Below, piece after piece: positions 1 to 60,870 of a stretch of DNA of 60,870 bases. The stretch comes from Clostridia bacterium. GTDB taxonomy: Bacteria; Bacillota; Clostridia; UBA1212; UBA1255. The stretch covers positions 1-60,870 of the forward strand of contig JAFWQX010000175.1 in the NCBI GenBank assembly GCA_017508875.1. The letters run 5' to 3'. How positions within the stretch are numbered: position 1 is the first letter of the stretch; every line of letters begins with the position of its first letter. Position numbers and translations under genes: made by a program. The notes beneath the pieces are model-generated. The model searched no databases and was not told where the DNA came from. It saw only the letters and a list, made by a program, of their open reading frames with translations.

Positions 1-189
1 AATGCAGACAGAGTACGTGTTTTCGGCTTTCCTGACGAGTGCGTCGGGCACGGTTCAATCCCGGAGCTTTACAAAGAGTTCGGGATAGACGGCGGTTCGA
101 TCGCAAAATATTGTATTGATAAACTTAGAATAATTGAAGGGACCGAAGGAGCCGAAGGAACCGGTCCGTTTAGCGGTGACACTTTATGA
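1..189 (+). CDS. dxs: 1-deoxy-D-xylulose-5-phosphate synthase, C-terminal fragment (truncated by window start)
   Basis: Frame 1 reads NADRVRVFGFPDECVGHGSIPELYKEFGIDGGSIAK...DTL*, resembling the DXS/transketolase C-terminal G-x-P-D..H-G..EL...G-(I/L)-D motif. The stop overlaps the tlyA start (ATGA); dxs-tlyA is the usual clostridial order. Confidence 0.8.
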   Translation, partial: NADRVRVFGFPDECVGHGSIPELYKEFGIDGGSIAKYCIDKLRIIEGTEGAEGTGPFSGDTL

Positions 190-908
190 GGCTGGACGTG
201 TTTTTATCAGATAACGGCTTCTACAGGAGCCGGACGCGTGCCGCGGGAGCAGTTAAAGCGGGCTGCGTTTCGATCGGCGGGAAGACTGTCTTCAAACCGT
301 CTTATGACCTTTCGGAGTCAGAGCAGGCCGTTTTGTCTTGTCTTCCTGATCCTCTGGATTACGTAGGAAGAGGCGCATTAAAACTCGATTTCGCACTTGA
401 ACATTTCGGGATAAGTGTCGAAGGACTCGAATGCATTGACGTCGGAGCATCCACCGGCGGGTTTACTCAGGTCTTGCTCAGGCGCGGGGCGAAGCGCGTA
501 ACTGCCGTCGACGTAGGGCACGGACAGCTTGACAAAGAAATTGCCTCCGATCCGCGAGTTGTCGATCTTGAAGGCACCGACGTGCGGAATTGTGAATTTG
601 AAGATCGATTTGATTTTCTGTCAATGGACGTTTCGTTTATTTCTGTTACTATGCTTGCGGCAAAAACTGCGGATCTCGTTAAGCCGGGCGGCAATGCCGT
701 TATACTTTTTAAGCCTCAGTTTGAAGTCGGGAGAAAGTATATAGGGAAGGGCGGAATCGTCAAATCGTCAGAGGCTTCCGCGGCAGCGATGGACAATGCG
801 GTTCGCGCTTTTTCCGGTGCGGGTTTTTCTTTTTTGGGCAGCGCGGTCTCTCCTATAACCGGAGGAGACGGGAACACCGAGTATCTGCTCAGTTTTATCC
901 GGCGATAA
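186..908 (+). CDS. tlyA: TlyA family RNA 2'-O-methyltransferase (S4 + FtsJ-like domain)
   Basis: MRLDVFL S4-like N-terminus, YVGRGALKL, DVGASTGGFTQVLL, DVSFIS, KPQFEVG, SPITGGDGNTEYL. Confidence 0.95.
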   Translation: MRLDVFLSDNGFYRSRTRAAGAVKAGCVSIGGKTVFKPSYDLSESEQAVLSCLPDPLDYVGRGALKLDFALEHFGISVEGLECIDVGASTGGFTQVLLRRGAKRVTAVDVGHGQLDKEIASDPRVVDLEGTDVRNCEFEDRFDFLSMDVSFISVTMLAAKTADLVKPGGNAVILFKPQFEVGRKYIGKGGIVKSSEASAAAMDNAVRAFSGAGFSFLGSAVSPITGGDGNTEYLLSFIRR

Positions 909-909
909 T

Positions 910-938
910 AAAAAAAGCCCTGATCAACAAGGCTTTTT
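910..938. terminator. Bidirectional intrinsic terminator between tlyA and the convergent tRNA
   Basis: AAAAAGCC (912-919) pairs with GGCTTTTT (931-938), with A/T tracts on both sides. Confidence 0.75.
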
Positions 939-944
939 GTTCTG

Positions 945-1021
945 TGGTGGAAGTAAAGAGATTCGAACTCTGGACCTTTCGCACGTCAAGCGAATGCTCT
1001 AACCAGCTGAGCTATACTTCC
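945..1021 (-). tRNA. tRNA-Val (anticodon GAC), 77 nt, encoded CCA
   Basis: Reverse complement GGAAGTATAGCTCAGCTGGTTAGAGCATTCGCTTGACGTGCGAAAGGTCCAGAGTTCGAATCTCTTTACTTCCACCA: 7-bp acceptor stem, D-loop GG, anticodon arm TTCGC-TTGACGT-GCGAA, T-loop GTTCGAAT. Confidence 0.97.
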
Positions 1022-1054
1022 GATCCCGCTCCGGTATCCCCAAAGCGTATGCGA

Positions 1055-1083
1055 AGTATATCATATTTTTTTTCGCTGTGCAA
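1055..1083 (-). promoter_or_regulatory. sigmaA-type promoter for tRNA-Val
   Basis: Minus strand TTGCAC-N17-TATACT. Confidence 0.65.
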
Positions 1084-1137
1084 GAGCTTTTTTTATACAT
1101 TGCTTTGCGCATTGCATCGCCTGACCTGGAATCCGGA

Positions 1138-1788
1138 TCACTTTCCCTTCGCTTCCTTGAGTTTTTTGCGAATGTCGTCGTTAAGGTCTTTAAACAGCCC
1201 CTTGGGATTCATATCGTCGAGAAGAGCGGCTATCGCATTGACCCCGTCGTCAGAAAGCTCGGCATTGCCCGTAATATTCCTGAACTTGGTCCTTACGACG
1301 TACTTGCGGATATCAGCTGCGGATGTCATGTCTGAAAACATCTTTCGCGCCACGCTGCTCGTATGCGTGAATTTGATGAGATCCTTATTCAGAAGTTCGT
1401 ACGAAAATTTTCCGTATTTATCCGTGTAGGCACTGATAATGCTGCGGTATTCTGCACTGTCGGCTACTTTTGCTTCGTCTTTCAACGCTTCCGCTTCTTC
1501 CTTAGTTTCTTTCGGAGCGGTCAATTTCTTCGATCGAACGGTGCTCTGCTTTTTGTAAGGCATCCTCGCAGTAAGTTCGATAGCTTCTTTGAAGGCTTCG
1601 GAGGGATAGACGGACTCTTTGGTGTTGGGGGACAAGATCGGTTCGCCGGAAGTTTTGCTTATTGACGCAAGACCGGGCTGCGCGATGCCTTCACGCATAA
1701 TGACAATACCTGAACCGCCGGCCGGCAGCTTTTGCCTGTATGCTGAAGCAGGGATAACAGAAAGTTTGACAACGTCAGTTCTAATCAT
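1138..1788 (-). CDS. Hypothetical protein, 216 aa
   Basis: Long ORF with an AAGGAG SD upstream, divergent from efp; no family recognised. Confidence 0.8.
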   Translation of the reverse strand: MIRTDVVKLSVIPASAYRQKLPAGGSGIVIMREGIAQPGLASISKTSGEPILSPNTKESVYPSEAFKEAIELTARMPYKKQSTVRSKKLTAPKETKEEAEALKDEAKVADSAEYRSIISAYTDKYGKFSYELLNKDLIKFTHTSSVARKMFSDMTSAADIRKYVVRTKFRNITGNAELSDDGVNAIAALLDDMNPKGLFKDLNDDIRKKLKEAKGK

Positions 1789-1883
1789 TATGATCAGCTC
1801 CTTGCTTTATTTGTTTATATTTTAACATATAGATACGATAATTTAAATACTTTCTTAACACTTTCGCTATATAAAATTTCATC

Positions 1884-1912
1884 TTGCTTTTGAATCTGTA
1901 TGCGAGTATAAT
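1884..1912 (+). promoter_or_regulatory. sigmaA-type promoter for efp
   Basis: TTGCTT-N17-TATAAT, followed by a GGAGG SD. Confidence 0.65.
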
Positions 1913-1947
1913 TTCCATGTAAAAATTTACTTTACGGAGGTTTTACG

Positions 1948-2505
1948 ATGATATCAGCTGGAGATTTTAAAAACGGAATTACCTTTGAGATGGATAACGG
2001 CGTTTATCAGATAAAAGAGTTTCAGCACGTTAAGCCCGGAAAGGGCGCTGCTTTCGTACGCACCAAAATACAGAACGTAATTACCGGCGCCACGATTGAA
2101 AAAACATTCAATCCTACTGACCGTATGCCGCTCGCGCGCATTGACCGGAAGGATATGACTTATCTTTACAGCGACGGAGATCTTTACTACTTTATGGACG
2201 TTGAAACATACGAGCAGATCCCGATCTCGGCAGCGACTGTTGGCGATACTTTGAAGTTCGTAAAAGAGAATGAAGTCGTTAAAGTTCTTTCGTATAAGGA
2301 CAATGTTTTCGGTATTGAAGCTCCTTTCTTTGTTGAACTCGAAGTTACCAGCACCGAACCCGGTTTCAAGGGCGATACTGCTACAGGTGCCACCAAACCT
2401 GCTATTGTTGAGACTGGAGCGCAGGTTAAAGTTCCGCTCTTCATCAATATAGGCGACAGGATCCAGATCGACACCAGAACTGAAGAATATCTCGGCCGTG
2501 CCTGA
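1948..2505 (+). CDS. efp: Elongation factor P
   Basis: [24 protein letters not shown] loop, [24 protein letters not shown]. Confidence 0.98.
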
Positions 2506-2576
2506 TCAGGCGCAGAAGGATATGCCGCCCTGGCGGCGGCAGAGTAATTGCTTATTTTCATTTACCGGAGGTTGTT

Positions 2577-2975
2577 ATGGGTTATCTTGCAGAACGCATT
2601 AATTATGTAAAAGGCCTTATGGAAGGCATGAAGTTCGATGCTTCCACCGACGAAGGAAAACTTATAAAAGCACTCGTTGACATCGTTGAAGATATCGTTA
2701 TTTCGTCTGAAGATCTTGAAGATACACAGGATCAGATCCTTGACGCGATCGATGAGCATGAAGAACGCATCGCCGATATTGAAGATGAATTATTTGACGA
2801 AGATTCATACGAAGAGGATATAGACGAGCCTCTTACGTGCCCTGAGTGCGGAGCCGAACTTGATTTTGACGAGCTCGGGATCGATGATACCGTCGATTCT
2901 TTCCGCTGCCCTGAATGTGGCACTAAAATCGATATCGAATGGCTCGATTATGAGGATGACGGATCCGAAGAATGA
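2577..2975 (+). CDS. CD1247-like acidic zinc-ribbon protein
   Basis: N-terminus LAERINYVKGLMEGM, very acidic, two CPECG knuckles; typical clostridial efp neighbour. Confidence 0.75.
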   Translation: MGYLAERINYVKGLMEGMKFDASTDEGKLIKALVDIVEDIVISSEDLEDTQDQILDAIDEHEERIADIEDELFDEDSYEEDIDEPLTCPECGAELDFDELGIDDTVDSFRCPECGTKIDIEWLDYEDDGSEE

Positions 2976-3045
2976 TCCGTTTGATACGGATCTGAAGAAA
3001 TTATTCCGGACTCTGACACAGGTTTGGAAGTCCTGAACTTCTTTT

Positions 3046-3079
3046 AAGGCAGTCCGGCAGTTTATGCCAGGCTGCTTTT
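3046..3079 (+). terminator. Probable intrinsic terminator
   Basis: AAGGCAGTCCGGCA / TGCCAGGCTGCTTT stem (one mismatch) followed by a T-run. Confidence 0.55.
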
Positions 3080-3097
3080 ATTATGAAAGGCATTCCA

Positions 3098-4591
3098 ATG
3101 ATGAAAAATTCAAAAAAAATACTGACGAGAATTGTTACTCTTATATTGGGGATAATATTGCTTGCTTCTGTTTCAGGCGGTTGTGCAATTAAACCGGACG
3201 ATGCAGTTGAAACGTACGTTCCGTGGACCAGTTCTGATAATATTATGATCGTTACTCCCGAAAAAGGGAATAATACTTATCCGACTTCTGCCGAGCCGGG
3301 GCTTAATACTGACGGTCCGCAGGTCCCGACCGGGAACGTTCCTTCTGCCACATCAGGTCCGTCCGATAATACTCCTGTAAATACTTCTGCTCCTTCGACA
3401 GACGTTCCTGCTACTCAAAAACCGACAGATGAACCGGCTCCTACCGTAAAACCTACCGACGGGCCGCAGGGCAGTATTCCTGACAATACTCCTAAGTACG
3501 GCGATTCTGAATTTGCTCAGATGGTATCGATACCGGGCCGTGAAGAAGAAGTTTACTGCGTTACGCTCGATAAAAATAAAGAATACTGGGATTGCCCGGT
3601 CAGCAAGCTCGGACATATATTTGTCCATAACCTCGTTGCCTTCCCGGAGCTTGACCTCGCGATAAATCCGAAGAGTTCATGGCACGACTGGAACAATACC
3701 ACGGTCGAATACGTAAGGCTCCTCGAAAGTATTTACGAAAAAGGATACGTGCTGATCGACGCGAACTATATCTTTGATTATCAGTACAGGGACGGAAGGC
3801 TTATCGCGAATCTTAAAAAATCCGTAAAGCTTCCTAAAGGAAAGACCGGCGTCATTATTTCTTGTGATAACGTATGTTTCCCTGAAAACGAGCACGGTAC
3901 GGGGCGTATAGATAAGATCGTTGTCTATAACGGTCATATCGCTTCTTACACTTATTTCGATGACGGGACGGAGGAGTATTCATACGAGCGCGACGTTTGC
4001 GATATCACTGAGCAGTTCTGTCTTAAACATCCTGATTTTTCATTTGCCGGCGCAAGGCTTATGCTCGCGTGCAGCGGTAACGCCGGGATCCTTGGCTACA
4101 GAACTGACGACAGTTACGCTTCTAAGGGATACGACGTTGAAAAAGAGCGTGCGCAGGCGAGGGAAGTAATAAAATATCTTAAAGAGCACGGCTTCTATTT
4201 CGGCTGCCACAGCTATGCGCATCTTGACCTGAACTCGCTCACCGGCGCGAAGCTTGATAAAGAATTCAACAGCTGGAACACGCAGGTTAAGCCGCTTATC
4301 GGTTACACGCCGTTCTACGTTTATCCGTTCGGAAACTGGGTCGAGGCCGATACAGAACAGTATAAGCGTCTCGTAAGCGAGGGCTTCCACGTTATGTACG
4401 GAACGAGTATGAACGAGATCCTTGTTAACGGTACCTACCAGCACAGGGATGTGGGCAATATTTACGGTGAGCGTTTTATCTATTGCGGAAAGACGATGGT
4501 TGCATACGCTAAAAACGGCACTTTCGATAAATACGGCGACGTTTATGAGCTGTATGACAACGACGGGAGATATATTAAACTTTACAGATAA
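3098..4591 (+). CDS. Lipoprotein with Pro/Thr-rich linker and polysaccharide-deacetylase (CE4-like) domain
   Basis: Lipobox LASVSGG-C, P/T-rich linker, motif 1 variant ISCDN, motif 2 HSYAH, motif 3 YPFG. Start moved to ATG 3098 (AAAGG SD). Confidence 0.75.
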   Translation: MMKNSKKILTRIVTLILGIILLASVSGGCAIKPDDAVETYVPWTSSDNIMIVTPEKGNNTYPTSAEPGLNTDGPQVPTGNVPSATSGPSDNTPVNTSAPSTDVPATQKPTDEPAPTVKPTDGPQGSIPDNTPKYGDSEFAQMVSIPGREEEVYCVTLDKNKEYWDCPVSKLGHIFVHNLVAFPELDLAINPKSSWHDWNNTTVEYVRLLESIYEKGYVLIDANYIFDYQYRDGRLIANLKKSVKLPKGKTGVIISCDNVCFPENEHGTGRIDKIVVYNGHIASYTYFDDGTEEYSYERDVCDITEQFCLKHPDFSFAGARLMLACSGNAGILGYRTDDSYASKGYDVEKERAQAREVIKYLKEHGFYFGCHSYAHLDLNSLTGAKLDKEFNSWNTQVKPLIGYTPFYVYPFGNWVEADTEQYKRLVSEGFHVMYGTSMNEILVNGTYQHRDVGNIYGERFIYCGKTMVAYAKNGTFDKYGDVYELYDNDGRYIKLYR

Positions 4592-4596
4592 GCACT

Positions 4597-5169
4597 ATGG
4601 CGGAACTGACCTGGGAGAACCTCGAAAAAGCGATACAAAACTGCAGGAATTGTCCTCTCGGAAACGGGAGGATACAGGCGGTACTCGGCAGAGGCAGCAG
4701 GGATGCGGAGCTTATGTTTGTGGGTGAAGGTCCGGGACGCCAGGAGGATGAGCAGGGAAAGCCGTTCGTCGGACAGGCGGGGCAGCTGCTGGATCTGGCG
4801 CTGAAGTCGCTTTCGTTTGACCCTGCCGATTATTATATCGCTAACGTTGTTAAATGCAGGCCCCCTATGAACCGGACGCCGGAGCCTTCTGAGGCTCAGG
4901 CCTGTATGAACTTTTTAAGAGCGCAGTTTTCGCTTGTGAGGCCTAAAATAATCGTTTGCCTCGGGGCTGTCGCTCACAGTAACCTTGTTTCTTCAGAGCT
5001 CTCTATTTCGAGAGCTCGAGGGAAATGGATCCAGAAGAAAGGTGTATGGTTTCTTTCAACGTTCCATCCGGCTGCGCTGCTTCGGGATGAGAGCAAAAAG
5101 CTTCCGTTCTGGCAGGATCTAAAACTGGCTAAGGAAAAACTTGATGAGATCAAAGCTTTATCAAAATAA
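4597..5169 (+). CDS. Family 4 uracil-DNA glycosylase with Fe-S cysteines
   Basis: CxxC near the N-terminus (CRNC), GEGPG motif A, PFVG, KCRP, downstream Cys, FHPAALLR motif B. Confidence 0.93.
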   Translation: MAELTWENLEKAIQNCRNCPLGNGRIQAVLGRGSRDAELMFVGEGPGRQEDEQGKPFVGQAGQLLDLALKSLSFDPADYYIANVVKCRPPMNRTPEPSEAQACMNFLRAQFSLVRPKIIVCLGAVAHSNLVSSELSISRARGKWIQKKGVWFLSTFHPAALLRDESKKLPFWQDLKLAKEKLDEIKALSK

Positions 5170-5195
5170 AGCTCGGAAAGAAAACTGATTGAAAT

Positions 5196-5909
5196 ATGTT
5201 GACCGCGGAAAATAAATTTGAAAGTGGTAAAAATAACGTCGTTCAGGGCAGCTTGCAGCCGTTTAACAGCATTGACGCCCTCAATGACCACTATATAGCA
5301 TTGACGCGGTCCGGTCACGCTGAACTCGTTGAAAAAAAGATCGTACCTGATATAGGACCTTTTTTTGTCACAGGCGACGGAACAGGTAAAGAACCTGTTA
5401 TACTTGTAGGAGAAGCTCCCGGTAAAGACGAGGTATCGGAAGGCAGGCCGTTCGTCGGAGCAGCCGGAAAGATCCTTGACGACCTACTGGTAAGGTCAGG
5501 GATAAGACGCGACGGCCTTTATATAACGAATATTGTAAAGTACAGGCTTGCAAAGGCGGGAAAACGTGAAGGCACTTATGCGAACAGACCCGTTAAGCGT
5601 CACGAGATAGAGCTCTGTTCTGAATGGCTCAAAGCGGAACTGTTATATATAAAGCCTAAGCTTGTTCTTACACTCGGTAATACCGCGCTTCAGGGGATCC
5701 TGCGCTGTGTAGAAACCGGCAGCCCTGTAAGCGGGAGCATCGGCGATATACACGGCCGGAAGATCGAAGTTTCGGTAAAGGGCGAATCACTTAAATTTTT
5801 GCTTATTCCGCTTTACCATCCGGCAAGTCTGATTTATAATAGACAATTGAAAGTTCAGTACGAACTTGACCTTGAGGAGGTTAAAAAATGCGCGCAGTCG
5901 ATATTATAA
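5196..5909 (+). CDS. Second family 4-like uracil-DNA glycosylase lacking most Fe-S ligands
   Basis: GEAPG, PFVG and YHPAS motifs present; no N-terminal CxxC; KCR replaced by KYR. Confidence 0.85.
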   Translation: MLTAENKFESGKNNVVQGSLQPFNSIDALNDHYIALTRSGHAELVEKKIVPDIGPFFVTGDGTGKEPVILVGEAPGKDEVSEGRPFVGAAGKILDDLLVRSGIRRDGLYITNIVKYRLAKAGKREGTYANRPVKRHEIELCSEWLKAELLYIKPKLVLTLGNTALQGILRCVETGSPVSGSIGDIHGRKIEVSVKGESLKFLLIPLYHPASLIYNRQLKVQYELDLEEVKKCAQSIL

Positions 5910-7144
5910 TTAAAAAACGAGACGGCGGGATCCTTTCAGACGAAGAGATCAGATTTTTTATTGAAGAATACACTGCCGGAAAGATCCAGGACGATCAGGC
6001 TGCGGCGCTGATGATGAGCATTTTCTTCAGAGGTATGGACTACAAAGAAACTGCCGCTTTAACACTTGCAATGGCGGAATCGGGAGAACAGGTGGATCTT
6101 AGCGGAATCAGCGGAATAAAAGTAGATAAACATTCCACGGGCGGGATCGGAGATAAAACTACGCTTATCGTTGCACCGATCGCGGCTGCATGCGGCGTTC
6201 CTGTGGCTAAAATGTCAGGAAGAGCGCTCGGATTTACCGGAGGGACAATAGATAAGCTTGAATCTATTCCGGGGCTTTCTACTTCGATCCCTGTCGAAAA
6301 GATGGTAGATATCGTCAATAAAACCGGTATCTGTGTAGCAGGACAGACGGCCGAACTTGCCCCCGCCGATAAAAAACTGTACGCGCTGCGTGACGTGACC
6401 GGTACGATCGAATCGATACCTTTAATTGCCGCCAGCATAATGAGCAAGAAAATTGCCGCAGGCGCAGACGCTATCGTCCTCGACGTTAAATACGGATCCG
6501 GGGCTTTTATGAAAACAAAAGAAGACGCGCAGAAGCTTGCGGATACGATGTGCGGTATCGGGGCGGAAGTCGGGCGCAGGACCGTGGCAGTGCTCAATAC
6601 GATGGAAGTTCCGCTCGGTATGTGCGTTGGCAATGCAATTGAGGTTAAAGAGGCTGTCGAAACGCTCAAAGGCGGAGGCAGCGACGATCTTAAACAGCAC
6701 TGCATCCATCTGGCAGGTAAAATGATCTCGCTGGGACTTAACGTTGACGAAACGCAGGGTGAAAAACTTGCTCAGGAGAGGATCCTGGACGGCAGCGCTC
6801 TTAAGAAGCTTGCAGAAATGATCAGCGCTCAGGGAGGAAATCCGGAAGTCTGTATAGATCCTGATAAAGTTTTCGGTATACCCGCTTACTCAAAAGTTAT
6901 CAAAGCATCGAAAAGCGGTTATATAAAGTCCACAGACGCTTATAAGATCGGTATGGCGGCATTTACTTTAGGCGCAGGCAGAACAGTGAAGACCGATCCG
7001 TTCGATCCGAATGCCGGCGTTAAGCTTTACGTAAAGTGTGACGCTAATGTCGTTCGCGGTCAGGAATTATGCGTACTTTACAGTTCGAAACCAATTACGG
7101 ATGAGTCGGTCAGATGGGCAAAAAGCGCGTTTGAATTCAGATAA
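5888..7144 (+). CDS. pdp: Pyrimidine-nucleoside phosphorylase
   Basis: MRAVDIIIKKRDG, DKHSTGGIGDK, KMSGRALGFTGGTIDKLESIPG, PADKKLYALRDVT. Confidence 0.95.
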   Translation: MRAVDIIIKKRDGGILSDEEIRFFIEEYTAGKIQDDQAAALMMSIFFRGMDYKETAALTLAMAESGEQVDLSGISGIKVDKHSTGGIGDKTTLIVAPIAAACGVPVAKMSGRALGFTGGTIDKLESIPGLSTSIPVEKMVDIVNKTGICVAGQTAELAPADKKLYALRDVTGTIESIPLIAASIMSKKIAAGADAIVLDVKYGSGAFMKTKEDAQKLADTMCGIGAEVGRRTVAVLNTMEVPLGMCVGNAIEVKEAVETLKGGGSDDLKQHCIHLAGKMISLGLNVDETQGEKLAQERILDGSALKKLAEMISAQGGNPEVCIDPDKVFGIPAYSKVIKASKSGYIKSTDAYKIGMAAFTLGAGRTVKTDPFDPNAGVKLYVKCDANVVRGQELCVLYSSKPITDESVRWAKSAFEFR

Positions 7145-8421
7145 TGATGCGGAGGGATGTATTGATGACCTACGTAACTAATAACGTTAATAAGACTGCC
7201 GGTAAAAGATATAAGATCATAGCTGTCTTGCTCGCTGTACTGTGCGTTTATATGCTGGTATGCGGGTCCGTTTTCGCAGATTATAATAAAGACGAAGCGC
7301 AGAAATACTATAGAGCGGCGGTGATCCCCGAGTTTACCGAAGAACGCTACGCCAGCGCAGATACTGAATCAGGCCAGCTGATCATCTCCGGAAACGGCAC
7401 GGAAAAGGTTATCGTCGGAAATCTTGTGAAATTGATGACGCTCCTTCTGGTGTTCGAAAAGATCGATTCCGGAGCGATCGAGCTAGGGACAACATTCGCC
7501 GTCACTAAGCATGCGCAGGATGTTTCGGTGGGAAAAGTTCGCGTTTATCTCGATTACGGTAAAAAGGAAACGATCCGCGTAGAACAGGCGATAGAAGCTG
7601 TTTGCATCAACGGCGCACAGGACGCGGCATGCGCGCTGGCCGAATTTATCGGCGGCAATGAAGAACAGTTCGTTGCCCTGATGAACGCTAAAGCGGCGTC
7701 AATGAAGCTAAAAAATACGTTGTATACGGATTCTACCGGTATCAATACCGATCAATACACGTGTGCTGAAGACGTTGCCCTAATTATGGCCGAACTTGTC
7801 GGACGTCATCCTGCCTGCCTCAGTTATCTTAATTTGACCTACGGCATGTTCAAGCATGAATCGAACGGCCAGGGCGATACCGAAATGGTCAGTTCGAATC
7901 CGCTTAACAGGCGGAAGTTTTTTGAAGGCTCCGACGGGTCTATGCTCGGCTATTCTAACGAGGATAAATATTCCATTGCATGTACTGCGGCAAAGGACGA
8001 AAAACGGGTAGTCAGCGTAATTCTCGGAGAAGAAGATGAGAACGCGAGAGCAGGAAAGGTCAAAAAACTTGCCGAATACAGCCTTTCGAATTTCACGTAT
8101 TCAAAATTATGCTCCGTAGGAACTTTTGTTAAAAAAGTTGATATTAAGGAAGGCAAGAACAAGAAGATCCGCACTGAGACGGCCGGTGATCTTTACGTCC
8201 TTTTAAACGTTAATGAAGTTGATAAAGTTAAAACTTCTATCGTTATTACGGATACGCTGAAGGCACCTGTTGAAGAAGGCGTAACTTGCGGCTACGTCGC
8301 ATATTTCCTTGACGAGCAGGAACTCGGCAGGGTAGAGCTCAGAACGGCTGAAAGTATGAGCCGCGCAAACTGGTTCGTACGGCTTGTCCGCAAAATACTT
8401 GCATTTTTCGGTCTTGAATAA
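7144..8421 (+). CDS. D-Ala-D-Ala carboxypeptidase (DacA/DacF, S11) homolog with degenerate active site
   Basis: Collinear with DacF-type PBPs including the C-terminal beta domain and amphipathic helix (WFVRLVRKILAFFG), but SxxK reads NLVK, SxN reads GAQ and KTG reads MLG. Confidence 0.85.
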   Translation: MMRRDVLMTYVTNNVNKTAGKRYKIIAVLLAVLCVYMLVCGSVFADYNKDEAQKYYRAAVIPEFTEERYASADTESGQLIISGNGTEKVIVGNLVKLMTLLLVFEKIDSGAIELGTTFAVTKHAQDVSVGKVRVYLDYGKKETIRVEQAIEAVCINGAQDAACALAEFIGGNEEQFVALMNAKAASMKLKNTLYTDSTGINTDQYTCAEDVALIMAELVGRHPACLSYLNLTYGMFKHESNGQGDTEMVSSNPLNRRKFFEGSDGSMLGYSNEDKYSIACTAAKDEKRVVSVILGEEDENARAGKVKKLAEYSLSNFTYSKLCSVGTFVKKVDIKEGKNKKIRTETAGDLYVLLNVNEVDKVKTSIVITDTLKAPVEEGVTCGYVAYFLDEQELGRVELRTAESMSRANWFVRLVRKILAFFGLE

Positions 8422-8448
8422 TTAAGTGATCCCAAGCTAAGCAACGAA

Positions 8449-10431
8449 ATGGATATAGAGATCAAAGTAACAAAATCATACGGTCAGTCTCAATCTGCGG
8501 TAAGCAGTTTTACGCGCTTCTCAGACGCGTATCTTCTTATGGATACTGTCGTTGACATACGCGAAACGGCAGTTGACGGAGAATACGTGATCTATATTCA
8601 GCCGGTCAATGACATTGCCCTTCGCTCCGTCGAACTCTCTTTTGAATTCGATCCTGCCGGAGCATACATTTACAACAACGGCGCTTCCGCTTCGGACAAT
8701 GCAGCTGTTATGGCTGCTGATATTCCGCTTCCGTTTTCTCGCGACGTTTTTATGGCGGCTAATTATGATTTTGATACGGAAGGTAAAGCTTTCGTGCTTA
8801 ATCTTGGATTCACTTCTTTTGAACGCTTTTTTACTTATTTCACTTACGTTCCCGGGAGAGTTACTGCCGTTTATAATCTGGAGAACCGTCTGATCAGCGC
8901 CGGAACTATTCTCAGACTTGAAAATATAATGATCGACGATACGTTCTGCGCAGGACTTTTTCTTGAAAGCCTCTCCGAATCGATCACGCGAAAGCAGAAA
9001 ATAAAGAGGAATGATACATCGCTGTTTGCGTGGCACTCCGGATCCGGCTCCGCAGTTCACGACGGAGATATCAAGGCACTTGAACGGCTGGCAGAAGGCA
9101 AAGACGTGTGTAAAGCAATATTGATTGACGGCGGCTGGCAGACGGGAGGGGAGTATTCATGCATCCTTGAACCGGAAAGGGAACTGTACCCCGACGGTAT
9201 AGATGCAGTTTTGCAGAGCCTTGCTGACAACGGCTTCAAAGCCGGCATTACTTATGCTCCTGCTCTGATTTCAGAAGAATCTCCCAAATTCAAAGACTAT
9301 AACTACAGACTTTACAGCGACAGGAATTATATTCCTTCGTTTGAAAACGTTTATCCTATGAATCCGGCGTCACAGGACGTTCAAACCGAAACGTTCGGTT
9401 TTATTAAAAACGCCGTTTCGAACTGGAATGCCGGAATTCTTAAACTTGATCATCTCGGCGCTTTGCTTAGAAGAGACGCATCTTCTTTTTCTCCTGTAGT
9501 ATATCAGCGCGATTATTCCGTCGGACTTCTGCGAAGATTCCTTAAAGGGATAAGAAACGCTGCAGGTCCTGATACGTTTATGCTCGTTTCCGGGCTTTTC
9601 GGTGAATGCGCGGGAATAGCTGATGGGATTACATTGAGCGAAGAGCGTATCGATGAAGCCGCTGCTTCAAATATAGCGGACGGCGCCGGGACCTGGAATG
9701 CTGTACGTGCCGCGATCCTGAATATGTTGTATAAATCTTTCTATAATTATACTGTATATAGGTCTTTCGGCGCTGAACTGACCGCTTCTGATAAAATATC
9801 AGACGATGAATTTCAAATGCTCGCAGTCACGAGCGCTTTTTGCGGCGGGAACGTATTGACTGCGGGGGATGCTGATAAGTTCAACGAATTCAGACGGTCG
9901 ATCATATCTAAAATATTGCCCCCCGGCGGAATTTCCGTAAGACCACTGGACCATATGGAATATCCGTGCTGCACACATGCTTCTTGCATTGTGCCGGATA
10001 AGTCCGTCCGTACCGAAATACACCTGCTTTATAATTTTGACGATTTTGACGATACACGCATACTTAAAGTCTCAGAACCTTCTGTTTTTGTAGATATGCT
10101 CTCCGGGAAGCTGATCTCTTCCGGCAGGGCGTACGTTTCCGTCAATATCCGTCCTCATTCCGCCGTACCTGTACTCGTAAAATATATGCCTGAATATCCC
10201 GCGCTGCTCTGGACAAATGATAACGTATACTGCGGCTGCGTCAATACTTCGGATCTCTTTTTCTCTGACACTTTGATAATCACTTCTGACGCTCCGAAAG
10301 GGACCGAATTTAATATCTACGTGCCTTACGGGAGGAGCGGTGACGTATTCGTCAATGAAAAGAAGCTCCGACTCGATCTGCTGAAGGTTACCGATCTCGG
10401 AGAAGGCTCTATTTTCACCTACGTACAGTGA
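8449..10431 (+). CDS. Divergent GH36/GH27-clan (alpha-galactosidase-like) TIM-barrel protein
   Basis: ILIDGGWQ (cf. IDDGWQ), YPDGI, GFKAGITYAP, LKLDHL (nucleophile Asp position), ML/FCGG-like segment; no signal peptide. Confidence 0.55.
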   Translation: MDIEIKVTKSYGQSQSAVSSFTRFSDAYLLMDTVVDIRETAVDGEYVIYIQPVNDIALRSVELSFEFDPAGAYIYNNGASASDNAAVMAADIPLPFSRDVFMAANYDFDTEGKAFVLNLGFTSFERFFTYFTYVPGRVTAVYNLENRLISAGTILRLENIMIDDTFCAGLFLESLSESITRKQKIKRNDTSLFAWHSGSGSAVHDGDIKALERLAEGKDVCKAILIDGGWQTGGEYSCILEPERELYPDGIDAVLQSLADNGFKAGITYAPALISEESPKFKDYNYRLYSDRNYIPSFENVYPMNPASQDVQTETFGFIKNAVSNWNAGILKLDHLGALLRRDASSFSPVVYQRDYSVGLLRRFLKGIRNAAGPDTFMLVSGLFGECAGIADGITLSEERIDEAAASNIADGAGTWNAVRAAILNMLYKSFYNYTVYRSFGAELTASDKISDDEFQMLAVTSAFCGGNVLTAGDADKFNEFRRSIISKILPPGGISVRPLDHMEYPCCTHASCIVPDKSVRTEIHLLYNFDDFDDTRILKVSEPSVFVDMLSGKLISSGRAYVSVNIRPHSAVPVLVKYMPEYPALLWTNDNVYCGCVNTSDLFFSDTLIITSDAPKGTEFNIYVPYGRSGDVFVNEKKLRLDLLKVTDLGEGSIFTYVQ

Positions 10432-10449
10432 GCTTTTATACTTTAAACC

Positions 10450-10484
10450 GGCTCACTTCAGCCTCGCTTCAGCCTCACTTCAGC
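10450..10484 (+). repeat. Three tandem 11-bp direct repeats upstream of the hydrogenase promoter
   Basis: GGCTCACTTCA / GCCTCGCTTCA / GCCTCACTTCA at 10450, 10461 and 10472. Confidence 0.9.
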
Positions 10485-10502
10485 GCTTTTCAAAAAAATT
10501 TC

Positions 10503-10531
10503 TTGAATAAGGTTTAGTATGATGTTATAAT
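10503..10531 (+). promoter_or_regulatory. sigmaA promoter of the hydrogenase operon
   Basis: TTGAAT-N17-TATAAT with extended -10 TG and an upstream A-tract. Confidence 0.75.
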
Positions 10532-10579
10532 AATTAGAGTGCGTGAATGCATTACAAAACAACTAGGAGGTTTATTCAT

Positions 10580-11059
10580 ATGGGTGTTGATTGCGGAAAC
10601 TGCTCTGACGAAAAGAGCAGGAAGCTCCTTGCGGTAATAGAGGCCGAAAAGGATAATCCGGGCTCTCTCATCAGAATTCTTCATGAGGCTCAGGAAATCT
10701 ACGGTTATCTTCCTATCGAAGTCCAGAAGTTCGTTGCCGATAATACAGGCATACCGCTTGCTGAAATTTACGGAGTGGTAACGTTTTATGCTCAGTTCTC
10801 GCTTAAGCCGAAGGGCCAGAATAAGATCAACGTCTGCCTCGGTACTGCCTGCTACGTTAAAGGTGCAGAAGGAATTCTTGACAGACTTAAGAAAGAACTT
10901 AATATGGACGTCGGCGATTGCACGGAAGACGGAAAATTCTCTCTTGATGCGTGCCGCTGTGTCGGTGCATGCGGTCTTGCTCCCGTAATAATGATAAATG
11001 ACGACTGCTACGGACGTCTGGTACCCGATCAGGTTCCCGGCATTCTTGCAAAGTATTGA
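10580..11059 (+). CDS. hydC: [FeFe]-hydrogenase NuoE-like [2Fe-2S] subunit (HydC/HndA)
   Basis: LHEAQEIYGYLP, GVVTFYAQF, VCLGTACYVKG, CRCVGACGLAP. Start moved to ATG 10580 (AGGAGG SD). Confidence 0.93.
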   Translation: MGVDCGNCSDEKSRKLLAVIEAEKDNPGSLIRILHEAQEIYGYLPIEVQKFVADNTGIPLAEIYGVVTFYAQFSLKPKGQNKINVCLGTACYVKGAEGILDRLKKELNMDVGDCTEDGKFSLDACRCVGACGLAPVIMINDDCYGRLVPDQVPGILAKY

Positions 11060-11068
11060 TCATAAAAA

Positions 11069-11629
11069 ATGCTGAGAGATATATCACTGCATATACACGA
11101 TCTTACTGAAAATTCAATTGCCGCAGGCGCCCGGCTTGTTTCTATAAAACTTGTCGCCGAAAACGGAATGCTTACGCTTGAGATAGGCGATAACGGTAAA
11201 GGGATGAGTCCCGAAATGCTGTCTCGTGTGGAAGATCCTTTTACGACGAGCCGCGCAGAACGTAAAGTCGGAATGGGGATACCTTTTTTTAAGCTTGCGT
11301 GCGAGCAGGCAGGCGGCGATTTTAAGATCACTTCCGAACCCGGAAAAGGGACGGAATTAAGAGGCAGATTCGTTATCGATAATATCGACAGGCTTCCTTT
11401 GGGAGACATAGGCGAAACAGTAGGAATGCTGATATATGAAAGTCCTGATCTGCATTATATCGTCACTTTAAAAACGTCCGACGATGAATTCGTATTCGAT
11501 ACGGACGAAGTGCGTGAGCAGCTTGAAGGAACGCCGATAAACGATTTTGAGATCGTGCAGTGGATCAAAGAGTACATAAATGAGGGTGTTTCAAATATTT
11601 TCGGAGGTGTATTAGATGAAATCACTTGA
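11069..11629 (+). CDS. Stand-alone HATPase_c (GHKL, anti-sigma kinase-like) protein within the hyd operon
   Basis: N box DLTENS, G1 DNGKGM, F box DPFTTSR, G2 GMG; no HisKA/phospho-acceptor domain. Confidence 0.85.
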   Translation: MLRDISLHIHDLTENSIAAGARLVSIKLVAENGMLTLEIGDNGKGMSPEMLSRVEDPFTTSRAERKVGMGIPFFKLACEQAGGDFKITSEPGKGTELRGRFVIDNIDRLPLGDIGETVGMLIYESPDLHYIVTLKTSDDEFVFDTDEVREQLEGTPINDFEIVQWIKEYINEGVSNIFGGVLDEIT

Positions 11630-11984
11630 AGAGTTAAGAGCTCTTAAAGCAAAAGTAAAAAATGACATGAGCCTTAGAGACGGCGCTGACGATACCCGCG
11701 TGGTAGTCGGAATGGCGACCTGCGGTATTGCCGCCGGTGCGAGACCCGTTATGAACGCATTTGTCGAAGAAGTAAGCAAACGCAACATCAAAAACGTTCA
11801 GGTCACTATGACCGGCTGCATGGGACTTTGCAGACTCGAACCAATCGTAGAAGTAATTGACAAAGACGGAAATAAAGTTACGTACGTAAAAATGAATGCC
11901 GAGAAAGCAGCGCGCGTCGTTGCCGAGCATCTTGTTAACGGTCACGTTGTCAGTGAATATACCATCGGAGCGACCGCTCAGTAA
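11616..11984 (+). CDS. Thioredoxin-like ferredoxin subunit (HndB/HydD-like)
   Basis: VVVGMATCGIAAGA and TGCMGLCRLEP; three Cys. Confidence 0.85.
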   Translation: MKSLEELRALKAKVKNDMSLRDGADDTRVVVGMATCGIAAGARPVMNAFVEEVSKRNIKNVQVTMTGCMGLCRLEPIVEVIDKDGNKVTYVKMNAEKAARVVAEHLVNGHVVSEYTIGATAQ

Positions 11985-11999
11985 ACTGGAGGGAAAGAC

Positions 12000-13790
12000 A
12001 TGCAAATTTACAGATCACACGTACTGGTTTGCTCCGGTACGGGATGTACAGCTTCAGGTTCCGCCGGACTTTTTGATGAGTTTGAGTCTCAGCTTAAAAC
12101 AAACGGCATCGAGAACGAAGTAAAAATCGTTAAAACCGGATGCTTCGGTCTTTGCGCCGAAGGTCCGATCGTAGTCGTCTATCCCGAGGGATCGATGTAC
12201 TGCAGAGTTAAAAAGGAAGACGTTGCCGAGATCGTATCCGAACATCTTCTTAAAGGCCGTATCGTAAAACGTCTGCTTCAGGGTAACGAAGAGCAGGCTA
12301 AAGCTGCGGATGCTGAGAATACCGATTTCTTTAAGAAGCAGCTCAGGATCGCCCTTAGAAACTGCGGTAAGATCAATCCTGAAAACATTGATGAATATAT
12401 TGCTGAAGACGGTTACGAAGCTCTCGGCAGAGTTATTACGACAATGACTCCCGAGCAGGTAATCGACATTATGCTTAAGTCCGGTCTTCGCGGACGCGGC
12501 GGCGCAGGATTCCCGACCGGAAGAAAATGGGATTTCGCAAGAAAGAGCGTATCTGATAAAAAGTACGTTTGCTGCAATGCCGACGAGGGCGACCCCGGTG
12601 CATTCATGGACAGATCAGTTCTGGAAGGCGACCCTCACGTGGTTCTCGAAGCTATGGCCATCGCAGGTTATGCTATCGGTTCCGACCAGGGTTATATTTA
12701 TGTCCGTGCTGAATATCCTATCGCAGTTAAGAGACTCGAGATCGCTATTAAGCAGGCTAAAGAGTACGGCCTTCTCGGTAAGAACATTCTCGGTACGGAT
12801 TTCTCTTTCGATATCGAACTTAGACTTGGCGCAGGCGCTTTCGTTTGCGGCGAGGAAACCGCTCTTATGACTTCTATCGAAGGTCACCGCGGCGAACCCA
12901 GACCGAGACCTCCGTTCCCGGCCGTTAAAGGTCTGTTCCAGCAGCCTACGATCCTCAACAACGTTGAAACTTATGCAAACGTTCCGCGCATCATCCTCAA
13001 CGGTGCAGAGTGGTTCTCTTCGATCGGTTCCGAACGCAGCAAAGGTACGAAAGTATTTGCTGTAGGCGGTAAGATCAATAACACCGGCCTTGTAGAGATT
13101 CCTATGGGCACGACGCTTCGCGAAGTCGTTTACGATATCGGCGGCGGCATCCCCAACGGAAAGAAATTCAAAGCCGCTCAAACCGGCGGACCTTCCGGCG
13201 GCTGTATTCCTGCAAGCCTGATCGACACTCCAATCGAATACGATACACTTATTGAAATCGGTTCGATGATGGGTTCCGGCGGACTTATCGTTATGGACGA
13301 AGATACCTGTATGGTAGACCTCGCTAAATTCTTCCTTTCCTTCACGGTCGAAGAATCCTGCGGTAAATGCCCTCCGTGCCGTATCGGTACAAAGAGGATG
13401 TACGACATACTCGAAAAGATCACGAGCGGAAAAGGCGAGCTCTCCGATATTGACGACCTGTACGCCCTTGCAAGCGCGATAAAGAATTCGGCGCTGTGCG
13501 GACTCGGTCAGACCGCTCCAAACCCCGTTCTCAGCACACTTCGCTACTTTAAAGACGAATATATTGCCCACGTAGTGGATAAGAAGTGTCCCGCAGGCGT
13601 CTGCAAGAATCTCCTTCAGTACAAGATCGTTGCCGACAAATGCCGCGGCTGCAGCCTGTGCTCGAAGAAATGCCCTGTCGGTTGTATCAGCGGCGAGATC
13701 AAGAAGCCGTTTGTGATCGACCAGTCCAAGTGTATCAAGTGCGGAACCTGTATGGATACATGTAAGTTCGGCGCTATCGTTAAGGAATAA
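12000..13790 (+). CDS. hydB: NADH/FMN-binding NuoF-like subunit (HydB/HndC)
   Basis: SGLRGRGGAGFPTG, NADEGDPGAFMDR, GAGAFVCGEETAL, ESCGKCPPCR; C-terminal 2x[4Fe-4S]. Confidence 0.96.
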   Translation: MQIYRSHVLVCSGTGCTASGSAGLFDEFESQLKTNGIENEVKIVKTGCFGLCAEGPIVVVYPEGSMYCRVKKEDVAEIVSEHLLKGRIVKRLLQGNEEQAKAADAENTDFFKKQLRIALRNCGKINPENIDEYIAEDGYEALGRVITTMTPEQVIDIMLKSGLRGRGGAGFPTGRKWDFARKSVSDKKYVCCNADEGDPGAFMDRSVLEGDPHVVLEAMAIAGYAIGSDQGYIYVRAEYPIAVKRLEIAIKQAKEYGLLGKNILGTDFSFDIELRLGAGAFVCGEETALMTSIEGHRGEPRPRPPFPAVKGLFQQPTILNNVETYANVPRIILNGAEWFSSIGSERSKGTKVFAVGGKINNTGLVEIPMGTTLREVVYDIGGGIPNGKKFKAAQTGGPSGGCIPASLIDTPIEYDTLIEIGSMMGSGGLIVMDEDTCMVDLAKFFLSFTVEESCGKCPPCRIGTKRMYDILEKITSGKGELSDIDDLYALASAIKNSALCGLGQTAPNPVLSTLRYFKDEYIAHVVDKKCPAGVCKNLLQYKIVADKCRGCSLCSKKCPVGCISGEIKKPFVIDQSKCIKCGTCMDTCKFGAIVKE

Positions 13791-13803
13791 TGGAGGCGGA
13801 AAT

Positions 13804-15558
13804 ATGAAAACAGTTAATATTAAAATTGATGGCGTAGCGCTCACCGTGCCCGAAGGTACCACTGTACTCGAAGCCGCAAGAATGGCTAACGTCTCTATAC
13901 CTACTCTGTGCTTCCTTAAAGATATCAACCAGATCGGCGCGTGCCGTATGTGCGTTGTTGAGATCAAGGGAGCCAGAGCGCTTCAGGCAGCCTGCGTTTA
14001 CCCCGTATCCGAAGGCCTCGAAGTTATCACCAATTCTCAGAAAGTCAGAGATGCCAGAAAAGTTACGCTGGAACTCATTCTTTCAAATCACGACCGTCAG
14101 TGCCTTACCTGCGTAAGATCCGAAAACTGCGAGCTTCAGAAGCTTTCCAAACAGCTCAACGTTAAGGACATTCGTTTCAAAGCGCTTACAGATAAAGAGA
14201 TGCAGCCCATCGATAACAGCTCCGCAAGTATCGTACGTAATAATAATAAGTGCGTGCTCTGCCGCCGCTGCGTGGCAGTCTGTCAGAAAGTCCAGACCGT
14301 ATCCGTTATCGAGACGATCGAGCGCGGTTTCCGCACCAGGATCGGCTGCGCATTCGATAAGCCTTTAGCTGAAACGTCCTGCGTAAACTGCGGACAGTGC
14401 ATCGCTGTATGCCCGGTCGGCGCACTTACCGAAAACACTCACATTCCGCAGGTCTGGAACGCTATCGCAGATCCGGACAAATACGTTGTTTTCCAGACGG
14501 CTCCCGCTGTACGCGCATCCATCGGCGAAGCATTCGGTCTCGCTATCGGCGAGCGCTGCACCGGTAAAATGGTATCCGCTATCCGCAGGCTCGGCGTTGA
14601 CAAGGTATTTGATACTGATACCGGCGCTGACCTTACGATCATGGAAGAGGGAACAGAGCTTTTAAACCGCATCAAGAACGGCGGAAAGCTTCCTCTCATC
14701 ACTTCCTGCAGCCCCGGCTGGATCAAGTTCTGCGAACATAACTATCCCGACTTCCTTGATAACCTTTCTTCCTGCAAATCTCCTCACCAGATGTTCGGCG
14801 CCGTACTTAAAACGTACTACGCACAGAAGATGGGCATCGATCCTGCTAAGATGTACGTCGTTTCCGTAATGCCTTGTACCGCAAAGAAGTTCGAGGCTCA
14901 GCGCGAAGAAATGAAGAACTCCTCCGGATACGTTGACGTCGACGCAGTTCTCACCACCAGAGAACTTGCCAGGATGATCGAAGAAGCCGGAATCGACTTC
15001 AAAGCTCTTCCCGATACTGATTTCGACGATCCTATGGGCAATGCTACCGGCGCAGGCGTTATTTTCGGCGCTACCGGCGGCGTTATGGAAGCTGCTCTTC
15101 GTACTGTTGCCGACGTGCTTACCGGCGAATCCGCTCCGATGGAGAAGATCGATTACCACGCGGTACGCGGTATCGAAGGTATCAAAGAAGCAGAAGTTGA
15201 AGTTGCAGGCATCAAAGTCAGACTCGCAGTCGCAAGCGGTCTCGGCAATGCACGCAAACTTCTTGACTCCATCCGCGCAGGAAAAGCTCAGTACGATTTC
15301 ATCGAGATCATGGCTTGCCCCGGCGGCTGCGTCAACGGCGGCGGTCAGATTATTCAGCCTTCCAGTGTCAGAAGCTGGACCGACCTCAGGACCGAGCGTG
15401 CTAAGATCCTTTATGATGAGGATAAAGCCCTTCCGCTTCGCAAATCGCACGATAACCCGATGATCAAAGAACTCTATGATGAATTCTACGGGAATCCCGG
15501 CAGCGAGAAAGCACACCACGATCTTCACACCCATTACATCGCAAGAGGAAAATATTGA
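13804..15558 (+). CDS. hydA: [FeFe]-hydrogenase catalytic subunit (group A3 architecture)
   Basis: H-cluster motifs TSCSPGW, MPCTAKKFE, EIMACPGGCVNGGG; N-terminal [2Fe-2S], His-ligated and 2x[4Fe-4S] domains. Confidence 0.97.
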   Translation: MKTVNIKIDGVALTVPEGTTVLEAARMANVSIPTLCFLKDINQIGACRMCVVEIKGARALQAACVYPVSEGLEVITNSQKVRDARKVTLELILSNHDRQCLTCVRSENCELQKLSKQLNVKDIRFKALTDKEMQPIDNSSASIVRNNNKCVLCRRCVAVCQKVQTVSVIETIERGFRTRIGCAFDKPLAETSCVNCGQCIAVCPVGALTENTHIPQVWNAIADPDKYVVFQTAPAVRASIGEAFGLAIGERCTGKMVSAIRRLGVDKVFDTDTGADLTIMEEGTELLNRIKNGGKLPLITSCSPGWIKFCEHNYPDFLDNLSSCKSPHQMFGAVLKTYYAQKMGIDPAKMYVVSVMPCTAKKFEAQREEMKNSSGYVDVDAVLTTRELARMIEEAGIDFKALPDTDFDDPMGNATGAGVIFGATGGVMEAALRTVADVLTGESAPMEKIDYHAVRGIEGIKEAEVEVAGIKVRLAVASGLGNARKLLDSIRAGKAQYDFIEIMACPGGCVNGGGQIIQPSSVRSWTDLRTERAKILYDEDKALPLRKSHDNPMIKELYDEFYGNPGSEKAHHDLHTHYIARGKY

Positions 15559-15608
15559 TAAATGTCCTTTCGAACATTGTCGGTAGTTTTCAGATGATTA
15601 TTTAGTGA

Positions 15609-15649
15609 TTCTCCCCGGATATGTAACTTTTTCCGGGGAGAGTTTTTTT
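15609..15649 (+). terminator. Intrinsic terminator after hydA
   Basis: CTCCCCGGA / TCCGGGGAG stem followed by GTTTTTTT. Confidence 0.8.
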
Positions 15650-15666
15650 AGGGAGCGATAATTGAC

Positions 15667-17508
15667 ATGATAAAAGGAAGCAGTAACCGCACGGTGAACA
15701 GTTATATGAAGATCCGCAAGTATAAGTTTATAGCACCGTTATTCGTTGTTATTTTATGCGTCGCTGCCGCAGCTCTGGCGCTTACGATCTGTTCTGCTGC
15801 AATTTCCGGAACATCCGCCGTTTCCGCAGAAGAGCAGCGCCTTACGGTATCGAAGACCGAATTTGAATACGGCGAGCCTATACTTATCACCGCATACGGA
15901 AAAGGACTCGACTGGGTCGGAATCTACGCACCTGACGGAACCGCATCGATCCTCTGGGTCTATATCGACGAAAACACGGCAGGCGGAGTAGGAAACGGCG
16001 TAGAGTTCGACATAATTGACCGCGGCGTTATAAATAACGGGGCGGAGTACGCAGATATAACGCCAGGAGAATATATTGTCCGACTTATGCCCGACAATAC
16101 GAGCGACCTTTCGAGAGCGATCGAAACGATTAAAATCAAAGTCATCGAACAATCCGGGCCCGCCGCTCTAAAACCACCGTCCGGAGCTGAATACACGCCG
16201 GCCGGGAACGGCTTTGCCGCCGGAACGCTCAAAGTCGAACTCCCTGAAGACTCGCAGGCTAAAGACGTGCAGCCGTACTGGGCAGACGGGAACGGCATCC
16301 TGTCCGATTATATGCCTCTCCCGAAATTCAAAGTCAAAAAGAACTCCGCAGTCTACGTCTTTCCCGAATCGGTAATAATACCCGAAGGAGCGACCGAACT
16401 GTGGATCTACACTCTCGGGAGGAACGGGAAACGCTCGGAAGAATGTTTCAAACTTACGCTGCCCGAAGGCTCTGATTTCAAAAACTCCCAAAAACCCGGA
16501 ACAGAATTCCAGGTCATAAGCGATATCCACATCACTCAGGATAACGCTCACGTTCATAATCAGCACTTCAGACTGGTCCTGGAAGACATCAGCAAACTGA
16601 GCCCCGAAAGTATCGGAATATTTATTGACGGCGATATCGCGGACACGGGCAATGAAGCCGAATATGAACTTATGACAGAAATGTATCAGGCGCAGTCCGG
16701 AATACCGCCGCTGTTTCTGGCAATAGGTAACCACGATCTTTACAACGGGACAATGGAAGAAAAGACTGCTCTCTTTCTTCGCTATGCTCAAAAAGCTGAC
16801 GGCACTCATCCGTCCGGGCTCCATTACGATTTCTATTTAAAAGGCTTCCATTTCGTGTTTCTGGGCAACGACGAGCTCGTCAGGGGTGTCGATACCACCC
16901 TGAACGAAAACACGCTTAAATGGCTTAAAAACGTGCTTGAAAAGGACCGCGACGCATCAAGGCCTGTATTTCTTTTCATTCATCAATCGCTTTACGATAC
17001 AGTCGCAGGCAGTCTGCCCGGTCAGAATTGGAACGGAGTACATAACGAAGATGCTTTCCGCGAACTGATCTACAATTATCCTGAGATCATTATGTTCAAC
17101 GGACACAGTCACTGGACGATGGACTCGGAAAGAAACGGATACATTCGTGAAGGATACCCGTCGATCTTTAATACGGCAGCGACTGCATATCTCTGGACGA
17201 GCTACAATATCATAACCGGCGAAAATCTTAACGGCAGCCAGGGCTATTATATTGAGATCTACGATGACATGATCATGATCAGGGGCAGGGATTTCGCAAA
17301 CGGTAAATGGATACCGGCAGCTCAATATTGCCTTACCGGCTACAGCGGACTTATATCCGGCTCATCGGAGACTTCAGAACGTAACACTTCCGGTGATTAC
17401 AAAAATATAATATTGCCCGTAATAATATGCTGCGCGGCAGCCGTCTTGATCGCCGCCGTCGTCCTCACTATTGTATTTGCAAAAAAAAGGAAAAAGAGTA
17501 TAATATAA
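15667..17508 (+). CDS. Secreted, C-terminally membrane-anchored calcineurin-like metallophosphoesterase
   Basis: N-terminal hydrophobic signal; SDIH, GDIAD, GNHD and GHSH motifs; C-terminal TM helix plus KKRKK. Confidence 0.85.
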   Translation: MIKGSSNRTVNSYMKIRKYKFIAPLFVVILCVAAAALALTICSAAISGTSAVSAEEQRLTVSKTEFEYGEPILITAYGKGLDWVGIYAPDGTASILWVYIDENTAGGVGNGVEFDIIDRGVINNGAEYADITPGEYIVRLMPDNTSDLSRAIETIKIKVIEQSGPAALKPPSGAEYTPAGNGFAAGTLKVELPEDSQAKDVQPYWADGNGILSDYMPLPKFKVKKNSAVYVFPESVIIPEGATELWIYTLGRNGKRSEECFKLTLPEGSDFKNSQKPGTEFQVISDIHITQDNAHVHNQHFRLVLEDISKLSPESIGIFIDGDIADTGNEAEYELMTEMYQAQSGIPPLFLAIGNHDLYNGTMEEKTALFLRYAQKADGTHPSGLHYDFYLKGFHFVFLGNDELVRGVDTTLNENTLKWLKNVLEKDRDASRPVFLFIHQSLYDTVAGSLPGQNWNGVHNEDAFRELIYNYPEIIMFNGHSHWTMDSERNGYIREGYPSIFNTAATAYLWTSYNIITGENLNGSQGYYIEIYDDMIMIRGRDFANGKWIPAAQYCLTGYSGLISGSSETSERNTSGDYKNIILPVIICCAAAVLIAAVVLTIVFAKKRKKSII

Positions 17509-17590
17509 AAGATGTATCTGCTGCGAAAGCATTTCCGGCATTTTACAGTAATGATACAAACTGAGCTAAGACAGGTATTGCGGCAATACG

Positions 17591-18211
17591 ATGAAAGAAT
17601 TGCGCGACTATAGAAAAGAAAATATAGAGAAAAGGGAAGTCAAACCCTCTGCGTTTTTGAATCCCGTTCCGCTCGTGATGTGTTCTTTGGGAGACATGGA
17701 ACACTCTAATATAATTACGCTCGCATGGGCAGGAACGGTGAATTCAGATCCTCCGATGATATCTGTATCTGTAAGGAAAAGCAGATATTCCCACCAGATG
17801 CTTAAGCTCGGCGGAGCTGTATGCGTAAATCTTGTTTCCGCCGGGATCGTGCGTGAAGCTGATCTTTGCGGAGTAAAATCGGGAAGGGATATTGATAAGT
17901 TCGCTGCTACAGGGTTTACTAAAGTGGCTTCTCCGGTTCACGGAGTTCCGATGATAGGAGAATCTCCCGTTAACATCGAATGTACGGTAAAACAAATAAT
18001 TGAACTCGGGTCGCATGATATGTTTTTGCTGAACATCGACGCGGTACACGTTGCCTCCGTCCTGTTCGACGAGAACGATGCTGTTGACCTCAGTAAAGCA
18101 CGCCTCGTGGCATACAGCCACGGCGAGTATTACGAACTTGGTAAAATACTTGGTTTTTACGGCTATTCTGTTGCAGGCGATGCCGCGCTGAAACGCAGGA
18201 CCAGAAAGTAA
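17591..18211 (+). CDS. Flavin reductase family (FMN split-barrel) protein
   Basis: PVPLVMCS, NIITLAWAG, SVRKSRYSH, CGVKSGRDIDKF, ELGSHDMF. Confidence 0.9.
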   Translation: MKELRDYRKENIEKREVKPSAFLNPVPLVMCSLGDMEHSNIITLAWAGTVNSDPPMISVSVRKSRYSHQMLKLGGAVCVNLVSAGIVREADLCGVKSGRDIDKFAATGFTKVASPVHGVPMIGESPVNIECTVKQIIELGSHDMFLLNIDAVHVASVLFDENDAVDLSKARLVAYSHGEYYELGKILGFYGYSVAGDAALKRRTRK

Positions 18212-18260
18212 TTCTGCCGTGTATGAGTACGCACGGTATAACGTGAAGAAGAGGATCGTT

Positions 18261-19376
18261 ATGAAAAAAGGCATTATTCTGAAGACGTTGATTTTTGTTA
18301 TTACAGCCGTCATGGCTGCGGGGATTGCTGCGGGATGCAATCTCTTCCCGTCGGAAGATAACATCGTCGCTCCGGCGCTTAAGACGCCGAAACCGGTAGA
18401 ATACCAGTTTTACTCGGTCGTAAAAGGTGACATAATCAAAGGCTCTTCCGGTACCGGCAGCATGACTTCGATCTATTATTACAAGCACGCTTTTCCGACG
18501 TCGGGGGGAATAATCAAAGCAGTTTACGTTTCACTCGGTCAATACGTAAACAAAGGCGATCTGCTCGTAGAGACCGATAATTCGTCGCTCGAGCTCGACT
18601 TCCTTGAGGCTTCGATCGAATACACACAGGCGAAGGCAACGTTCGATAATATGGTTTCCGAATATAACAAGGGCAATATCGATCAGACTGCTTTCCGTAT
18701 CGAGCAGCTTAAATATCAGTACATTGAAGCTAAATACACCAATCTCAAGAACGCCTACGAAAACACAAAACTTGTTGCGCAGGTATCCGGTAAAGTCGTT
18801 TACGTAAACACCGACTATACGACCAACACCAATAAAGAAATCGTTGCCGGCGAAACGATCGTCGCGATAGACTCCGAAGACGAAAAATACATGTATCTTG
18901 TATTTGACAAATCTCTCGAAGCACAGAAAGATTCCTCTGCGACTCCTCAGCAGTTTAAAGTCGGAACCGTTCTTACTTTGTCCCTCAATCCCACAAAAGA
19001 GGATCCCAATCCGATACAGTTTGAAGGCGTTATCGTTGGTACCGATCAGATCGTTAAAGATACCGGTATCGGCTACCTCGATTCGGCTAAATATTACTGC
19101 AAACTTCTTTCATACCCGGATTACGGCTCTGACGAATCGAGACGCATAGCTTCCGGTACCCTTATCCGTTATACGTACGTAGAAGATTCTAGACAGGACG
19201 TACTGATTATTCCGATAAATACCTGCTATGAATATAACGGTAAGCATTACGTTTATATGCTTGATTACAATACAAATCTAAAAAAAGAAGTTTACGTTGA
19301 ACTCGGGTTATCTAACGATTCGTACGTAGAAGTCGTTTCCGGACTGAAGCGCGGCGACAGAATCGTTACGAACTGA
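18261..19376 (+). CDS. Membrane-fusion (MacA/RND adaptor-like) lipoprotein
   Basis: Lipobox IAAG-C, biotinyl-like VSLGQYVNKGDLL, AQVSGKV, C-terminal VELGLS..VEVVSGLKRGD. Start moved to ATG 18261. Confidence 0.8.
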   Translation: MKKGIILKTLIFVITAVMAAGIAAGCNLFPSEDNIVAPALKTPKPVEYQFYSVVKGDIIKGSSGTGSMTSIYYYKHAFPTSGGIIKAVYVSLGQYVNKGDLLVETDNSSLELDFLEASIEYTQAKATFDNMVSEYNKGNIDQTAFRIEQLKYQYIEAKYTNLKNAYENTKLVAQVSGKVVYVNTDYTTNTNKEIVAGETIVAIDSEDEKYMYLVFDKSLEAQKDSSATPQQFKVGTVLTLSLNPTKEDPNPIQFEGVIVGTDQIVKDTGIGYLDSAKYYCKLLSYPDYGSDESRRIASGTLIRYTYVEDSRQDVLIIPINTCYEYNGKHYVYMLDYNTNLKKEVYVELGLSNDSYVEVVSGLKRGDRIVTN

Positions 19377-19430
19377 CAGTTTTTATGGCTGATCACTTGA
19401 TTTGCTGAATGTCACGGAGGAATCTATTAA

Positions 19431-22268
19431 ATGATAAAATCAGTCCTCAGTAAGATAGCAAACAATATATGGCTTTTTATCTGTCTGACGCTGGGTTCTC
19501 TTCTGATAACGGCTATTCTTTCGAGTATACCTGTCTATACTGACGGTGCGCTAAGAAAGATGCTTAATTCCGAACTGATCAACTATCAGTATGATACGGG
19601 AAAGACTGCCGGTCAATACTACACCAGTATTAATTTTGCGAGCGACTATTCTTCAAACGGCGCACTTGGGCTCATAGACGAGGCCAGAGAGAAGCTCCAT
19701 TACGTTTTCGATGAAAACGACATCGGTTATACCGATTCTTTCGAAGGCGGCGTGCTTCGTTTAAGAAGTGACAGATCAAGCGGCCTTATCAATACTTCCC
19801 AGTATGAGATGAGATACATGACCGGTATCCTTAATCATATCGAGATAATCGAAGGGCGCAGATACCGTGATTCATACGACGGAGTATATGAAGTTATGGT
19901 ATCCGAGCAGGCTTATAACAGCAATATAATACATCTTGATCAAGTCTACTACTTTTCGCTGCCTCTGATCAGAGATGAAAACGCTCCGATCATTGCATTA
20001 AAAGTTGTTGGCGTTTTCAGAATGAACGAGGATTCCGCGGGCTTCTTTTATAATTCTGATGACGGCTATCCGCTCGATTTCTTTGTTTCTCCTGAAAGCT
20101 TTAAAACAGGTATGTATACGTATGATTACGCTAAGTATCTTACAAGGATCGAGTTCTATCACAATATCGATTTTCAGGATATGGAAAGGTCAAAACTGAA
20201 CAAGTTCTTCTCTGTTCACAAATCGATCAGGACCTATCTTGATGATTTCCCTTCGGGCCATAAAAGTATTGCGTTTCCGCTCAATAAAACTGTTACTAAC
20301 TATGCGGATAAAGGCTGGCAGCTTGAGCTGACGATGTGGGTATTCAACGCTCCTATCGTAATAATGCTGGCTTATTATCTGTTTATGGTTTCAAAACTTA
20401 TAATCGAAGAGGATAAAAATGAAATTTCATCGCTTCGAAGCAGAGGAGCGACGCAGAAACAGATATTCTCCAGATATCTTATCGAATGCGGCATCATTAA
20501 CGGCGTTTCATTGATCCTCGGACCTCCGCTCGGACTATTATTGTCGCAGGTCATAGGAAGCGCAAACGGATTCCTTGAATTTGTCAACAGATCCGGGCTC
20601 GTCCTCAGGATCGTGCCTATGGCATACGTTTATGCGTTGATCGCCGCGGTGCTGTTTATGGCAATGGTCCTTATTCCGGCGTTTCAGGCTACGAAGAGTA
20701 CGATCGTTCAGCACAAGCAGAAAAAAGCGCGTAAGAATAAAAAACCGCTCTGGGAAAAAGCATTTCTCGATTTTATTTTCCTCGGAGTTTCCATCTACCT
20801 TCTTCTTACGTATACAAACCATTCGGATATGCTGTTCTCTTCAAGCGGAAGTGTAGATCCTACGATCTATTTCATTTCAACGCTGTTCATCATATCCTGC
20901 GGAATGGTATTCATGCGCATTTATCCGTATATTCTTAAGCTGATATTCGGTATATTCAAAAAGCGCATGTCTCCTCCCGTTTACGCCACGTTTGTTCAGG
21001 TATCGAGGGGCAGCAACGATAACCGCTTCCTTATCATGTTCCTGATCATGACAGTTTCTATAGGTATCTACAGTTCATCTTCTGCCAGGATCATCAACAA
21101 TAACGTGGAAGAAGTTGCCGCCTATAAATGCGGCGCCGACGTTGTCGTATCGCCCGACTGGTCCGAAGTTGAAAATTCCGACACTACCGGCAAAACTACG
21201 TCTACCGACCTTGTCCGTATACCTCTTAACGATTACGCAACTATCAAAGACTTTGACAACTACACGCAGGTCGCCGAGGTCAGGTATGCGATGGTAAAGA
21301 GCGCATATGATTACGAATGGTACGAAGGCGTGCGTATTATGGCAATACAGCCGTATGAATTTACGCAGGTCGTTGATTTCAGATCGGAGCTGCTGGACGC
21401 AAAATCGAGCGACGTTATTCACTGGTACTATTACATCAATCTTATGCAGGAATATCCTACCTCGGTCCTTGTATCGAGACGTATCGCTGAAATTTACGAT
21501 CTGAACATCGGTTCGACCATCGAAATCGACGTTAACGAGTGGGGAACTCCTGAGGAAAAGAAAGTCCCTATTATGAACTGCTACGTACTGGGGATCCTTG
21601 ATTACTGGCCTAACTTCTATGAAGGCGCTGTAAATACGGACGTCGTAAACCAGCTCGTTCTGATGAATTACTCGTATCTTACGTCTGTAAAGTCAAACGT
21701 TACTTACGATCTGTGGTTCAAATTACATAAAGGCAGTACAAAAGCAGATGTTCTTAGCGCCCTTGACGATCGCGGACTTTCGGACGGGATCAAAGATATC
21801 CGCTTCAAGTCCGAGTACATCACGCGCGGCAAGAGCGATTCGATAACGATGGCGTTAAACGGTTCGCTGTCAATGGGTTTTGTGGCTACTATCCTTATTA
21901 CGCTGATAGGCTTCCTGCTTTACTGGATAATGAATATGCGAAAGCGTAAGCTCCAGTTCGGTATTCTGAGGGCAATGGGTCTTTCCAGGTTCAAAGTGAT
22001 ATTTATGCTTACGCTGGAGCAGCTGCTAACGACCGGTGTCGCGGTGCTTATGGGTATCTTTATAGGCAACCTGACTACAAGGCTGTTTATGCCGCTGCTG
22101 AGTCAGACTTTTAAGAGCATGCTCCCGCTTAATCTGACTTACAGTATATTCGATACGCTCAGGATCTTGCTGATCGTTCTCGTTATGATCATTGCGGGAC
22201 TGTTCGTGCTCGGTGCGTTTATCAAGAAACTTAAGATCAATGAAGCTGTTAAAATCGGAGAAGAATGA
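19431..22268 (+). CDS. FtsX/MacB-type ABC permease, 945 aa, two FtsX domains
   Basis: EISSLRSRGAT and QFGILRAMGLS FtsX signatures, large extracellular loops, multiple TM segments. Confidence 0.88.
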   Translation: MIKSVLSKIANNIWLFICLTLGSLLITAILSSIPVYTDGALRKMLNSELINYQYDTGKTAGQYYTSINFASDYSSNGALGLIDEAREKLHYVFDENDIGYTDSFEGGVLRLRSDRSSGLINTSQYEMRYMTGILNHIEIIEGRRYRDSYDGVYEVMVSEQAYNSNIIHLDQVYYFSLPLIRDENAPIIALKVVGVFRMNEDSAGFFYNSDDGYPLDFFVSPESFKTGMYTYDYAKYLTRIEFYHNIDFQDMERSKLNKFFSVHKSIRTYLDDFPSGHKSIAFPLNKTVTNYADKGWQLELTMWVFNAPIVIMLAYYLFMVSKLIIEEDKNEISSLRSRGATQKQIFSRYLIECGIINGVSLILGPPLGLLLSQVIGSANGFLEFVNRSGLVLRIVPMAYVYALIAAVLFMAMVLIPAFQATKSTIVQHKQKKARKNKKPLWEKAFLDFIFLGVSIYLLLTYTNHSDMLFSSSGSVDPTIYFISTLFIISCGMVFMRIYPYILKLIFGIFKKRMSPPVYATFVQVSRGSNDNRFLIMFLIMTVSIGIYSSSSARIINNNVEEVAAYKCGADVVVSPDWSEVENSDTTGKTTSTDLVRIPLNDYATIKDFDNYTQVAEVRYAMVKSAYDYEWYEGVRIMAIQPYEFTQVVDFRSELLDAKSSDVIHWYYYINLMQEYPTSVLVSRRIAEIYDLNIGSTIEIDVNEWGTPEEKKVPIMNCYVLGILDYWPNFYEGAVNTDVVNQLVLMNYSYLTSVKSNVTYDLWFKLHKGSTKADVLSALDDRGLSDGIKDIRFKSEYITRGKSDSITMALNGSLSMGFVATILITLIGFLLYWIMNMRKRKLQFGILRAMGLSRFKVIFMLTLEQLLTTGVAVLMGIFIGNLTTRLFMPLLSQTFKSMLPLNLTYSIFDTLRILLIVLVMIIAGLFVLGAFIKKLKINEAVKIGEE

Positions 22269-22269
22269 T

Positions 22270-22980
22270 ATGGATGCGGGAAATGATATTATTTTAAGAG
22301 CTGAGAACGTTACCCGTGATTTCTATCGCAAATCCGAGGTCATTCATGCTGTCAGAGGAGTAAGCGTAGAGATCAAACGCGGCACGTTCAATATTCTTTG
22401 CGGCCGTTCCGGTTCCGGTAAAACGACACTTATCAATATGCTCGCAGCGATAGATACTCCTACGAGCGGAGATATCTTCTTTGAAGACGTAAACGTTGCG
22501 CTTTTAAACGAACGCAAACGCGACGAACTCAGGAGAAAAAATATCGGTATAATCTTTCAGAATACCGCGCTGCTCGCTCAGATGTCAGCGCTTGAAAACG
22601 TTGAATTTTCACTTTCCGTATCCGGGAAAAAAGTGAAGAATAAAAAAGATCTATGCATTGAATGGCTCGAAAAACTTGGCATTCGCGAACGGCGTAACCA
22701 TATGCCAGCGGAAATGTCGGGCGGCGAACAGGCGAGAGTAGCGATAAGCAGAGCCCTTGTCCACAGCCCGAAGCTGATACTCGCGGACGAACCCACGTCG
22801 GAACTTGACTCTAAAACTTCTTTCAGAGTTGTTGACCTGTTCCGCGAACTTGTAGATAAAGAAGGACTTACGATCGTAATGACTACGCACGACGTAAATA
22901 TTATGGACGTTGCAGACACGATCTATACGATGGAGGACGGTGTAATTGTCAGTGAAAGAAAAGGAAACAAAGCTATCTGA
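22270..22980 (+). CDS. ABC transporter ATP-binding protein (MacB/LolD type)
   Basis: GRSGSGKT, MSGGEQ, ILADEPT, H-loop TTHD. Start moved to ATG 22270, just after the permease stop. Confidence 0.92.
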   Translation: MDAGNDIILRAENVTRDFYRKSEVIHAVRGVSVEIKRGTFNILCGRSGSGKTTLINMLAAIDTPTSGDIFFEDVNVALLNERKRDELRRKNIGIIFQNTALLAQMSALENVEFSLSVSGKKVKNKKDLCIEWLEKLGIRERRNHMPAEMSGGEQARVAISRALVHSPKLILADEPTSELDSKTSFRVVDLFRELVDKEGLTIVMTTHDVNIMDVADTIYTMEDGVIVSERKGNKAI

Positions 22981-24106
22981 TTCCGAAAATGACGGCGCCC
23001 TCTCTAAAAAGGAACGTGCCGCACTTGAAAAAAAAGCAAGGCAGGATGCGAAAGAAGCCGAATTAAGGAAAAAGACCGAGATCCGCGAAGCCGCCGAAAA
23101 GCTTAAAGCGCAGAAGTTTGCCGAGGAGAAAAAAGCCGGCAAACATAAAACGCTTGCAGAAATAACTGACGGAAAAGACGATTATGAGCAGGATTTCAAA
23201 GTCCCCGAAGGTACAGTCGTCTACTGCGAGAACCTTGTAAAGCTTTATAAAATAGGCGACATTGAAGTAATGGCGCTGCAGGGCCTTGACCTTTCCGTTC
23301 AGGACGGCGAGATGGTCGCGATCATCGGTAACAGCGGCAGCGGTAAATCTACGCTTATGAATATTATTGGCGGCCTCGACAGACCTACCGCAGGCAGGAT
23401 CTACGTAAACGGCATAAATCTGCTCAAGCTTGATGATAATCAGATGCTTCAGTATATGCGCGAGACAGTAGGATTCGTTTGGCAGAACACCGCGAGAAAT
23501 ATGATCCCTTACCTTAACGCGCTCGATAACGTTAAACTTGTTATGCAGATGGCCGGAAGACTCGATTCTAACAGGGCCAACGAGCTCCTTGAGATCGTCG
23601 GTCTGGGTCATCGCAAAAAGAGCAAGATGCACGAACTCTCCGGCGGTGAACAGCAGCGTGTCGCAATAGCGATCGGCCTTGCAAACAAACCCAAGATACT
23701 GCTGGCTGACGAACCTACAGGCGCTGTGGATACTAAAACGACCGCCCAGATAATGAGCGTATTTCACCGCCTTAACACCGAGATGGGCGTAACTGTCATA
23801 ATCGTAACTCACGACAGGCAGCTTTCGCACATGGTTCCCAGAGTAGTCACGATCAGCGACGGAAGAATAGGTACGGAATTTATCAGACGTGAAGAGATCG
23901 ACGTTAACAGCGATGATATGATGAACGCCACTGCCGGACATGATACCGGATCTCATATCGAGTACGGCTTTATCGACGGAAGGCGCAGACTTTTCATACC
24001 TGAAAATTATCTGTCTCAAGCAGGGCTTCATGAAAAAAGCAAAGTCGGTATTGAAGTTAAAGACGGAAGATTGGAACTGTTTAAACCGGAGGACGATGTT
24101 AAATGA
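22946..24106 (+). CDS. Second ABC ATP-binding protein with charged N-terminal extension and C-terminal AbrB-like domain
   Basis: [21 protein letters not shown]; TTG start with GGAGG SD; C-terminus [20 protein letters not shown]...[13 protein letters not shown]. Confidence 0.88.
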
Positions 24107-24762
24107 TAAGGAAAAGTGCGGTCAGCGTTCTTATTCTTATATCAGTGATCGTTTCACTTGCTTTTTCCGGATGTACGGATATGAGCAACAGAAATCCGGT
24201 CGTTACGTTCAATCTTGATCCGACTACCAGTTCGGGTGTAGGCGGGTCGTTTTCGATCGAACTGTTCCCGGACAAAGCGCCGAATTCGGTCAATTATTTC
24301 ATTCAGCTCGTATCGGAGGGCTATTACAACAAGATTAACGTTTCTCAGGTCAATTCCGGCGTCAGCGTCGTTTTTGGCGATCTGGGATACGCTAAACTAA
24401 ACAACCGCGTGATAAAAGGTGAGTTCGCGGAAAACGGATTTACCGGAAACGACGTGGAGTTCAAACGCGGCACAGTCGGACTCGTACTCGACGAAGGAGA
24501 TCCTGATTCAAATTACGGAGACTTCTTCATCGTGCTAAGCGACGAAGCCGGAAAAGAACTTAACGGCAGGTTTTGCGCAGTAGGAAAGATAACAGAAGGA
24601 ATCGAATTAATAGACGAGATAAGTCTCGCCAAATTTTACCCCGGCAATCACCAGCCGGTATACTCAATACGTACCATTAACGCTGTCGTTGACCTGAAAG
24701 GGCGTTCATATCCCGATGCCGAAACACAGGAGCGGACGAATTATCCGGGAATACACGGCTGA
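24103..24762 (+). CDS. Cyclophilin-fold lipoprotein with degenerate PPIase site
   Basis: Lipobox FSG-C; NPVVT, IELFPDKAPNSVNYF, IKGEFAENG, GDFFI, GKITEG; the FHRVI motif reads VSQVN. Confidence 0.8.
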   Translation: MIRKSAVSVLILISVIVSLAFSGCTDMSNRNPVVTFNLDPTTSSGVGGSFSIELFPDKAPNSVNYFIQLVSEGYYNKINVSQVNSGVSVVFGDLGYAKLNNRVIKGEFAENGFTGNDVEFKRGTVGLVLDEGDPDSNYGDFFIVLSDEAGKELNGRFCAVGKITEGIELIDEISLAKFYPGNHQPVYSIRTINAVVDLKGRSYPDAETQERTNYPGIHG

Positions 24763-24784
24763 CGTTATAGCAGGGAGGTCAATT

Positions 24785-26086
24785 ATGAAAAAAAACTTCA
24801 TTCGTCTCTTGATTTTTATGTTGACTGCAGTTCTCATTGCCGGAGCTTTCGGCTGCGAAAAAGAAGACGACGATCCATCGAATCCGTCGGGCACTTATCA
24901 GCCCGGAATGACGACTGACGAAAAATTTGCCGCAAATTATCAGTCGCTTCTTAAGGGTGATACGATCATTAACGTTGCGATAACGATTTCGGATGCATAT
25001 TATGCCGAGATCCTTGCCGCGCCGGAAGATGAAACTTATTACAGCGCAGATATTAAGATCGGTACGGATACCGTTTCCAAGATCGGATTAAGGACTTCCG
25101 GAAATACTGATCTTTCGGAATTCGAAGATAACTCACAGAGCCGCTATTCGTATAAAGTCAAATTTGACAAATACGTGGATAAGCAGAAATACGTAAAGCT
25201 CGATGAAATGTATCTGCTCAATCTGAAAAGCGATCCTTCGTATATGAGAGCATATCTTGCATACAGCGCTTTCAGGGAGATCGGTGGCAATTCTCCGCTT
25301 TGCTCTTACGCAAATCTTTCCATTAACGGAACTTCACAGGGCCTTTATTTAGCTGTCGAAGCCGTTGACGACGCGTTTTTAAAGCGCGTTTTCGGCGACA
25401 ATGACGGTGTGAATCTTTACAAGGCAGCGGAAGGCGCCGATCTGCTCAGCACAGCATCTCTTGCCCTGCTCGATCAAAAGAACGGCGACGACGAGACTAA
25501 GACCGATCTTCAGCAGCTCATCCAGATCCTGAACGAAATGCCCGAAGGCGAAAAAGGCGATATAGAAAGCATACTTGACGTTGACAGCGCGCTTCGTTAT
25601 ATCGCAGTCTGCACCGGCCTCGGAATTTATAAGAGCTACCTCTCCAAAAACCCTGACAATTATTATCTGGCTGTAAAGGAAGGCAAGTTTTATATTTTCC
25701 CCTGGAACGTGAACAGCGCGTTCGGAGCCGCGGGAAAGGACAACGGCGTTTCGGTGGATATTTCTCCTTACGAGCCTGTTTACAGAACTTCGATGTACGA
25801 ACGTCCGCTCGTTTCAAAACTCCTTGCCGTTGACGAATACGTTACTAAATACGAAGGTTACGTTACTGCCGTACGGGAATACCTTGACGGGATCGAAGCT
25901 AAAATCGAAACGCTGGATAAATTGATCAGCGAAAGCGTAAAGAGCGATACGACCGGATTCTACTCGTACGATCAGTATCTTGTAGCCATCGGAAAATCTG
26001 AACCGGAGAATAATACAACAGGTATCATTGCAATGCAGGAATATGCGACACTTCGCCGCGATTTCCTCAAATCGCTTAATTTCTGA
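24785..26086 (+). CDS. CotH kinase-family lipoprotein (degenerate)
   Basis: Lipobox AFG-C; IGLRTSGN, RYSYKVKFD, DPSYMRAYLAY, GLYLAVEAVD, NYYL, PWN. Start moved to ATG 24785 (GGGAGG SD). Confidence 0.8.
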   Translation: MKKNFIRLLIFMLTAVLIAGAFGCEKEDDDPSNPSGTYQPGMTTDEKFAANYQSLLKGDTIINVAITISDAYYAEILAAPEDETYYSADIKIGTDTVSKIGLRTSGNTDLSEFEDNSQSRYSYKVKFDKYVDKQKYVKLDEMYLLNLKSDPSYMRAYLAYSAFREIGGNSPLCSYANLSINGTSQGLYLAVEAVDDAFLKRVFGDNDGVNLYKAAEGADLLSTASLALLDQKNGDDETKTDLQQLIQILNEMPEGEKGDIESILDVDSALRYIAVCTGLGIYKSYLSKNPDNYYLAVKEGKFYIFPWNVNSAFGAAGKDNGVSVDISPYEPVYRTSMYERPLVSKLLAVDEYVTKYEGYVTAVREYLDGIEAKIETLDKLISESVKSDTTGFYSYDQYLVAIGKSEPENNTTGIIAMQEYATLRRDFLKSLNF

Positions 26087-26100
26087 TACATACACATTAA

Positions 26101-27114
<1,014 letters not shown>

Positions 27115-27131
27115 TGCGGAGGTAGCAAATA

Positions 27132-28349
27132 ATGAAGATTCTTGTAATTAACTGCGGCTCAAGCTCACTTAAGTACCAGCTTATCGATATGACCGACGAA
27201 TCTGTCATATGCTCCGGTATCTGCGACCGTATCGGAAATCCCGCTTCATCCAGCATCACTTATAAGACCGGAGACAGGAAATTCAAGGAAGAAGTTGAAT
27301 TTCCCACTCATACCGAAGCTTTCAACAAACTTGTCGAAATGATGACTTCAGGCGATTCGAAAGTAATTGAAGACAAGAGCGAGATCGATGCTATCGGGCA
27401 CAGAATAGTCCAGGGTGCTGAATTCTTCAAACATTCCGAACTCGTTGACGAAGCGGTCATCAATAAGATCGACGAAATTTCTCCGCTTGCCCCGGTGCAT
27501 AACCCCGCTCACGTACAGGGCCTGCGCTGCGCAGAAAGAATCTTCGGATCTGTACCGAACGTTGTCGTATTCGATACCACGTTCCACCAGACCATGCCTC
27601 CGAAAGCATATATGTTCGGTATTCCGTACGAATATTATGAGAAATATCATATCCGCCGTTACGGCGCTCACGGAACGTCACATAAATACGTCGCCGGGAT
27701 CGCTTCCGAACTCATGGGCAGAAAAGATCTTAAGATCGTGACCTGCCACCTCGGCAACGGTTCATCTATTTCGGCGGTTAAGAACGGCGTCTGCATCGAT
27801 ACTTCGATGGGCCTCACTCCTTTGGGCGGTGTAACGATGGGAACACGTACGGGCGACCTTGACCCGAGCGTAGTTTGCGAGATCAGCAGGATAACAGGCC
27901 TTTCGGGCAACGAACTCAGCAATTATCTTAACAAGCAGTGCGGCTTCCTCGGTATGACCAAAGGTTTCTCTTCGGACAAGCGCGACCTCGAGCTGGCCGT
28001 TGCTGATCCCGACGATCCGCATAACTACCTTTCTACGATCGCCAGCGACGTTTACGATTATCAGATCAAAAAATACATCGGCGCGTACGCTGCGGCAATG
28101 GGCGGTATCGACTGCCTCGTTTTCACCGGCGGAATAGGCGAGAACGATATCAACGTCAGAAAAGATGCCTGCGAAGACATGGAATTCTTCGGAATAAAGA
28201 TCGATCTTGAGAAGAACAACAGAAAGGCGAAAGGAGAGATCCTTTACCTCTCCGTTCCAGGTTCCAGGTGTAAGGTTTACGTCATTCCGACCAACGAAGA
28301 ACTCGCTATCGCGAGAGAAACGCAGGAACTCGTTAACGGCACTCGTTAA
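27132..28349 (+). CDS. ackA: Acetate kinase
   Basis: LVINCGSSSLKYQL, GHRIVQG, VFDTTFHQ, CHLGNGSS, FTGGIGEN, IPTNEEL. Confidence 0.97.
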   Translation: MKILVINCGSSSLKYQLIDMTDESVICSGICDRIGNPASSSITYKTGDRKFKEEVEFPTHTEAFNKLVEMMTSGDSKVIEDKSEIDAIGHRIVQGAEFFKHSELVDEAVINKIDEISPLAPVHNPAHVQGLRCAERIFGSVPNVVVFDTTFHQTMPPKAYMFGIPYEYYEKYHIRRYGAHGTSHKYVAGIASELMGRKDLKIVTCHLGNGSSISAVKNGVCIDTSMGLTPLGGVTMGTRTGDLDPSVVCEISRITGLSGNELSNYLNKQCGFLGMTKGFSSDKRDLELAVADPDDPHNYLSTIASDVYDYQIKKYIGAYAAAMGGIDCLVFTGGIGENDINVRKDACEDMEFFGIKIDLEKNNRKAKGEILYLSVPGSRCKVYVIPTNEELAIARETQELVNGTR

Positions 28350-28365
28350 CTGCAAAAAATAATTG

Positions 28366-28394
28366 TTGACACACAGCAACATTATCTGTATAAT
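28366..28394 (+). promoter_or_regulatory. Consensus sigmaA promoter for the rpmF-der operon
   Basis: TTGACA-N17-TATAAT. Confidence 0.85.
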
Positions 28395-28448
28395 ATTCAG
28401 GTCTGCGTTAAGACAAGGTGCGCTTTCGCGCAACGGGAGGTGTTACAA

Positions 28449-28631
28449 ATGATTTGTCCTAAGAGAAGATGGTCCAAAGCCAGGACGCGCTCCAGAAGAG
28501 CAAACTGGAAACTTGAGACTCCTAATATAGTAAGATGTCCTCACTGCCACGAGTTCAAGCTTCCTCATACCGTATGCGGAAACTGCGGCTATTATAAGGG
28601 ACGCGAAGTCGTAGCGATGAGCGAGGAATAA
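28449..28631 (+). CDS. rpmF: 50S ribosomal protein L32 (Zn-ribbon form)
   Basis: PKRRWSKARTRSRRA, CPHC...CGNCGYYKGR; GGGAGG SD. Confidence 0.95.
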   Translation: MICPKRRWSKARTRSRRANWKLETPNIVRCPHCHEFKLPHTVCGNCGYYKGREVVAMSEE

Positions 28632-28648
28632 TACTGACTTCCGGAGCT

Positions 28649-29980
28649 ATGAAAAAAGGGTTAATAAGTTACGTGGAACCCGGCAGTGCCGCTTATGAAG
28701 GCGGCATATTGCCGGGTGACTGTTTAATTAAAGTAAACGGCCATAAAATAAGAGATATATTTGATTACAGGTACTATACCACCGAGGAGAATATATCTCT
28801 TGAACTTATTGACGCCGAGGGAGAGCCGTATATCGTCGACATTGAAAAAGACGCGGATGAAGACCCGGGTATCGCCTTTGCCGAGCCTATGATCGACGCT
28901 GACAGAGGCTGCGCGAATAATTGCATTTTCTGCTTTATTGACCAGATGCCGCCCGGAATGCGTGATACGCTTTATTTTAAAGATGACGATACGCGACTTT
29001 CTTTTTTGACCGGAAACTACGTTACACTTACGAATATCGGATATGCGGAACTGAACCGTCTCGTTAAATACCGTCTCTCTCCGATAAATGTTTCAGTTCA
29101 CACGACTAACCCCGAACTGCGCTGCAGCATGCTTAAGCATAAAGGCGCGGGTGACGTTCTGAAGAAGATCGACGTACTGAGGAAAGGCTGCATCACAGTA
29201 AACGCTCAGATCGTATTGTGCCCGGGCTATAATGACGGAAAAGAACTTGAACGCACACTTTCCGACCTGCTTTCGTTCAGCGACTGCGTAGCCAGTGTAT
29301 CTATCGTCCCGGTCGGGCTGACCAAATACCGTGAAGGTCTTACAAAGCTCAGGCTTCCGACTAAAGAAGAGGCAGAGGCTGTAATTGATACGGCTGAAAA
29401 ATTCAGAAAACTTGCGATCGAAAAGAACGGAACGGGATTTGTTTATCCTTCTGATGAGTTCTTTATTTATGCCGGAAGGGATATTCCTGATTACTCGTTT
29501 TACGACGAGTTTCCGCAGCTTGAAAACGGCGTGGGTATGCTTAGACTTCTTGATTTTCAGGTGTGTGAATATATTCAGGCTAATAAGAAACGCATTTTAA
29601 AAAAGACAGGAAAAGATTATTGCCGCAGTGTTGACGTTGCGACCGGCGTAGCTGCTTTTGAATTTATTAAAAATTTATGCAGATACACTGAAGCAGCTTT
29701 CCCGGGCCTTACAGTAAACGTTCACTGCATTGACAATGATTTTTTCGGGCACACTATTACTGTTGCGGGGCTTATTACCGGCGGAGATCTGACGGCCCAG
29801 CTAAGCGGGAAACTGCGCTCAAGCGAACTTCTTATCACACATAATATGTTGAGAAACGGTGAGACCGTATTTTTGGACAATATTGATCTGGCCGAGGCTG
29901 AGAAGCGGCTCGGCGTTAAGATAACGGCAGTACCTGACAGCGGCGACGGTTTCGTTAAAGCGCTGCTCGGGCTTGAATGA
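28649..29980 (+). CDS. PDZ + radical SAM DUF512 protein
   Basis: N-terminal PDZ-like segment, CANNCIFC, FKDDD.RLSFL.GNYVTLTN, QLENGVGM; typical neighbour of der. Confidence 0.88.
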   Translation: MKKGLISYVEPGSAAYEGGILPGDCLIKVNGHKIRDIFDYRYYTTEENISLELIDAEGEPYIVDIEKDADEDPGIAFAEPMIDADRGCANNCIFCFIDQMPPGMRDTLYFKDDDTRLSFLTGNYVTLTNIGYAELNRLVKYRLSPINVSVHTTNPELRCSMLKHKGAGDVLKKIDVLRKGCITVNAQIVLCPGYNDGKELERTLSDLLSFSDCVASVSIVPVGLTKYREGLTKLRLPTKEEAEAVIDTAEKFRKLAIEKNGTGFVYPSDEFFIYAGRDIPDYSFYDEFPQLENGVGMLRLLDFQVCEYIQANKKRILKKTGKDYCRSVDVATGVAAFEFIKNLCRYTEAAFPGLTVNVHCIDNDFFGHTITVAGLITGGDLTAQLSGKLRSSELLITHNMLRNGETVFLDNIDLAEAEKRLGVKITAVPDSGDGFVKALLGLE

Positions 29981-30010
29981 TACGATAATTATTCTTTCTG
30001 GAGGTATCTG

Positions 30011-31345
30011 ATGAATAAATTACCGGTAGTTGCGATCATAGGAAGGCCTAACGTAGGCAAATCTTCTTTTTTCAACTTTGTAACGGGGAAAAGAATATCC
30101 ATCGTTGAAGATACTCCCGGTGTTACCAGAGACAGGATATACGAAAAAGTGGAGTGGCGCGGAAAATTTTTCACGCTCATTGATACCGGAGGTCTTGAAG
30201 TCGGGTCGGAAGATCCTATTACTATGCAGATGAGGAGACAGGCAGAAGCGGCGGCGGAACTTGCCGACGTCATACTTTTTATGGTCGATCTGCTTTCAGG
30301 AATGACTGCCGGCGATGAAGAGATCGCCACACTTCTCCGCAGGACCGGAAAGCCTGTCATTGTCGCCGTTAACAAATGTGATAAAGTTGGTGATATACCT
30401 GCCGAAGCTTATGAATTCTATAACCTCGGTCTGGGCGAACTTTATCCTATATCTTCTGCGCACGGCCTCGGAATAGGTGAAGTTCTTGACGCACTGTTTG
30501 AACTTATGCCTGAACTTCCGGATGAAGCCGGATCCGAGAACGTTATAAGCGTCGCTGTCGTTGGAAAACCGAACGCCGGAAAATCCTCACTCATCAATAA
30601 AATAATGGGCAGCGACCGCGTTATAGTTTCTGACGTTCCGGGGACAACGCGGGACGCGATCGATACGTATACGGAGATAGACGGGCAGGAGTTCTGCTTT
30701 ATTGACACAGCCGGACTGAGAAAGCGGGGCAGGATCTCGGACAATATCGAGAAGTACAGTACTGTTAGAAGTCTGGGAGCTGTTGACCGCTCGCAGGTCG
30801 TGATACTGATGATCGATGCCGTTGACGGCGTTACCGAGCAGGACACTAAAATCGCCGGATATGCGCTCGAGCAGGGAAAAGGCATTATTATTGCCATCAA
30901 TAAATGGGATCTGATCGAGAAAGAAACAGACACGATGGAAAAATACCGCCTCGACGTGCTCAACAAACTCAATTTTATTATGTTTTCTCCGGTAATGTTC
31001 CTTTCGGCTCTTACCGGATCGCGCGTAAATAAACTGTTCAGCACGATAATTGACGTTTATAACGCCTCTACGCGAAGAATTTCTACCGGATTGCTTAACG
31101 ACTGCCTGACCGAGGCGATGATCACGGTACAGCCTCCTTCAGATAAAGGGAAACGCCTTAAGATTTTCTATATAACGCAAATCGCCACATGCCCTCCGAC
31201 GTTCGTTATCAAGTGTAATTCACGCGATCTGTTTCATTTTTCATACCTGCGGTATATTGAAAATCAGATGAGAAAAAATTTTGACTTTACAGGAACGCCG
31301 ATTAGGTTTAAAATCAGGGGTAAAGAAGATGAAGGAGCTGACTGA
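30011..31345 (+). CDS. der: Ribosome biogenesis GTPase Der (EngA)
   Basis: Two G domains (GRPNVGKS, GKPNAGKS; DTGG, DTAG; NKCD, NKWD) plus a KH-like C-terminus. Confidence 0.97.
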   Translation: MNKLPVVAIIGRPNVGKSSFFNFVTGKRISIVEDTPGVTRDRIYEKVEWRGKFFTLIDTGGLEVGSEDPITMQMRRQAEAAAELADVILFMVDLLSGMTAGDEEIATLLRRTGKPVIVAVNKCDKVGDIPAEAYEFYNLGLGELYPISSAHGLGIGEVLDALFELMPELPDEAGSENVISVAVVGKPNAGKSSLINKIMGSDRVIVSDVPGTTRDAIDTYTEIDGQEFCFIDTAGLRKRGRISDNIEKYSTVRSLGAVDRSQVVILMIDAVDGVTEQDTKIAGYALEQGKGIIIAINKWDLIEKETDTMEKYRLDVLNKLNFIMFSPVMFLSALTGSRVNKLFSTIIDVYNASTRRISTGLLNDCLTEAMITVQPPSDKGKRLKIFYITQIATCPPTFVIKCNSRDLFHFSYLRYIENQMRKNFDFTGTPIRFKIRGKEDEGAD

Positions 31346-31348
31346 GTT

Positions 31349-32017
31349 ATGGAATGGGTAATGCTCTGCCTCGCTGCTGGAATAGGTTATCTGCTCGGAA
31401 GTATTAACGCAGCTGTTATAGTTTCAAGGACTTTCAATAAATCTGACGTCAGGACACACGGCAGCGGTAATGCCGGCGCCACTAATATGCTTCGCACTTT
31501 CGGAGTTAAGAGCGCACTCTTTACTACGATAATCGACCTTGCGAAGGGTATTATCGCGTGCCTCGCCGGAGGGCTTCTCCTGCATTATTTAGGCGGCCGG
31601 TTCGGATATGTTGAAGGTTCATGTATAGCCGGCGCGTTTGCGGTGATCGGACATAACTGGCCGGTCTATTTCGGATTTAGAGGCGGGAAAGGCGTTATGA
31701 CCGCTTTTGCAGTTATGCTTATGATCGCTCCGCTCGCCGCGCTCTTAAGCCTTCTCGTATTCATTATCGTTGTCCTGATCTCGAGATACGTTTCGTTGGG
31801 ATCGATAACGGCAGCATTAACGCTTCCGGGATTTACCGCACTGTTTCTGTTTATTTTCAAGCAGAATATTATTTCTTTTACGTTTTTTGTTAGCGTTTTC
31901 CTCGCTCTGCTTGTTATAATTCGCCACCACGCTAATATCGGAAGGCTCGTTAAGGGCACTGAAAACAAATTCAGTATTAAAAGGAAAGAGAACGATGATA
32001 ATACTGCTAAAAAGTGA
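31349..32017 (+). CDS. plsY: Glycerol-3-phosphate acyltransferase PlsY
   Basis: GYLLGSI, GSGNAGATN, GHNWPV..FRGGKGV, RHHANIGRL. Confidence 0.95.
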   Translation: MEWVMLCLAAGIGYLLGSINAAVIVSRTFNKSDVRTHGSGNAGATNMLRTFGVKSALFTTIIDLAKGIIACLAGGLLLHYLGGRFGYVEGSCIAGAFAVIGHNWPVYFGFRGGKGVMTAFAVMLMIAPLAALLSLLVFIIVVLISRYVSLGSITAALTLPGFTALFLFIFKQNIISFTFFVSVFLALLVIIRHHANIGRLVKGTENKFSIKRKENDDNTAKK

Positions 32018-33005
32018 CGCCGACGCTAAAACCGTATCGGATCTTAAAGAGTGGCTTTCCAGGTGGGACGTTTCTATCGAGTCGGCTGATGCTTTCGGAA
32101 GCGAAGTTATAAAAGTCGAAGGCGATCTGGATAAAATAGATTTTTCACTTGTTAAACGTTTTGATTGCGTTGCGGCAATAACAAAAACAGAAGATTCATA
32201 TAAATTTGCGTCGAGGCATAATTATCCTTCCGATACTGTGATCAAGATCGGGAATATTGAGATAGGCGGCAATAATTTCAGCGTTATTGCCGGCCCGTGC
32301 TCTGTTGAGTCAAACGAGCAGATATGTGATATTGCTTTGTCCGTTAAAGCGAGCGGAGCCTCGATCCTGCGCGGCGGTGCATTCAAGCCCCGCACTTCAC
32401 CTTATGCTTTTCAGGGCCTTAAGAGCAGGGGAATCGAGCTCCTTTTGGAAGCCAAGAAACTTACCGGTATGCCGATCGTTTCTGAAATCGTTGATATCAC
32501 TGCTCTTCCGTTTTTCGAACACGTAGATATTATTCAGGTAGGAGCGAGAAACATGCAAAACTTCGAGCTTCTGAAGGAACTCGGACATACCCGCAAGCCT
32601 ATTTTGTTAAAGCGCGGTCCTGCCAATACTATCGAAGAGTTTCTGATGAGTGCCGAATATATATTGGCAGGGGGCAATACTAACGTTATTCTTTGCGAGA
32701 GGGGAGTCAGAACTTTCGAGAATCTTACCAGGAACACTCTCGACATTGCTTCAATCCCTCTGCTGAAGAGATTAACACATCTTCCGGTTTTTGCAGATCC
32801 GAGTCACGCTTCAGGAAGAGCCGATATAGTTCCGTCGCTTGCTCTGGCATGCTGCGCTGCCGGAGCCGACGGCGTTATGGTCGAAGTTCATAACGATCCG
32901 GTCAACGCTTTTTCCGACGGCGCGCAATCGATCACGCCAGACGTTTTTGCTTCATTGATGAAAAACGTCAGAGCTGTTTGCGACGTACTGGGCAAGAAGT
33001 ATTAA
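31995..33005 (+). CDS. aroF: DAHP synthase, type I-beta
   Basis: IAGPCSVES, RGGAFKPRTSPY, QVGARNMQNF, LCERG, DPSH, EVH. Confidence 0.93.
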   Translation: MIILLKSDADAKTVSDLKEWLSRWDVSIESADAFGSEVIKVEGDLDKIDFSLVKRFDCVAAITKTEDSYKFASRHNYPSDTVIKIGNIEIGGNNFSVIAGPCSVESNEQICDIALSVKASGASILRGGAFKPRTSPYAFQGLKSRGIELLLEAKKLTGMPIVSEIVDITALPFFEHVDIIQVGARNMQNFELLKELGHTRKPILLKRGPANTIEEFLMSAEYILAGGNTNVILCERGVRTFENLTRNTLDIASIPLLKRLTHLPVFADPSHASGRADIVPSLALACCAAGADGVMVEVHNDPVNAFSDGAQSITPDVFASLMKNVRAVCDVLGKKY

Positions 33006-33051
33006 TTTATAATAATACTGAATTACTGAATACCGGATCCGGACACTTTAG

Positions 33052-33513
33052 TTATAAAAACTGCCATATCGCTCCAGCTAATCCGGCAAGCATGAACGGA
33101 ACAAGAGGAAGTTTTGAGCTTAAATCAAGCCTTTCTCTTGTTTTTATCTTTCTTATAAGTCCTTTTATTATTTGGAATACGCATGCACTTAAGAAAGTAA
33201 TAAGAAGAAAATATAAAATACCGTAAATTCCTAAACCTAAACCAAGAGCGGTAATGATTTTAACGTCAGCACCGCCGATCCCGCCTTTAAGCGCAGGAAT
33301 CGCTGTAAAAATAAATCCTGTGACCGCACCTGCTAATGCTAACATCAAAGTACTCGTTCTATGATCCTTAACGTAATCATAAACAGTTAGTACGATTCCC
33401 GCAGCGGCAATAACGATCGAAAAGACGTTGTTAACTTTATTCTTTCTTATGTCAAAAACGGATGCCGTGATCAGTACTGCGGCAATAACGGTGTAATAAA
33501 TTATTCTATCCAT
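33052..33513 (-). CDS. A24 prepilin peptidase, short CpaA/TadV-like form
   Basis: Highly hydrophobic; both catalytic Asp present (FDIRKNKV, GGADVK); C-terminal PLVPF; GAGGTG SD. Confidence 0.85.
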   Translation of the reverse strand: MDRIIYYTVIAAVLITASVFDIRKNKVNNVFSIVIAAAGIVLTVYDYVKDHRTSTLMLALAGAVTGFIFTAIPALKGGIGGADVKIITALGLGLGIYGILYFLLITFLSACVFQIIKGLIRKIKTRERLDLSSKLPLVPFMLAGLAGAIWQFL

Positions 33514-33594
33514 ATTGATCCACCTCGCAGCATCAACGATACCGCCTTTCGTTTATGATATCAAATTTATTTTTATTACCGGTTATTACTCGAC

Positions 33595-33675
33595 TTTTCC
33601 GGAAATATCCGGATATTGTCCCGATTTTTCCGGAAATTTCCTTTTATTTCCGCAAATTTCCGGGGGAAAATCCGC
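33595..33675. repeat. Phased array of about 8 degenerate palindromic decamers (consensus TTTCCGGAAA)
   Basis: TCC core at 33598, 33608, 33619, 33629, 33639, 33649, 33659 and 33671; perfect TTTCCGGAAA at 33596 and 33627; ATATCCGGATAT at 33605. Confidence 0.85.
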
Positions 33676-33688
33676 TGCAAAAAAAGCC

Positions 33689-33718
33689 TTGACATACCTC
33701 TTTGTGAATGACTATAAT
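33689..33718 (+). promoter_or_regulatory. Consensus sigmaA promoter for mgtE
   Basis: TTGACA-N18-TATAAT, implying a TSS near 33725 and a ~270-nt 5' leader. Confidence 0.8.
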
Positions 33719-33724
33719 CATGCT

Positions 33725-33992
33725 GCGGTAAATCCGTAAATCCAATTTTATTGAGAGGTGAAACAAATGGACGCCGGAGGTAGTAGTAATGCGGGTCCCG
33801 GACGAAGTAACGCTGATTCAGCTGTTCCTTTATGCTCTGTTATATCTTATTCATTTGTTTCATCCGCATTCTGCTTTATTTTTTAGTTTTTTGCCGAACG
33901 AAATAAATCGATAGAATTTCAGAAGGGTTCCGTATGCACAGTCTGCCCCCTTTTTAAATACCGGTATTCCGGAAAAAGGAAAGGAAAAGCCT
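33725..33992 (+). promoter_or_regulatory. Structured mgtE 5' leader (candidate attenuator/riboswitch)
   Basis: Long complementary segments 33757-33771/33850-33864 and 33783-33795/33863-33874, U-tract 33875-33892, second hairpin/anti-SD region 33921-33979. Confidence 0.6.
33767..33886 (+). CDS. Putative leader peptide (39 aa) MDAGGSSNAGPGRSNADSAVPLCSVISYSFVSSAFCFIF
   Basis: GAGGTG SD with ideal spacing before ATG 33767; stop TAG 33884-33886 lies inside the U-tract. Below the ORF-track length cut-off. Confidence 0.45.
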   Translation: MDAGGSSNAGPGRSNADSAVPLCSVISYSFVSSAFCFIF

Positions 33993-35405
33993 ATGCAGGA
34001 CGAGAATGAATTAATGAATGACGCCGAGAATATTCTTGATCAGAAGATAGAACTCGCGTACGAACTCATTGAGAAAAAAGACTTTCAGCAGCTAAAAGAA
34101 CTGCTCGGAAGCATGGAACCGGCAGATATTGCCATGATGCTTGAAGAGGTCCCGATCGAAAAAGTACCTCTCATTTTCCGCATTCTGCCAAAAGAACTTG
34201 CCGCAGACACGTTTGTCGAAATGGAGACTGATCAGCAGGAAGTACTTATCAGAGCATTCTCTGATGAAGAACTTGAGCAGGTCATGAGCGACGTGTTTGT
34301 CGACGATACCGTAGATATTATCGAAGAAATGCCCGCTAACGTTGTCCGGAGAATACTTAAGAGTGTAACTCCGGAGAGAAGGGCGAAGATCAACGAAATT
34401 ATGCATTATCCGGAAGACAGTGCCGGAAGTATCATGAGCACCGAATTCGTTGACCTTACCGAAAACGTTACCGTAGGCCAGGCTTTTGACAAAATTCGCG
34501 AGACCGGACTTAATAAAGAAACGATCTACACCTGTTACGTTATTGACGGAAACAGAAAACTTGTCGGACTTGTTACGGTCATGACGCTGCTCACCAGCCC
34601 GCAGAATGCGGTAATATCTGACATTATGGATGAAAACGTTATCTTTACGACGACTGACGCCGATAAAGAAGACGTTTCTAAACTGATCGAAAAGTACGAC
34701 TTACTCGCGATACCTGTTGTCGACCTGGAACACAGACTCGTAGGTATCGTAACGGTTGACGACGCTATCGACGTAATTCAGGAAGAAGCCGAAGAAGACT
34801 TCGCAAAGATGAACGCTATTACGCCGATGGAAAAGCCGTACCTTAAAACATCGGTATTTAATATCTGGAAGAGCCGTATACCGTGGCTGATGTTGATGAT
34901 GGTTTCCGCGACGTTTACAGGAATGATTCTTTCAAGATTTGAAGCCGCGCTTGCACAGTTAGTCGTACTGACGGCATTTATACCGATGTTAATGGATACG
35001 GGCGGTAACTCCGGAAGCCAGGCTTCGGTTACGATCATTCGTGGTATTTCTCTGGGTGATATTGAGTTTAACGATATATTGCGGGTCATCTGGAAGGAGT
35101 TACGTGTCGCTGCGCTTTGCGGACTGTCGATGGCAGTTGCGACATTCGGTAAAGTTATGCTGATAGACCATCTGCTGCTTCGGAATGACAGCATTAACTG
35201 GAGGATCGCTTTGATCGTTTGTATAACTATGGCATGTACGATCATCATTGCTAAATTCATCGGCTGTACGCTGCCGCTGTTTGCTAAAAAGATCGGTTTC
35301 GACCCGGCTGTAATGGCCAGCCCGTTTATTACGACTATAGTTGACGCCGTATCACTGCTGATCTACTTTGCTGTTGCTTCAATGGTTTTGCCGGCTTACT
35401 TCTGA
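33993..35405 (+). CDS. mgtE: Magnesium transporter MgtE
   Basis: N-domain MEPADIA, tandem CBS domains, RIPWLMLMM, MDTGGNSGSQ, DPAVMASPFITTIVD. Confidence 0.97.
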   Translation: MQDENELMNDAENILDQKIELAYELIEKKDFQQLKELLGSMEPADIAMMLEEVPIEKVPLIFRILPKELAADTFVEMETDQQEVLIRAFSDEELEQVMSDVFVDDTVDIIEEMPANVVRRILKSVTPERRAKINEIMHYPEDSAGSIMSTEFVDLTENVTVGQAFDKIRETGLNKETIYTCYVIDGNRKLVGLVTVMTLLTSPQNAVISDIMDENVIFTTTDADKEDVSKLIEKYDLLAIPVVDLEHRLVGIVTVDDAIDVIQEEAEEDFAKMNAITPMEKPYLKTSVFNIWKSRIPWLMLMMVSATFTGMILSRFEAALAQLVVLTAFIPMLMDTGGNSGSQASVTIIRGISLGDIEFNDILRVIWKELRVAALCGLSMAVATFGKVMLIDHLLLRNDSINWRIALIVCITMACTIIIAKFIGCTLPLFAKKIGFDPAVMASPFITTIVDAVSLLIYFAVASMVLPAYF

Positions 35406-35429
35406 GCACTTAAAGCACGCATTGATCCG

Positions 35430-35469
35430 ATTCCCTCCTTTGGTGTGATTGCACCGGGAGGGATTTTTT
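35430..35469 (+). terminator. Intrinsic terminator after mgtE
   Basis: TCCCTCC..GGTG / CACC.GGGAGGGA stem followed by TTTTTT. Confidence 0.75.
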
Positions 35470-35536
35470 ATATTATAAACTGTTCCGGACGGGTGCCGGT
35501 TGCCGAGCTATTTACCATTTGCAATTCGCTGTTCTA

Positions 35537-35565
35537 TTGAAATTCCGGCTAAATAGTTGTATACT
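35537..35565 (+). promoter_or_regulatory. sigmaA-type promoter
   Basis: TTGAAA-N17-TATACT upstream of the small-protein/GTPase pair. Confidence 0.6.
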
Positions 35566-35602
35566 TTTGAACATAAATGATATATGCGGGAGATTTAAGA
35601 TC

Positions 35603-35812
35603 ATGTACTTAAGTAAAAAGCAAAAGCGAAAGATAATCTACGTGACGGGGAGCATTACCGCGGCGGCGATTGCACTTCTTTTGCTGCCGAAAGTTATCTC
35701 GGCAGCCTCCGCTTTTGCATACAAAAAACTTCCGCGAACGCTTGACGAGCCGGACGATGACGACTGGGGACCGGAGATAGTTAAAACATCTACTCTTAAA
35801 AAGGAGAACTGA
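35603..35812 (+). CDS. Small single-TM protein (69 aa)
   Basis: MYLSKKQKRK basic N-terminus, hydrophobic helix, acidic DEPDDDDW; GGGAG SD; its 3' end carries the AAGGAG SD of the next gene. Confidence 0.6.
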   Translation: MYLSKKQKRKIIYVTGSITAAAIALLLLPKVISAASAFAYKKLPRTLDEPDDDDWGPEIVKTSTLKKEN

Positions 35813-35815
35813 AAG

Positions 35816-37054
35816 ATGAGTTTACCGGATTTTAACGTACAGGAGATGGCGGACGAGATAATGAAGGCGGTAAAGAAAGCCCGAAGCGAATTGGTTAAAC
35901 TAAACGTAATGGTGATGGGGAAGACCGGCGTAGGTAAGAGTACGCTGATAAATAATATGTTCAGCGAACCGCTCGCGGAAGTCGGAATCGGAAAGCCAGT
36001 TACTGACGAAATACGTAAATTCGAAAAACCGGATTTTCCGCTTGCAATTTATGACACTCCCGGCCTTGAACTCGGCGGAGTGAATTCCGTCGAAAAGCTG
36101 CTCGCAGGCGTCACAAAAGTCATCACCGAAGGTATTGCCACGGGTGACGTAGGGCAGGCAATACACTGCATCTGGTACTGTGTTTCTACTCCTTCGCACC
36201 GCTTCGAAAAAACAGAGAAGCTCTTCATCCAGCGCTTTTTAGAAGAAACCGGCCAGTTCAAAGTACCCGTAATTATTGTGTTGACACAATCGTTTTCAAA
36301 AGCAGACACAATTGCCCTGAAGACTGAGATCGAAAAAGAGAATCTCGGAATCGTGCAGGTCGTGCCGGTGCTCGCAAGTAATTTCGAGATCAATGAAGAG
36401 TATACAGCAAAAGCGTACGGCCTTGACCGCCTTACTGAAGTTATGGACAACGTGATCCCTGAAGCTGTGCGTAATACTCTCGTGGCTGTTCAGAAGGCAA
36501 ATATCCGCCTTAAGCAGAAAAAAGCACAGCTCGTCGTAGCTTCGTCTGCGGCAACGGCCGCAGCTACCGGTGCTGTTCCGATCCCGTTTTCCGACGCGGC
36601 ACTGCTCGTTCCTGAACAGATCGCTATGCTGGCCGGTATTACTGCCGTATTCGGTCTGCCAGTCGAAAAATCAACTATTACTGCTGTCGTTTCGGCAACG
36701 ATCGGTACGGTCGGGACAACGGTTTTGGGGAAAACCGTGATATCCGGCATTTTCAAACTCATTCCGGGCGTAGGCAGTGTGATAGGCGGAATGATATCAG
36801 GCAGCGTTGCCGCGGCAATAACTGCCGCACTCGGCGAGGCTTATATCGGTATTATGTCTATGGTCGCACAGGGCGAAATGAAAGTAGGCGAGATCGATTC
36901 CGAAGAAGGCAAAAAAGCTATTGCCCGCCTGTTCAAGAAACGGCTCAAACTTAAACGAGACGATAACGGGATACCGGAAATCGAGTTAAAAGAAACAAAA
37001 GCGGCTAAAAAAGCTCTTCCGAAACCCAAAAAATTCGGCGGCAAGAAACGCTGA
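35816..37054 (+). CDS. P-loop GTPase fused to a DUF697/YcjF-like hydrophobic domain
   Basis: G1 GKTGVGKS, G3 DTPG, WYC motif; C-terminal PIPFSDAALLVPEQIAML and Gly-zipper helices; Lys-rich tail. Confidence 0.8.
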   Translation: MSLPDFNVQEMADEIMKAVKKARSELVKLNVMVMGKTGVGKSTLINNMFSEPLAEVGIGKPVTDEIRKFEKPDFPLAIYDTPGLELGGVNSVEKLLAGVTKVITEGIATGDVGQAIHCIWYCVSTPSHRFEKTEKLFIQRFLEETGQFKVPVIIVLTQSFSKADTIALKTEIEKENLGIVQVVPVLASNFEINEEYTAKAYGLDRLTEVMDNVIPEAVRNTLVAVQKANIRLKQKKAQLVVASSAATAAATGAVPIPFSDAALLVPEQIAMLAGITAVFGLPVEKSTITAVVSATIGTVGTTVLGKTVISGIFKLIPGVGSVIGGMISGSVAAAITAALGEAYIGIMSMVAQGEMKVGEIDSEEGKKAIARLFKKRLKLKRDDNGIPEIELKETKAAKKALPKPKKFGGKKR

Positions 37055-37096
37055 CTATTTCTTTTCCTGATTTTGCCGTTTTTTGATCTGCGCTAT

Positions 37097-37125
37097 TTTA
37101 CATTGGCTCAGATTTGTGGTATACT
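37097..37125 (+). promoter_or_regulatory. sigmaA promoter (extended -10) upstream of dCMP deaminase
   Basis: TTTACA-N17-TATACT with TGn. Confidence 0.65.
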
Positions 37126-37210
37126 AAATCTTTGAAAGCGGCGGTAGCCCTTCTGCTGCTTTTATCTGTCCTTAACCGGGTTATTATAGTATTTTGGCGG
37201 AGGTATACCG

Positions 37211-37690
37211 ATGAAAAGAGCAGACTATCTGAATTGGGACGAATATTTTATGGGTATTGCCATGCTTTCGGGCGGTCGCAGTAAAGACCCCAACACCGGA
37301 GTAGGCGCCTGTATCGTTGACCGCGATAACCGTATATTGTCCCTCGGTTATAACGGTATGCCGTTCGGATGCTCCGACGACGAATATCCCTGGGACAGAG
37401 AAGGGAAACCTCTTGACACAAAATACCTTTACGTCTGCCACGCTGAATTAAACGCGATCCTTAATTATAACGGCGGGTCGCTCCGCGGCGCCAGAGTTTA
37501 CGTAACGCTTTTCCCGTGTAATGAATGCACTAAAGCGATCATTCAGAAAGGTATATCCGAGATCATTTACCTCAGTGATAAATATGCGGATACTGATTCT
37601 ACCGTTGCCTCGAAACGTATGCTCACGAGCGCCGGCATTAAATTCAGGAAGTATGAACCGTCGGGTAAACGGATAGAGTTGAATCTCTGA
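37211..37690 (+). CDS. dCMP deaminase (ComEB-like)
   Basis: WDEYFM, RSKDPNT.VGACIV, GYNG, CHAE.NAI, FPCNEC. Confidence 0.93.
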   Translation: MKRADYLNWDEYFMGIAMLSGGRSKDPNTGVGACIVDRDNRILSLGYNGMPFGCSDDEYPWDREGKPLDTKYLYVCHAELNAILNYNGGSLRGARVYVTLFPCNECTKAIIQKGISEIIYLSDKYADTDSTVASKRMLTSAGIKFRKYEPSGKRIELNL

Positions 37691-37765
37691 TTTTGGTTTC
37701 GATATTTTTAGATTTTAAGAATACGTTAAACAGTTTGTAATACAGAAGGACGGAAGGGTACGAAG

Positions 37766-39379
37766 ATGAAAATAATAGTAACTGAAAGCATTGCAAAAGA
37801 AGGAATTGATTATCTTAAAGAAGCCGGTTTCGACGTTACGGTATCGTTCGGTATCGCAAGAGAAGAGCTGCTCAAAATAATCGATAAATATGACGGACTT
37901 ATTGTCAGAAGCGTAACGAAAGTTGACGCCGAACTGATAGCAAAAGCAGTTAATCTTAAAGTTGTCGGCCGCGCCGGCAACGGCGTCGATAATATCGACC
38001 TTAAGACCGCCACTCAAAAAGGAATTATCGTTGTCAATACGCCCGAGAGCAACACTATGGCTGCGGCTGAGCTCGCTATTACCTTGTCTTACGCTGTGTT
38101 CAGGAACCTCGTCCAGGCTGTTTCTGCAGGGAGAAACCACGATTTTAGAAGAGGCAGGTTTATCGGTTCGGAACTCGAAGGAAAGACGGTCGGAATAATC
38201 GGTCTGGGCAGGATAGGAAGCATAGTAGCCAGAAAGCTTACCGGATCCGGCATGAGCGCGATCGCATATGACCCCTATATCAGCGACGACCGCTTTATAA
38301 AACTCGGAGTTAAAAGAGCAAATACCCTCGACGAACTGCTCTCGGTATCTGATCTGATTACGATACACACGCCTAAAACGGCTGAAACGATCGGAATTAT
38401 CGGAAGTGAAGAGATCAAAAAGTGCAAGGATGGCGTAAGGATAGTAAATGCCGCCCGAGGCGGACTCGTTGACGAAAAAGCGCTATATGACGGACTCGTT
38501 TCCGGAAAAGTCGCCGGTGCGGGCCTCGACGTACTCAACCCGGAACCTAACTATAATAAGCCTCCTGAGGAGCAGGATTATACGAATCCGCTGCTTACAC
38601 TTGATAACTGCATCATCACGCCTCATCTCGGTGCGTCTACGAAGGAGGCAAATTTCAACGTGGGTACCGCGGTCGCCGAGCTCGTCGGCAAAGCGCTGAA
38701 AGGCGAGATGGTCGCTGCGGTCAATATGCCTCCGCTCGGTGCTTCCGATATGGCTGAATTAAGGCCGTACCTCGCACTTTCCGAAGCACTTGGTAAAATT
38801 TATTTCCAGACCGAGAAAACGCCTGTTAAAAAGATCAAGATCAAATATTCCGGCGATCTCGCAGCGCCTGATGCCGCTACCGATATATTTACTCTCTCAT
38901 TCATCAAAGGGTTCTTAGAGCCGATCGTGAATGATAAAGTTAATTACGTAAACGCAAAGCTCATGCTCGATAATATGGGCATCCAGCTTGTTGAGAGCAG
39001 ATCTTCACAGCTTGATAAATACACTAACCTTATGACGGCCGAGTTCGTCACAGTAAACGGTGACGTTCTTTCGGTATCCGGCACTGTATTTGCGAAGAGC
39101 GAGATAAGAATTGTCGAATTTTTCGGGTACAAACTCGACTTCGAGCCGACGGATTACGTTCTTGCGATCAAGAACACGGACGTTCCCGGTATCGTAGGTA
39201 AGATCGGTACCGTGCTCGGAAACAACAATATCAATATCGCGGCAATGCAGTGGAGCAGAAAAGTCAAAGGCGATAAGGCGGAGGCATTCGTAAGCGTTGA
39301 CCAGGCGGTCGATCCTTTGATCATTGACGAACTGAAAGCGCTGCCCGGAGTTCTGCTTGTTTCGCTCATCTGCTTCTAA
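37766..39379 (+). CDS. serA: D-3-phosphoglycerate dehydrogenase (long form with ASB and ACT domains)
   Basis: VRSVTKVDA, RAGNGVDNID, GLGRIG, NAARGG, TPHLGAST; C-terminal ACT (DVPGIVGKIG). Confidence 0.93.
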   Translation: MKIIVTESIAKEGIDYLKEAGFDVTVSFGIAREELLKIIDKYDGLIVRSVTKVDAELIAKAVNLKVVGRAGNGVDNIDLKTATQKGIIVVNTPESNTMAAAELAITLSYAVFRNLVQAVSAGRNHDFRRGRFIGSELEGKTVGIIGLGRIGSIVARKLTGSGMSAIAYDPYISDDRFIKLGVKRANTLDELLSVSDLITIHTPKTAETIGIIGSEEIKKCKDGVRIVNAARGGLVDEKALYDGLVSGKVAGAGLDVLNPEPNYNKPPEEQDYTNPLLTLDNCIITPHLGASTKEANFNVGTAVAELVGKALKGEMVAAVNMPPLGASDMAELRPYLALSEALGKIYFQTEKTPVKKIKIKYSGDLAAPDAATDIFTLSFIKGFLEPIVNDKVNYVNAKLMLDNMGIQLVESRSSQLDKYTNLMTAEFVTVNGDVLSVSGTVFAKSEIRIVEFFGYKLDFEPTDYVLAIKNTDVPGIVGKIGTVLGNNNINIAAMQWSRKVKGDKAEAFVSVDQAVDPLIIDELKALPGVLLVSLICF

Positions 39380-39417
39380 AATAATAAAGGATCAATTCAC
39401 GGAATCGGGGGCATACA

Positions 39418-40293
39418 TTGGATAATTTAAGAATCGCGGTAATATCGGACATACATTCAAATCTCGCTGCACTTGAGGCGTGCATTGACGACGGCAAAAT
39501 GCTGGGCGCAGACCGTTACATCGTGCTCGGGGATATAGTTTCCGACTGGCATAAACCGAACGAATGCTTAAATATTGTCCGCGATCTGACTGATCTTGTT
39601 ATTGCCGGAAACCGTGAACAATACATGAAAAACGCGCCTGAAATGCTTGACTACTGGATACTTTACGACCAGTTCGCGTCTCTTTTATGGACTTACAGGC
39701 AGCTTACTTCGAAAAATCTGATGTATATCCGGAAACTGCCTCAGTGCCTTTCGATCGCGACCGATAAGTACAGGATAAAAGCAGTTCACGGTTCTCCTTT
39801 TTCCCAGACTGAACTTTGCTATAAATCTGCCGGTCTGTCTCCGGTCGGAGAATGGCTCGAGGCGATAGATGAGGACATCTTGCTCTGCGGACACAGCCAC
39901 GAGCAGTGGAAGTGGGAAAAAAACGGTAAGATCGCTGTGAATCCGGGATCCTGCGGCTCGCATTTTAATAAACGTCATTGCGCAGAATATGCTGTTATCG
40001 AGCTCGGTGATATGGTAAACGTTCAGCTCAGGCAGGTCAAATATAATATCGAAGCTAATTTTCACGCTTTGATGCAATCCGATCTTTATGAGAAAGCTTA
40101 CGACTGGACGCTTATCAATTATCTCAGCATGGTTCGCGGCGAAAACGAATTGAAAGAATTCCTTGATATTTGTGAAGAAGAGCGGAAAAAAGATCCGTTT
40201 GCCGGATCCGGGCCTATCCCGAACGATATATATAACAAAGTATTCGAAGAGCGGTTCTCCGAAAAGATAAAAGCTTACCTTTTTGCCGGATGA
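39418..40293 (+). CDS. Metallophosphoesterase (YfcE-like)
   Basis: SDIHSN, GDIV, GNRE, HGSP, GHSH, NPGS; TTG start. Confidence 0.85.
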   Translation: MDNLRIAVISDIHSNLAALEACIDDGKMLGADRYIVLGDIVSDWHKPNECLNIVRDLTDLVIAGNREQYMKNAPEMLDYWILYDQFASLLWTYRQLTSKNLMYIRKLPQCLSIATDKYRIKAVHGSPFSQTELCYKSAGLSPVGEWLEAIDEDILLCGHSHEQWKWEKNGKIAVNPGSCGSHFNKRHCAEYAVIELGDMVNVQLRQVKYNIEANFHALMQSDLYEKAYDWTLINYLSMVRGENELKEFLDICEEERKKDPFAGSGPIPNDIYNKVFEERFSEKIKAYLFAG

Positions 40294-40350
40294 CCGCCTT
40301 ATCAAATATGGTTGTTGATATAAATTATTATTAAATACCGGAGGTATGTT

Positions 40351-41964
40351 ATGAATTACAAAGGACCTGTTGTTGTCATCGTTATGGACGGTGTGGGGCT
40401 TTCTGACAGAGTTGAGGGTAACGCCGAAAAAGCGGCTTATAAGCCTGTGCTTGACCGGCTTTACTCGGATTATCAGTGGACGAAGATCAAGGCGCACGGT
40501 ACGGCTGTGGGTCTTCCTTCTGACGACGATATGGGAAATTCCGAGGTCGGTCACAATGGTATCGGCGCCGGCCAGGTGTACAGTCAGGGCGCAAAGCTGG
40601 TAAACGAGTCCATCGAATCCGGCGATATGTTTAAGGCCACGGGCTGGCGCGAGATCGCTGACAACGTTTTAAATAATAGATCTACGCTTCATTTTATCGG
40701 CCTTTTCTCCGACGGTAACGTTCATTCGCACATCAACCATCTTAAGGCAATGATCGTCGAGGCTAAGAAGGAAGGCGTTTCTAAGGTCAGAGTTCATATT
40801 CTGCTCGACGGCAGAGACGTAGGCGAGACTTCTGCGCTCGAATACGTGGATCCGTTTGAAGAATTCCTCAGCAGCCTGCGCGACGATAATTTCGACGTTA
40901 AGATCGCCAGCGGCGGCGGACGTATGAATATTACGATGGACAGGTATAAAGCCGATTGGTCAATGGTTGAGCGCGGCTGGAAAACTCACGTGCTCGGTGA
41001 AGGCCGTACGTTCTCAAGTGCGCACGAAGCGATCGAAACGTACCGCAAAGAGACAGGGGCAATCGATCAGGATCTGCCTGCTTTTGTTATTGCCGACGCC
41101 AGCGGACCGGTCGGTAAGATCGTTGACGGCGACAGCGTCGTATTCTTTAATTTCCGCGGCGACCGCGCTATAGAGATCAGTGAGGCGTTCACTAACGAGA
41201 AACTCGATACGTTTGACCGCGGTTATATGCCTAAAGTCTGCTACGCGGGTATGCTGCAGTACGACGGAGACCTTAAGATCCCGCCCAGATTCCTTGTCGA
41301 GCCTCCGAAGATCTCAAATACGATGGGCGAATATCTCGCAAATCACGGTATCGCTCAGCTCGCCGTAGCCGAAACACAGAAGTTCGGACACGTTACGTAT
41401 TTCTGGAACGGTAACCGCAGCGGAAAATTCAACGATGAGCTTGAGACTTACGTTGAGGTCAAATCAGACGTAGTTCCTTTCGAGCAGCGTCCCTGGATGA
41501 AAGCTGCTGAAGTTACAGATGCGCTTATAAAAGAACTCAGGACCGGACGTTACGGATTCGTCAGGGTCAATTTCGCAAACGGCGATATGGTCGGTCATAC
41601 GGGAAGCTTCCAGGCCGCAAGAATCGCTATGGAGACTGTCGATCTCTGCCTCGGAAGGATCCTTCCTGTCATCGACGAACTCGGCGGCATGGCTATCATT
41701 ATCGCCGACCACGGCAATTGCGACGAGATGTATGAGATCAAGAAAGGTAAAGTCGTTCTCAATCCTGACGGAAAGCCGAAAGCCAAGACGTCACATACGC
41801 TTAATCCTGTTCCGTGCATTTTCTATGACAATACTCCGAACAGAGATAACTACGTGATAAAGGAAGGCAGCTTCGGCCTTTCCAACGTTGCCGCCAGCGC
41901 ACTGTTCCTGATGGGCATGAACGCTCCTGAAGGCTGGGACGAAAGCATCGTTTGCAGTAAATAA
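40351..41964 (+). CDS. gpmI: 2,3-BPG-independent phosphoglycerate mutase
   Basis: MDGVG, MGNSEVGH, SDGNVHSH, NFRGDRA, AETQKFGHVT, NGDMVGHTG, ADHGN. Confidence 0.96.
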   Translation: MNYKGPVVVIVMDGVGLSDRVEGNAEKAAYKPVLDRLYSDYQWTKIKAHGTAVGLPSDDDMGNSEVGHNGIGAGQVYSQGAKLVNESIESGDMFKATGWREIADNVLNNRSTLHFIGLFSDGNVHSHINHLKAMIVEAKKEGVSKVRVHILLDGRDVGETSALEYVDPFEEFLSSLRDDNFDVKIASGGGRMNITMDRYKADWSMVERGWKTHVLGEGRTFSSAHEAIETYRKETGAIDQDLPAFVIADASGPVGKIVDGDSVVFFNFRGDRAIEISEAFTNEKLDTFDRGYMPKVCYAGMLQYDGDLKIPPRFLVEPPKISNTMGEYLANHGIAQLAVAETQKFGHVTYFWNGNRSGKFNDELETYVEVKSDVVPFEQRPWMKAAEVTDALIKELRTGRYGFVRVNFANGDMVGHTGSFQAARIAMETVDLCLGRILPVIDELGGMAIIIADHGNCDEMYEIKKGKVVLNPDGKPKAKTSHTLNPVPCIFYDNTPNRDNYVIKEGSFGLSNVAASALFLMGMNAPEGWDESIVCSK

Positions 41965-41972
41965 CAATCATC

Positions 41973-42010
41973 ACCTCCGTGCATAATGATCATTGTACGG
42001 AGGTCTTTTT
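41973..42010 (+). terminator. Intrinsic terminator after gpmI
   Basis: ACCTCCGTGCA / TGTACGGAGGT stem followed by CTTTTT. Confidence 0.75.
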
Positions 42011-42029
42011 ATGATTACCGGTGATCATT

Positions 42030-43187
42030 ATGAAATACGATTTTGATTCTTTAATTAACAGGCGCGGTACAGATTGCTACAAATGGAACGTAGGGGAGAA
42101 CGAACTCCCTATGTGGATCGCTGATATGGATTTCAAAACCGCTCCATGCATCATAGATGAACTTCAGAAGCGCATTTCTCACGGCATATACGGCTATGCG
42201 GAAGTTCCTGACGAATGGTACGAAGCTTACATTTCATGGTGGAAAACGAGGCATAATCTAACGATCACCCGCGAATCGCTAATGTTTACCACAGGCGTTG
42301 TCGCGGCAATATCATCTACAGTAAGAAAGCTTGGCTCTCCTAATGAAAACGTCGTAATACAGACACCGGTCTACAACATTTTCTATAACTCGATCCTGAA
42401 TAACGGCCTTCGCGTGCTTGAATCTCCCTTAAAATATGAAAATGGCAATTATTCTATGGACCTCAGCGATCTTGAACTCAAGTTCTCGGATCCCCAGACT
42501 TCACTATTTATTCTATGTAATCCTCAGAATCCTGCCGGAATAATCTGGGACGCATCGACACTAGAAAAGATAGGGGAGCTTGCGCTTAAATACAACGTGA
42601 CCGTCATCGCCGATGAGATCCATTGTGATATTACGAGACCCCGAACTGAATATACTCCTTTCGCTTCTGTATCTGATACCTGTGCTAAAGTCAGTGTAAA
42701 TTGCATCGCTCCCACAAAATCATTTAATCTTGCAGGAATACAGACTGCTGCTGTTTTCGTGCCGGACAAATTCCTGCGGCACAAGGTCTGGCGGGCAATC
42801 AATACGGACGAAGTGGCTGAGCCTAACGCGCTTGCTTGTCCGGCGGCAATTTCAGCGTATAATTCCGGCGCTGAGTGGCTCGATGAAATGCGAGCTTACG
42901 TTTTTGAAAATAAGCGTATCGTTAAAGATTTCATATCTTCAGAAATTCCTTCTCTAAACGTGATCGAAGGTGACGCGACGTATCTCGTTTGGATCGATAT
43001 TTCCGCTTCCGGAATGGATTCTACCGCTTTCACCTCGGCTTTAAGAAAAGAAACGGGCCTGTTCGTTTCAGACGGTAAAGTATACGGGGGAAACGGAAGG
43101 TCATTTTTCAGGATGAACGTTGCTACTCCGCGCACGCTGGTTTACGATGCGCTTTCAAGGTTAAAGAAATTCATAGATACTATCTGA
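42030..43187 (+). CDS. patB: MalY/PatB PLP-dependent cystathionine beta-lyase family
   Basis: MKYDFD, KW, PMWIADMDF, GIYGY, CNPQNP, ADEIH, PTKSFNLAG. Confidence 0.88.
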   Translation: MKYDFDSLINRRGTDCYKWNVGENELPMWIADMDFKTAPCIIDELQKRISHGIYGYAEVPDEWYEAYISWWKTRHNLTITRESLMFTTGVVAAISSTVRKLGSPNENVVIQTPVYNIFYNSILNNGLRVLESPLKYENGNYSMDLSDLELKFSDPQTSLFILCNPQNPAGIIWDASTLEKIGELALKYNVTVIADEIHCDITRPRTEYTPFASVSDTCAKVSVNCIAPTKSFNLAGIQTAAVFVPDKFLRHKVWRAINTDEVAEPNALACPAAISAYNSGAEWLDEMRAYVFENKRIVKDFISSEIPSLNVIEGDATYLVWIDISASGMDSTAFTSALRKETGLFVSDGKVYGGNGRSFFRMNVATPRTLVYDALSRLKKFIDTI

Positions 43188-43191
43188 TGGC

Positions 43192-43217
43192 ATGGAGGCG
43201 GACTTAACCGCCTCCGT
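43192..43217. terminator. Bidirectional terminator hairpin between convergent genes
   Basis: GGAGGCGG-ACTTAA-CCGCCTCC. Confidence 0.7.
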
Positions 43218-43241
43218 CATTTTAAAACGCTGTTAATTTCA

Positions 43242-43763
43242 TCAGCTCGCCTTAAGCATCGTATCGCCGTTTTTAGACCGCTCGTCATTTTGCTGATAAT
43301 CGTCAATAATAGAAAGATCGATTATTGCGAGAATGTCCCTTAATTTCATTGCCTCCGACCTCGTAAAGGTCATTCCTTTCGTTGCCCTCGTCATATCGGG
43401 ATTCCAGTCTCTTACGTCAAGTTTGAATTTCCCGCCGCCCCATTGTGTCACTGTCAGAAGCCGTTTCCAGCCTGTTTTTGTATTTTCCCGGATAGTGGCG
43501 AGTCTGGCACGCACAACGTGATCCATTGGCTGATAGCCTCCGCCGTTATCGCTTGAATTATTTCCGCTGCGATTCGTCGTAGTTGCAGGGGCGGTTTTAG
43601 GCGATGTGCTCTGATTTTCTTTTACTGGCTGTGCCGGTTCCGCTTTTTGCTCTTCATGCGCTTTAGCTTCGCCGTTCTGCTCAGCGGCAGCTGCGATAAA
43701 GTTTTGTTCGTTATCCGTTACGTTTTGTTCGGAAACATTGTTGTTATCATTTTCGTTATCCAT
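43242..43763 (-). CDS. YdbC/PC4-family ssDNA-binding protein with a low-complexity N-terminal extension
   Basis: Core TGWKRLLTVTQWGGGKFKLDVRDWNPDMTRATKGMTFTRSE matches the YdbC pattern GWKKEL..ISW...KYDIRDWSPD...KGVTL; possible internal start at 43526. Confidence 0.82.
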   Translation of the reverse strand: MDNENDNNNVSEQNVTDNEQNFIAAAAEQNGEAKAHEEQKAEPAQPVKENQSTSPKTAPATTTNRSGNNSSDNGGGYQPMDHVVRARLATIRENTKTGWKRLLTVTQWGGGKFKLDVRDWNPDMTRATKGMTFTRSEAMKLRDILAIIDLSIIDDYQQNDERSKNGDTMLKAS

Positions 43764-44043
43764 TTTTTTAATTCCGTTCTTAGATTGAATTTTGCCATGT
43801 CAAGTACTTTCGGCTTAAAGATAATATATGATTTATGAACAAAGTTCAAATATTACACCGGAAAAGTGCAAAGTACATTTTTTAAAAATATTCTCCGCCA
43901 TATTGGCTGTTTTAACGGTTTTTAATACGAAAAGTTCAAAAATGCAATTTTGAATTTTATAAAAATCAATGACAGGCGCCTGTGATTCACTAAAATTTTT
44001 TTAATTTATTCTAAAACAGAAGCAATCGATAAAATCGTTGCCC

Positions 44044-44073
44044 TTGATTTATTGCTCCTTAAAATGATATACT
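44044..44073 (+). promoter_or_regulatory. Extended -10 promoter for the S2P-GH78-scpAB operon
   Basis: TTGATT-N18-TATACT with TGn. Confidence 0.55.
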
Positions 44074-44130
44074 AAAAACAGTCCGGCAGCTGATTTTCTA
44101 CGTTGCCGCGCTGACAGAAGGAGCAAAGTC

Positions 44131-44814
44131 ATGTTAGATTTAATTATAGATAGACTATTGTCAATTCCGGGAATGATCCTGTTCTTCTCGTTCAGAGGTT
44201 TTTTCCAGGCCTGGGTGGCTAAAAAATTAGGCGACCATCTGCCCGAACGCGACGGATTCCTTACTATGAATCCCAAAGCACATATTAATATATTCGGTTT
44301 CATCATGCTGCTTTTAGTAGGTATCGGCTTCGGTAAACCTATGCGTTTTGATTCCACTTTTTATAAAAATAAAAAGAGAGATACGGCTATTCAGATCCTT
44401 TCGGGGCCCGCAGCCGGAATCATTGCCGGATTTGCAATGTATGCCGTATACTTTATCTTATATGGTATTCTTGGCAGGTACACCGGACTTTACTCAAACA
44501 ATATTTTTAATTACCTCTGCCTTATATTCTTATTTGGAACTCAGATTGCGCTGTTACTTACAGTATTCCATCTGCTGCCTCTCCCGGGTTTCGACAGCTA
44601 CCGGTTAATAGTTAATTTCCTGCCTTATAACGTTTACAGAAAATTCTACGTTATTGAGAAATACAGCATGTGGATATATATCGGCTTCCTGCTCATACTC
44701 AGGGTACCTGTCATAGGAGATTTCATATTTAATTATTTGATAGCATATCCCGCAAACGGATTAATGAGGCTTATTCAGCTTCCATTTGACCTCATATCCA
44801 AGCTTCTGCCGTGA
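44131..44814 (+). CDS. Site-2 protease (M50) homolog lacking HExxH
   Basis: AWVAKKLGD, LTMNPKAHINIFG, GFGKP, ILSGPAAG, FHLLPLPGFDS; HExxH position reads RGFFQ. Confidence 0.82.
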   Translation: MLDLIIDRLLSIPGMILFFSFRGFFQAWVAKKLGDHLPERDGFLTMNPKAHINIFGFIMLLLVGIGFGKPMRFDSTFYKNKKRDTAIQILSGPAAGIIAGFAMYAVYFILYGILGRYTGLYSNNIFNYLCLIFLFGTQIALLLTVFHLLPLPGFDSYRLIVNFLPYNVYRKFYVIEKYSMWIYIGFLLILRVPVIGDFIFNYLIAYPANGLMRLIQLPFDLISKLLP

Positions 44815-44837
44815 AAACAGAGGAGTTATTTGCTAAA

Positions 44838-47800
44838 ATGAACAAAACTGCTAAAATTTTGTGTGCTATTTTCGCGGTAATAATTACTGCAGGTCTTACG
44901 TACGCGATCATAACTTATCATCCGGACTATAAAACACCATCGGACGCTTTTAACGTAAAAGCGCTCAGGGTCAATTATTCAGACGAACCTTCCGCCGTTT
45001 CGAGCGATGAATTGACGTTCGGATGGCAGATGGATTCGGATAAAGTCGGGATCTCCCAGACTGCGTACAGGATCGTTGTCAACGATAAAAGTAATTTTAA
45101 AGGCCGCACTTACTGGGATTCAGGAAAAGTCCTCTCTGCCGAATCTGCGTGCGTACAATACTCCGGAAGAAAACTTGACCCCGAAAAGGAGTATTACTGG
45201 AAAGTCACCGTCTGGGACGATAAAGATGAGTACAGTACAAGTGAAACGCCCGCGCACTTCGAAACCGCCTGCGACGAAAAAGCGCTTTCCAAAGCCTTAT
45301 TTATCTCCGAAGGCTCGAACGCGTCAAAATATAAAGAATATTCGCTTGAATTCGACGCCGCGATCACTTCTCAGGCGCTGGGAACACTTATCGACGTTAA
45401 GAACGGGTCAAATTATTATTTATGGCAGTTCAATCTTTCGGATCACGGCGTGCTGTATCTCAGAAAACACGTGTTTTACCCGGGCGGTTATACGGTCGAT
45501 GAAGTTGATATTTCTAAAAAATGCGGTTCTGTAATCGAATACGGCGATGAATTTCACGTAAAAATAACGTCAGACCGCAAAAGTATAAAAACATACGTAA
45601 ACTCAAAACTTGTTGACACTTACTCCGCGAAACTTTACAACTCCGCTTTTTACGGTTTCAGACAGGGCGCGGGAGAAGCCGGATGGGTAGATAATATCGA
45701 AACTAAAATCGTTCAGGATAACGGCGAGAAGATCGAATTTGCATATGATTTTGACGACGAATATAATCCTTTTTCAATAGGTTCGGTCGTATCTGAAAGA
45801 CTCGAACTCGGACCATTCCCGGGGGAGCAGAAGTCATATATCAGTTTTGACGGCAGCAAGGTCATAAATAACAAGCCCGGCGGCGTGATGTTCAGAAAAA
45901 GTTTTGAACTGAGCGGTAAAACCGATGTTTCAAAGCTTAAAAAGGCGCGTCTGTACGTGACAGCGCTCGGTAATTTCAACATATATATCAACGGAAATAA
46001 GATAGGCGACGACGTTCTGAAGCCCGGCTGGACCGATTATTCGACGCGCGTGCAATATTTCATTTATGACGTTTCAGAAGCGCTGAAGAGCGGAGAAAAC
46101 GTTATCTGCGCATACGTTACTTCCGGATGGTGGAACGGGCGCGTTTCATTCTCAACGTACGGAAACCTTGACAACGCATTTATGTGCAGGCTTGTGACGG
46201 AATATAAGAATGGGAGAAAATCTGAGCTCGTTACAGACGAAAGCTGGGAATGGAACAGAGAAGACTGCCCGGTGGTGGAAGCGTCGATTTACGACGGAGA
46301 AACTTACGACGCGCGCTATTCTCCTACAGTATATATGCCCGATGAATATGATCCTGAGAGATGGAATTATGCGGCTGCTTTTCTTTACGAAGGGGAAGTA
46401 ACTCCCGCGTCCGGCGCTCCGGTAAAAGTAAGAAACGAATTAGAATTGACGCCGTCTTCTGTAAAAATTTATAAAGAAACTGAAGACAACGGATCAGATT
46501 TCGGAAAAGTTATTGTCCTTCGCGAATTTTCCGGGGAAGATGAGTTTACGCTTGAACACGGGGAGACCGCGGTTATCGATCTCGGTCAGAATATGGTCGG
46601 ATGGCCGCTTATAAGTGTTTCCGGACGGAGCGGGACTCAGATCATAATGAGATTCGGAGAGATGCTCAACGATTCCGGCAGTAAGTCGAGGGGGAACGAC
46701 GGTCCTGAGGGTTCTGTCTACACTTCGAATTACAGATCTGCCGCCTCTACAAACCGCTACATAATGAGCGGCGAAGGCGTTGAAAATTATCATACTGAAT
46801 ATTCATTCTACGGTTTCAGGTATATATCGATCACCGTCTCCGATACAGTCACTTTCCACTCTGTGCGCGGTCAGGTAGTGGGTTCGGTTAATCCCGAATC
46901 CGGCAGTATCACCACGTCCGACGCTTCAGTAAATCAGCTCATTTCGAATATTATATGGAGCATGAGAGGAAACTATTTAAGCGTACCTACTGATTGCCCG
47001 CAGCGTGACGAGAGGCTGGGCTGGACCGGTGATACGCAGGTATTTGTTGGCACCGGTTCGTATAACGCCAACGTAGCGCCGTTCTTCCGCAAATGGCTTA
47101 CGGACTGCATTGACAGCCAGATGAGCGACGGCTCTTATCCTGACGTTATTCCGAGGTCAAACGCGACCGGATCAGGAGCGGCCGCCTGGGGGGACGCCGG
47201 AATCATTGTGCCATATACGATGTACAAAAAGTACGGAGATATTTACGTTATCCGCCGCAATTACGATTCGATGGAAAAATATATGAGTTTCGTGATCAAG
47301 AACGGCGGTCCGCTTGAGCGCTACGGAGACTGGCTCGCTTATCAGGAGACCGAACAGAAACTCATATGCAAAGCATATTACGCATACGACGCACTTTTGA
47401 TGGCACAGATGTCTGACGCGCTCGGATATACGCAGCGAAAAGATTATTACCGCGGCATCTACGAAAACGTTAAAAGCGAATATATAAAATCGTACTTTGA
47501 CGAAATCGGGCTTATTCCGGGTTCACAGACAGCTGCTGTATTAACGCTGCTCGCCGATCTGGTCCCGAATGAAGATATGCGCTATTCCGTACTAACGATG
47601 CTTCGCAATAATATTAAAAAGAACGGCTGGAAACTTCAGACTGGATTCGTTGGGACAGCGAATATTGTCAACGTTCTCAGCCTTATGGGCGACGACGAGA
47701 CTGCGTACACGCTGCTTCTGCAAAGGGACAATCCTTCGTGGCTTTACAGCATTGACCAGGGGGCAACGACTACCTGGGAGCGCTGGGATTCATATACGCT

Positions 47801-48266
47801 CGCACGAGGCTTCGGCGACGTCGGAATGAATTCTTTCAACCATTACGCATACGGCTGCGTCGGCGAATGGATGTACACGTATATGGCGGGCATCAACGGA
47901 AGCGGAACGACAGGATTCAAACAGTTCGAATTATCGCCGCGCATCGATCCGAAACTCAGGATCACTTCGTGCGAAGCTGAATACGACAGCGTATACGGTA
48001 CGATATATTCTTCATGGAACGTTGACGGAAGCGGTTCTCTTTCCTACGATTTCAGCGTACCTGCAAACACTTCGTGCAAGGTCGTACTACCGCTCAAGAT
48101 CGGTGAGAAAGACGTTTCTTCAATTTCAATCGGCAATTTTTCTGTAAAAATCAGCGAATTATCCGGCGGAGATCATTTAGCTGAAGGATTATCTTTTACA
48201 GAAATACAAAACGGATGTATAATATTAATGGCTGTATCCGGAAACTTCAGCATACGGCTCAGTTAA
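44838..48266 (+). CDS. Membrane-anchored GH78 alpha-L-rhamnosidase-like protein
   Basis: N-terminal TM, QTAYRIVV, YWKVTVWD, LKPGWTDY, DLGQNMVG, FYGFRY, PTDCPQRDERLGWTGD, GATTTWERW, SFNHYAYG. ATG 44838 preferred (AGGAG SD); a GTG start at 44811 is also possible. Confidence 0.9.
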   Translation: MNKTAKILCAIFAVIITAGLTYAIITYHPDYKTPSDAFNVKALRVNYSDEPSAVSSDELTFGWQMDSDKVGISQTAYRIVVNDKSNFKGRTYWDSGKVLSAESACVQYSGRKLDPEKEYYWKVTVWDDKDEYSTSETPAHFETACDEKALSKALFISEGSNASKYKEYSLEFDAAITSQALGTLIDVKNGSNYYLWQFNLSDHGVLYLRKHVFYPGGYTVDEVDISKKCGSVIEYGDEFHVKITSDRKSIKTYVNSKLVDTYSAKLYNSAFYGFRQGAGEAGWVDNIETKIVQDNGEKIEFAYDFDDEYNPFSIGSVVSERLELGPFPGEQKSYISFDGSKVINNKPGGVMFRKSFELSGKTDVSKLKKARLYVTALGNFNIYINGNKIGDDVLKPGWTDYSTRVQYFIYDVSEALKSGENVICAYVTSGWWNGRVSFSTYGNLDNAFMCRLVTEYKNGRKSELVTDESWEWNREDCPVVEASIYDGETYDARYSPTVYMPDEYDPERWNYAAAFLYEGEVTPASGAPVKVRNELELTPSSVKIYKETEDNGSDFGKVIVLREFSGEDEFTLEHGETAVIDLGQNMVGWPLISVSGRSGTQIIMRFGEMLNDSGSKSRGNDGPEGSVYTSNYRSAASTNRYIMSGEGVENYHTEYSFYGFRYISITVSDTVTFHSVRGQVVGSVNPESGSITTSDASVNQLISNIIWSMRGNYLSVPTDCPQRDERLGWTGDTQVFVGTGSYNANVAPFFRKWLTDCIDSQMSDGSYPDVIPRSNATGSGAAAWGDAGIIVPYTMYKKYGDIYVIRRNYDSMEKYMSFVIKNGGPLERYGDWLAYQETEQKLICKAYYAYDALLMAQMSDALGYTQRKDYYRGIYENVKSEYIKSYFDEIGLIPGSQTAAVLTLLADLVPNEDMRYSVLTMLRNNIKKNGWKLQTGFVGTANIVNVLSLMGDDETAYTLLLQRDNPSWLYSIDQGATTTWERWDSYTLARGFGDVGMNSFNHYAYGCVGEWMYTYMAGINGSGTTGFKQFELSPRIDPKLRITSCEAEYDSVYGTIYSSWNVDGSGSLSYDFSVPANTSCKVVLPLKIGEKDVSSISIGNFSVKISELSGGDHLAEGLSFTEIQNGCIILMAVSGNFSIRLS

Positions 48267-48288
48267 TTGCGGCAGGGAAGGAAACGCA

Positions 48289-49113
48289 GTGGACAATTCA
48301 CTTCAGGATCTATATACCACTTCGCTTGAAGATATAAGGCTCGACGTTTTCGAAGGGCCTTTCGATTTGTTGCTGTCTCTGCTTGAACGCAATAAACTTA
48401 ATATTGCCGATATAAGTATCAGCCTGATCGCGGATCAGTATATCGAAGTACTTAAAAACAATTTTGATATGGAGATAGCGAGTGAATTTCTGGTGATGGC
48501 TTCGACGCTCCTTCACCTCAAATCAAGGCGCCTGCTGCCTCAAAAAGAAAAAGAGGCGGAAGAGATCTCCGAAGAAGAACTTATCCGCAGACTCAGCGAG
48601 TATAAACGTTACAAAGAACTTGCTCCGGCAGTTTCAGAAAGACTGGCAGAATATTCCGGTTCATATTACAAAATGCCGGAGAATCTCACGTTCCCGAAGA
48701 TCTATCTTCCTGTTAAGATCGATCCTGCGCTTCTGGCTTATTACAAAGCTGATATCGACAAAAGATTTAAAGAGAAGACGAATGACAATACTTCAAAGAT
48801 GGAAAGAATACTGCGCGTTGAAAAAGTCAGTATTAAGGACAAGATGAAGCAGATCATAAGAAAGATCAAGAATTTTGTAAAGACCCGTTTCTCTGAAATA
48901 TTCACTAAAGAATCAAGCCGTACTGAGAAGGTTACAGGTTTTCTGGCAATGCTTGAGCTGGATAAAAACAAACACGTAAAAGTTACGCAAAAGGAACTTT
49001 TCGGAGAGATCACGATTGAGCCCGGGGACAATTTCGATCCCTCGGATATTGAGAAATTTACCGGCACCGTAGACGAATACGACGAGAACAGCCCGATAGA
49101 AGGAAATTCATGA
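48289..49113 (+). CDS. scpA: Segregation/condensation protein A (kleisin)
   Basis: FEGPFDLLLSL, SEFLVMASTLLHLKSRRLLP, VTGFLAMLEL, Q.ELFGEI. Confidence 0.93.
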   Translation: MDNSLQDLYTTSLEDIRLDVFEGPFDLLLSLLERNKLNIADISISLIADQYIEVLKNNFDMEIASEFLVMASTLLHLKSRRLLPQKEKEAEEISEEELIRRLSEYKRYKELAPAVSERLAEYSGSYYKMPENLTFPKIYLPVKIDPALLAYYKADIDKRFKEKTNDNTSKMERILRVEKVSIKDKMKQIIRKIKNFVKTRFSEIFTKESSRTEKVTGFLAMLELDKNKHVKVTQKELFGEITIEPGDNFDPSDIEKFTGTVDEYDENSPIEGNS

Positions 49114-49178
49114 CGGAGCACATTTAGCAAAGAGCAGTATTACCACCAGCTGATTTTAATTCAAGGAAGGTCAACATT

Positions 49179-49820
49179 ATGGACGATAACAATAGATCCG
49201 GTTTTATTGATGCAATTTCAGACGAAAGCTACGTCCCCGACAGGCTCAGCCACGCGGAGGCGCTTGCGGAGGCGCTGCTTTTTGCGTCCGGCAGCCCCGT
49301 ACTCACCGATGATATCGCGCTGATCCTGAAGCTCAAAAAGTCTGAGACAGAAGCAGTGCTAAAACGTCTTTCGGAATATTACACGGCACATAATTCCGGC
49401 CTTGTATTAAAGAAAATCAACGATTCTTATCAGCTCGCGTCAAAAAGTTCGCTTCACGATGAACTTAAGCCGCACTTCGAACAGGTCTCCGCTTCTCCGC
49501 TCAGCCGTTCTGCATTGGAAGCGCTGACAATAATCGCATATAACCAACCTATCACTCGCGGCGGCGTCGAGATAATCCGCGGCGTCAACAGCGACAGCGT
49601 CGTTTCTACGCTTCTTGAGCGCGGTCTTATATGTGAAAAGGGGAAATCCGATTCACCCGGACGTCCTGTACTTTACGGAACTACCGAACTCTTTCTCAAG
49701 AGCGCCGGACTAACTGACATAGAAGAATTAAGAGACGTCATTCCGCTTCCCGAAATAAACACCGCCCGGCCGCCTGAAGACCCAGAAGCAAATAACGATC
49801 AACCAGAAACCAATAACTAG
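49179..49820 (+). CDS. scpB: Segregation/condensation protein B
   Basis: EALLFASG, LSRSALEALTIIAYNQPITR, IRGVNS, PGRPVLYGTT..FL. Confidence 0.94.
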   Translation: MDDNNRSGFIDAISDESYVPDRLSHAEALAEALLFASGSPVLTDDIALILKLKKSETEAVLKRLSEYYTAHNSGLVLKKINDSYQLASKSSLHDELKPHFEQVSASPLSRSALEALTIIAYNQPITRGGVEIIRGVNSDSVVSTLLERGLICEKGKSDSPGRPVLYGTTELFLKSAGLTDIEELRDVIPLPEINTARPPEDPEANNDQPETNN

Positions 49821-49878
49821 TTCCTCGTTGCCAGTTACTCGTTGCCAGTTCCTCGTTCCTGGTTGCTCGTTACTCGTT
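49816..49878 (+). repeat. Nine tandem heptamers NC(T/C)NGTT
   Basis: ACTAGTT CCTCGTT GCCAGTT ACTCGTT GCCAGTT CCTCGTT CCTGGTT GCTCGTT ACTCGTT. Confidence 0.9.
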
Positions 49879-49884
49879 GACGCT

Positions 49885-49913
49885 TTGACATATTCCTGTC
49901 GCTATAGTATAAT
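49885..49913 (+). promoter_or_regulatory. Consensus sigmaA promoter
   Basis: TTGACA-N17-TATAAT. Confidence 0.85.
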
Positions 49914-49996
49914 TATTTGTCAGGGACAAATTCGTTCGTACGTATTTGACCCGGCGTATTTTGAAGTACGGTATTACGGAAGACGGAGGACAAGGA

Positions 49997-51289
49997 ATGG
50001 ATTATAAAAAGCTCTCAAAAGCACAGCTTGAAAAAGAACTGCTCTTACAGCAATCCAGATATGATAAATATAAGGCAATGGGACTCAGCCTCGATATGAC
50101 CAGAGGGAAGCCCTGCGCTGCACAGCTTAAACTATCAGAGCCTATGCTTGACCAGGCCCTTTTGGAAGATTGTACTTCAGAAAACGGAACCGACTGCCGG
50201 AATTACGGCATTGTCGCCGGCCTTCCTGAAGCGAGGCGGTTTATGGGTGAACTGCTTGGAGTTCCCGGTGATAATATTATATGCGGCGGTAATTCAAGTC
50301 TCAATATGATGTACGATACGATTTCCGCATTTATGTTGTTCGGCGTATCAGGCGATGAGGCAGACAGGCCTTGGTTCGAGGAAAAGGACAGAAAATTCAT
50401 ATGTCCCGTTCCGGGCTATGACCGTCATTTCGCCGTGACCGAACTGTTCGGATTCAAACTCATACCTGTTGACATTAACCCCGACGGACCTGATATGGAC
50501 GAAATAGAACGGATTGTCCGCGACGACCCGTCCGTAAAAGGTATGTGGTCCGTACCGAAATATTCAAATCCGACCGGTTACGTCTATTCAGACGAATGTA
50601 TAAGAAGACTTGCCCGCATGAAATGTGCGGCTCATGATTTCAGGATCTTCTGGGACGATGCGTACACGGTCCATTTCTTCAACGACAGCCCTGCAGATCA
50701 GCTTAATCTTTATGATGAATGCGTAAAAGCAGGTAATCCCGAACGCACTATTATGTTCGGATCAACTTCGAAAATCACTTTCCCCGGAGCCGGTATTGCC
50801 GCACTCGCCGCAGATAAAAAGACGGTCGATTTCCTGCTTTCTAAGATTTCAAAACAGACGATCGGACCCGATAAACTGAATCAGCTGAGGCACGTAAAAT
50901 TCCTGAAGGATCTTCAGGGAGTCGTTGCCCATATGAAAAAACACGCTGATATCATGAAGCCTAAATTTGACGCCGTACAGGACGTATTCGAGTCCGAATT
51001 TGACGCGCCTGTGGAAGGACAGCTTCAATGGACAAAGCCCGAAGGCGGGTATTTTATCTGCTGCAAAACAGGCGAGGGAATGGCCGCGCAAGTTCTGGAT
51101 ATGTGCAAACAGTGCGGCGTCGCTTTCACTCCTGCAGGATCCACGCATCCTTATAAAAAAGACCCTACGGACAGCTACGTAAGAATAGCGCCGTCTTATC
51201 CCGAAATCGGGCAAATAAGATCGGCAGTTGAAATTTTCTGCATATGTGTTAAAATAACACTGATAAAACAACTTCTTTTAAATAAATAA
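49997..51289 (+). CDS. Class I PLP aminotransferase (resembles the type Ic AspAT/AspB subgroup)
   Basis: LDMTRGKP, PVPGYDRHF, VPKYSNPTG, WDDAY, STSKITF, RIAPSYP. Start moved to ATG 49997. Confidence 0.82.
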   Translation: MDYKKLSKAQLEKELLLQQSRYDKYKAMGLSLDMTRGKPCAAQLKLSEPMLDQALLEDCTSENGTDCRNYGIVAGLPEARRFMGELLGVPGDNIICGGNSSLNMMYDTISAFMLFGVSGDEADRPWFEEKDRKFICPVPGYDRHFAVTELFGFKLIPVDINPDGPDMDEIERIVRDDPSVKGMWSVPKYSNPTGYVYSDECIRRLARMKCAAHDFRIFWDDAYTVHFFNDSPADQLNLYDECVKAGNPERTIMFGSTSKITFPGAGIAALAADKKTVDFLLSKISKQTIGPDKLNQLRHVKFLKDLQGVVAHMKKHADIMKPKFDAVQDVFESEFDAPVEGQLQWTKPEGGYFICCKTGEGMAAQVLDMCKQCGVAFTPAGSTHPYKKDPTDSYVRIAPSYPEIGQIRSAVEIFCICVKITLIKQLLLNK

Positions 51290-51302
51290 ACCGGAGGCCA
51301 AT

Positions 51303-52793
51303 ATGGACGAAAACATCAAACTCGAATACGAACCAAAAAACGGCTGGACTTGCCTTAACGAAGATACGCTTAAAGAACTCGAAGCATTCTGCGAAGACTA
51401 TAAACGTTTCCTTGACGACGCAAAAACCGAACGTGAATCCACCGAGGTGCTTGTTAATACTGCTAAAGAAGCCGGCTTTTCTGACCTTAACGACTATTTG
51501 TGCGCTAAGAAAAAGGCGCTTCCAGGTACTAAATTATATGCCGTGAACAGGGGAAAGTCATGTGCCTTTATGATCATCGGTAAGAACGATCCTGTTGATG
51601 GAATGAATATGGTCGGCGCTCATATCGACGCTCCGAGACTCGACTTCAAGCCGAAGCCGATCTATGAAGATTCAGGTTATGCGCTTGCCAAAACGCATTA
51701 TTACGGCGGAATAAAGAAGTATCAGTGGGTCGCTACGCCTCTTGCGCTTCACGGAGTTGTTTTCCTTGAAGGCGGTAAGAAAGTCAGCGTACGTATCGGC
51801 GAAGACGAGTCCGATCCCGTTCTTTATATTACCGACCTGCTTCCGCACCTTGCACAGGATCAGATGGCGAAAAACGGATATTCGCTTATCGGCGCCGAAC
51901 AGCTTAACGTTACACTGGCCTCCAGACCGGCTCTCGATTTTGAGACCTCCAAGGACGGCGGCGCGTGCTGCTGCAATAATGAAGGCTGCTGCAATGACGA
52001 AAATAAAGAAGAAAAGGACGATAAAGCAGATAAATCTGTGAAGAAAGCCGTGCTTAAACTGCTCTACGATAAATACGGCATCTGCGAGAAAGATTTCTTC
52101 AGAGCAGAATTTGAGATCGTTCCGGCGGCGAAAGCCAAAGACGTAGGAATCGACCGCGCTCTTGTAGGAGCATACGCTCAGGACGACAGGGTCTGCGCAT
52201 ACACAGGATTCAGAGCTTTGCTTGACCTTAAAGAAATACCCGAAAAAACAGCCGTTGTATATCTTTCGGACAAAGAAGAGATCGGCAGTGTCGGAAACAC
52301 GGGCGCGAGGTCGTGCTGGCTCGAAAATCTCTGTCTCGAACTTGTGTCAAATTATGATCCGTCTTACGGCATGCTCGAACTCAGAAGGGCAATGACAGCG
52401 ACAAAATTCCTTTCCGCTGACGTTACTGCCGCATTCGATCCGAATTTCCCCGAAGTTTCAGATAAACTTAACGTAGCCTTCGCATCGAACGGTATCTCGT
52501 TCAACAAATATACCGGTTCACGCGGAAAGAGCGGCGCGAGCGACGCCTCTCCCGAATTCATTTCATACGTCATCGACACGCTTGAAAAAGAAAATATTCC
52601 GTGGCAGCTTACAGAAATGGGTAAGGTAGATATAGGCGGCGGCGGAACCATCGCTCAGTTTATGGCTGACCTCGGAATGGAAGTCCTTGACTGCGGAGTT
52701 CCGGTGCTTTCGATGCATTCTCCGTTTGAAGTGACGTCGAAGGCGGACGTTTACTGGACCTACAGGGCGTATATGGCCTTTATTAAAGCGTAA
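51303..52793 (+). CDS. M18 family aminopeptidase
   Basis: GAHIDAPRLD, HYYGGIKKYQW, QDDRVC, DKEEIGS, SADV, MHSPFE metal ligands intact. Confidence 0.92.
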   Translation: MDENIKLEYEPKNGWTCLNEDTLKELEAFCEDYKRFLDDAKTERESTEVLVNTAKEAGFSDLNDYLCAKKKALPGTKLYAVNRGKSCAFMIIGKNDPVDGMNMVGAHIDAPRLDFKPKPIYEDSGYALAKTHYYGGIKKYQWVATPLALHGVVFLEGGKKVSVRIGEDESDPVLYITDLLPHLAQDQMAKNGYSLIGAEQLNVTLASRPALDFETSKDGGACCCNNEGCCNDENKEEKDDKADKSVKKAVLKLLYDKYGICEKDFFRAEFEIVPAAKAKDVGIDRALVGAYAQDDRVCAYTGFRALLDLKEIPEKTAVVYLSDKEEIGSVGNTGARSCWLENLCLELVSNYDPSYGMLELRRAMTATKFLSADVTAAFDPNFPEVSDKLNVAFASNGISFNKYTGSRGKSGASDASPEFISYVIDTLEKENIPWQLTEMGKVDIGGGGTIAQFMADLGMEVLDCGVPVLSMHSPFEVTSKADVYWTYRAYMAFIKA

Positions 52794-52859
52794 ACGGCCC
52801 GTAAATCGATTTTCAGGCTCCGGCAGTATAACTTTAGATTTCAGAAGGAGAAGCGCTAA

Positions 52860-53876
52860 TTGGATAATTTAAGACGGTTTTTAGTGGTGTTCTGTATCAT
52901 GCTCGTCCTTGCGGCCGCTGTATGCGGCGTAAGGCTTGTGCTTTCATACGATAATTTCAACAAGAACCTGGTAAACGACCTTGAACTTGATATTCCTACG
53001 TACGATCCTTCCGGAGAGACGGTACAGTCTTCGTTCTCAAATAACATTCTTTTCATATGCTTTGACGAAGATAATTCAGAGACTCAGCTGATGTTTATCA
53101 TGAACGTCGATTCTGCTTCCAAATCTCTGAATTTTATGCTCCTGCCTAAAGAGATCAAGTACAATATCGCGTCCGGTTCAATGGTCGGAGATTTCGGCTC
53201 GATGTATTACGGCTTTTCCTCATCCCGCGGCTCATCCTGCGCTTCGGCTGTTGCTTCGTTCTTTGACATCGATATTAATTACTACTTCTGTATCTCGACA
53301 GAGGAAGCCGCAAAGCTTCTCGGTTCGTTCTGCTCCGAGGACGGGGGAGTTATCTTCGACGTTCCCGTAGATATTTACTACAGAGATTACGAGAAGAATA
53401 TCAATATCGATTTCAGGAAGGGCGCTCAGGTATTAAACGGCACGGGAATCGTTGATTTCCTCCGCTTTTATAAAACGTACGACGGTACGTATACAAAAGA
53501 ACTTCTGGAATATTACGACGGCACTGACTCAAAACGAATGAATATCGTCGCAAGGTTTATCGACACGTTTATCACGCAGAAATTCTTTGAGCCTTCAACG
53601 GATTTCTACATCAGGAGCTTTACCGAACTTGTAAACCCGTTCCTGAATAAGGCGGATACTAATTTAAACAGATCTGTACTGGATACGGTCGGGCAGATAC
53701 TCGCAACGACGAACTCGCAGAAGATAGGCTATTTCTTACCGCTGGGCGACGTTTCTTTTAACGACAAAGTATATCTCGAATACAACGGTTACATAAGGAA
53801 TCTCGAACTTGACGAGAGCATCTCTCCGTCTGTCGCGATGGATATCCTTTCTTCGAGATTTAAGACGCTTTACTGA
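52860..53876 (+). CDS. LCP (LytR-CpsA-Psr)-like membrane protein with degenerate motifs
   Basis: N-terminal TM, NNILFICFD, LLPKE (cf. IPRD), IDINYY, FDVPVDIYY, IDFRKGAQVLNG. Confidence 0.7.
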   Translation: MDNLRRFLVVFCIMLVLAAAVCGVRLVLSYDNFNKNLVNDLELDIPTYDPSGETVQSSFSNNILFICFDEDNSETQLMFIMNVDSASKSLNFMLLPKEIKYNIASGSMVGDFGSMYYGFSSSRGSSCASAVASFFDIDINYYFCISTEEAAKLLGSFCSEDGGVIFDVPVDIYYRDYEKNINIDFRKGAQVLNGTGIVDFLRFYKTYDGTYTKELLEYYDGTDSKRMNIVARFIDTFITQKFFEPSTDFYIRSFTELVNPFLNKADTNLNRSVLDTVGQILATTNSQKIGYFLPLGDVSFNDKVYLEYNGYIRNLELDESISPSVAMDILSSRFKTLY

Positions 53877-53897
53877 TTCTAATTAAATACCGTCATC

Positions 53898-54947
53898 TTA
53901 CGTATCTGTATTTTCAGCCTTCTCGCTTCGGTTTTCTTCCGGGCGCGGAGGCTGATCTCTTTTTACGGAAGAAAGGGGATTGCTGCTTACAGCTTCCTTT
54001 AACTGACGTGAATTTACGTGAGTGTAGATCTGAGTGGTGGCAACACTTTCGTGTCCCAATATTTCCTGAAGGGCTCTGATGTCAACGCCTCCGTACGTAT
54101 ACATCAGCGTCGCGGCGGTATGACGGAGTTTGTGCACAGAATATTTTTTAGGATCAAGTCCAGCTTTGACAATATATTTTTTTACGGTGTACTCAACTGT
54201 TTTGGGACTGATGCGTTTCTTGCGTTTACTGACGAACAGGGGATGGACACCGCCTTTTTCCGTAACGTCTTCCCGAACCTGCAGATAACTGTCAATAGCG
54301 CTGATACATGCGTCGTTAAGATAGACGGCGCGCTCTTTATTGCCCTTACCGATGACTCGCAGAACGTCGTCGCGGATATCCGTGATATTGATCCCGACAA
54401 GTTCCGAAAGACGCATACCGCAGTTTAAAAACAGTGTAATTATACAATAATCGCGCTCTGCAAATTCTTCTTCGTCATCGATCGAACCGAGCAGGTCGCG
54501 GCTTTCGTCAAGCTCCAGATATTTAGGAAGTCTTTTGCTTTGCTTGGGGCTTTCAAGTTCCGCAGCAGGATTTGACGTAATTATATTCACGCGGGAAAAA
54601 CAGTATTTAAAAAATGTTTTCAAGCACGAGACTTTTCTGCTTCTCGTGGAGGCAATATCTCCGCGCTCGGCATTTATGTAGTTCAGGAACGCATAAAGAT
54701 CCGACAGCGTAATAGATTTGAGAACGTCAATATCCAGATCGGCCGGATCGATTTCTTCAAACAGTGCATCAGCCTGGACGAGTCTGCGCCTTACTTTAAT
54801 AAAGCGGAAGAACATGAGCAGGTCATAATAGTACTCGTGGATCGTACGCTTCGATTTGCCCGAGATCGAATCCATGTATATAAGGAAATCTTCTCCGTAC
54901 GGAGGAAGCATATATTTCTCTCTGCCCGTCTTATCATTGCCAGCCAC
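53898..54947 (-). CDS. XerC/XerD-like tyrosine recombinase
   Basis: RSRKVSCLKTFFKY, NPAAELESPK, CGMRLSEL, GKGNKER, HKLRH, LGH..VATTQIY. Start placed at GTG 54947 (GGGGTG SD) because the ORF-track start at 55001 overlaps its own promoter; ATG 54911 is an alternative. Confidence 0.9.
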   Translation of the reverse strand: MAGNDKTGREKYMLPPYGEDFLIYMDSISGKSKRTIHEYYYDLLMFFRFIKVRRRLVQADALFEEIDPADLDIDVLKSITLSDLYAFLNYINAERGDIASTRSRKVSCLKTFFKYCFSRVNIITSNPAAELESPKQSKRLPKYLELDESRDLLGSIDDEEEFAERDYCIITLFLNCGMRLSELVGINITDIRDDVLRVIGKGNKERAVYLNDACISAIDSYLQVREDVTEKGGVHPLFVSKRKKRISPKTVEYTVKKYIVKAGLDPKKYSVHKLRHTAATLMYTYGGVDIRALQEILGHESVATTQIYTHVNSRQLKEAVSSNPLSSVKRDQPPRPEENRSEKAENTDT

Positions 54948-54992
54948 TTGCGATACACCCCGATTGAAATGATTTTGTTCAATTACGTACAG

Positions 54993-55051
54993 ATTATACA
55001 TCCCCGGAGCAATAAGTTCAAGTTGACAATTCTTCGTGTTTGGAATAGAAT
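54993..55051. promoter_or_regulatory. Back-to-back divergent promoters (xer on -, aspS on +)
   Basis: Minus strand: TTGAAC-N17-TATAAT (55021-54993). Plus strand: TTGACA-N17-TAGAAT (55023-55051). The -35 boxes are 1 bp apart. Confidence 0.7.
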
Positions 55052-55084
55052 CAACCGAATACTTTTTTTAGGAGTATGATCAAT

Positions 55085-56884
55085 ATGGCAGAATTTATTA
55101 CAGGAATGAAAAGAACAGATTATTGCGGTACGCTCACAGCCAAAGACATCGGCAGGGAAGTTACCGTTAACGGATGGGTAAGGAAGACGAGGAACCTGGG
55201 AAGCCTCCTTTTTGTTGACCTCAGAGACAGATCGGGCATCGTGCAGCTCGTATTCGATCAGGAGACGCACGAGTCGTTGTTCGATAAAGCCGAAGGGCTG
55301 CATCAGGAGTACGTGCTTTCGGCTAAGGGCATTGTCCGTGCCAGAAGCGCAGAGGCTGTAAATCCCCGTATGAAGACCGGAGAAGTAGAGATCGCCGTTA
55401 ATGATATGCGCGTGCTTAACTCCGCGGAAACACCTCCGTTCCAGATCGATGATAAAGCAAACGTTTCTGACGTTTTAAGACTTAAATACAGGTATCTCGA
55501 CCTGCGCCGCCCTTCGATGAGCCGCTACCTTATGATGAGGCACAGGATCGTGAAAGAAGCACACGACTATTACGATAAGAACGGTTTTATCGAAGTCGAG
55601 ACGCCTTCTCTTTGCAAGAGCACGCCTGAAGGGGCGAGAGACTATTTAGTGCCGTCGAGAGTACATCCCGGAAAGTTTTATGCACTTCCTCAGTCCCCGC
55701 AGCTGTTCAAACAGCTTCTTATGTGCGCCGGTTTCGACAGATATATGCAGATCGCAAAATGCTACAGAGACGAGGACCTGCGCGCCGACAGACAGCCCGA
55801 GTTCACGCAGATCGACCTTGAAATGTCTTTCGTCGATGCCGATGACGTTATGACGATCAACGAAGGCTTCATCAAGCAGCTTTTCAAGAACGTGCTCGAC
55901 ATTGACGTTCCTACGCCCTTCATTCGCATGAAATATCAGGAGGCAATGTCACGCTTCGGCTCTGATAAACCGGATATCCGCTTCGGACTCGAACTTAAAG
56001 ATATAACTGAATTCGCAAAAACTTGCAGCTTTAAAGTATTTTCCGAAACCGCGCAGTCCGGTGGTGCCGTAAGACTTATCTGCGCTCCTGCAGGTCATTA
56101 TTCCCGCAAAGAGATCGACGGACTTACCGAATTCATCAAGACTCACGGAGGCTCCGGCATGGCGTGGATAGCGCTTTCCGAAAGCGGCGTAAGATCGAGC
56201 CTCGGAAAAGTCCTCACCGAAGAGGAAATCGGTGAGATCATCAAACTCGCAGACGCGAAAAACGGAGATCTTATCTGTATCGTTTGCGGCAAGAGCGGCC
56301 CCGTCTATACGGCGCTCGGCGGACTTCGCTGCTACCTCGGCGATAAGCTCGGGCTTATTCCGAAGGACAAATTCGCATTTCTCTGGGTCGTTGATTTCCC
56401 GCAGTTCGAATATTCCGAAGAAGAGGGAAGATACGTTGCGATGCACCATCCTTTCACCATGCCCAAGACGGAAGATATCCCCAAAATCGAAGCGGGTGAT
56501 CTTTCCGACGTAAAAGCAGACGCTTACGACATCGTACTTAACGGTTATGAACTCGGCGGCGGCAGCATAAGGATACACGACAGCGCGCTTCAGCAGCTTA
56601 TGTTCAAAGCGCTCGGCTTTTCGGAAGAAGACGCTAAGACGAGATTCGGATTCCTGCTCGAAGCATTCAAATACGGAACTCCCCCTCACGGAGGAATGGC
56701 ATACGGACTCGACAGACTCGTCATGCTTATGACCGGATCTGATAACATCCGCGACGTTATTGCGTTCCCGAAAGTGCAGAACGCTTCCGATCTCATGACC
56801 GGAGCGCCGGATTTCGTTGACGATAAACAGCTTTCAGAACTTTACATTGCCTGCACTGAAAGAGAGAAGGCTGAAGATCAGTAA
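55085..56884 (+). CDS. aspS: Aspartate--tRNA ligase
   Basis: RTDYCG, FVDLRDRSGIVQ, RLKYRYLDLRR, EGARDYLVPSR, PQSPQLFKQ, YRDED.RADRQPEFTQID, PPHGG.AYGLDR. ATG 55085 fits the AGGAG spacing. Confidence 0.97.
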   Translation: MAEFITGMKRTDYCGTLTAKDIGREVTVNGWVRKTRNLGSLLFVDLRDRSGIVQLVFDQETHESLFDKAEGLHQEYVLSAKGIVRARSAEAVNPRMKTGEVEIAVNDMRVLNSAETPPFQIDDKANVSDVLRLKYRYLDLRRPSMSRYLMMRHRIVKEAHDYYDKNGFIEVETPSLCKSTPEGARDYLVPSRVHPGKFYALPQSPQLFKQLLMCAGFDRYMQIAKCYRDEDLRADRQPEFTQIDLEMSFVDADDVMTINEGFIKQLFKNVLDIDVPTPFIRMKYQEAMSRFGSDKPDIRFGLELKDITEFAKTCSFKVFSETAQSGGAVRLICAPAGHYSRKEIDGLTEFIKTHGGSGMAWIALSESGVRSSLGKVLTEEEIGEIIKLADAKNGDLICIVCGKSGPVYTALGGLRCYLGDKLGLIPKDKFAFLWVVDFPQFEYSEEEGRYVAMHHPFTMPKTEDIPKIEAGDLSDVKADAYDIVLNGYELGGGSIRIHDSALQQLMFKALGFSEEDAKTRFGFLLEAFKYGTPPHGGMAYGLDRLVMLMTGSDNIRDVIAFPKVQNASDLMTGAPDFVDDKQLSELYIACTEREKAEDQ

Positions 56885-56902
56885 TAAGGCATCTAATTTA
56901 AA

Positions 56903-59900
56903 ATGCTAAGAATAGGCTTAGACGTAGGTTCAACTACGGTTAAAATTGTTGTGTTTGACGCCGCGGACAATATTTTGTTCGGGAAGTACAGGCGCCATTA
57001 TTCTGATATACGCAAAACTATCTGCGACGTGCTGTCGGAGGCATTGACAAAGTATAAGGGCGAAGAGTGCTATCTGGCAATAACCGGGTCCGGCGGCATG
57101 CTTGTCGCCGACTGGCTCGGTCTTCCTTTCGTTCAGGAAGTTGCCGCGCTCGGGAAAAGCGTTGAGGTCCTGATCCCGCAGACCGACGTCGCGATCGAGC
57201 TCGGCGGAGAAGACGCGAAGATCACTTTCTTCCGCGATCCTGTCGAACAGCGTATGAACGGTACCTGCGCAGGCGGGACCGGAGCGTTCATCGACCAGAT
57301 GGCGATCCTCTTAAAGACCGACGCAGACGGACTAAATGCGCTTTCGGAAAAACATACGACTATCTATCCGATCGCCGCACGCTGCGGAGTATTTGCAAAA
57401 ACAGATATCCAGCCGCTTTTGAACGAAGGTGCTGCAAAAGAAGATATCGCCGCATCCGTTTTTCAATCTGTAGTAAACCAGACTATAAGCGGACTGGCGT
57501 GCGGACGCAGGATCGAGGGCAATATCGCTTTCCTCGGCGGTCCTTTAAATTATCTTCCTGAATTAAGAAATCGCTTTATCGAGACGCTTTCCTTAAAGCC
57601 TGATCAGGTGATCTGCCCCGAAAATTCGCATTTATTTGTGGCAATGGGTGCGGCGTTTATGTCTGACGCTGACCGTCCCGGCGTAAAAGCGGTTCCGGTT
57701 ACTGTCGATTCGATAATTAAAAAGCTGCCCGATATCATGAGTATCCAGGCATCTGAAGTCGGGCGCCTCGACAGGCTGTTTAAAACCGATGCGGATTACG
57801 AAGAATTCGTAGAACGTCACAGTACGGAAAAAGCCGTATTCGGAGAACTCAGCACGTATAAAGGCCCCGCTTATTTCGGTATAGACGCAGGTTCGACGAC
57901 GACAAAAGCTGTACTTTGCGGCTCGGACGACCAGATCCTTTATTCGTTTTACGGCAGCAATTTCGGCAGTCCGTTTGATTCCGCTCTTAAGATCCTCAAA
58001 GACGTTTACTCAAAACTTCCTGAGGGAGTTTATATTTCAGGCTCATGCGTGACCGGATACGGCGAAGGTCTTATTAAGGCGGCGCTCAGAATGGATCTCG
58101 GTGAGATCGAGACGGTGGCGCATTACCGCGCTGCAGACCACTTCCTGCCTGGCGTTGAATTTATCCTTGACATCGGCGGGCAGGATATGAAATGCCTTAA
58201 AGTGAAGGACGGCGTCATCCAGAGCATTATGCTGAACGAAGCCTGTTCTTCCGGCTGCGGCTCGTTTATCGAGGCATTTGCTACTACTCTGAATCTTAAA
58301 ATATCGGATTTCGCAAAAGAAGCACTGAAAGCAGAAAGACCCGTTGACCTCGGAAGCCGCTGCACCGTATTCATGAATTCGAGAGTAAAACAGGCTCAGA
58401 AAGAAGGCGCAAGCGTTGCCGACATATCTGCCGGACTTTCGTATTCCGTTATTAAAAACGCTCTTACAAAAGTAATAAAAATAAGATCTCCCGAAGACAT
58501 GGGCGAAAAGATAATCGTTCAGGGAGGTACGTTCTATAACGACGCAATACTGCGCTGCTTTGAACTCATCTCAGGCAGGAACGCGGTAAGACCTGATATT
58601 GCCGGACTTATGGGGGCATACGGAGCTGCACTGATCGCGAAGAAAGAGTTTGAGAACGTTCCGGAACACGTTTCATGCCTTTTAACGCCCGAAGAAGCTG
58701 ATACTATCAAAGCCGAAACCAGAAAAATACGCTGCGGAGGCTGCACTAACAATTGTTTATTGACCATAAGCAAGTTTTCGGGCGGAGCGGGATACGTAAC
58801 GGGAAACAGATGCGAACGGGGAGACGTTGTCACGCCAAAATCTAAAAAGATACACGCGCCCGACCTGTTTGAATATAAATACAAAAGGCTTTTTGAACAC
58901 TATAAACCGCTGGATAAAGACCGTGCTCCTAACGGAGAGATAGGTATTCCGCGCGCTCTTAATATGTACGAGAATTATCCGTTCTGGTTCACGTTCTTCA
59001 CTGAACTCGGATATCGCGTGATATTGTCCGCGCCGTCTACCAAAGAACTGTACGCTCTCGGTATGGACACGATCCCGTCTGAATCTGTCTGCTATCCTGC
59101 AAAGCTTACACACGGCCATATCACGTGGCTATTAAAGCAGGGGATAAGCAGGATCTTCTATCCTTCGATCCCTTACGAAAAGAAAGAAGACGAGAAAGCG
59201 AACAACCATTATAACTGCCCGATCGTGACGTCATATCCGGAAGTCATGAAGGCGAACGTCGATCTGATTCGGGAAATGAACGTCGAATATATGCATCCGT
59301 TCCTTCCGATATTCGATAAAAAGAGGATGTTCGAAAGACTGTGCGAAGAATTTCCGTCGTTCAGTCCGGACGAGATCCAAAACGCGCTTAACAAAGCGTA
59401 CGCCGAAGATGACGCTTTCCACGAGGACATCAGGTCGAAAGCGGCGGAAATTATTGACCACGCCGAAAAGGCCGGGATGAAGTGCATAGTGCTCGCCGGA
59501 AGACCGTATCATATTGACCCCGAGATCAACCACGGAATATCGCAGATGATCGCAGGATTCGGTATGTGCGTGCTGACCGAAGACTCCGTTGCCCATATGG
59601 GAGAGCTCGAAACGCCTATTCGCGTAGTAAATCAGTGGTCTTACCATGACAGGCTTTACCGCGCCGCTGATTTCGTACGAAAACATCCGAATATGGAACT
59701 TATCCAGCTCAATTCGTTCGGCTGCGGGTTAGACGCGGTCACGACAGATCAGGTAGACGAGATACTTCGCTCTGCAGGAAAAATATATACCTGCCTTAAG
59801 ATCGATGAAGGCTCGAATCTGGGCGCCGCCAGGATAAGGATCAGATCTCTTAAAGCTGCACTTGCGGAACGGGATAAAGACCCGGAGAAGCAAAGACGGA

Positions 59901-60870
59901 CTAAAATATCGACTTACGCCGCTCCGAGAGTCCTCTTTACTAAAGAGATGCGTAAGAAATATACCGTACTCGCGCCTCAGATGTCTCCGATACATTTTGA
60001 ATTCGTACAGGAAGCGTTCAGGACACACGGCTATAACTTCGTTATTTTACCTGCTGATGACCGCGAAGCAGTTGATTACGGACTTAAATACGTCAATAAC
60101 GACGCATGCTACCCGAGCATACTTATCGTCGGTCAATTCGTTAAAGCGCTTCAATCGGGGAAATATGATCTGAATAACACCGCATTAATGATCACTCAGA
60201 CCGGCGGCGGATGCAGGGCAACGAACTATATCGCGTTTTTGAGAAAAGCACTGAGGGACATGGGGCTTTCACACATTCCGGTAATATCTCTTAGTATCGG
60301 CAATATAGAGAAAAATCCCGGATTCAAGATCACTCCGGGCCTGCTGCTCTCCGGTATCCAGGCTGTATGCTACGGCGATCTTCTGATGCGCGTGCTATAC
60401 AGGACAAGGCCATATGAAAAAGTTCCGGGCAGCGCTAACGCACTTCACGACAAGTGGAGCACTATAATAAAGAAATCTTTAAAGCACCCAGATTTTATCG
60501 GTTTTTCGCGCAACGTTAAAGGTATAGTTAAAGATTTTGACACGCTTGAACTTAGAGATATTAAAAAGCCGCGGATCGGGCTCGTAGGCGAGATACTCGT
60601 AAAGTTCCATCCGACAGCGAACAATAAAGTAGTGGAACTTGTCGAAGCGGAAGGCGCAGAAGCCGTAATGCCGGATCTGCTTGATTTCCTCCTTTACGCA
60701 TCGTACGGGTCGATATTCAAAAACAGATATCTCGCTGACAGCAATAAGAGCGCCAGATTCAGCCGGACATTGATTTCGATTTTCGAAACTATCAGAAAGC
60801 CGATGAAGAAAGCCCTCGAAAAAAGCACACGGTTCGAATCACCTAAAACCATATACGAACTTGCCGATAT
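56903..60870 (+). CDS. 2-hydroxyacyl-CoA dehydratase activase fusion (2x BadF/BcrA ATPase + DUF2229-like), truncated by window end
   Basis: Not in the ORF track (no stop in the window). [84 protein letters not shown] all read in the same frame. Confidence 0.88.

Follow-up and report, generated by a model that had tools for sequence, protein, structure and literature searches.

A putative uORF-based, ribosome-read Mg2+ switch in the leaders of mgtE and other Mg2+ importer genes of Clostridia

How is a clostridial mgtE gene controlled when the leader in front of it is not an M-box? Mg2+ homeostasis in Firmicutes is textbook M-box territory, and the question is raised by a contig from an uncultured rumen Clostridia bacterium (JAFWQX010000175.1, assembly GCA_017508875.1), whose 60,870 nucleotides are the stretch of DNA analysed here and are referred to as the window. 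Its forward strand carries a gene for an Mg2+ channel, mgtE (33993-35405; Pfam MgtE_N, CBS and MgtE; TIGR00400, 445 bits), which is the presumed target of the leader. The nearest records are a yak-rumen MAG, with an MgtE 98% identical to that of the window, and a Ruminococcus sp. MAG, with 81%. An earlier note, made by reading the sequence, had seen no M-box hallmarks in this leader and had proposed a distinct class of Mg2+ riboswitch or ribosome-coupled attenuator. A search of the leader (33600-34100) against Rfam 15 gave no match, either at gathering score or at E<=10. With the M-box covariance model (RF00380, gathering score of 44 bits) as the criterion, the window leader was negative while five related loci used as controls (L011, L013, L063, L076 and L080) scored 74-102 bits, which bears out the absence of an M-box; the model of the enterobacterial mgtA leader (RF01056) gave no match at E<=10 either. 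We consider it probable, on comparative grounds, that the window leader belongs to a large undescribed family of leaders that contain a translated uORF and would act as ribosome-read Mg2+ switches before Mg2+ importers. A description of this leader family was not found in the literature searched.

The layout of the leader, with all features on the + strand, is largely the one that the earlier note had read. A sigma-70-type promoter (TTGACA-18 nt-TATAAT, 33689-33718) matches the consensus at 12 of 12 positions. It is followed by a Shine-Dalgarno (SD) sequence, GAGGTGA (33755-33761), lying 5 nt upstream of the ATG of a 39-codon uORF that runs from 33767 to a TAG at 33884-33886. The encoded peptide, MDAGGSSNAGPGRSNADSAVPLCSVISYSFVSSAFCFIF, begins with MDAGGSSNAGPGRS, the conserved motif of the family, has a hydrophobic C-terminal half and holds two prolines; beyond the acidic residue at codon 2 it is unlike the proline-rich MgtL (MEPDPTPLPRRR...). 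The rare Arg codon CGA is codon 13 (33803-33805) in a Gly-Arg-Ser context, and codons 20-22 (33824-33832) encode Val-Pro-Leu, with a GCUG-AUU-CAGC hairpin at 33812-33822 between the two. The predicted helix 1 pairs segment A (33757-33771), which spans the uORF SD, the spacer and the AUG, with segment C (33850-33864) within the 3' part of the uORF, through 15 bp including two G-U pairs, and is present in the minimum free energy (MFE) fold. Helix 2, of 12 bp with a one-base bulge, pairs 33783-33795, inside segment B (uORF codons 4-11, 33776-33799), with a proximal partner at 33863-33874; it shares 2 nt with helix 1, which it crosses, and right behind it comes a U-rich run (33875-33892) that contains the uORF stop and is a possible lineage-specific terminator tail. 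Further downstream lie two segments that will be central to our argument. Segment D (33925-33950) is an anti-SD block that can pair with B or, alternatively, with the mgtE SD and start. Segment E (33977-33998) comprises the mgtE SD (about 33978-33989) and the start codon at 33993, and its partner is 33934-33956.

The window leader is transcribed. Metatranscriptome contigs from three rumen or gut runs start at 33735, 33745 and 33746, and none of them extends upstream of the -10 box, which fits the predicted transcription start; one DNA contig extends further upstream, starting at 33505. One run labelled as RNA (X15) was left out of this comparison because it duplicates a DNA-like run and extends over the promoter. 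The strain found in the RNA runs differs from the window at 33872, 33888 and 33898, so that its U run is interrupted. Its RNA contigs cross the U run and reach 33922, an end common to two runs, and 33948, although contigs of this kind (Logan) cannot show termination efficiency.

To see how far this leader extends beyond the window, we compared 80 loci of MgtE relatives, one genome per species. BLAST with the leader showed that, where MgtE is about 60% identical, only the start region of the uORF is conserved. When the regions upstream of mgtE were searched with a regular expression, 46 of the 80 loci (MgtE 58-98% identical) proved to carry ATGGACGCnGGnAGYAGY, mostly no more than about 250 nt from the mgtE start but occasionally as far as about 540 nt from it. 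Four further, divergent uORFs bring the number to about 50 of 80, against only five loci with an M-box, the controls named above. Three of these (L011, L013 and L063) have both elements in tandem: M-box, then uORF, then mgtE. The earlier note's mention of similar leaders upstream of mgtE in other Clostridia is thus borne out widely, and such leaders also stand before genes for mgtA-type ATPases.

The association with Mg2+ transport was further assessed by a scan of metagenomic DNA with a pattern blind to the downstream gene (GAGGTGAN{4,6}ATGGACGCNGGNRGYAG), which yielded at least 120 loci. Of the 120 matches listed, 11 were too short to assess and four were unclear or chimeric; among the matches listed, all 105 assessable loci have an Mg2+ transport gene downstream on the same strand. 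These genes encode, again among the matches listed, MgtE of the window's own clade (52 loci), MgtE of a clade 33% identical to it (4), a magnesium-translocating P-type ATPase (47; TIGR01524, 1172 bits) and a PRC-MgtE_N-CBS protein (2). An element common to unrelated Mg2+ importers is the very argument that identified the M-box regulon, and it is from this gene association that we infer the Mg2+ link of the leader family.

The uORF itself appears to be translated, judging by codon periodicity, the wobble pattern, motifs kept in frame and the SD with its AUG. For 89 leaders with pairwise identities below 80%, codons 2-15 are conserved to 0.91 bits at the first codon position, 0.93 at the second and 0.43 at the third. 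Frame 0 stays open for at least 20 codons in 98% of leaders, whereas the other two frames do so in 58% and 9%; the conservation of the frame in relatives is a point that the earlier note had asked about. The consensus peptide is M-D-A-G-[S/G]-S-[S/N]-G-T-x-x-G-R-[S/R], with Glu as the alternative at codon 2. The wobble positions of the Ala and Gly codons accept all four bases and those of the AGY Ser codons only Y, and the G-R motif stays in frame in spite of indels. Of the 89 non-redundant leaders, 85 have Asp at codon 2 and the other 4 have Glu, a count in which the metagenomic members had been preselected for GAC; in the genome-derived set, which gives an unbiased count, it is Asp or Glu in 43 of 43. 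Nearly all members have GAGGTGA or AGGAGG upstream of the uORF ATG. The window shares these traits, with its strong SD, a uORF starting with the M-D/E-A-G-S/G-S motif, a helix locking the SD and AUG of that uORF, and mgtE directly downstream.

A second feature of the coding sequence lies slightly further in. CGA is the first Arg codon in 58 of 76 leaders (76%), compared with 6.8% of the Arg codons in the downstream main genes. The tripeptide VP[LI] occurs in 11 of 89 uORF peptides where 0.96 would be expected, and its Leu is written as UUA, CUC, UUG or CUA. Altogether, CGA and/or Pro is found within codons 8-18 in 83 of 89 leaders. Only the first 14 or so residues are conserved, however: the uORFs range from 12 to 53 aa, their C-termini are unrelated, and beyond the first 45 nt or so complementarity is kept while sequence is not. 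The N-terminal conservation (AUGGACGC and GGAAGUAG) itself partly serves base pairing, and peptide-level and RNA-level selection are not fully separable. These data make it very improbable that the frame encodes a functional small protein, for instance a membrane regulator like MgtR, MgtS or MgtU; this reading, for which the hydrophobic C-terminal half of the window peptide and the occurrence of small regulatory peptides in Salmonella mgt operons (PMC8092293) can be counted, was rejected on the unconserved C-termini and lengths, on the constraint that RNA pairing places on the 3' part of the frame, and on the Pfam and NCBIfam searches of the uORF peptides, in which no family model matched.

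Does the pairing that constrains the leader amount to a switch? The significance of the leader structure comes from comparison with relatives and not from a single-sequence fold, as the whole-leader folding energy of the window is ordinary with respect to shuffled sequences (z -0.99). No consensus structure emerged when 20 full leaders were run through MAFFT and RNAalifold, because their variable middle does not align. Each leader was therefore cut into five segments, of which A spans positions -16 to +8 relative to the uORF AUG and B spans +6 to +47. C is what remains of the uORF, D the stretch that begins at its stop codon and reaches the main SD, and E the main SD together with its AUG. In 75 non-redundant leaders, RNAduplex was used to compare each of the ten segment pairs with refitted swapped partners from other leaders, over 20000 permutations. 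The evidence of covariation is that of this swap test only; a covariance-model alignment would have been fitted to the proposed helices.

Three pairs were cognate-specific: A:C, joining the uORF SD and AUG to the 3' part of the uORF (z -15.4), B:D, joining uORF codons 3-16 to the stretch that begins at the uORF stop (z -14.4), and D:E, joining the same D stretch to the SD and AUG of the transporter gene (z -8.8), with 0 of 20000 permutations as good for each of them and z between -1.6 and +1.7 for the other seven pairs; the leaders are phylogenetically related and these z-scores overstate their independence. A stricter subset of 51 leaders gave the same three pairs. The helix that hides the uORF SD and start, helix 1 of the earlier note, is hence the best-supported helix of the whole family. 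Within it, the spacer and the Ala wobble position pair at 0.63-0.80 with the cognate strand compared with 0.37-0.56 with swapped ones, and all pair types occur. The D:E helix covers the main SD in 85-88% of leaders. In 70 of 75 leaders, B:D and D:E draw in part on the same D nucleotides (median overlap, 21 nt), and for this reason the two helices exclude each other. Two cognate-specific helices that share one strand are what is found in an anti-RBS switch, and the comparison suggests that the competing structure of the family as a whole is this anti-SD switch, B:D versus D:E on segment D. The earlier reader had overlooked it and had taken the terminator-like helix 2 for the competitor.

The uORF stop sits at the junction of segments C and D, since, counted back from the last base of the stop, the median end of C is at 6 nt and the median beginning of D at 7 nt. 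The A:C and full B:D helices cross in pseudoknot topology. In our judgement, coexistence of both at full length would be unlikely on steric grounds, and A:C alongside the first 7-9 bp of B:D looks feasible.

In the window, two alternative folds are near-isoenergetic, A:C with D:E at -69.1 kcal/mol (the MFE fold) and B:D at -65.3 kcal/mol; the fold with helix 2 has -63.2 kcal/mol. The cognate A:C ranks at 0.07 among swapped partners. The B:D helix (33776-33799 with 33925-33950) has an RNAduplex energy of -24.8 kcal/mol, or -30.0 in the swap ranking, where its rank is 0.09. By eye we had tried, and had to reject, the downstream block as a simple complement of B; it was RNAduplex that found this interrupted helix. 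Within D, the block GGTTCCGTATGCACAGTCTGCCCCCTTT is identical in L002, the 81% relative, where its flanks have diverged. The D:E helix (33934-33956 with 33977-33998, RNAduplex -12.7 kcal/mol) is part of the MFE fold, and in the window it is weak and not better than swapped partners; the mgtE SD is weak too.

This last observation is among those that speak for transcription attenuation as the main output in the window. Helix 2 and the U run would then form the terminator and helix 1 would act as antiterminator, which is the arrangement that the earlier note had in mind. We regard this as possible but doubtful. In its favour, the U run directly follows helix 2, and the two helices are mutually exclusive (-37.0 kcal/mol for helix 1 versus -31.8 for helix 2 in the nascent RNA). 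L002 retains helix 2 and shows one compensatory change in it; the B x C pairing is cognate-specific there (rank 0.01). True terminators exist in the family, in L093, L114 and L165, and include D. D stands in the 5' half of those terminators, which agrees with B:D being the ON state. The B x C pairing is only weakly cognate-specific in the window (rank 0.16) and is not so family-wide. Moreover, helix 2 encloses a loop of 67 nt, which sets it apart from known intrinsic terminators, and it is absent from the output of the terminator scan. The U run is degraded in L001, 98% identical, and absent in L002 even though helix 2 is retained. Finally, the rumen strain variant breaks one outer pair of helix 2 (T33872A) as well as interrupting the U run, and its RNA contigs cross the site. 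Of the covariation that the earlier note wanted examined for both helices, helix 1 has it across the family and helix 2 occurs in the close lineage only; of its ribosome-coupled attenuator as a distinct class, ribosome coupling fits the codon periodicity, and the terminator-like helix 2 with its U run is not family-wide. Support is thin for the possibility that helix 2 serves as a terminator in this lineage and helix 1 as the matching antiterminator. Such a terminator needs a free B, which is hard to square with a model in which free B means ON, except where the ribosome stays on the start region alone.

How would a ribosome operate the anti-SD switch? In the reading that we prefer, a translated uORF read by ribosomes, those occupying the start and early codons of the uORF would cover A and the 5' part of B, blocking both A:C and B:D. 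D would then be free to hide the transporter SD, and the importer would be OFF; in the window, the OFF state could also consist of B paired with 33863-33874 before the U run. Conversely, failed initiation, abortion or a pause at the CGA/Pro module around codon 13 would allow A:C to form and shut the uORF. B could then capture the anti-SD segment D, exposing the transporter SD and turning the importer ON. Low Mg2+ would be expected to turn the importer ON, as ribosomes carrying a short, acidic nascent chain of small residues would be destabilized when Mg2+ is scarce, an effect that has been shown for MgtL and MgtQ and is carried over here by analogy. Which way the switch turns is the least certain part of this scheme. 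The wiring also varies with what is assumed about the coexistence of A:C and B:D, and several scenarios of ribosome position fit the sequence.

The same architecture could serve an attenuator reading another signal, such as the charging of Arg-tRNA(ICG) or Pro-tRNA, translation capacity or polyamines, with Mg2+ transporters as its output. The rare CGA at codon 13-14 in 76% of leaders and the Pro and VPL modules would suit such a device, and the mgtA and mgtCBR leaders of Salmonella respond also to proline and ATP (PMC8092293). We nevertheless find it unlikely, since the genes downstream are, among the assessable matches listed, solely Mg2+ importers, of three unrelated architectures. There is also a single Arg codon and no run, unlike amino-acid attenuators, and Asp or Glu at codon 2 is invariant, as in MgtL and MgtQ, both linked to Mg2+.

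Alternatively, the RNA might sense Mg2+ directly, as a riboswitch in which A:C and B:D, possibly as a pseudoknot, bind the ion and the frame is secondary or serves RNA unfolding only. Three long-range covarying helices with a pseudoknot-like arrangement are the kind of fold that depends strongly on Mg2+. The gene association is that of the M-box, and the conserved stretches AUGGACGC and GGAAGUAG are both parts of helices. Yet the family has no conserved unpaired core that could provide ion sites, and past about 45 nt only complementarity is kept. Codon periodicity, Ser wobbles restricted to Y, a G-R(CGA) kept in frame despite indels, a VPL written with four Leu codons and a strong SD with its AUG in every member all speak for translation. 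The tandem position behind true M-boxes further suggests a different input or level of control. Taken together, these points make direct sensing by the RNA improbable in our eyes.

It would be more unusual still if the invariant nascent N-terminus M-D-A-G-S/G-S-S/N-G were itself the Mg2+ sensor, that is, an arrest or abort peptide of a new, ion-responsive class. The peptide, short, acidic and made of small residues, would sit at the peptidyl-transferase centre and in the upper exit tunnel while the ribosome waits at CGA or V-P-L, and the stability of the translating ribosome would depend on free Mg2+; in Gram-positive bacteria of the gut this would operate beside or instead of an M-box. The uORF N-terminus resembles the M-D-T-G-G-N-S-G stretch in the PX6GN pore motif of MgtE itself. 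We give little credence to this reading.

A leader switch read by ribosomes on a uORF, if this is what the family is, would have several implications. It would mean that ribosome-based reading of Mg2+ arose independently in Gram-positive bacteria. It would also explain the lack of an annotated riboswitch at many clostridial Mg2+ transporter genes. The leader is the predominant one of this mgtE clade (about 50 loci versus 5 with an M-box, out of 80) and is also found before mgtA-type ATPases in abundant Clostridia of the human gut and the rumen. Furthermore, if the switch is confirmed, a uORF that locks its own start site would be a compact natural two-state switch, and the combination of Asp2, a chain of small residues and a rare CGA would offer a defined sequence for studying the role of Mg2+ in early elongation.

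To our knowledge, ribosome-based sensing of Mg2+ via a leader peptide, as in MgtL and MgtQ, is known essentially from enterobacteria only. The family described here shares with the M-box (RF00380) the genes mgtE and mgtA of Firmicutes, the position in the 5' leader and probably the signal. It differs from it in having no three-helix aptamer and in its conserved frame, and in the three tandem loci it is a second module downstream of the M-box. The ermC and ermB leaders and the trp and his attenuators are the general precedent for a ribosome whose position picks between exclusive helices, exposing or hiding an SD or a terminator. Those systems sense antibiotics or charged tRNA and the SD of their leader is not locked; here the signal is presumably Mg2+ and it is the N-terminus of the peptide that is conserved. 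A further candidate, the mgtE motif of Thioalkalivibrio, is an orphan structured riboswitch candidate upstream of mgtE, one of whose stems takes in the SD and AUG (Narunsky et al., NAR 2024, PMC11109978). We rejected it as the same element, as it is restricted to a single gammaproteobacterial genus and was described without a uORF (PMC11109978).

The closest parallels are the enterobacterial leader peptides. As in the MgtL/mgtA leader (RF01056), a short uORF with an acidic codon 2 precedes an Mg2+ importer, alternative helices would be set by the ribosome, and Pro and rare Arg codons are found around codons 10-13; one subgroup of the family (MEAGSSSLYADPDPVPLG) even has a DPDPVPL stretch that recalls EPDPTPL in MgtL. 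On the other hand, there is no similarity in sequence or covariance model, the hosts are Bacillota and not Proteobacteria, and the uORF is longer, at 20-53 codons. Unlike in MgtL, a long-range helix locks the start of the uORF itself, SD and AUG included, and the output is predicted to be mainly sequestration of an SD, where that of MgtL is Rho-dependent termination. The second parallel is mgtQ, an 8-codon uORF before mgtB in Salmonella, which has Asp2 and Glu5 and operates an anti-RBS switch (Choi et al., mBio 2021, PMC8092293). The acidic N-terminal residues of MgtL and MgtQ destabilize ribosomes and promote transporter expression (PMC8092293). Here too a small ORF with Asp2 is present, and the fate of the ribosome would decide on anti-RBS pairing with the RBS of an Mg2+ transporter. 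mgtQ is, however, unrelated in sequence and intergenic within an operon, and it is reportedly translation of its 8 codons that releases the RBS (PMC8092293). Beyond mgtQ, our family has a 5' leader with three covarying helices, a uORF that locks its own start and a CGA/Pro module. The kind of system, an RNA switch coupled to a leader peptide before Mg2+ transporters, is one known from enterobacteria; the family has no sequence relation to those systems, is found in another phylum, and has an architecture of its own, made of a self-locking uORF start, a three-helix relay and the CGA module.

In three related mgtE loci, a true M-box riboswitch (78-102 bits) lies upstream of the MDAG uORF leader, the leader whose small frame begins M-D-A-G, and mgtE follows: the M-box occupies positions 1118-1279 of L011, 971-1127 of L013 and 1151-1312 of L063, with the uORF leader at 1353, 1322 and 1368, respectively. 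Two presumed Mg2+ controls thus stand in tandem there. Three other mgtE loci (L009, L012 and L014) carry an array of 5-6 tRNA genes directly upstream of mgtE, and the uORF leader is absent there.

In two independent sheep-gut metatranscriptomes, leader contigs end exactly at window position 33922, that is, 30 nt beyond the U run and shortly before segment D, the anti-SD block. The shared end may mark a site of processing or termination, or the assembly may have broken there at a strain variant. In some family members (L093, L114, L165, L051 and L079), canonical hairpin-plus-U6 terminators separate the uORF from the main gene, and in L093 the anti-SD-like GGGACUUCC falls within the terminator's 5′ half or loop. 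Judged by sequence, the same leader occurs in these five in a transcription-attenuation form.

The mgtE promoter and a prepilin-peptidase gene that diverges from it (33052-33513, minus strand) are separated by an array of TTCCGGAAA-type palindromes (33577-33675), and one more ATTCCGGAAAAA (33966-33977) is found in the apical hairpin immediately 5′ of the mgtE SD. Besides the RNA switch, a DNA-binding regulator may act at the palindromes upstream of mgtE.

Among metagenome loci L082-L198, one leader upstream of an mgtA-type ATPase, MDAGGSRGIKPKGEEPGSGLPSGRLFFRDNYI, is found nearly unchanged on at least about 35 human-gut contigs, from dozens of metagenome assemblies. The element is therefore carried by at least one abundant human-gut species, which could be used for experiments.

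Across the 61-kb window, ATGGAYGCNGGNRGYAR, the pattern of the uORF start, is matched once more, against 0.05 matches expected in total. The additional match (34992-35008) lies within mgtE itself, at ATGGATACGGGCGGTAA, which codes for the M-D-T-G-G-N of MgtE's conserved pore motif, PMLMDTGGNSGSQ (PX6GN). The uORF N-terminus, MDAGGSSN, thus resembles the channel's own motif, a likeness at the sequence level that could reflect coincidence, common origin or function. A second likeness concerns the uORF peptides of one subgroup (L048, L055 and L070), which read MEAGSSSLYADPDPVPLG: their DPDPVPL is strikingly similar to the EPDPTPL of enterobacterial MgtL.
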